From: Acaryochloris marina MBIC11017
GTDB lineage: Bacteria; Cyanobacteriota; Cyanobacteriia; Thermosynechococcales; Thermosynechococcaceae
Direction of reading: 5' to 3'
Assembly (NCBI RefSeq): GCF_000018105.1
Contig: NC_009925.1
Location: 4,110,001 to 4,142,000, forward strand
DNA length: 32,000 nucleotides
In this document: piece by piece, positions 1 to 32,000 of the stretch
How positions within the stretch are numbered: the first letter of the stretch is position 1
Layout: every line of letters starts with the position of its first letter
Position numbers and translations under genes: made by a program
The notes under the pieces: model-generated
What the model saw: only the letters and a program-made list of their open reading frames with translations
Told to the model about the DNA's origin: nothing
Databases searched by the model: none

Positions 1-733
1 GCTCTAACCCATTGGCTTTCATCGCTGTGGGTTTAGCCGCACGGTGGAGCGAAAGTTCCGGCAAGATAGCTGCAACTTGACGGTAGTGATGCAATAGTTG
101 ACGACTAAATTGCAGCGGAATTTGATAGTGGGGCTCTACCGTTGGCCACTGTTGTAATAGGGCATCAAACGCTGCCAATTCATGCGGTCGAGTGAGTTGA
201 ATACGCGACCGTACACTCTGGAGCACCTGATGTACCGTTTCAGGAATAAAAGAGAACTGAAAACATGCCCCTTGTTCGGCAGAGGACTTTAAAGTAGCTA
301 TCCAACAAAAAGAAGCCGTCAGTACTAGGCAAAATCGTTCTGCTAATTGTGGATCAGCGGGGAGTAATGGAATCGTCTGGGCAGACTGAGTAGGTGATTC
401 AGCCTTCGTCCGAGCACAGGGAGGCAACTGTAATGCAGTTCCATTGGTGGGGATTAAGGCCCAGGTATGGAAATGGGCAAATAAGCCTAAATCGCTCAGC
501 AGAGGCGTCGGCCCCGTCAAGATCAAACCTTGAAGCCGGTCAGGATTGGACGGGTTCCCCCCTGTTTGGCTAATATTTTTTTCCTGGGTCGTCAGCAACA
601 TGGCTAGGAGCGTACCAATCGCAGCATGCCATTCCGTTTCAGCTTGAGTGGATTGAGGTTCAGCCCACCAATCTAAGTCTGGCTCGCTCTCCCGAAACCC
701 TTCGCTAATTGTCGGCAATACCCATGCATTCAC
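1..733 (-). CDS. Hypothetical protein; its 3' part runs off the left edge. It is absent from the supplied ORF track because it has no stop in the window.
   Basis: I translated the minus strand by hand. The frame is open from the stop-bounded position 796 down to base 1 (...EWHAAIGTLLAMLLTTQEKNISQ...FCLVLTASFCWIATLKSS...FSFIPETVHQVLQS...). Candidate starts are GTG 733, TTG 718 and ATG 601. I recognised no family with confidence; a sensory DICT-like domain is only a guess. Confidence 0.45.
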   Translation of the reverse strand, partial: MNAWVLPTISEGFRESEPDLDWWAEPQSTQAETEWHAAIGTLLAMLLTTQEKNISQTGGNPSNPDRLQGLILTGPTPLLSDLGLFAHFHTWALIPTNGTALQLPPCARTKAESPTQSAQTIPLLPADPQLAERFCLVLTASFCWIATLKSSAEQGACFQFSFIPETVHQVLQSVRSRIQLTRPHELAAFDALLQQWPTVEPHYQIPLQFSRQLLHHYRQVAAILPELSLHRAAKPTAMKANGLE

Positions 734-980
734 GGTTGCAACTGCCTCTCCTGTTGGTGCAATGGCTGAAATACGACTTCTTTGAAGATAGCGATTTTAC
801 CCCCATTCCCCCAGCAGTAGAACCGAACGTTATTGGCGAAATGTCCCTGCTTATTTGTTTCGCATCTTACTGGAATTATGGCCTGCGTTCTCCCTGACAA
901 CCTGAGACCATCAATAGCGTTAAGATAGTTAAACCTAATCCCCTATGATTGGATTAGAGCCGCGATATTAAGGTGCATCC

Positions 981-2069
981 ATGCCTCCCTTTGCTGGAAT
1001 TTTCATCATGATCGGTATTCTAGGACTGCTGATTGCTGTCCATGAATTAGGTCACTTTCTTGCTGCGAGACTGCAAGGAATCCATGTAAATCGCTTTTCC
1101 ATTGGTTTTGGTCCGGTCTTATGGAAATACCAGGGTGAGCAAACTGAGTATGCTTTGCGGAGTATTCCCTTGGGGGGGTACGTCGGATTCCCAGATGAAG
1201 ATCCCGAGAGTTCGATTCCCTTGACCGACCCAGACTTGATGCGCAATCGACCCGTGTTAGACCGGGCCATTGTCATCAGTGCCGGGGTGATTGCCAACAT
1301 GATTTTGGCCTATGTGCTCCTGGTTGCAGAAGTTGGCATTGTTGGGGTTCCCGGTGGTGTCCAGTACCAGCCAGGGGTGTTAATTGCTCAAGTGGCAACG
1401 GATGTGAGTTCTGTGGCTGCTAATGCAGGTATCCAATCGAGAGACATTGTCCTCGCCGTTGATGGACAGCCCCTAGGCCAAGCAGAAGCGGCTCGGGATT
1501 CCCTGATGAAATCCATCCAAGACAACGATGGTCAGCCCATTCAGTTGCATATTAAACGGCAAGACCAAGAGCTAGACATCAGCATTATTCCTGAAAGAAC
1601 GGATGAGGGCTTAGCTCGTATTGGGGTTCAGCTCGCTCCCAATGGTCGTTTAGTGCGTCGTCCGATTCAACATGTCGGCGAGTTGTTTGGTACTGCGGCC
1701 CAAGAATTTCAGAAAATTGTGGGCTTTATGGCTCATACCCTTAGTGAATTGGTGGGTAATTTTAGAGAATCCGCCAGCCAAGTTGCAGGTCCTGTGGGTA
1801 TTGTTGCCATTGGTGCTGATATGGCGCGAACGGATATGAGCAGCCTGTTCCAGTTTGCCGCAGTCATTAGCGTCAACTTGGCTTTTATCAATATCCTGCC
1901 GCTACCGGCGTTAGATGGTGGCCAATTAGCGTTCTTACTCCTGGAAGGACTCCGAGGGAAGCCATTGCCTAACAAGATTCAAGAAGGTGTCATGCAGGTT
2001 AGCCTCTTTCTCTTGTTGGGGCTGGGGGTATTTATGATTGTTCTGGATACCGCCAAACTGATGACTTAG
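981..2069 (+). CDS. rseP: Site-2 (RIP) zinc metalloprotease, M50 family, with an internal PDZ domain
   Basis: ATG start. HELGH zinc motif in the first TM segment (LLIAVHELGHFLAAR). Central PDZ-like segment. C-terminal NILPLPALDGG (LDG) motif. Multiple hydrophobic segments. Confidence 0.9.
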   Translation: MPPFAGIFIMIGILGLLIAVHELGHFLAARLQGIHVNRFSIGFGPVLWKYQGEQTEYALRSIPLGGYVGFPDEDPESSIPLTDPDLMRNRPVLDRAIVISAGVIANMILAYVLLVAEVGIVGVPGGVQYQPGVLIAQVATDVSSVAANAGIQSRDIVLAVDGQPLGQAEAARDSLMKSIQDNDGQPIQLHIKRQDQELDISIIPERTDEGLARIGVQLAPNGRLVRRPIQHVGELFGTAAQEFQKIVGFMAHTLSELVGNFRESASQVAGPVGIVAIGADMARTDMSSLFQFAAVISVNLAFINILPLPALDGGQLAFLLLEGLRGKPLPNKIQEGVMQVSLFLLLGLGVFMIVLDTAKLMT

Positions 2070-2072
2070 GCT

Positions 2073-2747
2073 ATGCCCCGACCTGCTGCCAAAAAAGTAA
2101 AGGCATTAGAATTACTCGATCGCCTTAAACAGCTCTATCCAGAGGCAACCTGTAGCTTGACCTATGAAACACCGGTTCAGCTCCTGGTGGCGACAATTCT
2201 GTCGGCTCAGTGTACGGATGAGCGGGTGAATCAAGTGACCCCAGCCCTGTTTGAAGCCTATCCAGATGCCCTTGCCTTCGCCGAAGCGGATCGGGATGCA
2301 CTAGAGACGCTCATTCGCTCAACAGGGTTTTATCGCAACAAAGCCAAGCATATTCAAGGGGCTTGCCAAAAGATTGTCAGGGACTTTGACGGCCAGGTTC
2401 CGAATCAAATGGATCTTTTGTTAACCCTACCTGGAGTGGCCCGCAAGACCGCTAATGTTGTCCTAGCCCATGGTTATGGCATTAATATGGGGGTCACCGT
2501 AGATACTCATGTCAAGCGCTTAAGCAATCGGTTGGGGCTGACTCGTCATCAAGATCCCGTCAAAATTGAGCAGGATTTGATGAAGCTGTTACCCCAGGAA
2601 GACTGGGAAAACTGGTCGATTCGCCTGATTTATCATGGCCGAGCTGTTTGTAGTGCTCGGAAACCCACTTGCGATCGCTGTTCTTTGACGGATCTCTGTC
2701 CGTCAGCGGGTAAGGTTACCCCAGCTCGCTCTGCCAAAAGTCAGTGA
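2073..2747 (+). CDS. nth: Endonuclease III (DNA glycosylase / AP lyase)
   Basis: HhH-GPD signature LPGVARKTANVVL, catalytic Lys in DTHVKR, and a C-terminal 4Fe-4S cluster loop CSARKPTCDRCSLTDLC (C-x6-C-x2-C-x5-C). The gene starts 4 nt after the rseP stop. Confidence 0.92.
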   Translation: MPRPAAKKVKALELLDRLKQLYPEATCSLTYETPVQLLVATILSAQCTDERVNQVTPALFEAYPDALAFAEADRDALETLIRSTGFYRNKAKHIQGACQKIVRDFDGQVPNQMDLLLTLPGVARKTANVVLAHGYGINMGVTVDTHVKRLSNRLGLTRHQDPVKIEQDLMKLLPQEDWENWSIRLIYHGRAVCSARKPTCDRCSLTDLCPSAGKVTPARSAKSQ

Positions 2748-2825
2748 AATCTTTCGAAAAAAAGGACAAGATTCGTTAAGATAGAAAATACTGTTTAAAT
2801 TTTTGATTGGACATCCCACAACTTC

Positions 2826-3128
2826 ATGGCTAAAAAAGGCATGGTTGAGCGCGAGAAAAAGCGACAAAGACTCGTCGCTAAATACGCTCACAAGCGCCAA
2901 GCGCTACTCGAACAAATTTCTCAAGCCTCCTCTCAGCAAGAGCGGATGGATCTGCACCGACAGCTTCAACGTCTACCTCGGAATAGCGCGCCAACTCGCT
3001 TGCGCAATCGTTGCTGGGTCACTGGGCGGTCTCGGGGCTATTACCGAGATTTTGGCTTATCCCGACATGTATTACGGGAAATGGCCCACGAAGGTTTATT
3101 GCCAGGTGTCACTAAGTCTAGCTGGTAG
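2826..3128 (+). CDS. rpsN: 30S ribosomal protein S14 (long form without zinc ribbon)
   Basis: [20 protein letters not shown]...[41 protein letters not shown] is a near-canonical S14. It is 100 aa and has only one Cys, so it is not the CxxC zinc type. Confidence 0.95.
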
Positions 3129-3155
3129 TACTCTTCTATCTACAATACTTAAGTC

Positions 3156-3189
3156 ACAGCTTCTCTATAGTTGCAGGGGAGCTGTTTTG
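3156..3189 (+). terminator. Rho-independent terminator downstream of rpsN
   Basis: ACAGCTTC (3156-3163) pairs with GGAGCTGT (3178-3185), including one G-U pair. The hairpin is followed by TTTT. Confidence 0.5.
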
Positions 3190-3256
3190 GCTTGTTCAGA
3201 TTATGGATAAACGATGGCCAGCCATACCTGCTTGCCAGACTGGAGGATGGTGCTGA

Positions 3257-3589
3257 TTAGGATTGTCCGCAGCAGGTATCAATGCCTAAACTATTGAGGA
3301 GCAGATCGCTGACTGCATTGGCTACGGCAAACTCACTGTAAAAGCTTTTGGAAAAATCAAATCCTTGCATCTCAGTCAGAATCGCGATTAGCAAGCAACC
3401 CACATCATTTTCGCCTTCCATCCGCTGTCGTAAGTAAACGGAAGACGCTCGTTCCGCGATTTTGTCATTGACAATTTCCGGCAGAAACTCCCGGTCGAGC
3501 CATGTATGCAAAGCCTGGCGTAACCATTCAGCTTCTTGTTCTGGGCTGCTACAGGGCGGTAAAGTTACGGCGGGGATGGGCTCAATCAT
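3257..3589 (-). CDS. Small conserved hypothetical protein (110 aa)
   Basis: ATG start. Clean 333-nt ORF with an acidic helical composition. It sits upstream of the coiled-coil gene on the same strand. No family recognised. Confidence 0.55.
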   Translation of the reverse strand: MIEPIPAVTLPPCSSPEQEAEWLRQALHTWLDREFLPEIVNDKIAERASSVYLRQRMEGENDVGCLLIAILTEMQGFDFSKSFYSEFAVANAVSDLLLNSLGIDTCCGQS

Positions 3590-3638
3590 GATGGTTGGCT
3601 AAATTGCTGCTTGTATTCAATATAAGCAATTTTGCCCA

Positions 3639-4280
3639 TTATGAGGCGGAACTCTGCAAATGAGAGCGACCATTTTGAATAACGCGCGTCATATGTCCGA
3701 GTCGATCTTCGAGTTCTCTAAGTACTTGCTCTGCATACCGATCGGCTTCTAGCTGGATTTGCTCACATTCGGCTTGGGCCGCTTGGCGCATGGCCTCAAT
3801 TTCTTGCTGAGTTTGGCGTCTAACCCGCTCTACTTCTGAGATATTACGCTGACGCATGGTCTCAATTTCACCCTGCACTTGTTTACGCAAATGCTGAGCT
3901 TCCATTTCAGCCTGCTGGATAATCGTGAGTTCATCCGCGATTTGGGCAGCCCGCTGTTCAGCGGATTGGATCAGCTCCTCGGCATATTGGTTAGCCCGAT
4001 TGATAATATCTTCTTTGTTTTGCAAGATATTCTCGGCCGATCGAATGGTATCTGGAATGCTTCGTTCTACGGCTAAAAGCTGAGATAAAAGCTGTTCTTC
4101 GTCCACCACAGTGCGACGGGTTAACGGCATCTTTAAGCCGTCTAGGACAATAATTTCTTCTAGGCGCTGCAGCTGTTGCTGCAATTCCAATCCTTGGGAT
4201 TGATGAGCCGCTAGTCCGTGGGCGTACTCGGTGCCGTTGGCGGTGGTATCGACACTGAAGGTGGAGTCTTGGTGAAGCAT
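3639..4280 (-). CDS. Coiled-coil protein (DivIVA-like / ATP-synthase-b-like heptad region)
   Basis: Q/E/R/A-rich heptad sequence ([18 protein letters not shown]..., [30 protein letters not shown]). The listed ATG start overlaps the coaD 3' end by 70 nt; an internal start at Met51 ([15 protein letters not shown]) is possible. Confidence 0.65.
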
Positions 4281-4741
4281 TCTTCTAACTCAATGGCAAC
4301 GTTTTCAGGGACAAGATGAGCAACTGATCCACCAAACTTGGCAATCTCTTTGACTAAGCTACTGCTGAGAAAGCTATATTCGTTGGAGGTGGCCAGAAAC
4401 ACAGTTTCGATATGGGGAGATAAGCTGTGGTTGGTATGAGCCATTTGTAGCTCATACTCAAAATCGGACAACGCCCTCAACCCCCGCAACAACACTTGCG
4501 CTTGCCGCTTTTGCGTATAAGTCACTGTTAGTGTATCAAATGTGTCAAGCTCTAAGTTGGCAAGGTGCTGGGTACAGGTTTGAATTTGCTGAATGCGTTG
4601 TTGAACCGAAAACAAAGGCGCTTTGTTGGGATTGCGAGCTACGGCAACAATGACTGATCCAAACAAGTTGCATCCTCGTTCAATAATATCGAGATGCCCT
4701 AAAGTAATGGGGTCAAAACTGCCAGGATAGACTGCAATCAT
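4211..4741 (-). CDS. coaD: Phosphopantetheine adenylyltransferase
   Basis: N-terminal [23 protein letters not shown] (nucleotidyltransferase T/HxGH motif) and typical CoaD length. It also has an unusual Pro-rich tail of about 20 aa ([20 protein letters not shown]). Confidence 0.9.
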
Positions 4742-4928
4742 ATTTTGGGTGCTTGGTTGAGGCGATTATAGTCTAATCTCTCCAACTTTGAGATCCTAAA
4801 AACAAAAAAAATGCTAATGTTTTTTCTCATTTGCGCCTAATTAATCTAAAGACTTGTGGGTCTCTAGTTCTTGCTTTTCTCTCCCTGTATTCTTTGAGTC
4901 TATTTTGTAGTTTGAAAGTGTCTTGATC

Positions 4929-6443
4929 ATGCCCCTGCAAATTTACAACACCCTGAGTCGGACCAAAGAGCCGTTTACAACCCTCGAAGCTGGCAAAGTG
5001 CAGTTCTACTGCTGTGGGGTGACGGTCTATGACTATTGTCATTTGGGCCATGCTCGGTCTTATATTGTTTGGGATATTGTTCGGCGGTATCTGCAGTGGC
5101 GGGGATATGACGTTACCTATGTGCAGAACTACACGGATATTGACGATAAGATTCTCAAGCGGGCGGCAGAGACAGGGCAAGATTGGCAGGCTGTAACCCA
5201 GACCTTTATCCAGGCCTATGAAGCAGATATGGCTCGCCTCAATATCTTGGCAGCCGATGCTTATCCCAAAGCCACTGAATCGATACCGGCCATCATTAAT
5301 CTGATCCGAGACCTCGAAACAAGGGGGGTGGCTTATGCTGCCCAAGGCGATGTCTACTTTGCCGTTGAAAGGTTTCCAGGTTATGGAAAACTCTCTGGAC
5401 GATTGCTCGATCAGATGGAAGCAGGGGCCAGCGGTCGCGTCGAACAGCTTGAACCCGCTGAGCAAAAGAAACGCCATCCCCTAGATTTCGCTCTGTGGAA
5501 AGCCACTAAACCTGGCGAACCGAGCTGGGACTCTCCCTGGGGACCTGGGCGTCCCGGATGGCATATTGAGTGCTCGGCCATGGTGAATCAATGCTTAGGT
5601 GCTGAAATTGATATCCATGCGGGGGGCTCAGATTTAGTTTTTCCCCACCATGAGAATGAGATTGCCCAATCGGAAGCGGGTTTAACCCCCCGACTAGCCC
5701 GCTACTGGATGCATAACGGGTTTGTGAATGTTGGCGGGGAAAAGATGTCTAAGTCCCTGGGGAACTTCACGACCATTCGCCAGCTTTTGGATACACCCTT
5801 GCCGATTTTGGCAGGGAAAACCCTGCATCCTATGGCTTTAAGACTGTTTGTTTTGCAAGCCCAGTATCGCAAGCCGATTGATTTTACCGATGATGCGATC
5901 GCAGCCGCGCAGCAAAGTTGGCAAACTCTGAAAGAGGGGCTGCTGTTTGGCTATGACTACGGGGCTCAACTGCAATGGTCAGACTATACCGATCCAGATT
6001 TTGGCAATCCCGCCAATATGCGAATTCCAGATCCGAATGTTGCGGTTCAGCGGTTTCAACTCGCCATGGATGATGACTTTAATTCGCCCAGTGGATTAGT
6101 TGTCTTATTCGAACTGGCTAAGGATTTACGCAAAGCCGGTAATATTCTCAGTCATCAAGGCGAAACGTCTACCACGAGTGAACAGCTTCGAGAGCAGTGG
6201 CAAACTTTAGTCTGCTTAGCCCAGGTATTGGGCCTGGAGGCTCAACCTGACTCTGATGCAGCCTCCACAGATTCGGAAGATGGCCTCAGTGAGCAAGCGA
6301 TTGAAGCCTTGATTGAGGAGCGACAGGCGGCTCGCCAGGCTAAGAACTATGCCGAAAGCGATCGAATTCGAGATCAGCTCAAAGCAGAAGGCATTACCCT
6401 AATCGATCAGGCTGGTGGGGTCACTCGGTGGTTGCGGGAATAA
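4929..6443 (+). CDS. cysS: Cysteine--tRNA ligase
   Basis: HIGH-type motif (CHLGHARSY), KMSKS motif present, GWHIECS zinc/cysteine-binding region. The track start at 4923 is TTG; the first ATG is at 4929 (MPLQIYNTL). Confidence 0.95.
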
Positions 6444-7398
6444 ACCCTTCTTCTTGAGGCTTCGTGCCAATGATGGTGCGGTGGCGTGGATCGCTTGCCG
6501 TGGTGACAGTATGTTCAAAGCCAGCTGCTGTTAACGCAGACTCTACATCAAAGGTGTAGTAGTCATCACTCCAAGGCTCTGTGCTTTTCATCAAGGTGAA
6601 TAGCGCAGGCGGTAAATTTTGGATCACGGGAGATTTGGGGTTGTTGTCGACGAGGGCTATGCATCCCCCTGGCCTCAGAATTCGCAGTGCCTCTGCAAAA
6701 ATTTGCTGGGTTATCTCTCGGGGCAGTTCGTGAATCACAAATTGGAGGGTCACCAGATCCAATGCAGAATCGGGTAGCCCCGTCTCTTCTGCTTTTCCAT
6801 GGTGCCAAGTGATTTCCTGGTTCACATCCCGTTTGTGGGCAATCGCCAGCATATAGGGAGAGAGATCTAGGCCAGTGGTATGGACTGGATGAGCTTGAGT
6901 GGACTGATAGTAGCGATGGAGGGCAAAGGATGAAATCCCTACTGAACAGCCCATATCCAAAATATGGGTCACTTGGGCCGGACCATAGTCGGCCAGGACT
7001 TGATGAAAACTAGCCCGTAAACGGTCTTGGGCCATTTCCCAGGTCAGATCTTCTTGGGGCCAAACCCGTAATGCCATGGCATAGGTTGCGGATTCGGCTT
7101 CAAAAGCAGCAGGCCAGCATAAATTACCGTGTTCATAGGCATGGAAAGGCACTTGATAATAGTCGGGATAGACCAAATTCGGATTGTTCGTCCGGTCAAA
7201 GAAATCTTGGGTATTGGAGGTGGCTAATGTTTGGTAGTTTTGGCGCCAAGGCACCCCATTCTTCTCGGCTGTCTTAATCAGCACCTGGCGGGCTTGCCGT
7301 TTCATGACGGCATAAATGGGCTTGGTCTGAATCAGGAGATTGACTAATTTCGAGAGCCAATCTTCTCCTGCCCAGTCCGGCTTAAGCTTCAGAGTCAT
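6421..7398 (-). CDS. Class I SAM-dependent methyltransferase (325 aa); substrate unknown
   Basis: Motif I ILDMGCSVGISS, post-I LDLSPYML, motif II DLVTLQFVIHELP and motif III LRILRPGGCIALVD. The 3' end overlaps the cysS 3' end convergently by 23 nt. Confidence 0.8.
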   Translation of the reverse strand: MTLKLKPDWAGEDWLSKLVNLLIQTKPIYAVMKRQARQVLIKTAEKNGVPWRQNYQTLATSNTQDFFDRTNNPNLVYPDYYQVPFHAYEHGNLCWPAAFEAESATYAMALRVWPQEDLTWEMAQDRLRASFHQVLADYGPAQVTHILDMGCSVGISSFALHRYYQSTQAHPVHTTGLDLSPYMLAIAHKRDVNQEITWHHGKAEETGLPDSALDLVTLQFVIHELPREITQQIFAEALRILRPGGCIALVDNNPKSPVIQNLPPALFTLMKSTEPWSDDYYTFDVESALTAAGFEHTVTTASDPRHRTIIGTKPQEEGFIPATTE

Positions 7399-7912
7399 AT
7401 CAAGAAATGCAGAGGGCTTGGACTTTTATTGTAAAAGGGGAGTGTCCCCCATTTATAGATATCTGGGATCAGGTGCTGATGGGATGGCACCGAGATGAAG
7501 TGAATCCCTTAAGATCACTGAGATTTTTTTGTTCAAACGGAAAAATGATTTTTTTGGCGATGATCTGGGAATGATCTGTATTAGCCCTTCCCCAATGTAA
7601 ATGATTCAACACTCCCAAAAATATGAGGTTAGAATCATTTTTATAAACTTCCAAATCGACCTGATGACATTTTGGCACTGTCCTAGTTCTCCTATTTCTT
7701 GAGTTTCCCGAAAAGAAAGATGGAGAATTTATTCTTGCTGTTAAGTCCGGTATTATCACGATTAGTGAAAAATCGTAAAATCAGGCATGTATAGAAGAAT
7801 ATAAGCGTAAAATCGCTTGTAAATTCTTGAATCTGGCGACCGTCTTGCCTTGACTATCCCCATTTCATAAATTCTCGTTTTCTCGCTGTTACTGATACCT
7901 GCCAGAACGCTT

Positions 7913-10501
7913 GTGCAAGATACCACTCAGCTCGGTGTGAATGTGATTCCAGGAGATATCACATCCCCTACGCTTAGAGAAGCTCGTAGTCATCCTCCCC
8001 AAGCCGGACAGTCTGGTTCGGGTTCTCCTGGGAAAAGAGTCAGTCGCGCCCATCATCTGCTGGTGATCAAAACCAGCGACCATCAGCAAACCGTCGTCTT
8101 AGAAGCGGCCACCTATTCTATTGGACGCCATCCCGCTAATTCCATTGTGTTGAATATGGGCACCGTCTCCCGCCAACATGCGCTATTGCTACGGATTCAT
8201 GAACCGAAGACGGGCAATCATTTCTTTCGTATTATTGATGGCAATATTCAAGGGCGGCGTAGCCGTAATGGCTTATGGATTAACGGGAAGCGCCGCTTTT
8301 CTCATGATCTCAAAGATCAGGAAATCATCTCTTTTGGCGAGGATATTCAAGCCACCTATCACTTAGTCACGGGGTTCCCCGAAGAGTATGAGCTCGATGA
8401 CTTGCTTGCTGTCAACTCTTTAGATCCGCCTAGTCCTTCGTCCCTCAGTACTCAGACCCTCCTGCCCTCCGATACAGAATTACGCAATTTGGGAGAAGCG
8501 GCCCTGGTTCGTCTCTCCTCTTTTCCGGAGTTAATGCCCCATCCCATCATTGAAACAGATTTTAGCGGCAGCATCACTTACATTAATCCGGCAGCGGTGG
8601 CTCAATTTCCAGATATTTTAGAGTCCGATCAGCATCCGCTGTTGCAGGGGTTTTTATCTGAGGTCAAGAAAGCGCACAATACCTACTTTGTGCGGGAAGT
8701 ACATGTTTGCGATCGCGTCTTCGAACAGTCTATTCACTGCATGCCGGAAAGTCAGGTGATTCGCAGTTATCTGGTCGATATTACCCAGCGTAAACGGGCC
8801 GAACAAATTCTCCGAGAAAGCGAAGAACGCTATGCCGCAGCGGCTCGAGGGGCTAATGATGGACTCTGGGACTGGCACTTGCGATCCAATCGGGTGTATT
8901 TTTCCCCCCGCTGGAAAGCGATGATTGGCTATGAAGAAGATGAAATTAGCGATCGCTGCGAAGAATGGCTTGATCGGCTTCACCCCAGCGATCGGGATCG
9001 GCTCAAGCAAGAATTATCGATGCATCTCAAGGGTGAAACGAATCACTTTCAAAGTGAATTTCGCCTGCGTCATAAAAATGGAGAATATCGCTGGTTCCGC
9101 AGTCGGGGTATGGCCTTGAGAGATACGGATCAGCAGCCTTACCGCATTGCGGGTTCCCAGACGGACATCACGGAATATCACTTAGCCCGAGAGCAGTTGG
9201 TGCACGATGCCCTCCATGATGCCTTAACCTGCTTACCCAATCGGGTATTATTCATGGATCGCCTCACCCAGGCCATTAAGCAATATCAGCGCCACCCTGA
9301 GGATCAGTTTGCCACTTTATTTTTGGACTTAGATCGGTTCAAAATTATCAACGATAGTCTGGGCCATATGATTGGCGATCGGCTGTTAATCGAAGTGGGG
9401 AATCGACTGCAATTTTGCCTGCGCGACCAAGATACCGTTGCTCGCATTGGCGGGGATGAATTTGTGATTTTGTTGAACACCATCCAGAATATGGAGCATG
9501 TTCTCCAGACCGCTGAGCGAATCCAACAGCAGTTAAAGCAGGCTTTTAGCATTGAGGGCCATGAGATTTTTACGGGCACTAGTATCGGGATTGCCCTGAG
9601 CAGCCCTGAATACCAACATGCGGAAGAATTGCTGCGAGATGCGGATACCGCCATGTACCGGGCCAAAAACCTTGGTAAAAATCGGTACGAAATCTTTAGT
9701 AGCAGCATGCGATCGCAAGTGCTGGCCCTCTCTCAACTCGAAAATGATCTGCGGCGAGCCATTGATCGGCAAGAGTTTCAGCTGTTCTATCAACCAATTG
9801 TGTCCTTAGATACCCAAAACCTAGTGGGGCTAGAGGCCTTGGTGCGTTGGCATCATCCAGAACGGGGCTTAATCTTGCCGTCGGAGTTTGTACCGATGGC
9901 GGAAGAGGCCGGTCTGATTATTCCCTTAGGCGGGTGGGTATTGGCCCAAGCCTGTCGTCAAATGCAGCTGTGGCAACAGCATTACAGCTTGGCCACGGAT
10001 TTACAGCTCAATGTCAATATTTCGAGTCGGCAATTTTCTCAACCCAACTTTGTCAACGATATTCATGCCGTTCTCGAGGACACGAATTTACCCTGTCACC
10101 GTCTTAAGCTAGAGATTACCGAAGGGGTGCTCATGGATCATGCCTCAGATGTGGCCGATAAGCTGGATGCTATTAAGACCTTGGGCATCAAACTGGGCAT
10201 TGATGACTTTGGCACTGGCTATTCTTCCTTGAATTATCTGAATGCGTTCCCAGTGGATACCCTTAAAATTGATCGCTCCTTTGTGGGGCGCATGAGTTCT
10301 GAAGAAGGATTTGAGATTGTCAGAACTATTGTCAACCTAGCCCATAACCTTCATATGGATGTGGTGGCGGAAGGCGTAGAGCTAGAGGAGCAAGCCGAAG
10401 AACTGACCCAAATGAATTGTGAATATGCCCAAGGCTATTTATTCTCAGAACCTACGGATACAGTGGGCATGGAGGACTTCCTTCTCAACTATTGCAATTA
10501 G
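7913..10501 (+). CDS. FHA - PAS - PAS - GGDEF - EAL multidomain cyclic-di-GMP signalling protein
   Basis: FHA signature (YSIGRHPANSIVL...VSRQHALLLRI...GLWINGKR). PAS with the typical WDWHL...RVYFSPRWKAMIGY...HPSD segment. GGDEF site RIGGDEF preceded by an RxxD I-site (RDQD). EAL (EALVRW), DDFGTGYSSL and KIDRSF. The start codon is GTG, and there is no in-frame ATG before the FHA domain. Confidence 0.9.
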   Translation: MQDTTQLGVNVIPGDITSPTLREARSHPPQAGQSGSGSPGKRVSRAHHLLVIKTSDHQQTVVLEAATYSIGRHPANSIVLNMGTVSRQHALLLRIHEPKTGNHFFRIIDGNIQGRRSRNGLWINGKRRFSHDLKDQEIISFGEDIQATYHLVTGFPEEYELDDLLAVNSLDPPSPSSLSTQTLLPSDTELRNLGEAALVRLSSFPELMPHPIIETDFSGSITYINPAAVAQFPDILESDQHPLLQGFLSEVKKAHNTYFVREVHVCDRVFEQSIHCMPESQVIRSYLVDITQRKRAEQILRESEERYAAAARGANDGLWDWHLRSNRVYFSPRWKAMIGYEEDEISDRCEEWLDRLHPSDRDRLKQELSMHLKGETNHFQSEFRLRHKNGEYRWFRSRGMALRDTDQQPYRIAGSQTDITEYHLAREQLVHDALHDALTCLPNRVLFMDRLTQAIKQYQRHPEDQFATLFLDLDRFKIINDSLGHMIGDRLLIEVGNRLQFCLRDQDTVARIGGDEFVILLNTIQNMEHVLQTAERIQQQLKQAFSIEGHEIFTGTSIGIALSSPEYQHAEELLRDADTAMYRAKNLGKNRYEIFSSSMRSQVLALSQLENDLRRAIDRQEFQLFYQPIVSLDTQNLVGLEALVRWHHPERGLILPSEFVPMAEEAGLIIPLGGWVLAQACRQMQLWQQHYSLATDLQLNVNISSRQFSQPNFVNDIHAVLEDTNLPCHRLKLEITEGVLMDHASDVADKLDAIKTLGIKLGIDDFGTGYSSLNYLNAFPVDTLKIDRSFVGRMSSEEGFEIVRTIVNLAHNLHMDVVAEGVELEEQAEELTQMNCEYAQGYLFSEPTDTVGMEDFLLNYCN

Positions 10502-10504
10502 CCT

Positions 10505-11419
10505 TCACTTTTGTAGAGATTGCAAATAAGACTGGGGGTCATGGGCTACCCATCCCAAGCTGGACCGATATCTCACCTCAAATCTAAGGGCTGTCTGAGG
10601 GGCAGAGGTCACTTCACCAATCAAATGGCCGGGTTGCACCTGTTGCCCCACTTTGACCTGCAAATTTTGGAGCCGACCATAACGAGTTTGTCGACCTTGG
10701 GCATGGCGAATAAACACCTCTTGGCCAGACGAACCCCGTTCCCCGGCAAAAACGACTGTACCGGAGCTGACGGCATAGACCGGGGTGCCGGGCGTTGCCT
10801 GCAAATCGACGCCGCTGTAGAACTGCATTTTGCGGGTCTCTGGATTGACGCGCCAGCCGTAAGTTCCTAATATCGATGCGGGCTGTGGTAACGGATAGCG
10901 ATCGCGTCCCGTTACCGATCGAGGGGATTGGAAGGTGTTGCCCACCGACTGGAGCGGAGCAATCCCTGTGGGGCGAGAGTTGATGCTGGGAGACCAGGTG
11001 ATACCGGGTACAAACGCAACCTTGGGTGAGGTCTGACATCCATTCACTTCAAACAGGACCTCCGAGCTAATGCGGTAGGCCTTTGCCACGGCCTGCAGGG
11101 TCTGGCCGGTAGGTACGGCGACCAAAATGCCGTTATAGGGGGGGACTACTAAGTTCATGCCTACCCTAGCTCGTCCTTGCCTAAGTTTAGGGTTCATACC
11201 CTTGAGAGTGGCGGTGGACAGGCCATATTGCTGGGCGATGCTGGTCAAGGTTTCCCCCGACTTGACGGAATGCCGCACTAACCGAGACAGGACAGACGCA
11301 GGGCAGAGTCGTGAAGGAGAGGGGGCTGACTGAGCATGGGCGACTAGGTGACCACTCGCCACGCTGCCTAAGGTCCAAGGTATGATTGCAAACAGATGGC
11401 AAAAGTTGAATTTGGCCAT
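10505..11419 (-). CDS. LysM-domain M23 family peptidoglycan metallopeptidase, secreted
   Basis: Two LysM-like segments (VKSGETLTSIAQQYGLSTATLKGMNP; PTGQTLQAVAKAYRISSEVLFEVNG). M23 core (GVDLQATPGTPVYAVSSGTVVFAG...IRHAQGRQTRYGRLQNLQVKVGQQVQPGHLIGEV). ATG at 11419 with GGAG upstream and a signal-peptide-like N-terminus; the track start at 11467 is GTG. Confidence 0.85.
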   Translation of the reverse strand: MAKFNFCHLFAIIPWTLGSVASGHLVAHAQSAPSPSRLCPASVLSRLVRHSVKSGETLTSIAQQYGLSTATLKGMNPKLRQGRARVGMNLVVPPYNGILVAVPTGQTLQAVAKAYRISSEVLFEVNGCQTSPKVAFVPGITWSPSINSRPTGIAPLQSVGNTFQSPRSVTGRDRYPLPQPASILGTYGWRVNPETRKMQFYSGVDLQATPGTPVYAVSSGTVVFAGERGSSGQEVFIRHAQGRQTRYGRLQNLQVKVGQQVQPGHLIGEVTSAPQTALRFEVRYRSSLGWVAHDPQSYLQSLQK

Positions 11420-11472
11420 AATACCCAATTGCTCCCAGGTTAGAGTGGAGTAAAGAATCCAGATCACGCTGA

Positions 11473-12660
11473 ATGCGCACTAGTTTTACGATAATGCAGC
11501 GATCCCTTAAACATCTAGTCTTTTCCCTATTGGTAGGAAGTGCGCTGCTCCAGACCGGCTGTCAAAGTTGGTTTAATCGAGGGGGCGACACTGCTGAGAG
11601 TCCCCAAAGTACCCCCGAAATTCCGGCCACAGAAATTGCCAATCGCTCCCAGATTAGTTCTAACTTGATTGTCAAAATGGTGGACCAAGTCGGCCCTTCT
11701 GTGGTGCGTATTAATGCGGCCCGTAGCTCCAAAGGGTCATTCGGTTTGTTTGACCGTCCTGATCGTTCCCTAGAGCAAGGGACGGGGTCTGGGTTTATTT
11801 TTGATGAGACCGGCTTGGTCCTAACAAATGCCCATGTCGTTGAAGATGCAGATGAAGTAACGGTTGTGCTCAAGGACGGCCAGCAGTTTCCCGGCACTGT
11901 CGAGGGAGCTGATCCCCTCACCGACATTGCTGTGATTAAAATAGAGGCCAAGGAGTCTCTGCCTGCCCTTGAACTGGGAGATTCAGATACGTTACAGCCT
12001 GGAGACTGGGCCATTGCCATTGGAAATCCCTTGGGGCTGAACAATACAGTGACCATGGGCATTATTAGCGCCACGGATCGGTCTAGTTCCCAGCTAGGAG
12101 CCCCGGACCAGCGCGTGAACTTTATCCAAACAGATGCTGCGATTAACCCAGGAAATTCAGGGGGACCGTTGCTCAATCTCAAAGGTGAGGTGATTGGGAT
12201 TAATACGGCGATTATTCGCGAGTCCCAGGAGTCAGGGGTCACCGCTCAGGGGCTTGGTTTTGCCATTCCCGTGAAGATTGCTGCTCGCATTAGTAAGCAA
12301 TTATTGAATGATGGGACAGTTGCCCATCCCTATTTGGGAATTCGGATGGTGAGCGTTTCGGCAGAGACGAAGGCGTTGTTACAAGAAGAGCTGGACCTAC
12401 AAGTCGAGCAAGAGAAAGGGGTGCTGGTGGTGGATGTCTTGTCCGATTCGCCAGCGGCAGTGGCTCAGTTAAAGTCTGGCGATGTGATTGTACAAATTGG
12501 CAAAACTCAAATTGATAATACTGAGCAACTGCAGCAGCTCTTACAGTCTGTGACGCCGGGTGATCAGCTCTCCCTCACCATCATGCGGAAGAATCAGAAA
12601 CGCCAAGCCCAACTGGAAGTGGGCACCCTCAAACCTAAAACCTTCTCGCGACGGTCTTAA
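11473..12660 (+). CDS. HtrA/DegP-family serine protease with C-terminal PDZ domain
   Basis: Catalytic triad contexts TNAHVV, DIAVIK and GNSGGPL. PDZ segment (GVLVVDVLSDSPAAVAQLKSGDVIVQIG). N-terminal lipoprotein-like signal (LLQTGC). Confidence 0.9.
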   Translation: MRTSFTIMQRSLKHLVFSLLVGSALLQTGCQSWFNRGGDTAESPQSTPEIPATEIANRSQISSNLIVKMVDQVGPSVVRINAARSSKGSFGLFDRPDRSLEQGTGSGFIFDETGLVLTNAHVVEDADEVTVVLKDGQQFPGTVEGADPLTDIAVIKIEAKESLPALELGDSDTLQPGDWAIAIGNPLGLNNTVTMGIISATDRSSSQLGAPDQRVNFIQTDAAINPGNSGGPLLNLKGEVIGINTAIIRESQESGVTAQGLGFAIPVKIAARISKQLLNDGTVAHPYLGIRMVSVSAETKALLQEELDLQVEQEKGVLVVDVLSDSPAAVAQLKSGDVIVQIGKTQIDNTEQLQQLLQSVTPGDQLSLTIMRKNQKRQAQLEVGTLKPKTFSRRS

Positions 12661-12671
12661 GCACTGAGGCG

Positions 12672-14900
12672 ATGGATTTATTTGAGCAGCATCGTCAACA
12701 GCTTTTAGAAACGGAGGCTCCCCTGGCTGCACGGTTACGTCCCCGCACTTTGGATGAGTTTGTGGGCCAGGATGAGATTGTTGGCCCAGGACGATTATTG
12801 CGGCGTGCAATCCAGGCGGATCAACTTTCTTCTCTGATTTTCTATGGCCCTCCGGGCACGGGCAAAACCACCCTGGCCCAGATTATTGCCAATACCACCC
12901 AAGCCCATTTTCTGGCCCTGAATGCGGTCTTAGCTGGCATCAAAGATATTCGCTCATCCGTGGATGAAGCCCAGGACCGACGGGGGCAATATGGTCAACG
13001 CACGATTTTGTTTGTGGATGAAGTGCATCGGTTCAATAAAGCCCAGCAAGATGCCTTGCTGCCCTGGGTGGAGAATGGCACGGTGATTTTAATTGGGGCG
13101 ACCACCGAAAATCCCTATTTTGAGGTCAACAAAGCCCTGGTGAGCCGATCTCGAATTTTTCAGTTGCGATCCCTGATGCCAGACGACCTTCGGCAGGTGC
13201 TAGAGCGGGCCTTGCAGGATAAATATTTTGGCTATGGTGATACGGCCATTGAGTTGGAAGGAGCCGCAACGGAGCACCTGATTAATGTGGCGAATGGGGA
13301 TGCCAGAGCGTTGCTGAATGCTTTAGAGCTGGCGATTGAAACCACCGAGCCCGATGACCAGGGTGTGATTCCCATTACCTTGGCTGTCGCGGAAGCCTCT
13401 ATCCAACGGCGGGCAGTTCTCTATGACAAAGAGGGTGATGCCCATTTTGATACGATCAGCGCCTTTATCAAAAGTATGCGGGGGTCAGACCCCGATGCGG
13501 CCCTTTACTGGTTAGCCCGTATGGTCTATGCCGGAGAAGATCCGCGCTTTATCTTTCGTCGGATGATCATTTTAGCCAGTGAGGATGTGGGGTTGGCGGA
13601 TCCGCAAGCCGTCGGTGTGGTGATGGCTTGTGCTCAAGCCTTTGATCGCATTGGGTTACCTGAGGGGCAATATCCTTTGGCCCAGGCAGCCCTTTATTTA
13701 TCGACTGCTCCCAAGTCCAATAGCGCTTTGGCCTATTTCGATGCCTTGGCCTCGGTTGAGAAGGAACGGGAGGGGGATGTTCCTAATCCCCTTAGGGATA
13801 AAAGTCGTGACAAACATGCCTTTGGCCATGGCGCTAACTATAAATATCCCCATGCTTATCGCGATCACTGGGTTGCCCAACAATATTTACCGGACAGTCT
13901 TCAAGGACAGGTCTTTTACCAACCGTCCGATCAAGGAGCTGAAGCGGCGATTCAAACCCAGATTGCGCGTCAGCGGGAAGCCCAACTCTCTGGAATTTCG
14001 GAGACGAGTACCCAAGAGACGGTCAGTTATGGCCCGAAAGATTCGAAGCGGGAACGGTGGTTACAGCGCACTATGAGTCAAACGGGCGATCATGCGGCTT
14101 GGGTACGCGATCGCATTTTCAGTTTCACTCAAATTCAACGTCATCATGTGGTTCTGGAGGTCTGCAGCCAAACGGGGCTACTCACCTGGGAAGCGTTACG
14201 ACGGACTCCGGAAGGCAGTGTCTATACCCACGTTTCCTCAGATAAAGTCGCTCAGACCCTGGAAGCGCAAGTGAAGGCCCTTTCAGCCTTGCAACGGCCT
14301 ATTTGTGTCGCAGGGTCGAGTTCTGACCTTAAAACTCTGATCTATGACCATACACCCGATCTGCAGTTTGATTGGATTCTAGGTCGGAATACCTTTGCGA
14401 ATCAGATGCATCAACTGGATCGGCCAGCCGCTGAAAACCTGGCCCAACAGCTGATCAGCCTTCTGAGGCCGGAGGGGCAGATCGTTCTAGCGGAAACGAT
14501 TCCCAAATATGGGCAACGGATCTGTGACTTGGTGAAGGCAGAGGATGTAGGTCAGGCGTTGTATCAGCGTTGGCAAACGGCTGAAGCCGCCTTATATCAA
14601 GGTGATACGGGCGATACGCAACTCACTTGGGATGAATCTGATCTACAAACTGCATTTGCTGATCAACCGATCACAATAGACTTAGAACAAACTGACATGA
14701 GCCTATATGTCACTCCTAAGTTGATTGAACGGTGGTTTGCGACAAGTGGTGATCGCCTTTCTTATGGAAAGCGTCTAGGGCAGCATTGTTCAGCGACAGA
14801 TGTGAAACAGATTCAAGCACTGTTGACTCAGAAGTTATTGCACCAAACCATTCAGTGGCAAACTACTCTTGCATTTGTCCATGTCCGCTGTGCTAAATAA
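12672..14900 (+). CDS. rarA: RarA/MgsA-type AAA+ ATPase fused to a C-terminal methyltransferase-fold-like domain of about 270 aa (742 aa in total)
   Basis: Walker [10 protein letters not shown], Walker [12 protein letters not shown], and the MgsA C-terminal region ([23 protein letters not shown]...). The extra C-terminal domain has degenerate SAM-MTase-like motifs: VLEVCSQTG (about 14144-14176), [10 protein letters not shown] and [16 protein letters not shown] precedes the ATG at 12672. Confidence 0.85.
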
Positions 14901-14930
14901 GTACAGCAAATGATACTGATCTTGGCACCC

Positions 14931-15761
14931 TTACAACTGGCTACATTTTTTAACTGCTTTGTTAAGGTCATAATCATCAGGGTTAGCTGCTAGTAATTCT
15001 TCCAGATGCACCAGATATTGGGGCTGTGGAAATTCTACGGCAGCTTCAATCACTAGAACATCGACGGATGGTAGTGCTAATTCCTTGAGCACTACAGGGA
15101 TAACGCGGGTATCTTGGCGTTTAGCAAGGCCTATAACCGCCTCTCCTCGGATTTCATCATCAGGATCCGATAAACCTTGAAACAGAACCTCGCGAACTTG
15201 GGGAGAATCTGCATCACTTAAGTTGCCCAAACCAAACAATGCCCAATTGCGCACATCATAGCCATCGTCCTGAGCTAATCGACACATCATTGCGACTGCA
15301 AGCTCAGAGCGATCGCACTGAGGACCGCCTGAAGCATAGGCCACTGAGAAACGGACATCTGCAGAATCGTGATTGGCAAATGCCATCAGTTCACTGCTTT
15401 CCCATAAGAAATCATAGGATGCATGGTGACCCAAAGCATTGATAGCACTGCAAAGAACTTCTGTTTCAGGATCGTGGAGCAGTGACAACAGAATTGGCAG
15501 TGCAGCGTCGCCAAAAGGATAGGGTGAGTGGCGATCTGCACATCCAAGTTGTGATAAGACGGCAGCCCCCAATGCTCTCATACAGGATTCAGAGCTTTTA
15601 CACCATTCCACAGCAGTATCAAAAATCTGAGGGTCTGAACGGAGATGAAGAGCATAAAGAATATCCCCATACAGATCACTTTCATCATCGACCGAACGAG
15701 CGCATTGTTCTGCTTGAGAAAGTAGTTGGTCTGTCGGTAAGGTTTTGAGAGAATCGTTCAT
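14931..15761 (-). CDS. HEAT-repeat protein (276 aa), YibA-like
   Basis: Repeated HEAT units (LLSLLHDPETEVLCSAINALG; DSADVRFSVAYA; DGYDVRNWALFGLGNL; GLSDPDDEIRGEAVIGLAKRQDTRVIPVVLKEL). From memory, the C-terminal half is collinear with E. coli YibA (DVRNWAAFA...EEVRIEAIIGL...R.DKRV). This is unverified. Confidence 0.75.
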   Translation of the reverse strand: MNDSLKTLPTDQLLSQAEQCARSVDDESDLYGDILYALHLRSDPQIFDTAVEWCKSSESCMRALGAAVLSQLGCADRHSPYPFGDAALPILLSLLHDPETEVLCSAINALGHHASYDFLWESSELMAFANHDSADVRFSVAYASGGPQCDRSELAVAMMCRLAQDDGYDVRNWALFGLGNLSDADSPQVREVLFQGLSDPDDEIRGEAVIGLAKRQDTRVIPVVLKELALPSVDVLVIEAAVEFPQPQYLVHLEELLAANPDDYDLNKAVKKCSQL

Positions 15762-15790
15762 TAGATCAAGATTTTTTGATTGAGATAATA

Positions 15791-15798
15791 CCTACAGA
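15791..15798. repeat. 8-bp target-site duplication CCTACAGA, left copy, of the IS4-family element
   Basis: An identical octamer lies at 18638-18645, immediately outside the perfect 19-bp terminal inverted repeats. Confidence 0.85.
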
Positions 15799-15822
15799 TC
15801 AATGGCACTGACTTAAGCTCAA

Positions 15823-16033
15823 TCAAACAGCTAGCTTAGCTTTGAGAGCAGAGCGAGGTTGTCGCATTCGCGGGAAAGATTTGGGTCTGCGTTTGACGAC
15901 TCTCGGTTCGTGCCGATTCGGTCGAGAGGGTAATAGATCGGCTGCCATGGTCTCAAGTAGATGAGTAAACAACCGCTTTCTGGTCGCACGGTTGGCTGTC
16001 GCCAACAAAGCAAGCATCTGATTGAAGTGTTGT
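15823..16033 (-). pseudogene. IS4-family transposase, C-terminal fragment
   Basis: It encodes ...FNQMLALLATANRATRKRLFTHLLETMAADLLPSRPNRHEPRVVKRRPKSFPRMRQPRSALKAKLAV. The RPxRxEPRxVKRRPK tail is typical of IS4-group transposases. It is exactly in frame with the 17388-18544 fragment once 16034-17387 is removed. Confidence 0.85.
16027..16033. repeat. Direct repeat GTGTTGT, left copy, flanking the IS256-family element (target-site duplication)
   Basis: An identical heptamer lies at 17381-17387, directly abutting the other IS end. IS256-type elements usually give 8-9 bp, so the boundary may be off by 1 nt. Confidence 0.7.
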
Positions 16034-17380
16034 GGGACTGTTCAGAGTTTTGTGTAAGCGGTCTAGGATCCAAACACATCAGGAGACCGTACGATGTCTA
16101 GAAAGAAAAAAGCTCCCAATCGAGTCGATGAACTGTTAGATGAACTCATCGGAGAGAACCCTCAACCGGAAGATATTCTGGGCGAATCAGGACTGCTTAA
16201 ACGACTCAGCAAACGCCTAGTGGAACGAGCCCTTGCAGGTGAATTGACTCATCACCTGCAGCAATCCTCCAACGATCAGTCAGGTGATGAGAATTCTAAT
16301 GGCCCCAGAAATAGTCGCAATGGTTACTCGAAAAAGACCGTCCAGTCTGAACAAGGAGAGATGGACCTATCGATTCCTCGTGACCGTTGCGGCGAGTTTG
16401 AGCCTGTCCTGGTGCCTAAAGGCCAGCGACGCATCGCAGGGCTCGATGAGAAAATCATCGCCTTATATGCTCGGGGCATGACCACCCGTGATATTCGAGC
16501 CCAATTGGTGGAGCTGTATGGGGCCAATATCTCTGAAGCTCTGATTAGTGACGTCACCAATAGCGTCATGGAAGAGGTCAAAGACTGGCGTTCAAGGCCG
16601 CTGGATGAGGTGTATCCGATTGTCTATCTTGATGCGCTGTATGTGAACATCAAAGTCAATGGTCAAGTCAGCAAGCGAGCTGTCTATGTCGCTTTGGCAG
16701 TGACTGTGGAGGGCAACAAGGAACTGTTGGGATTATGGATAGGAGCCGCTGAACGAGAGGGAGCAAAATTCTGGCTTTCGGTGCTCACAGACCTTAAAAA
16801 TCGAGGAACTCAGGATATCTTGATTGCTTGCTGTGATGGACTCAAAGGTTTTCCTCAAGCGATTGAGTCGGTCTACCCTCAGACCCAGGTGCAGGTTTGT
16901 ATTGTCCATCTTATTCGTAATAGCCTTCGCCATGTGCCGTGGAAGGAAAGTCGAGCCGTAGCTGCAGACCTCAAGCCCATTTACCAAGCGGCCACTTTGG
17001 AAGAGTCTGAGGCTGCGTTGGATGCATTTGCCCATAAATGGGACGAGACGTATCCTGGCATTAGCCAAATCTGGATACGACATTGGGATAATGTTGCCCC
17101 GTTGTTTCAATACCCAATGGCCATCCGTAAGGTTATCTACACCACCAATGCCATTGAGTCGCTCAACCGCTCACTGAGAAAGGTGATTAAGACCAAAGCG
17201 GTTTTCCCTAATGAAGAGTCTGTCTACAAATTGATGTTTCTAGCGATGAGGAATATTTCGAAGCGATGGACCAGACCAATTCTGAATTGGAAGGCGGCGC
17301 TGTCCCATTTTGCTATTCTGTTCCCAACACGATTCAACTATTGAATACACTGCTGCTTACACAAAAATCTAAACACTCTC
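16034..17380 (+). mobile_element. IS256-family insertion sequence (about 1347 bp), apparently intact
   Basis: Imperfect terminal inverted repeats match at 23 of 28 positions: GGGACTGTTCAGAGTTTTGTGTAAGCGG at 16034-16061 against the reverse complement of 17353-17380. There is a single full-length transposase ORF and a flanking 7-bp direct repeat. Confidence 0.85.
16094..17344 (+). CDS. IS256-family (Mutator-type) DDE transposase, 416 aa
   Basis: Typical family blocks: LLDELIGENPQPEDILGESGLLKRL, RNGYSKKTV, VPKGQRR, IIALYARGMTTRDI, YPIVYLDALYV, QVCIVHLIRNSL and IYTTNAIESLNRSLRKVIKT. AGGAGA SD at 16081-16086. Confidence 0.93.
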   Translation: MSRKKKAPNRVDELLDELIGENPQPEDILGESGLLKRLSKRLVERALAGELTHHLQQSSNDQSGDENSNGPRNSRNGYSKKTVQSEQGEMDLSIPRDRCGEFEPVLVPKGQRRIAGLDEKIIALYARGMTTRDIRAQLVELYGANISEALISDVTNSVMEEVKDWRSRPLDEVYPIVYLDALYVNIKVNGQVSKRAVYVALAVTVEGNKELLGLWIGAAEREGAKFWLSVLTDLKNRGTQDILIACCDGLKGFPQAIESVYPQTQVQVCIVHLIRNSLRHVPWKESRAVAADLKPIYQAATLEESEAALDAFAHKWDETYPGISQIWIRHWDNVAPLFQYPMAIRKVIYTTNAIESLNRSLRKVIKTKAVFPNEESVYKLMFLAMRNISKRWTRPILNWKAALSHFAILFPTRFNY

Positions 17381-18544
17381 GTGTTGTCGTGCTCCTTGCA
17401 CAGACAGTTGAGTTCTAGCATTATCTGCTAGCGGTGCCGCAAGTTCCATGAGACTTCTGAGTAGGTTATAGCCCAACAAATGTACCCAAATGTCCTTGCG
17501 CACCATATCCGGAGTTTTGGCACTGAGCATCTCCATTTTTAAGGTGGTTTTGAGATGGCGCAGATTGACTTCCGCCACTGGCCAACGCCAGCCATACAAG
17601 CGAGTCAGTTGCCCAGCGCTGTAGCGTTGAGCATCCAGCAGCGTCGTCACCACAATAATGTGCTGGTCGCGAAAGCCCTTAAGGGATAAGCGCAAACACA
17701 CCTCTCTAACGACCAATGTTTGAGGAATCAGGGCAAAATCTTGCTCACTCATGTGCTCAGGCCGTTGGGCTGGCTTATGCCATGTCACCTGATGATCACC
17801 AATGCCATGCTTGTTGCCTTTGCGGAAATCAGTCTTGCGAGCATGATGTTTACGCAACACTCCATCAGCCCTGTGTTGTTGAATGATGGCTAGATCAACA
17901 TAGCTGCCATAAGCTTGGTCCGCCATGACCACATCACCGACCTCAAGGTCTTGATAGAGCAAACGACTCATGACAATTTCACTGGTGTCCCAGGAGGCAA
18001 TACAAGCTGACGCCACTGCACCGGTAACCAAACAGAAGAACACTACCAAGCGAGCGATGGGAAAACCACAGCCTGCTGTTTGATTGCCATGTTGTGGATA
18101 TGATGCTTGGTTGGCCGCACTATCAGCCATCAACACGGTGGTTCCGTCGTAGACCTTGACGGGCCGACCACACCAGAGGTGCTCTGGGGAGAGGGGTTGC
18201 GCTAAGCACTCAGCGCTTTCGGGAATTAAACGTTGCAACAGTGACTCTGGAAAGCGACTTCTGGCTTTGCTGTAGGCTCCGGTATCAGATGAGGGCGGTT
18301 GGATGCCAGCCGCTGTGAGCCAAGTCGTGATGCATTTGACTGTGTTACGAAGGCTTTTATCGGCTGATAGCACTTGGTAAAGCATGGCCCACAGCGTAAC
18401 GATGGGGCTATATATCCGGTTGCGATAGGAGAATGCTTCTTCTTTCAGGAGTTCCTCTAACCTTGAGGCTAGAAGGATATCTGTCCACGGTAAACCCAGG
18501 CTTTGGGAAAATTGCTGCTTGAGAATTTCGGCTGACTCAGACAT
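17369..18544 (-). pseudogene. IS4-family DDE transposase, N-terminal fragment, truncated by the IS256-family insertion
   Basis: DDE_Tnp_1-like sequence (VYDGTTVLMADS...VVMADQAYGSY...RWPVAEVNLRHLKTTLKMEMLSAKTPDMVRKDIWVHLLGYNLLR). The last three codons and the stop (ESV*) are read from the IS256-family terminus. The likely ATG is at 18544; the track start at 18595 is TTG. Confidence 0.88.
17381..17387. repeat. Direct repeat GTGTTGT, right copy, flanking the IS256-family element
   Basis: Identical to 16027-16033. Confidence 0.7.
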
Positions 18545-18570
18545 AGTGAAAGGCAGAAGTTTATGGCGTG

Positions 18571-18601
18571 CAAGTCTTGATCCTATATCTATCAAGACTT
18601 G
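18571..18601 (-). promoter_or_regulatory. 11-bp-stem hairpin inside the IS4-family end, upstream of the transposase start
   Basis: CAAGTCTTGAT (18571-18581) and ATCAAGACTTG (18591-18601) are perfect complements separated by a 9-nt loop. The position fits a read-through or translation attenuator, as described for several IS families. Function is inferred only. Confidence 0.35.
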
Positions 18602-18637
18602 TAGCCTTTTCCTGACTTCTTAAGTCAGTGCCATTGA

Positions 18638-18645
18638 CCTACAGA
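18638..18645. repeat. 8-bp target-site duplication CCTACAGA, right copy, of the IS4-family element
   Basis: Identical to 15791-15798. It contains the TAG stop codon of the 144-aa ORF. Confidence 0.85.
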
Positions 18646-19073
18646 TAGGGCTTGATTTCCCATAGCCTGATCTCGGCGGCTGCTCCATCCACAAGAATGC
18701 GTGTTTGTTGCCCAGCAATCCCAAACTCAAACTGGAGACCATCATCATATCCACGATTATTTGTGAGCTGCCACACAGAGAAAAGCTGCATCCCTAGAAT
18801 TGCTTTCCACGGTTTTTGCTGCGATATATCTATCCTGAAATGAGGTGCAAACTGGAAACCGTTTGAAATATAAACTTCATCAGTCTCACCCTCACAGACT
18901 ATGCCGACCTGGTAGTCCCCAAAGAATAAGACTAGGGCTTCCAAATTTTCTCCCCCCAGCAAATCATTAGAGGTATAAGAACTTTTGGCTTTGCAGCGTT
19001 CGACGCTTTGCAAGATAAGTGGTACGTCACCCTCTAGCAAATGTACTAAGCCCTCATAACTGGAACAGAACAT
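18639..19073 (-). CDS. Hypothetical protein (144 aa), no recognised family
   Basis: ATG start and a clean ORF with a beta-rich, acidic composition and no signal peptide or TM segment. Before the IS insertion it lay 30 nt upstream of the 276-aa HEAT-repeat gene on the same strand. Confidence 0.6.
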   Translation of the reverse strand: MFCSSYEGLVHLLEGDVPLILQSVERCKAKSSYTSNDLLGGENLEALVLFFGDYQVGIVCEGETDEVYISNGFQFAPHFRIDISQQKPWKAILGMQLFSVWQLTNNRGYDDGLQFEFGIAGQQTRILVDGAAAEIRLWEIKPYL

Positions 19074-19258
19074 ATGAGTCTTCTTTCAGAAGGCAGACCA
19101 TACAATCTCAGTATGTTTGGGATGACAGATGAATGGAATAGAGCAATAAGGGATATTGACATCCCGCAGGTGATATTTCAGGTATCAGCAAGATGAGGGT
19201 TTTCCGGTGCAAGACAAGTCAACACTGTATTAGACAAGTGATATTCTTCTGAATTTAC

Positions 19259-19807
19259 TCAACTGGAATTCATCCTTGTGTGGACGGCTGCAGCCAGTGC
19301 AGTGACATTACAAACACCATATTGCTCAAGCCCAACCTCTACTAACTCAATGAGGATACGCAACACATCAAGCCGAACCTCGATGCACTCATCTTGTAAA
19401 GCTTCTAGCAATCGAGAATCAAAGGTCTGTAAATCAATATGGATATAACGAAGCGCGCGAGCTGCATTAGCCCGAATAGTGGGCGAACTATCCTGTAGCA
19501 ATTTGAATAGCTGAGGTTCAATGATTGCAGGTGCATGATTGTATCGCAGTCCCCAGGCCGCCAAATCTGCCTGATCACCTTGAGTCTTCTCCAGTAGCAC
19601 CAAGAGCTGGTTTACACCCTCTGGTATGACATGACCCATCAGCTGGGAACAGCTCTCGCGTACCTGGTTTTCTTCCTCGTCATCACACAAAGTTATGAAT
19701 AAGGTTTCAACCGCGTCTTCGCCCATGTCCCAAAGCAAATCATAGGCATCGTCGTGACGGGCTTGCGATCGCAAATCCGCAATCAATTCGTTTACTAATT
19801 TCACCAC
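19259..19807 (-). CDS. HEAT/ARM-like repeat protein (182 aa)
   Basis: Helical repeat signature (LLQDSSPTIRANAARALRYI; LQDECIEVRLDVLRILIEL) and an acidic patch DDEEENQ. GTG start 25 nt after the stop of the 278-aa ORF. It contains one HIP1 site (19765-19772). Confidence 0.6.
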   Translation of the reverse strand: MVKLVNELIADLRSQARHDDAYDLLWDMGEDAVETLFITLCDDEEENQVRESCSQLMGHVIPEGVNQLLVLLEKTQGDQADLAAWGLRYNHAPAIIEPQLFKLLQDSSPTIRANAARALRYIHIDLQTFDSRLLEALQDECIEVRLDVLRILIELVEVGLEQYGVCNVTALAAAVHTRMNSS

Positions 19808-19832
19808 CAGACTATTGATGTCTTCTGAATGT

Positions 19833-20669
19833 TTACGAGAGATTGGGCGTAAACCAAACAGGCTTTAGCCCCTTATCCAGTAAAGCTTTTTCATTGGGCT
19901 GAGGTTTAAAAGGGATGTGACCCGCTTGATGCAGTTGGGTCGCTAGATTTTGGGCATAGCGATGGGCAAAAGCTTCTTTATCTTGCGAAGGCTGAGAGTC
20001 AAACTTTTGGCGCAGCCGCTCATCTTCAGCATCGCTAGTGGTATCAAGACTGGGTAGAACAACGCTGTGCCTCCAATCCACATAATGCCCAAGTTCATGG
20101 AAAAGGGTTCGAAAGAGGATGGTATTGCGAACCGACTCATCAGTTCGGTGGATCGTGTAATCACGTCGTCCTTTTTCGATCCGATGGCCATCAGCTTCCA
20201 GTCGAGTGAGTTCATCGCGAGCGTCTGGCCCTAGGGAGAGAGACCACCGCAAGGGGGTATTGAGATTATGGGCTTCGATACAAATTGCAGTCCCTGAATG
20301 TGGTCTAGGTGTCGCATAGTACAGGAAACGGCCCCAGACAGGATTGAGTTGATCTTGTTTGCGCGTCGGTTGACGAAAAATAATCAGCTCCAAGCCCTCC
20401 AGGTCAGACTGGGGAACGTATTCTAAAACAGACATCACATCTGCGACAGTACAGGGATAAAAACACTCAGGGCGCGGAGGCTCCACTAGAAATGTCAGCT
20501 TACATTCGCCAATCTTTGCTTGAATCGCAATAGGCTTGTGAAGTACTTCCCAAAACACCCGATCACCTGGCCAGGATTTTGGAATCACCAGCTGATTATT
20601 TTGTCCCTGACCTTGCTTTGAAGTACCAATATTGCGATTGCGACGGGTAGGATTCCAGCCTTTGCGCAT
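19833..20669 (-). CDS. Putative zincin-like metallopeptidase (278 aa) with an HExxHxxDxxH motif
   Basis: ATG start. HELGHYVDWRH is encoded at 20067-20099 (H191, E192, H195, H201). A predicted beta/alpha core lies upstream (LELIIFRQP...VWGRFLYYA...AICIEAHNL). The N-terminus is basic and Q/N-rich. No signal peptide. Confidence 0.7.
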   Translation of the reverse strand: MRKGWNPTRRNRNIGTSKQGQGQNNQLVIPKSWPGDRVFWEVLHKPIAIQAKIGECKLTFLVEPPRPECFYPCTVADVMSVLEYVPQSDLEGLELIIFRQPTRKQDQLNPVWGRFLYYATPRPHSGTAICIEAHNLNTPLRWSLSLGPDARDELTRLEADGHRIEKGRRDYTIHRTDESVRNTILFRTLFHELGHYVDWRHSVVLPSLDTTSDAEDERLRQKFDSQPSQDKEAFAHRYAQNLATQLHQAGHIPFKPQPNEKALLDKGLKPVWFTPNLS

Positions 20670-21244
20670 GTCCAGTTCCTAGAGATGCGTCAATGCTAGC
20701 CCACCTGCCAAGGCAGCTCAGTGATCGCTGTCCCATCGAGATCTCTGCAATCGTTAAAGCCAAATGCATTGGAGCCAAAATTTTTCCCAATGAATAGACC
20801 GGGAAGCTATATCTTTTTGGGGCGTGGTTTTGTCGGTTGCGATCGCACGGACAATGCAGAATGCCTGATAGGTCTCCATAGCAAAAATAAAGGCATGACT
20901 GGCCGAACAAAGCCACCTGGAAAAATTTTTTCGCCTTGATGTTCGATCTCGATTTTGTTTGGGCAACCTGAGTCTAATCAAGCTACTGCTAGAATTTGTA
21001 CTATCTGGTTTTAGCTTGACTTAAATCAGAAATAATCATCAAAAAAGTCCCTACCCCCTCTCTCTGTATGAGTTAGGGGGTATTTATTAAGGCAACACCA
21101 CCCATTGGACTGCAGGCACCTCCCGTTGGGTTAAAGCTTTATGTTTCAGGTTTAAGGGGGATATCCATAAGATACATGGACTAAAGGTATGGTCGCAGTT
21201 TTCTCATCTAGCGTCTGCAGAAATTGATCAATCCTACTGACACT

Positions 21245-21272
21245 AAAAAAGCCCCCGATTATTCGGGGGCTT
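21245..21272 (-). terminator. Rho-independent terminator of psbD
   Basis: GCCCCCG (21251-21257) and CGGGGGC (21264-21270) form a 7-bp GC stem with a 6-nt loop. On the minus strand it is followed by a T-run (the A6 at 21245-21250). It begins 32 nt downstream of the psbD stop. Confidence 0.75.
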
Positions 21273-21303
21273 TCCATCAAACTTTATCGTTTGAAGTTAG
21301 AGT

Positions 21304-22359
21304 CTACAGAGCGTTACCGCGAGGTAGAACTTCTTCAGGGAAGATGAAGTTTTCATGGATTTGGTCTTGGGGTGCCATCCAAGCGCGCAGACCTTCATTC
21401 AAGAGAATGTTCTTGGTGTAGAAGGTTTCGAACTCAGGGTCTTCAGCAGCCCGGATTTCCTGGCTAACGAAGTCATAAGCACGCATGTTGAGAGCGATAC
21501 CCACGAGGCCAATGGCAGAAGCCCATAGACCAGTCACAGGAACGAACAACATGAAAAAGTGCAACCAACGCTTGTTGGAAAAGGCAATCCCGAAAATCTG
21601 AGACCAGAATCGGTTAGCAGTGACCATGGAGTAGGTCTCTTCTGCTTGGGTCGGAGTGAACGCAGCAAATGTATTGGCGTCTTGACCGTCTTCAAACAAG
21701 GTGTTCTCAACAGTGGCTCCGTGAATGGCGCACAACAGCGCACCACCCAAAATACCTGCAACACCCATCATGTGGAAGGGGTTGAGGGTTAGGTTGTGGA
21801 AACCTTGAGCAAATAACAAGAATCGGAAGATGCTTGTTACACCCCAGCTAGGTGCAAAGAACCAGCTGGATTGGCCCAAAGGATACATCAAAAAGACGGA
21901 AACATACACGGCGATAGGACCGCTGAAGGCAACTGCGTTGTAAGGACGCACGCCGACTAGACGGGCAATCTCGAATTGACGCAGCATGAAGCCGATCAAG
22001 CCGAAGACACCATGTAATGTGGTGAAGTTCCACAATCCACCCAGCTGACACCAGCGGGTGAAGTCACCTTGAGCTTCGGGTCCCCAAAGTAGAAGTAGGG
22101 AGTGGCCGAGGCTGTCGGCGGGAGTGGATACAGCAACGGTCAAGAAGTTAGCCCCTTCTAGGTAGGAGCTAGCAAGACCGTGGGTGTACCAGGAAGTTAC
22201 GAAAGTTGTGCCGGTAAACCATCCCCCGATGGATAGAAACGCACAGGGGAAAAGTAGGATACCTGACCAACCAATAAAGACGAACCGATCACGCTTAAGC
22301 CAGTCGTCGAGGACGTCAAACCATCCTCGCTCCTGGGCGCGTCCGACTGCTATGGTCAT
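21304..22359 (-). CDS. psbD: Photosystem II reaction-centre protein D2
   Basis: Full-length 351-aa D2 ([28 protein letters not shown]...[33 protein letters not shown]...[10 protein letters not shown]). GGAG lies upstream of the ATG. No overlapping psbC follows, so this is a monocistronic copy. Confidence 0.97.
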
Positions 22360-22622
22360 GGATAGATCTCCAGTTTATTTATAAATCGAAAAATGATTGC
22401 AGGAAAAATAACAGATGGTCCTGAATCGGTGTAGATATGATTAACCATAAAGTAAAGTCAACAAAAATTCACGATACTTTATGATTTCTTTCACATATCC
22501 TAATTATATGTAGAAGTCTATCGTGCTGCAGCTACCGCTGGAAAGTCTAGCCAAATATGAGGGTTAGACGGTTAATCCATGAAAACGAGCAATGATAGGC
22601 AGTGCCTGAATCCTGAGAAAGC

Positions 22623-23684
22623 TTAAGATTTGTCGGTTTCAGTCGTCAAGAAACTTTGCGGTCGGTCTAAGAGGGCGGTTATTGCATTAACAGCGGTTTG
22701 AGCATTGCCCGTTAGGAATGCTGCATCTACTGTATCCGGTGTATCGGTGCGCCGATGATAGTGGGGATTGCGCAGATGGGCGGTATCGGTGAGCATCACG
22801 GCTCCTATCCCTTCAAACCAAAATGGCGTATGGTCACTGCGCAGGATGACAGGGGTTAATAGACCTTTAAAAGGAATGGAGACAGGGACTAACGCCGGTA
22901 AGTTTGGCTGATGATGCTCGCTAAAGGCATTCAGTAATGGTAGGTGCTCTGTATCGCCTGCGATCGCAAGAAAGTCTCCTTTATCACTGGGTAGCTTCAC
23001 CTTGAATTCTCCAGGAACCTGCTGGCAGCCCGGTGTCGAACAGGAGTAGCCCAGCATTTCCAAAATCACGACGCCGTCTAAATTTTTGAGATTTTCGGGG
23101 CGTTGGGCATAGGCATAGCTACCCACCAGTCCGGCTTCTTCTTGATCAAATAGAACAATGCGCAGGGGCCGTATCGTTTTGCGATCGCCCAGCAGTCTCG
23201 CCACTTCCAAAGCCACCACCACTCCAGTGGCATTATCATCTGACCCAGGAGACCCTCGGACCGAATCATAATGAGCGCCCACTAGTAAGACCCCTGCATT
23301 AGGGGCTATACCTGGACGTTCAGCCACAAGATTCACCCCTGTTTCAAAAGGCTGTTCTGTTACGGTCCAGCCAGATGCCGAGAGGGTTTGGGCCATAAAC
23401 GCTCTCGTTTTCTTTAACTCGGCTGTAGTGTAGCGCTCAAAGTTCAGAGCATTGAGATCTGCCATTAACCGATCGCCATTAACCAGGGGGGGCGGCTCAG
23501 CGGTGACAGGTAGCGGAGCAGTCGTTGGAGACGGAGCATCGGGCGGCGATGCTGCGGGCGTCGCCTCTGGTGATGGAGAGACGGGAGGAGATTGAGCGAC
23601 AGGCCGGGGAGACTGGCAGGACATAAAGACCACAAACAGACATGCGATCGCACTTAAGATCCAAGCTTTCCGACTTTTGAACAT
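22623..23684 (-). CDS. M28-family aminopeptidase, probable lipoprotein
   Basis: M28 zinc-site contexts (LLVGAHYDSV, GSDDNATGVVVALEVARLL, LFDQEEAGLVGS, DHTPF). Start at ATG 23684 gives MFKSRKAWILSAIACLFVVFMSCQ (lipobox), followed by a Pro/Ser-rich linker. The track start at 23747 is TTG. Confidence 0.85.
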   Translation of the reverse strand: MFKSRKAWILSAIACLFVVFMSCQSPRPVAQSPPVSPSPEATPAASPPDAPSPTTAPLPVTAEPPPLVNGDRLMADLNALNFERYTTAELKKTRAFMAQTLSASGWTVTEQPFETGVNLVAERPGIAPNAGVLLVGAHYDSVRGSPGSDDNATGVVVALEVARLLGDRKTIRPLRIVLFDQEEAGLVGSYAYAQRPENLKNLDGVVILEMLGYSCSTPGCQQVPGEFKVKLPSDKGDFLAIAGDTEHLPLLNAFSEHHQPNLPALVPVSIPFKGLLTPVILRSDHTPFWFEGIGAVMLTDTAHLRNPHYHRRTDTPDTVDAAFLTGNAQTAVNAITALLDRPQSFLTTETDKS

Positions 23685-23849
23685 CTTTCCACGACTAAAC
23701 CCTAGCCATTGTCGCACACCTTTCATTCCACCTGTAGAAACCTGCAATCGATAAGAGGATGTGTTTATAACATGGGCTAGGGTTTGGTTGGCACCCGTTC
23801 CCTACTCAAACTGAGCTAAACAATGGAGATCTCTGTAAATAGGAGATCT

Positions 23850-24180
23850 TTACAGATAGAAGGCTTCCACTAGAGTAAGGCTCAAAATCGAGATAAACAA
23901 CCAGGCCGCAGCGCCCAAATAGAGGGGGCGTAGACCCATTTCCTTAAACTTATGGAGTTTGGTTTCAAGTCCCATGGCTACCATCGACACGGTCAGTAAA
24001 AATTTATTTCCTTGGGTCAGGGTCTCAGTCCATGCAGTTGGTAAAAGCTGAAAACTGCTCACCCCAATCAGTGCTACAAAGCCGAGGACAAACTAAGGAA
24101 TGGGCAGTGATTTAGAATCTCCAACCCGCTGCCGGAAAGATAGAACCCCTAATGTCAACATCACCGGAATCAGGAACATC
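23850..24180 (-). pseudogene. YeiH/UPF0324-family membrane protein, C-terminal remnant of about 110 codons with an in-frame stop, truncated by the IS1-family element
   Basis: Manual translation gives MFLIPVMLTLGVLSFRQRVGDSKSLPIP*FVLGFVALIGVSSFQLLPTAW...MGLETKLHKFKEMGLRPLYLGAAAWLFISILSL. TAG at 24093-24095 sits where the family has Trp (IPWF). The N-terminal two-thirds of the gene are missing, and the reading frame runs straight into the IS end at 24181. Confidence 0.6.
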
Positions 24181-25084
24181 GGTTGTGCATCAATAAAGTG
24201 TGTGATAGGTGGCTAAATCTTGCCATTCCCAAGGATGTTCCGTCAGCCCAGCACGTTGTGCAGCCGTATTTTTTAAATCGAGAGTGGCACCAGATCCAGT
24301 TGAAATAGGTTAGCACCAGTCTTAAGGTCACTGTACTCTGTTGCCAGACTTTACCAAATTTGTTTTGTCGTCGATGCCAGCGCCCGGTCTGTTGCCATAG
24401 TATTCCATTGGTCCGCTCTAAGCGTTGCGTCAGGGCCTTACTCACGTGATGGATCACCTCATCGGGTAATTGGCGTGAGTAACCGTCTCAACCATCCGTT
24501 TGCCAATGGTGACAGGCGGTTTTGCCTTCAGTATTCTCAATCAATGCTTGAGCGAGCTCGTCGGTATGTTTGCCAATACGACCACTGAGCACTAAGCCAC
24601 TGTCTTTGGCAAGACTCAACGCTATCCAGCAATCGCCGACGCTCAATTCTTCCGGTTCACAGTGCTTTTGCTTTTTTTGACAAAAGACCATAACGCATCA
24701 GCATTGATGACGTCAGTCGAAACGGCCTGACCTTCTTGGTTGTGAATCATTTGGGCTTTATGGCTCGCGGAGCGAACTACACTCACACAGGTGTTATAAG
24801 CCACACCCGTAATTCGAGCGAGTCCGCGCAAACTACTGCCTTCAGCATGAGATTGAAGGATGGTCTGAAGGGTTTGAGGAGAAATCTGACGGTGATAATA
24901 GAGGGTATCAAAGGTTTCACTGAAAGTTCGCTAGCAGTGGAGGCAACGGTAACGTTGGCTGCCTTTACTGGTTTTACCGTGTTAGTGGGTCGTTGGATGA
25001 CCACATAGAGGACATTGCATCAGGGGAAAGGATAACTCAACTCCCTATCGGTTTAGCAAACCCACACTTTTTTGGTGCACGACC
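24181..25084 (-). mobile_element. Degenerate IS1-family insertion sequence (about 904 bp); the transposase is a pseudogene
   Basis: Imperfect terminal inverted repeats: GGTTGTGCATCAATAAAGTGTG at 24181 and the reverse complement of 25084 (GGTCGTGCACCAAAAAAGTGTG). The transposase reading MQCPLCGHPTTH*HGKTSKGSQRYRCLHC*RTFSE... has two in-frame stops in the zinc-finger region. There are at least two further frameshifts (ADALWSFVKKSK / FCQKKQKHCEPEE; HHWQTDG / ...IHHVSKALTQRLERTNGILWQQTGRWHRRQNKF). I found no target-site duplication. Confidence 0.7.
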
Positions 25085-25532
25085 CGAATTGCTTAAGTGC
25101 AAAACTGAGGATTTCTTGGGGATTATCCTGAGGTAGATTTGTGAGTGCACTAGGAATATCAACAGGGGAATTAACAGTATTGATCGCTTGAACCATGAAC
25201 GAACTCCTTAATAAATAGGAATACAAAAACCAGAACAAAGGCAAATGCTACAGGCTGATCCAATCCGGCAGACTGCATAAAATGACGACAAGAATGAGGA
25301 GAAAAAGAGGGCTGTGGAACAGCCTCATACCCCACATTTGCCTTAGGTATGAATAGAAAAAACGGTTGATGGAGCAGTATTTGGCGCCAATCGCAATGAG
25401 GATGCCGTTGTCGTCTGCTCTACCGTTGTGATGGTAGAGCAAGGCATCAGCTCCAAAAGGATGAAACTATTTAGTCAGATACCTCCGGTAAAACCGGAGG
25501 CTTGAATTAGAACCCCTTAAAGGGGATTTGGG

Positions 25533-25961
25533 CTACGCCCGAAACAAGTTCAATTGCTCAAGCTTTTGCTCCTCTTGTTCCTGATGTCTGATATATCGAC
25601 GAATCACTTCCTCATCTCTGCCGACTGTTGAGACAAAATACCCTCTAGACCAAAACTTATGGCCTGTCGCATTCCGGCTATTGCCTAACTCTCGAGCGAT
25701 ATAAATGGCACTCTTACCTTTTACATAGCCCACCACATTGGACACAGAGTATTTCGGCGGAATACTCAACAACATATGAACATGATCTAGCATTAAATGG
25801 CCTTCTTCTATGGCACTCTCTTTATGTCGTGCCAGTTCATGAAATATATCACCTAAATTCTGCCTAATTCGTCCATATATTCTTCTCTTTCGATATTTCG
25901 GCACAAATACTACATGATATTTGCATTCCCACACACTATGGGATAACTTGCGATATGTCAT
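25533..25961 (-). CDS. tnpA: IS200/IS605-family Y1 (HUH) transposase TnpA, 142 aa
   Basis: MTYRKLSHSVWECKYHVVFVPKYRKRRIYG...DHVHMLLSIPPKYSVSNVVGYVKGKSA...FWSRGYFVSTVG carries the HUH motif (HVH) and the catalytic Tyr region. The ATG at 25961 is preceded by AAGGAGA. The longer track ORF, running to 26036, reads through the leader hairpin. Confidence 0.9.
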   Translation of the reverse strand: MTYRKLSHSVWECKYHVVFVPKYRKRRIYGRIRQNLGDIFHELARHKESAIEEGHLMLDHVHMLLSIPPKYSVSNVVGYVKGKSAIYIARELGNSRNATGHKFWSRGYFVSTVGRDEEVIRRYIRHQEQEEQKLEQLNLFRA

Positions 25962-25964
25962 TCT

Positions 25965-25991
25965 GTCTCCTTTGAAGACTTCAAAGGAGAC
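25965..25991 (-). promoter_or_regulatory. Hairpin sequestering the tnpA Shine-Dalgarno sequence
   Basis: Perfect palindrome GTCTCCTTTGAAG-A-CTTCAAAGGAGAC. On the mRNA strand the AAGGAGA SD, about 5 nt before the AUG, pairs with UCUCCUU. This is the classical IS200 translational occlusion structure. Confidence 0.6.
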
Positions 25992-26319
25992 CTTTCTACC
26001 GCGGTATAGGTGGAACCTGACGAGTCCTGCGCTCAAAGCGCAGGCTTATACAGGATAGTTAGTTATTCATCTGTACCCAAGTTATCGAGAATCATAGTTC
26101 TCGGGCCTATCAACACTAAAATGGTTTGAACCTATCGCGGACAATACCCGTTTCAACCATTTCTGCATGCACACATTGCGAAAATTGGCAGAAGAAAGCA
26201 GACTCCCGACGCCAGCAATGGCTTCTTGTTGCATTAGGTCTTAGCTAAATTAGTCTGAAAAAACTAATTTTTTGTGCTGAGATTAGAAAATTAGCTTTTT
26301 AAATGAGTTTTAATATAAA

Positions 26320-26994
26320 TTAGTGATTTTTAGATGAAGATGTAGCAGTTTTGGCGGGATTATTCGCAATGACAGTTTGTCCCAACTCTGCTTGACTGCC
26401 CCAAGGTTGGAGGGCCGAAGGAAGTTGCCATTGACCCCAATCAAAGCCATCTCTAATCGCCCAAGATAAATCGACTTGCTGGGGCACTTCTAAGGAATGG
26501 CTACAGGTAAGGTCAGCTTCATAGGCTTTCAAAATTTGCGCATCTTGCTCCATTTCAGGAGATTGTAAATAGAGAACTGCACAGCGATACCGCTGATACC
26601 AACCTGCGATCGCATTTTCTAACTTATCCGCAGATGTTCGACAGACAACAGCTGCTGTTCCCCACCACCAGGCGGCCACCAGCCATTGGTCTGGGTCACC
26701 GTCTTCACTTTGAAACCCGTGGATACTATTGACCAAGGTAGAAATATGAGGGCAGGCTTCGATGGCCGAGGCATCGCATTTCCAGATTGGGGCGGGCGGT
26801 TCGCTTTCTGGACGCTGCTCTCGCCAAACCTGCAACAAAAACGCCAGTGGATCAGAGCCTTGAGCATAGGCTGGCCAGTTTTGATGCCGCAGTCCCTGTG
26901 GATAATGCTGTTGGAGAGCTGATAAAGGGGCTAAGTGCTCAGGACTCAACAGGGGGGCCAAAAGCTGAAGGGGTTGAGGCAGAGTCACAGGCAA
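26320..26994 (-). CDS. Hypothetical Trp-rich protein (224 aa); no ATG start
   Basis: 675-nt open frame. The only canonical starts are TTG 26994 and GTG 26988. The sequence (LVAAWWWGTAAVVCRTSADKLENAIAGWYQRYRCAVLYLQ...) matches no family I recognise. It contains a HIP1 site at 26606-26613. Confidence 0.45.
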   Translation of the reverse strand: MPVTLPQPLQLLAPLLSPEHLAPLSALQQHYPQGLRHQNWPAYAQGSDPLAFLLQVWREQRPESEPPAPIWKCDASAIEACPHISTLVNSIHGFQSEDGDPDQWLVAAWWWGTAAVVCRTSADKLENAIAGWYQRYRCAVLYLQSPEMEQDAQILKAYEADLTCSHSLEVPQQVDLSWAIRDGFDWGQWQLPSALQPWGSQAELGQTVIANNPAKTATSSSKNH

Positions 26995-27067
26995 TGTCCT
27001 TTGAGAATAAGCGGATGGAGGGAATATCCCTATCAGCAGTATCCCTGGTTGCCTGGTCTACAATCAA

Positions 27068-27616
27068 CTAGCGCTCCCACCAGACTCGGTTCAATTTGGG
27101 ATAACAGTGAAGGGCTTGCCGCCAGATTTGCTCAACGACCCAAGCCGGAGGCTGAGTCGCATCAACGGTCAGAATGGATTCTTCAGAGCCAATAGGTTCA
27201 AAGGCATCGAGCTGACTGGCTAAGAGCCTGGCCTGCATGTAGTGGTTCTCTCGCTGAGTCAAACGCTGAAGCAGCTCAGATTCTGATACTTCTAACCAGA
27301 CAAGCTGTACCGAGCCCAAAGCCATTAATTGCTGTCGATGCGCTTGCTTAAGGGCAGAACAGGTGAGGACGGTTTCGCGCTTTAGATCAATGGCCCAGCG
27401 AATATCATCTGCGATCTCATCCAGCCACATCTGTCGATCCGCATCGGTCAGTGGTTTTTGCGCAGCCATCTTTTGGATGTTACGCACAGGATGGCGTAGA
27501 TCGCCTTCTAAAAAATCACACTCTAAACGGGCCGCGAATAACCGGCCTATGGTAGTTTTACCTGAACCCGCAACCCCTATCATGATCCAGATAAGAGGAA
27601 TATCACATGTCATCAT
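27068..27616 (-). CDS. gntK: Gluconokinase-like P-loop kinase (GntK / thermoresistant gluconokinase family)
   Basis: Walker A GVAGSGKTT, then FLEGDLRHPVRNIQKMAAQKPLTDADRQMWL and TCSALKQAHRQQL, collinear with E. coli GntK blocks (FLDGDFLHPRRNIEKMASGEPLNDDDRKPWL; VCSALKKHYRDLL). The start is taken at the ATGATG at 27611-27616; the track extension to 27706 starts at GTG. Confidence 0.8.
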   Translation of the reverse strand: MMTCDIPLIWIMIGVAGSGKTTIGRLFAARLECDFLEGDLRHPVRNIQKMAAQKPLTDADRQMWLDEIADDIRWAIDLKRETVLTCSALKQAHRQQLMALGSVQLVWLEVSESELLQRLTQRENHYMQARLLASQLDAFEPIGSEESILTVDATQPPAWVVEQIWRQALHCYPKLNRVWWER

Positions 27617-27659
27617 GATCCACCTCGATATTGAATGGCTATTCAGGATTGATAAAGTT

Positions 27660-28328
27660 TCAGGGGAGACAATGGATAAGCAACGACTCATCATATTCGT
27701 CGACACTTTTGCTCAGTACCTCTGTAAAAATACCCGCGTAAATTTGCTGGGTCTCTGGAAGAAAAGCCTGAGCATTCTTAATTCCGCCAAAAAATGAAGC
27801 CAATTGCCAAGTACCTCCCTGTCGAGCCTCACCCACAGGGTTTGCAGAGGCCGCCACCGTTGCTTGAGTCAATCGATGTATTTTGTCCACAAACTCTTCA
27901 CCTGCATCACCAGCAGCAACCCGGCAGCCATACAGTAACAATTCATTCCCACTCAATCGTTTAGACCAACTCGCAATCTGATCTGCATAATGAGTTAAAG
28001 TCTTCAAACTCAATTGAGAATTGCCTAGATATAAACATCCTGGCGACCCATGACACACAATATGCAGACTCTCAATTGCACCATAGGCTTCTAAAGCTGC
28101 AGAGATCTGCGCCACTCCGTTGTGATTCTTCTCAAGGACCACAACATGGGCACCCTGCCGCACCCCCGACACCAGTAGGGAATAGTCGTCTACTGCTGAA
28201 TCGATAACCACTAACATGTCGTTGCTCGCAGCACTAAGATGATTCTCACCAACATGATAATTAATGGCGTTGGGTGTTATGTCCTGGTTATTCAACAGAC
28301 TCGATATATTCACTTGTGACTTAGACAT
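27660..28328 (-). CDS. Stand-alone DUF4347-like domain protein (222 aa)
   Basis: LVVIDSAVDDYSLLVSGVRQGAHVVVLEKNHNGVAQISAALEAYGAIESLHIVCHGSPGCLYLGNSQLSL...ELLLYGCRVAAGDAGEEFVDKIHRLTQATVAASANPVG...GGTWQL matches, from memory, the DUF4347 module that normally heads very large repeat proteins. ATG at 28328. Confidence 0.65.
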   Translation of the reverse strand: MSKSQVNISSLLNNQDITPNAINYHVGENHLSAASNDMLVVIDSAVDDYSLLVSGVRQGAHVVVLEKNHNGVAQISAALEAYGAIESLHIVCHGSPGCLYLGNSQLSLKTLTHYADQIASWSKRLSGNELLLYGCRVAAGDAGEEFVDKIHRLTQATVAASANPVGEARQGGTWQLASFFGGIKNAQAFLPETQQIYAGIFTEVLSKSVDEYDESLLIHCLP

Positions 28329-29176
28329 AGTTATTCTTTCCAACAACACTTACAAAACCTTTTAAAGCAGTTCAGCTCATCACCTTGACTCGCGATATTC
28401 CTCACAGTCCGTGGTGCAGACAATACTAATTAACATCAAAAACTCACACCTCCTGCAATACGAAAAGCATTGATTTTTTGAGGTTCAGCCGGTTCTCATC
28501 TCAATCGAACTCAGTTCTAATTCGCCCCTAAAGCCGTTAAAACCAGCAAACTATCGTTACTACTGATATCAGGACCGAAAAATTGGGCACAAGCACTAGG
28601 GAATCTGCCGCTTTCAGTCATACCAATGCAAGACTGAATAAATAACAAGAAGGAACCAGTAGGCATGATCTATCAGCCCCTAAAACAGTGCGGCTAGCAA
28701 TCTCCGTGGCGCTAGAAAACAGAGACTTTTAAACTCTGTTCTCGTCACCCCAAACGGGTGATGAAAGATGCTAACGAATACTGAAAACGCATTTGCTAGG
28801 AAATGTCCATGCACTCAGGCCGCTCTGACCAAGGCAATTCAATAAGTCAGGACTAATATGATGATCTTATTCCATATCTACGAACTAGAAACTGAAGCGA
28901 AAATGGAACACACAATCAAAAAAAGGAGGCGGGGGGAAACCAGTAGAGTCAGAAGAACGATATCTCAGCCATAAAGATGAGCTAAAAAACACCGATCAAC
29001 TTAGTTAGTCATGACTTCAATAAATTATCAGAGCTTGATTACTAAAGAATCTGTATTAACTCATCTAATTTTTATCGATATAAAAACCGATAGAAGAAAA
29101 ATATCATATATAAATAGGAAAAACAATCGGTCGCTATTATTGGATCAAAAAATAAGCGGACGATAGCAAAATCTGC

Positions 29177-29416
29177 TTACTCTCGCTGAGGAAAGTAGGC
29201 CACTCGCTCCAGCTGATGGCATAAGGGGCAGGTATAGAAGCTCACTTGGCCACTCACCGTTGGTACCAGTCCCAACATCGCTTTCATCATGGTGCTTTTA
29301 CCTGCGCCATTGGGACCGACAATCCCTACGAGTTGGCCGAGCTCAATTTGAAAGCTAATACCATCTAACCCTCTTACCCCTCGGTAATCGACGGCGAGTT
29401 GTTGGACCTTGAGCAT
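29177..29416 (-). pseudogene. ABC transporter ATP-binding protein, N-terminal 79-codon remnant (metal-type ABC ATPase-like)
   Basis: MLKVQQLAVDYRGVRGLDGISFQIELGQLVGIVGPNGAGKSTMMKAMLGLVP...VAYFPQRE then a stop. Walker A is present, but the Q-loop onward, the signature motif and Walker B are absent, and no continuation exists in any frame downstream. Confidence 0.7.
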
Positions 29417-29563
29417 AGATGTGGCATGAGAATGATATTCATTACTATACCTGTTTCTTCCAAACTCCAGTACAGAAGCAGCCTTGCCCCATTCAATTTG
29501 TCATAAAAAGCTGATCCAAGTTCGTTTAGCCATATCTCCCTGACAGGGATTGGAAATGGAGAC

Positions 29564-29591
29564 TTGATATCCATCTACACAATGGTATGAT
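29564..29591 (+). promoter_or_regulatory. Candidate sigma70-type promoter for the rpsP operon
   Basis: TTGATA (29564-29569), a 16-nt spacer, then TATGAT (29586-29591), about 85 nt upstream of the rpsP ATG. This is a sequence match only. Confidence 0.3.
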
Positions 29592-29675
29592 GGAGAATCT
29601 GAGTAAATTTATCTTGATTCCTTTACCGGAATTTGCAAACCTTACTCAAACAACCGGAGCATTTTCGACCTCAAT

Positions 29676-29930
29676 ATGATCAAACTCAGACTCAAGCGAT
29701 ACGGCAAAAAGAGAGCTGCTAGCTACCGAATCGTGGCCATGAATAGCCGCGATCGCAGAGATGGTCGTCCCTTGGAAGAGTTGGGATACTATAACCCCAT
29801 CACGGATGAAACCCGTCTGCATGTCGATGCGATCGCAAAGCGTCTCAAAGATGGTGCTCAGCCTACAGACACCGTGCGTCGCATTTTGGAAAAAGCCAGT
29901 CTTTTAGAACCCGCCAAGGCCAAAGCCTAA
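29676..29930 (+). CDS. rpsP: 30S ribosomal protein S16
   Basis: [41 protein letters not shown] is a canonical S16 N-terminus. Confidence 0.95.
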
Positions 29931-29941
29931 CCTTTTAACTT

Positions 29942-30265
29942 ATGCCTTCAACCTCTACCACTCAGACTGATTATTCGGTCCTTGTTCGCTTTCTTGTAGA
30001 ACCTTTTCTTGAAGCCTCGGATACTTTGAGCATAGACTGCGAGACGAATGCCAGTGGTAAAGTGTGGATCCGTCTGGCCTTTTCAGGAACAGATAAAGGG
30101 CGAGTTTTTGGCCGAGGCGGGCGGACCATCCAAGCGATGCGCACAGTGTTGGAAATGGCTGGCAAAGCAGCCAACCAATCGGTGTACCTGGAAGTTTTCA
30201 ATGAAGGAGGGGCGAATAAGCAGCCCTCTCGCCCCAAAAGGCCTCCTCAAAAACGGCGCCGTTAA
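29942..30265 (+). CDS. KH-domain RNA-binding protein (YlqC/UPF0109-like) with a basic tail
   Basis: GRVFGRGGRTIQAMRTVL (KH GxxG loop). It occupies the conserved position directly after rpsP. The C-terminus is RPKRPPQKRRR. Confidence 0.85.
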   Translation: MPSTSTTQTDYSVLVRFLVEPFLEASDTLSIDCETNASGKVWIRLAFSGTDKGRVFGRGGRTIQAMRTVLEMAGKAANQSVYLEVFNEGGANKQPSRPKRPPQKRRR

Positions 30266-30392
30266 GCAAAAGCGCCCCGAAGTTAAGAATCTATTGTTAT
30301 GAGTAGTCTTAAGCTCAAGGCTACTGATAGACATAACATCAGAATTTCTGATTCGTTTTTGTTTGTCTCCCCCCTATTCATCTCAAGTCATT

Positions 30393-31346
30393 ATGGGACT
30401 GACGCTTCAGCTACCCAGCCCAGAAAGTGCAATTGCCCTAGCCGGTGAGCAGCAAGGGAATTTAAAGCTGTTTGCTCAGCAAACTGGGGCGCAATTGGTT
30501 TTGCGAGGACAAGAACTCCTTATTTCTGGAACGGATAAGCAAACACAACTTTGTCAGCAGCTGATTTATTTACTAGAAGAGGCTTGGCAAACCGGGCAAC
30601 CAATCTCGCCAGTCGATATTATGGCTGCTCGCCAGGTCCTCAACGCCAAGCGTCAAGAAGAATGGCAAGACCTCCAGCAGGATATTTTAGCCACGACCCG
30701 TCGAGGAGAGCAGATTCGGGCTAAAACCTTACGCCAGCGACAGTATATCCAATCCATTCGCAAATATACATTAACCTTTGGCATTGGTCCTGCCGGTACT
30801 GGAAAAACCTATTTGGCTGCCGTATTAGCGGTACAAGCACTGCTAGCCAATGAATATGAACGGTTGATTTTGACCCGCCCAGCCATCGAAGCAGGAGAAA
30901 AGTTAGGGTTTCTACCGGGAGATTTGCAACAAAAAGTGAACCCCTACTTGCGGCCTCTCTATGATGCCTTGTATGAGTTGATTGAGGCAGAGCGAATTAC
31001 CAGCTTAATGGAGCGAGGCACCATTGAAGTTGCCCCGCTTGCCTATATGCGAGGACGTACCTTAAACCGAGCCTTTGTCATTCTTGATGAGGCGCAAAAC
31101 ACGACGCCCGCCCAGATGAAAATGATGCTGACCCGGCTAGGCAGGGACTCACGAATGGTTATCACAGGTGATATCACCCAATCCGATCTACCGACGAGTC
31201 AAACGTCCGGGTTGGCTGTTGCCCAAAAAATTTTGCAATCGATCGAAGGCATTTCGTTTTGTCACTTAGGTAAAGGCGACATTGTGCGCAATCCCTTAGT
31301 GTCAAAAATTATTGATGCTTACGAGCATTATGAGACTAAAAAATAG
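30393..31346 (+). CDS. phoH: PhoH-family ATPase
   Basis: Walker A GPAGTGKTYLA, Walker B ILDEAQN, and GDITQSDLP. The ATG is at 30393; the track start at 30363 is TTG. Confidence 0.9.
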   Translation: MGLTLQLPSPESAIALAGEQQGNLKLFAQQTGAQLVLRGQELLISGTDKQTQLCQQLIYLLEEAWQTGQPISPVDIMAARQVLNAKRQEEWQDLQQDILATTRRGEQIRAKTLRQRQYIQSIRKYTLTFGIGPAGTGKTYLAAVLAVQALLANEYERLILTRPAIEAGEKLGFLPGDLQQKVNPYLRPLYDALYELIEAERITSLMERGTIEVAPLAYMRGRTLNRAFVILDEAQNTTPAQMKMMLTRLGRDSRMVITGDITQSDLPTSQTSGLAVAQKILQSIEGISFCHLGKGDIVRNPLVSKIIDAYEHYETKK

Positions 31347-31391
31347 TCTGATAATGCTCGCGAACAACTATATTTTCGCTTAACCCATTCG

Positions 31392-32000
31392 TTAATCTTG
31401 CTGAGATTTTTGAGCAACGCACATTAACGATAATGCTGCCTCGGGGGAGAGAGAATCAATGCCCGATAAGCGTTGTCCTAGCCTATAGCGCCAATGGGGA
31501 AATTTCCCTTGCACCCCTTTAAGAATGTCTGCACCCACGGTTTGATTATGAGGAAATAGATGGACCTGAAATCCTTTGGGTTGCAGTGTTTGGGTAAAGA
31601 GCTCAGCTGTCACACCATCACCGGGGCGATGATGGATTTCCGTTTTCAAGGCAGTGAGCCTTTCTTCGGAGTCAATATGAAGACTTCGAAGGAAGAATCG
31701 ATAAATGGGCAGCCGCATTTTATAAAACATCAGGGCAAGACCTTGATAGTTCCAAGCTGAGCGCTGCGGATCGTGGTCTACGATCAGGAGTCCACCGGGT
31801 TTCACCAGTCGAGCTGCTTCCGCCAATACGGTCGGCATATCTTCACAATGATGCAGGGTCGCATTCAAGGCAACGATATCTGCAAATTCAGATACGAAGG
31901 GTAGATTGTGAGCATCGGCTTGAACCGGGGTATAGCCGATCTGAGCTGACATTTTGAGGCCCCCTTCAGCAACATCGACCCCAATGATGGTGCGGGGAGA
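31392..32000 (-). CDS. Class I SAM-dependent methyltransferase; the 5' end lies beyond the right edge
   Basis: The frame stays open upstream of the listed Met (...RTIIGVDVAEGGLKMSAQIGY...). Motifs include ADIVALNATLHHCEDM and RLVKPGGLLIVDHDP. Motif I must lie outside the window. Confidence 0.75.
   Translation of the reverse strand, partial: SPRTIIGVDVAEGGLKMSAQIGYTPVQADAHNLPFVSEFADIVALNATLHHCEDMPTVLAEAARLVKPGGLLIVDHDPQRSAWNYQGLALMFYKMRLPIYRFFLRSLHIDSEERLTALKTEIHHRPGDGVTAELFTQTLQPKGFQVHLFPHNQTVGADILKGVQGKFPHWRYRLGQRLSGIDSLSPEAALSLMCVAQKSQQD

What the first reader, a model, noticed from the sequence alone, without database searches (positions are those of the whole stretch)
14931..20669. Uncharacterised four-gene cassette: HExxH zincin-like protein, two HEAT-repeat proteins and a small protein. 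Candidate toxin/immunity or protease-regulator system
Four same-strand genes with no assignable housekeeping role lie between the rarA fusion and psbD.

Gene order on the minus strand:
- 278-aa HExxH protein (20669->19833)
- 25-nt gap
- 182-aa HEAT-like protein (19807->19259)
- 185-nt gap
- 144-aa protein (19073->18639)
- after removing the IS nest in silico, a 30-nt gap
- 276-aa HEAT-repeat protein (15761->14931)

The ancestral unit was therefore a compact module of about 3 kb. I see no signal peptides or TM segments in any of the four.

The 276-aa protein looks, from memory, like E. coli YibA. YibA is the HEAT-repeat protein encoded just downstream of rhsA and is annotated as a putative immunity protein. 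No Rhs, PAAR, LXG or other delivery domain is present here, so this is not a classical polymorphic-toxin locus. Two alternatives are a cytoplasmic metalloprotease with HEAT-repeat partners, or an orphan immunity island.

HIP1 sites at 19765 and 20839 argue that the cassette is long resident rather than a recent import.
Basis: partly seen in the sequence, partly recalled or inferred. Interest (0 to 1): 0.7.

Follow-up and report, generated by a model that had tools for sequence, protein, structure and literature searches.

The report
Orphan immunity genes beside lone zincin
The four genes are real and kept together in Acaryochloris marina, but they look like a composite: a widespread stand-alone zinc-protease-like gene of unknown role next to two or three "orphan" immunity genes of the kind bacteria keep to survive competitors' toxins. 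That is a known kind of locus and not a new system.

Summary
All four minus-strand ORFs, the nested IS and the 30-nt ancestral gap are exactly as described, and an IS-free copy with the same flanks exists in A. marina CP064923.

- The 276-aa protein (P4) is a YibA-family (PRK09687) HEAT protein. YibA is the reported RhsA immunity protein of E. coli.
- The 144-aa protein (P3) is DUF6334. In four independent sequences this family directly follows one ~80-aa toxin tail that is attached to different pre-toxin junctions (Rhs-like, Hint). That is the signature of a polymorphic-toxin immunity protein. No such toxin is in the window.
- The 182-aa protein (P2) is a generic HEAT protein.
- P3–P4, and probably P2, therefore form a small heterogeneous polyimmunity (orphan immunity) locus.

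The 278-aa protein (P1) belongs to a large unannotated family: 692 hits and 334 species-level genome loci across many phyla. It has invariant HExGH and E232 and an invariant disordered N-terminal [RK]RNRNIGT motif. It shows only weak anthrax-LF/Tox-MPTase3/SprT-like zincin affinity and has no solved-structure match.

In 79 of 80 loci from other species P1 has no conserved neighbour, so the four genes are not a conserved system. One actinobacterial locus couples P1 to DUF6334 through an ATGA overlap, and this remains unexplained.

The parts
19833..20669 (-). P1, 278 aa. Stand-alone zincin-like (HExGH...E) protein of a widespread family with no curated model.
   Evidence: ORF. No Pfam or NCBIfam hit. 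692 homologues and 334 genome loci. AF2 pLDDT 88, pTM 0.82. Recurrent weak ATLF, SprT-like, Tox-MPTase3 and M91 hits across family members. omega 0.14 between two A. marina strains.
20595..20657 (-). Codons 5-25 of P1: the near-invariant N-terminal motif W-N-P-x-[RK]-R-N-R-N-I-G-T-x-K-x-G-x-G-x-x-N, in a predicted disordered tail.
   Evidence: Conserved in at least 90% of 118 sequences. pLDDT 43-54 over residues 1-40. All synonymous codons are used, so selection is on the peptide.
20085..20099 (-). HELGH (residues 191-195), the putative zinc-binding and catalytic motif of P1.
   Evidence: H191, E192, G194 and H195 are invariant in 118 sequences. The motif lies in the long helix 177-208 of the model.
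19974..19976 (-). E232 of P1, the candidate third zinc ligand (gluzincin-type).
   Evidence: Invariant in 118 sequences. It lies at the start of helix 228-248. The ATLF profile alignment spans the HExxH-to-E region.
19259..19807 (-). P2, 182 aa. Generic HEAT-like repeat protein, C-terminally shorter than its 216-aa orthologue.
   Evidence: Pfam HEAT, HEAT_EZ and HEAT_2. 79% identical to the CP064923 copy, which starts 4 nt after P1. Only designed alphaRep HEAT scaffolds match in the PDB. No relatives in plasmids or in any P1 or DUF6334 locus.
18639..19073 (-). P3, 144 aa. DUF6334 family. Inferred orphan immunity protein of a polymorphic-toxin system.
   Evidence: Pfam PF19860, E 4e-32. Family members directly follow a shared toxin C-terminal tail in L095, L097, L100 and P0210 and follow Imm7 in Hahella. 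AF2 pLDDT 86, mostly beta, no PDB match. No cognate toxin in the window.
15799..18637 (.). Outer IS4-family element inserted between P3 and P4. Its target-site duplication ACCTACAGA lies at 15790-15798 and 18638-18646.
   Evidence: Terminal inverted repeats and direct repeat. DDE_Tnp_1 transposase 17369-18595, whose remainder at 15823-16017 is split off by the inner IS.
16034..17380 (+). Inner IS256-family element nested in the IS4 transposase gene.
   Evidence: Transposase_mut, E 2e-117, full length. Inverted repeats 16036-16059 and 17355-17378. Flanking GTGTTGT direct repeat read.
14931..15761 (-). P4, 276 aa. YibA-family (PRK09687) HEAT-repeat protein. Inferred orphan Imm-HEAT immunity protein.
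   Evidence: NCBIfam equivalog, 323 bits against a cut-off of 275, full length. PDB 1OYZ (YibA) E 1.2e-17. E. coli yibA lies 20 nt after rhsA. YibA is reported to neutralise RhsA-CT (PMC3150448). omega 0.16.
15309..15316 (+). HIP1 site (GCGATCGC) inside P4.
19765..19772 (+). HIP1 site inside P2.
20839..20846 (+). HIP1 site in the psbD-P1 intergenic region.

Best explanation
The locus is a composite of two things, not one four-part machine.

(1) P3 and P4, and probably P2, form a small heterogeneous polyimmunity (orphan immunity) locus. These are cytoplasmic binding proteins kept without a cognate toxin. They would bind and block toxin domains injected by competing bacteria through Rhs-type or other polymorphic toxins. 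P4 belongs to the YibA / Imm-HEAT family. P3 belongs to DUF6334, which elsewhere is the gene immediately downstream of a specific ~80-aa toxin tail.

(2) P1 is an independent gene. It belongs to a widespread, sporadically distributed family of cytoplasmic zincin-like metallopeptidases (invariant HExGH plus E232) that carry an invariant, disordered, basic N-terminal motif ([RK]RNRNIGT).

What is shown and what is inferred:
- Shown: family memberships, gene order, strain conservation, purifying selection, the toxin-DUF6334 pairing in other loci, and the lack of conserved P1 partners.
- Inferred: that P3 and P4 neutralise incoming toxins in A. marina; that P1 is an active protease; and, as speculation, that its N-terminal motif is a pseudo-substrate, a processing site or a tether.

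The IS nest separates P4 from P1-P3 in this strain and probably uncouples its transcription.
For: P4:
- YibA equivalog above its cut-off and a match to the 1OYZ structure.
- In E. coli, yibA sits 20 nt after rhsA and was reported to neutralise RhsA-CT (PMC3150448).
- A PRK09687 protein occurs in a Salmonella Paratyphi C T6SS immunity islet (PMC7400221).
- Imm-HEAT is a recognised immunity class that includes cyanobacteria (PMC3482391).

P3:
- Pfam DUF6334.
- In L097, two tandem genes share 78% identity over their first 85 aa, ending in DPINxxDPDGR, and then diverge. The first is followed by DUF6334 with an overlapping start, the second by an unrelated 146-aa gene.
- The same toxin tail (67-85% identical) precedes DUF6334 in L095 and in L100. 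In L100 it follows a Hint-type '...FHTYF...VHNC' junction. It is read through into DUF6334 in P0210.
- In Hahella, DUF6334 follows Imm7. L086 is a long same-strand array of small genes that also includes HEAT and LRR genes.

Locus form:
- Same strand, 30-nt P3-P4 gap, no toxin in the window.
- All four genes are present in two A. marina genomes and several read-set assemblies. P2-P4 are absent beside P1 in Acaryochloris sp. IP29b.
- P3-P4 form a block of 92-95% nucleotide identity between strains, against 81-88% for P1, P2 and the adjacent rarA end. dS is 0.17 and 0.32 for P3 and P4, against 0.58-0.71 for P1 and the flanks.

P1 independence:
- In 80 loci from other species there are no P2 or P4 relatives, no conserved neighbour cluster and no enriched Pfam family downstream. 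Annotated neighbourhoods vary.

P1 as a zincin:
- Invariant H191, E192, H195 and E232 and a confident model.
- Recurrent weak hits to ATLF, SprT-like, Tox-MPTase3 and M91, all mapping to residues 169-246.
- The weak top Foldseek hits are M1 aminopeptidases, anthrax LF and a phage M34 peptidase.

All four genes are under purifying selection, omega 0.14-0.33.
Against: - In one distant lineage (Sporichthyaceae, L051) a DUF6334 gene starts on the P1 stop codon with an ATGA overlap. DUF6334 is rare, 829 of 1.84e9 representative proteins, so a chance expectation is roughly 1e-4 for about 200 neighbour positions. This argues for some real P1-DUF6334 link.
- P2 lies 4-25 nt after P1 and shares P1's divergence level, not that of P3-P4. 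P2 may belong with P1 and not with the immunity block.
- P2 has no specific family assignment.
- The closest plasmid or chromid relatives of P4 (Ralstonia, Nostoc, Methylosinus, Sphingomonas) have no adjacent toxin and sit in mixed regulatory or stress contexts. An immunity role is therefore not established for every YibA-like protein.
- The direct toxin pairing was seen for a DUF6334 subgroup only 22-24% identical to P3.
- No experiment supports any of this in Acaryochloris.
Confidence: 0.6

Rival explanations
1. All four genes form one toxin/immunity-like or protease/inhibitor system. P1 is a cytoplasmic LF-like protease toxin (or abortive-infection effector). P2, P3 and P4 are its inhibitors or regulators, co-transcribed with it.
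For: - Tight same-strand spacing, conserved in A. marina strains.
- P1's weak affinities are all to toxin- or effector-type zincins: ATLF, Tox-MPTase3, M91.
- P1-DUF6334 ATGA coupling in an actinobacterium.
- Purifying selection on all four genes.
Against: - 79 of 80 P1 loci from other species lack any DUF6334, P2 or P4 relative and share no neighbour family.
- Acaryochloris sp. IP29b has P1 alone. A toxin that usually lacks an antidote is unlikely.
- DUF6334 pairs with an unrelated all-helical toxin tail elsewhere.
- P3-P4 have a different divergence history from P1.
Confidence: 0.12
2. There are two pairs. P1 and P2 form a lineage-specific protease plus HEAT adaptor or inhibitor pair. Only P3-P4 is the orphan immunity module.
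For: - The P1-P2 gap is 4 nt in CP064923 and 25 nt here.
- P1 and P2 share about 81-88% inter-strain nucleotide identity, whereas P3-P4 form a distinct 92-95% block.
- There is a 116-185-nt gap with a hairpin between P2 and P3.
Against: - No P2-like or HEAT gene follows P1 in any of 80 other loci.
- P2 is C-terminally truncated in this strain without loss of the locus.
- P2 has the second-highest omega (0.26) of the four genes; P3 is higher at 0.33.
Confidence: 0.15
3. The HEAT proteins are phycobiliprotein lyase or NblB-type housekeeping proteins of the cyanobacterium, unrelated to conflict systems.
For: - P4 has one marginal HEAT_PBS hit, 23.0 bits against a cut-off of 20.9.
- PRK09687 is named 'putative lyase'.
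- The host has phycobiliproteins (general knowledge).
Against: - P4 matches the enterobacterial YibA equivalog over its full length.
- Its nearest annotated relatives are on plasmids or chromids of Ralstonia, Sphingomonas, Methylosinus and E. coli, which lack phycobilisomes.
- No cpc or nbl genes are adjacent.
- P2 has no HEAT_PBS hit.
Confidence: 0.04
4. The cassette is decaying accessory DNA with no current function in this strain.
For: - An IS nest was tolerated between P3 and P4.
- P2 is truncated relative to CP064923.
- No toxin is present.
Against: - All four ORFs are intact.
- omega is 0.14-0.33 between strains.
- The IS inserted in an intergenic spacer and duplicated the P3 stop, leaving both genes whole.
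- HIP1 density is normal.
Confidence: 0.06

Closest known systems
E. coli YibA (PRK09687; PDB 1OYZ), the ORF downstream of rhsA; the 'Imm-HEAT' class of Zhang et al. 2012
   Same: P4 matches the equivalog model over its full length above the cut-off. It aligns to 1OYZ over residues 21-272 and is the same size, an all-HEAT protein.
   Different: No Rhs, PAAR or other toxin gene lies upstream here; the upstream gene is DUF6334. Alignment identity to YibA is low (E 1.2e-17 by phmmer). Several close relatives on plasmids also lack toxins.
Heterogeneous polyimmunity loci (Zhang, de Souza, Anantharaman, Iyer, Aravind 2012, PMC3482391)
   Same: Tandem, same-strand, closely spaced genes of unrelated immunity families. 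No intervening toxin. Variable between related genomes.
   Different: Only two or three genes, whereas 'extended' loci have four or more. The host is a cyanobacterium, a phylum not listed for extended loci. There is no adjacent recombinase, only later IS insertions. A non-immunity zincin gene heads the string.
Pfam DUF6334 (PF19860)
   Same: P3 is a full-length member, E 4e-32.
   Different: The family has no published function; a literature search returned 0 papers. The immunity assignment is made here from gene context, for a subgroup 22-24% identical to P3.
Anthrax lethal factor-like (M34 / Pfam ATLF), Tox-MPTase3, NleD/M91 and SprT-like zincins
   Same: P1 has HExxH on a long helix and an invariant Glu about 37 residues downstream on the next-but-one helix. 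Weak profile hits from many family members map exactly there.
   Different: No hit reaches any curated threshold. Foldseek finds no significant match. P1 is a stand-alone 278-aa cytoplasmic protein with no Rhs, PVC or other trafficking region. It has a unique invariant N-terminal motif.
ImmA/IrrE (M78) metallopeptidases, including CBASS CapP. This is the name NCBI gives the identical protein.
   Same: HExxH zincin of similar size. A sub-threshold PADLOC CapP hit (E 0.019) over residues 173-241.
   Different: No Peptidase_M78 Pfam hit in P1, and none among the 25 most recurrent families for its 118 relatives. No adjacent HTH or XRE repressor partner and no conserved neighbour at all.

Membership tests
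YibA / PRK09687 (Imm-HEAT) - P4 | Full-length match to the curated equivalog model above its cut-off | tested here: met
   323.4 bits against a cut-off of 275; residues 1-275 against profile positions 1-281 of 285.
YibA / PRK09687 (Imm-HEAT) - P4 | HEAT-repeat all-alpha protein similar to the solved YibA structure | tested here: met
   phmmer to 1OYZ_A, E 1.2e-17 over residues 21-272. Pfam HEAT_2, E 3e-26.
YibA / PRK09687 (Imm-HEAT) - P4 | Encoded immediately downstream of an Rhs or other polymorphic toxin gene | tested here: not met
   The upstream gene is DUF6334 (ancestrally 30 nt away). There is no Rhs, PAAR or toxin ORF in the region. In E. coli K-12, yibA is 20 nt after rhsA.
YibA / PRK09687 (Imm-HEAT) - P4 | Neutralises a cognate toxin domain | not testable with these tools
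   Known only from the literature for E. coli YibA (PMC3150448).
DUF6334 (PF19860) - P3 | Pfam model hit above the gathering threshold | tested here: met
   110.9 bits against 25; residues 18-143 against profile positions 4-124 of 125.
Polymorphic-toxin immunity protein - DUF6334 family | The gene lies directly 3' of a variable toxin C-terminal domain that is joined to different conserved pre-toxin regions | tested here: met
   Met for family members in L097 (Rhs-like DPxxxxDPDGR junction, overlapping start), L100 (Hint VHNC junction, 3-nt gap), L095 and P0210. Not met for P3 itself, which is an orphan.
Heterogeneous polyimmunity locus (Zhang et al. 2012) | Tandem same-orientation immunity genes of different families with short spacers | tested here: met
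   P3 (DUF6334) and P4 (Imm-HEAT) are 30 nt apart ancestrally. P2 (HEAT) is 116-185 nt upstream.
Heterogeneous polyimmunity locus (Zhang et al. 2012) | Not interrupted by toxin genes or cassettes | tested here: met
   No toxin-tail match in the window. The only insert is the IS nest.
Heterogeneous polyimmunity locus (Zhang et al. 2012) | Content varies between related strains or species | tested here: inconclusive
   Present in two A. marina genomes. Absent downstream of P1 in Acaryochloris sp. IP29b, but that contig is not syntenic downstream.
Heterogeneous polyimmunity locus (Zhang et al. 2012) | [quoted passage not shown] | tested here: not met
   At most three candidate immunity genes.
Zincin / gluzincin metallopeptidase - P1 | HExxH on a helix plus a downstream Glu as third zinc ligand, all conserved | tested here: met
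   H191, E192, H195 and E232 are invariant in 118 sequences. Helices 177-208 and 228-248.
Zincin / gluzincin metallopeptidase - P1 | Significant match to a curated peptidase family or a solved zincin structure | tested here: not met
   Pfam and NCBIfam give 0 hits for P1. The best recurrent family-member hits have E 3.6e-4 to 0.05, below the cut-offs. Foldseek best E is 0.32 against the PDB and 0.024 against BFVD.
ImmA/IrrE (M78) - P1 (NCBI's name) | Peptidase_M78/COG2856 domain and an adjacent HTH repressor substrate gene | tested here: not met
   No M78 hit. No conserved neighbour and no enriched HTH family downstream.
Classical polymorphic toxin locus (Rhs/CdiA/LXG etc.) | A large toxin with an N-terminal trafficking or repeat region and a variable C-terminal domain, followed by immunity | tested here: not met
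   No such ORF in 13000-23000. All listed P1 homologues are 186-327 aa and carry no precomputed Pfam domain.
CpcE/CpcF/NblB phycobiliprotein-lyase HEAT proteins - P2, P4 | Multiple PBS-lyase HEAT repeats, and restriction to phycobilisome organisms or cpc/nbl neighbourhoods | tested here: not met
   P4 has a single marginal HEAT_PBS hit and P2 has none. The closest annotated relatives are in proteobacterial plasmids. The neighbours are psbD and rarA, not cpc or nbl. No direct comparison with CpcE or NblB sequences was run.

The most novel reading that the evidence does not exclude
P1 founds a new family of self-contained cytoplasmic LF-like zincin effectors. Its invariant, disordered N-terminal [RK]RNRNIGT motif (basic residues followed by a hydrophobic one, like an LF-type cleavage site as I recall it from memory) acts as a pseudo-substrate or autoprocessing switch. 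In some lineages (A. marina, Sporichthyaceae) co-opted immunity-type proteins (DUF6334, HEAT) act as its dedicated inhibitors. This would be a previously undescribed protease-based toxin/antidote or abortive-infection module built from polymorphic-toxin parts.
Probability: 0.1. Interest if true: 0.7.

Novelty: new member of a known kind. Interest (0 to 1): 0.35.

Why it matters
If this is right, the locus is a small cyanobacterial example of orphan or poly-immunity. That kind of locus is known, but it is little documented outside Proteobacteria, Bacteroidota, Firmicutes and Actinobacteria.

Two by-products are more useful than the locus itself.

1. DUF6334 has no literature, and it can now be annotated as the immunity partner of a specific, previously undescribed ~80-aa polymorphic-toxin tail. 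This gives a directly testable toxin/immunity pair.

2. The P1 family is a widespread zincin with no curated model (334 species-level genome loci) and no solved-structure match. Its invariant N-terminal linear motif is unusual for a bacterial protease and could mark a new regulatory principle.

Neither point overturns current understanding.

Tried and rejected
- Sequence and profile searches of P1 against the PDB gave only chance-level hits: a phage tail protein at E 0.64 and myroilysin at E 0.03 around HExxH.
- Foldseek of the confident P1 model against the PDB and BFVD, and of the P3 model against the PDB, gave nothing at E <= 0.001.
- PADLOC gave only sub-threshold hits, CapP E 0.019 and HEAT-ARM, so no known defence system is indicated.
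- The P1 family is absent from 2.9 million viral contigs and occurs on one plasmid only, in Chondrinema. It is therefore neither a phage nor a typical plasmid gene.
- P3 and P2 have no plasmid relatives.
- The metagenome scan for DUF6334 returned a single short contig.
- I tested whether the 253-aa and 249-aa genes upstream of DUF6334 in L097 are distant P1 relatives. They are not (hhalign probability below 1%).
- P2 and P4 are not detectably paralogous.
- The promoter and terminator scan was at or below the chance expectation.
- I tested RNA-level conservation as the cause of the P1 N-terminal motif and rejected it, because synonymous codons vary freely.
- One literature hit for 'YibA' was a misprint for the NADAR protein YbiA and was disregarded. 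A 'yibA + HEAT' search was unproductive.

Full report
**1. Checking the observation**

The ORF list for 13000-23000 reproduces all four minus-strand genes at the stated coordinates:
- P1, 20669->19833, 278 aa
- P2, 19807->19259, 182 aa, GTG start
- P3, 19073->18639, 144 aa
- P4, 15761->14931, 276 aa

HELGH occupies P1 residues 191-195.

The DNA between P3 and P4 is a nested pair of insertion sequences.
- The outer element is IS4-like, 15799-18637, with 19-nt perfect terminal inverted repeats and a 9-bp target-site duplication, ACCTACAGA.
- Its DDE transposase is split into 17369-18595 and 15823-16017 by an intact IS256-family element. That inner element carries a Mutator-type transposase at 16094-17344 (Pfam E 2e-117) and inverted repeats at 16036-16059 and 17355-17378.
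- The stop codon of P3 lies inside the duplicated 9 bp, so both genes stayed whole. Removing the IS leaves a 30-nt spacer.

A 100%-identical P1 identifies the organism as Acaryochloris marina.

A second A. marina genome (CP064923) has the IS-free arrangement, with exactly that 30-nt spacer, between the same flanking genes (psbD and the 742-aa rarA fusion). Its gene lengths are P1 278 aa, P2 216 aa, P3 144 aa and P4 276 aa.

HIP1 (GCGATCGC) occurs 16 times in the window against 0.45 expected. Sites lie at 15309 (in P4), 19765 (in P2) and 20839 (upstream of P1).

**2. What each gene is**

P4 hits the NCBIfam equivalog PRK09687 ('putative lyase', the YibA model) with 323 bits against a cut-off of 275, over its full length. 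It also matches the YibA crystal structure 1OYZ at E 1.2e-17. In E. coli K-12, yibA starts 20 nt after rhsA. Poole et al. 2011 (PMC3150448) cite earlier work showing that yibA expression neutralises the growth block caused by the RhsA C-terminus. Zhang et al. 2012 (PMC3482391) list 'Imm-HEAT' as an immunity class partnered with RHS toxins (Ntox34, Tox-REase-7) and include cyanobacteria among its taxa. A PRK09687 protein also lies beside a PAAR-like gene in a Salmonella Paratyphi C T6SS immunity islet (PMC7400221).

P2 has only generic HEAT hits and matches only designed alphaRep scaffolds in the PDB. It is not detectably paralogous to P4.

P3 is Pfam DUF6334, E 4e-32. No paper in the library mentions this family.

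P1 has no Pfam or NCBIfam hit.

**3. DUF6334 is an immunity protein**

A profile search widened the family to 23 clusters. An exhaustive search found 829 representative clusters among 1.84 billion, nearly all single-domain proteins of 130-150 aa.

The gene contexts are informative.
- L097: two tandem genes of 253 and 249 aa share 78% identity over their first 85 residues, which include a signal-like segment and end in 'RIICRNDPINxxDPDGR', reminiscent of the end of an Rhs core. They then diverge completely. The first is followed by DUF6334 with an overlapping start. The second is followed 2 nt later by an unrelated 146-aa gene.
- L100: the gene ending 3 nt before DUF6334 begins with a Hint-domain C-terminal remnant ('...FHTYFAGDSKALVHNC') and ends with the same tail as the L097 toxin.
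- L095: an 80-aa ORF with that tail overlaps the DUF6334 start.
- P0210: the tail is read through into DUF6334.
- The tails ('...AKAILDRGGNAGNVxKALGDxLxGKTVGEIANMAAxGDSAAETALKIIKQAGxKGQxY') are 67-85% identical and have no Pfam hit.

One toxin C-terminus grafted to different pre-toxin junctions, each time followed by the same small gene family, is the defining architecture of polymorphic toxin/immunity modules (PMC3482391).

Other members sit in same-strand arrays:
- after Imm7 in Hahella;
- after DUF4272 in L098;
- within a run of more than 20 small genes that includes HEAT and LRR proteins in L086.

The P3 model is confident (pLDDT 86, mostly beta) but matches no solved structure. The window contains no copy of the toxin tail, so P3 is an orphan.

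Caveat: the members seen next to the toxin are only 22-24% identical to P3. The assignment for P3 is therefore a family-level inference.

**4. P1 is an independent, widespread zincin-like protein**

P1 has 692 homologues at E <= 1e-3 and 334 confirmed loci in one-genome-per-species data. These cover Cyanobacteriota, Burkholderiales, Sphingomonadales, Gammaproteobacteria, Planctomycetota, Acidobacteriota, Actinomycetota, Spirochaetia, Bacteroidota and Myxococcota.

Residues invariant in 118 sequences include H191, E192, G194, H195, E232, R99 and W112-G113. An N-terminal stretch is at least 90% conserved. Its core across 80 loci is [RK]RNRNIGT.K.G, encoded with all synonymous codons.

The AlphaFold model is confident (pLDDT 88, pTM 0.82) except for residues 1-40, which carry the motif.

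No solved or viral predicted structure matches significantly. The weak top hits are M1 aminopeptidases, anthrax lethal factor and a phage 'M34' peptidase.

Scanning all 118 members against Pfam at E <= 1 gives recurrent sub-threshold hits: ATLF in 12 members, SprT-like in 9, Tox-MPTase3 in 8 and Peptidase_M91 in 8. These map to residues 169-246.

From memory, anthrax LF has 'HEFGHAVDDY ... NEAEFFAEAF', close to P1's 'HELGHYVDWR ... DKEAFAHRYA'. This is a lead, not a test.

P1 is thus a zincin, probably gluzincin-type, but not a member of any curated family. NCBI's label 'ImmA/IrrE' is not borne out: there is no M78 hit and no adjacent repressor gene.

**5. Are the four genes one system?**

- In the 80 best loci from other species, none has a P2 or P4 relative.
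- All-against-all clustering of neighbours finds no family shared beyond close genera.
- 132 downstream ORFs show no enriched Pfam family; the top count is GNAT in 4.
- The small ORFs that often follow P1 are not homologous to each other across genera.
- Pfam-annotated neighbourhoods differ completely.
- Acaryochloris sp. IP29b has P1 (79% identical) followed by a cytochrome P450 gene.
- Conversely, no DUF6334 or P4-relative locus carries the other cassette genes, except in A. marina.

Between the two A. marina genomes all four genes are under purifying selection, with omega of 0.14 (P1), 0.26 (P2), 0.33 (P3) and 0.16 (P4). However, P3-P4 form a block of 92-95% nucleotide identity (dS 0.17 and 0.32), whereas P1, P2 and the adjacent rarA end are 81-88% identical (dS 0.58 and 0.39 for P1 and P2, and 0.60-0.71 for the flanking M28, rarA and htrA-like genes). 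P3-P4 therefore have a separate, more recent history.

The one observation that does not fit is L051 (Sporichthyaceae). There a DUF6334 gene begins on the P1 stop codon with an ATGA overlap. DUF6334 occurs at about 4.5e-7 per representative protein, so this is unlikely to be chance. I leave it unexplained and carry it into the novel reading.

**6. Best explanation and verdict**

The string is a composite.
- P3-P4, and perhaps P2, form a small heterogeneous polyimmunity (orphan immunity) locus.
- P1 is an unrelated, autonomously functioning zincin of unknown substrate.
- P2's allegiance is uncertain. It abuts P1 and shares P1's divergence level, but no other P1 gene has such a partner.

P4's closest plasmid or chromid relatives lack toxins and sit in varied contexts. 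One follows a LysR regulator gene and precedes glyoxalase and YdeI genes in Ralstonia. Another follows rtcB-prfH in Methylosinus. The immunity role of P4 therefore rests on family membership and the E. coli precedent.

The 'four-part protease-regulator or toxin system' alternative is not supported.

The locus is a new member of a known kind. Its by-products have modest independent interest: a functional context for DUF6334, a new toxin tail, and an uncharacterised zincin family with an invariant N-terminal linear motif.

Noticed in passing
L097:6240-7001, L100:5015-5479, L095:130-372 (and protein P0210): A previously unannotated ~80-aa polymorphic-toxin C-terminal domain ('...GKTVGEIANMAAxGDSAAETALKIIKQAGxKGQxY'), 67-85% identical across loci and with no Pfam hit. 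It is grafted to Rhs-like or Hint pre-toxin junctions and is always followed by DUF6334.
   Followed up: partly
L051:6995-8262 (Sporichthyaceae MAG): A P1 homologue and a DUF6334 gene are translationally coupled: ATGA overlap, P1 stop at 7835-7837 and DUF6334 start at 7834. A further 151-aa unannotated gene overlaps the DUF6334 end. This is the only P1-DUF6334 adjacency among the 80 loci from other species.
   Followed up: partly
window 12672-14900 (+): The RarA/MgsA AAA+ protein is 742 aa, with a C-terminal extension of about 300 aa. The extension shows a weak methyltransferase-like hit (Cons_hypoth95, E 0.009, residues 477-579). The fusion is conserved in A. marina CP064923 (94% identical).
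   Followed up: no
window 15799-18637, with the inner element at about 16034-17380: Nested IS: an intact IS256-family element (flanked by a GTGTTGT direct repeat) inside the transposase gene of an IS4-family element. Read-set assemblies carrying the identical P1 end just after P3, consistent with contig breaks at this repeat.
   Followed up: yes
window 14931-15761 and 18639-19073, against L081:9609-10904: P3-P4 form a block of 92-95% nucleotide identity between two A. marina genomes, flanked by 81-88% identity on both sides. This suggests recent exchange or conversion of that block.
   Followed up: partly
window 19073-19330, against L081:9420-9625: P2 ends 27 codons earlier than in CP064923, although the downstream DNA is still homologous. 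An 11-nt indel and a conserved hairpin (window 19150-19165, GGGATGTCAATATCCC) lie in the P2-P3 spacer.
   Followed up: partly
L105:2696-6759 (Methylosinus trichosporium OB3b plasmid pOB3b2): A YibA-like HEAT gene follows rtcB, prfH and a 450-aa unannotated gene on the same strand. From general knowledge, RtcB-PrfH is a ribosome-repair module that counters ribotoxins. One P1 locus also has an RtcB gene among its two nearest downstream same-strand ORFs.
   Followed up: no
whole window: HIP1 (GCGATCGC) occurs 16 times against 0.45 expected from shuffles. None lies in the two IS elements, consistent with their recent arrival.
   Followed up: yes
L086 (ENA contig_18373, 126455-142898): A run of more than 20 small, mostly unannotated, same-strand genes around a DUF6334 gene that is 55% identical to P3. 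The run includes HEAT, LRR, PDZ, FGE-sulfatase-like and Clp_N proteins and ends near a Y2 transposase gene. It looks like an extended polyimmunity or cassette array. I did not check for attC-like repeats.
   Followed up: no
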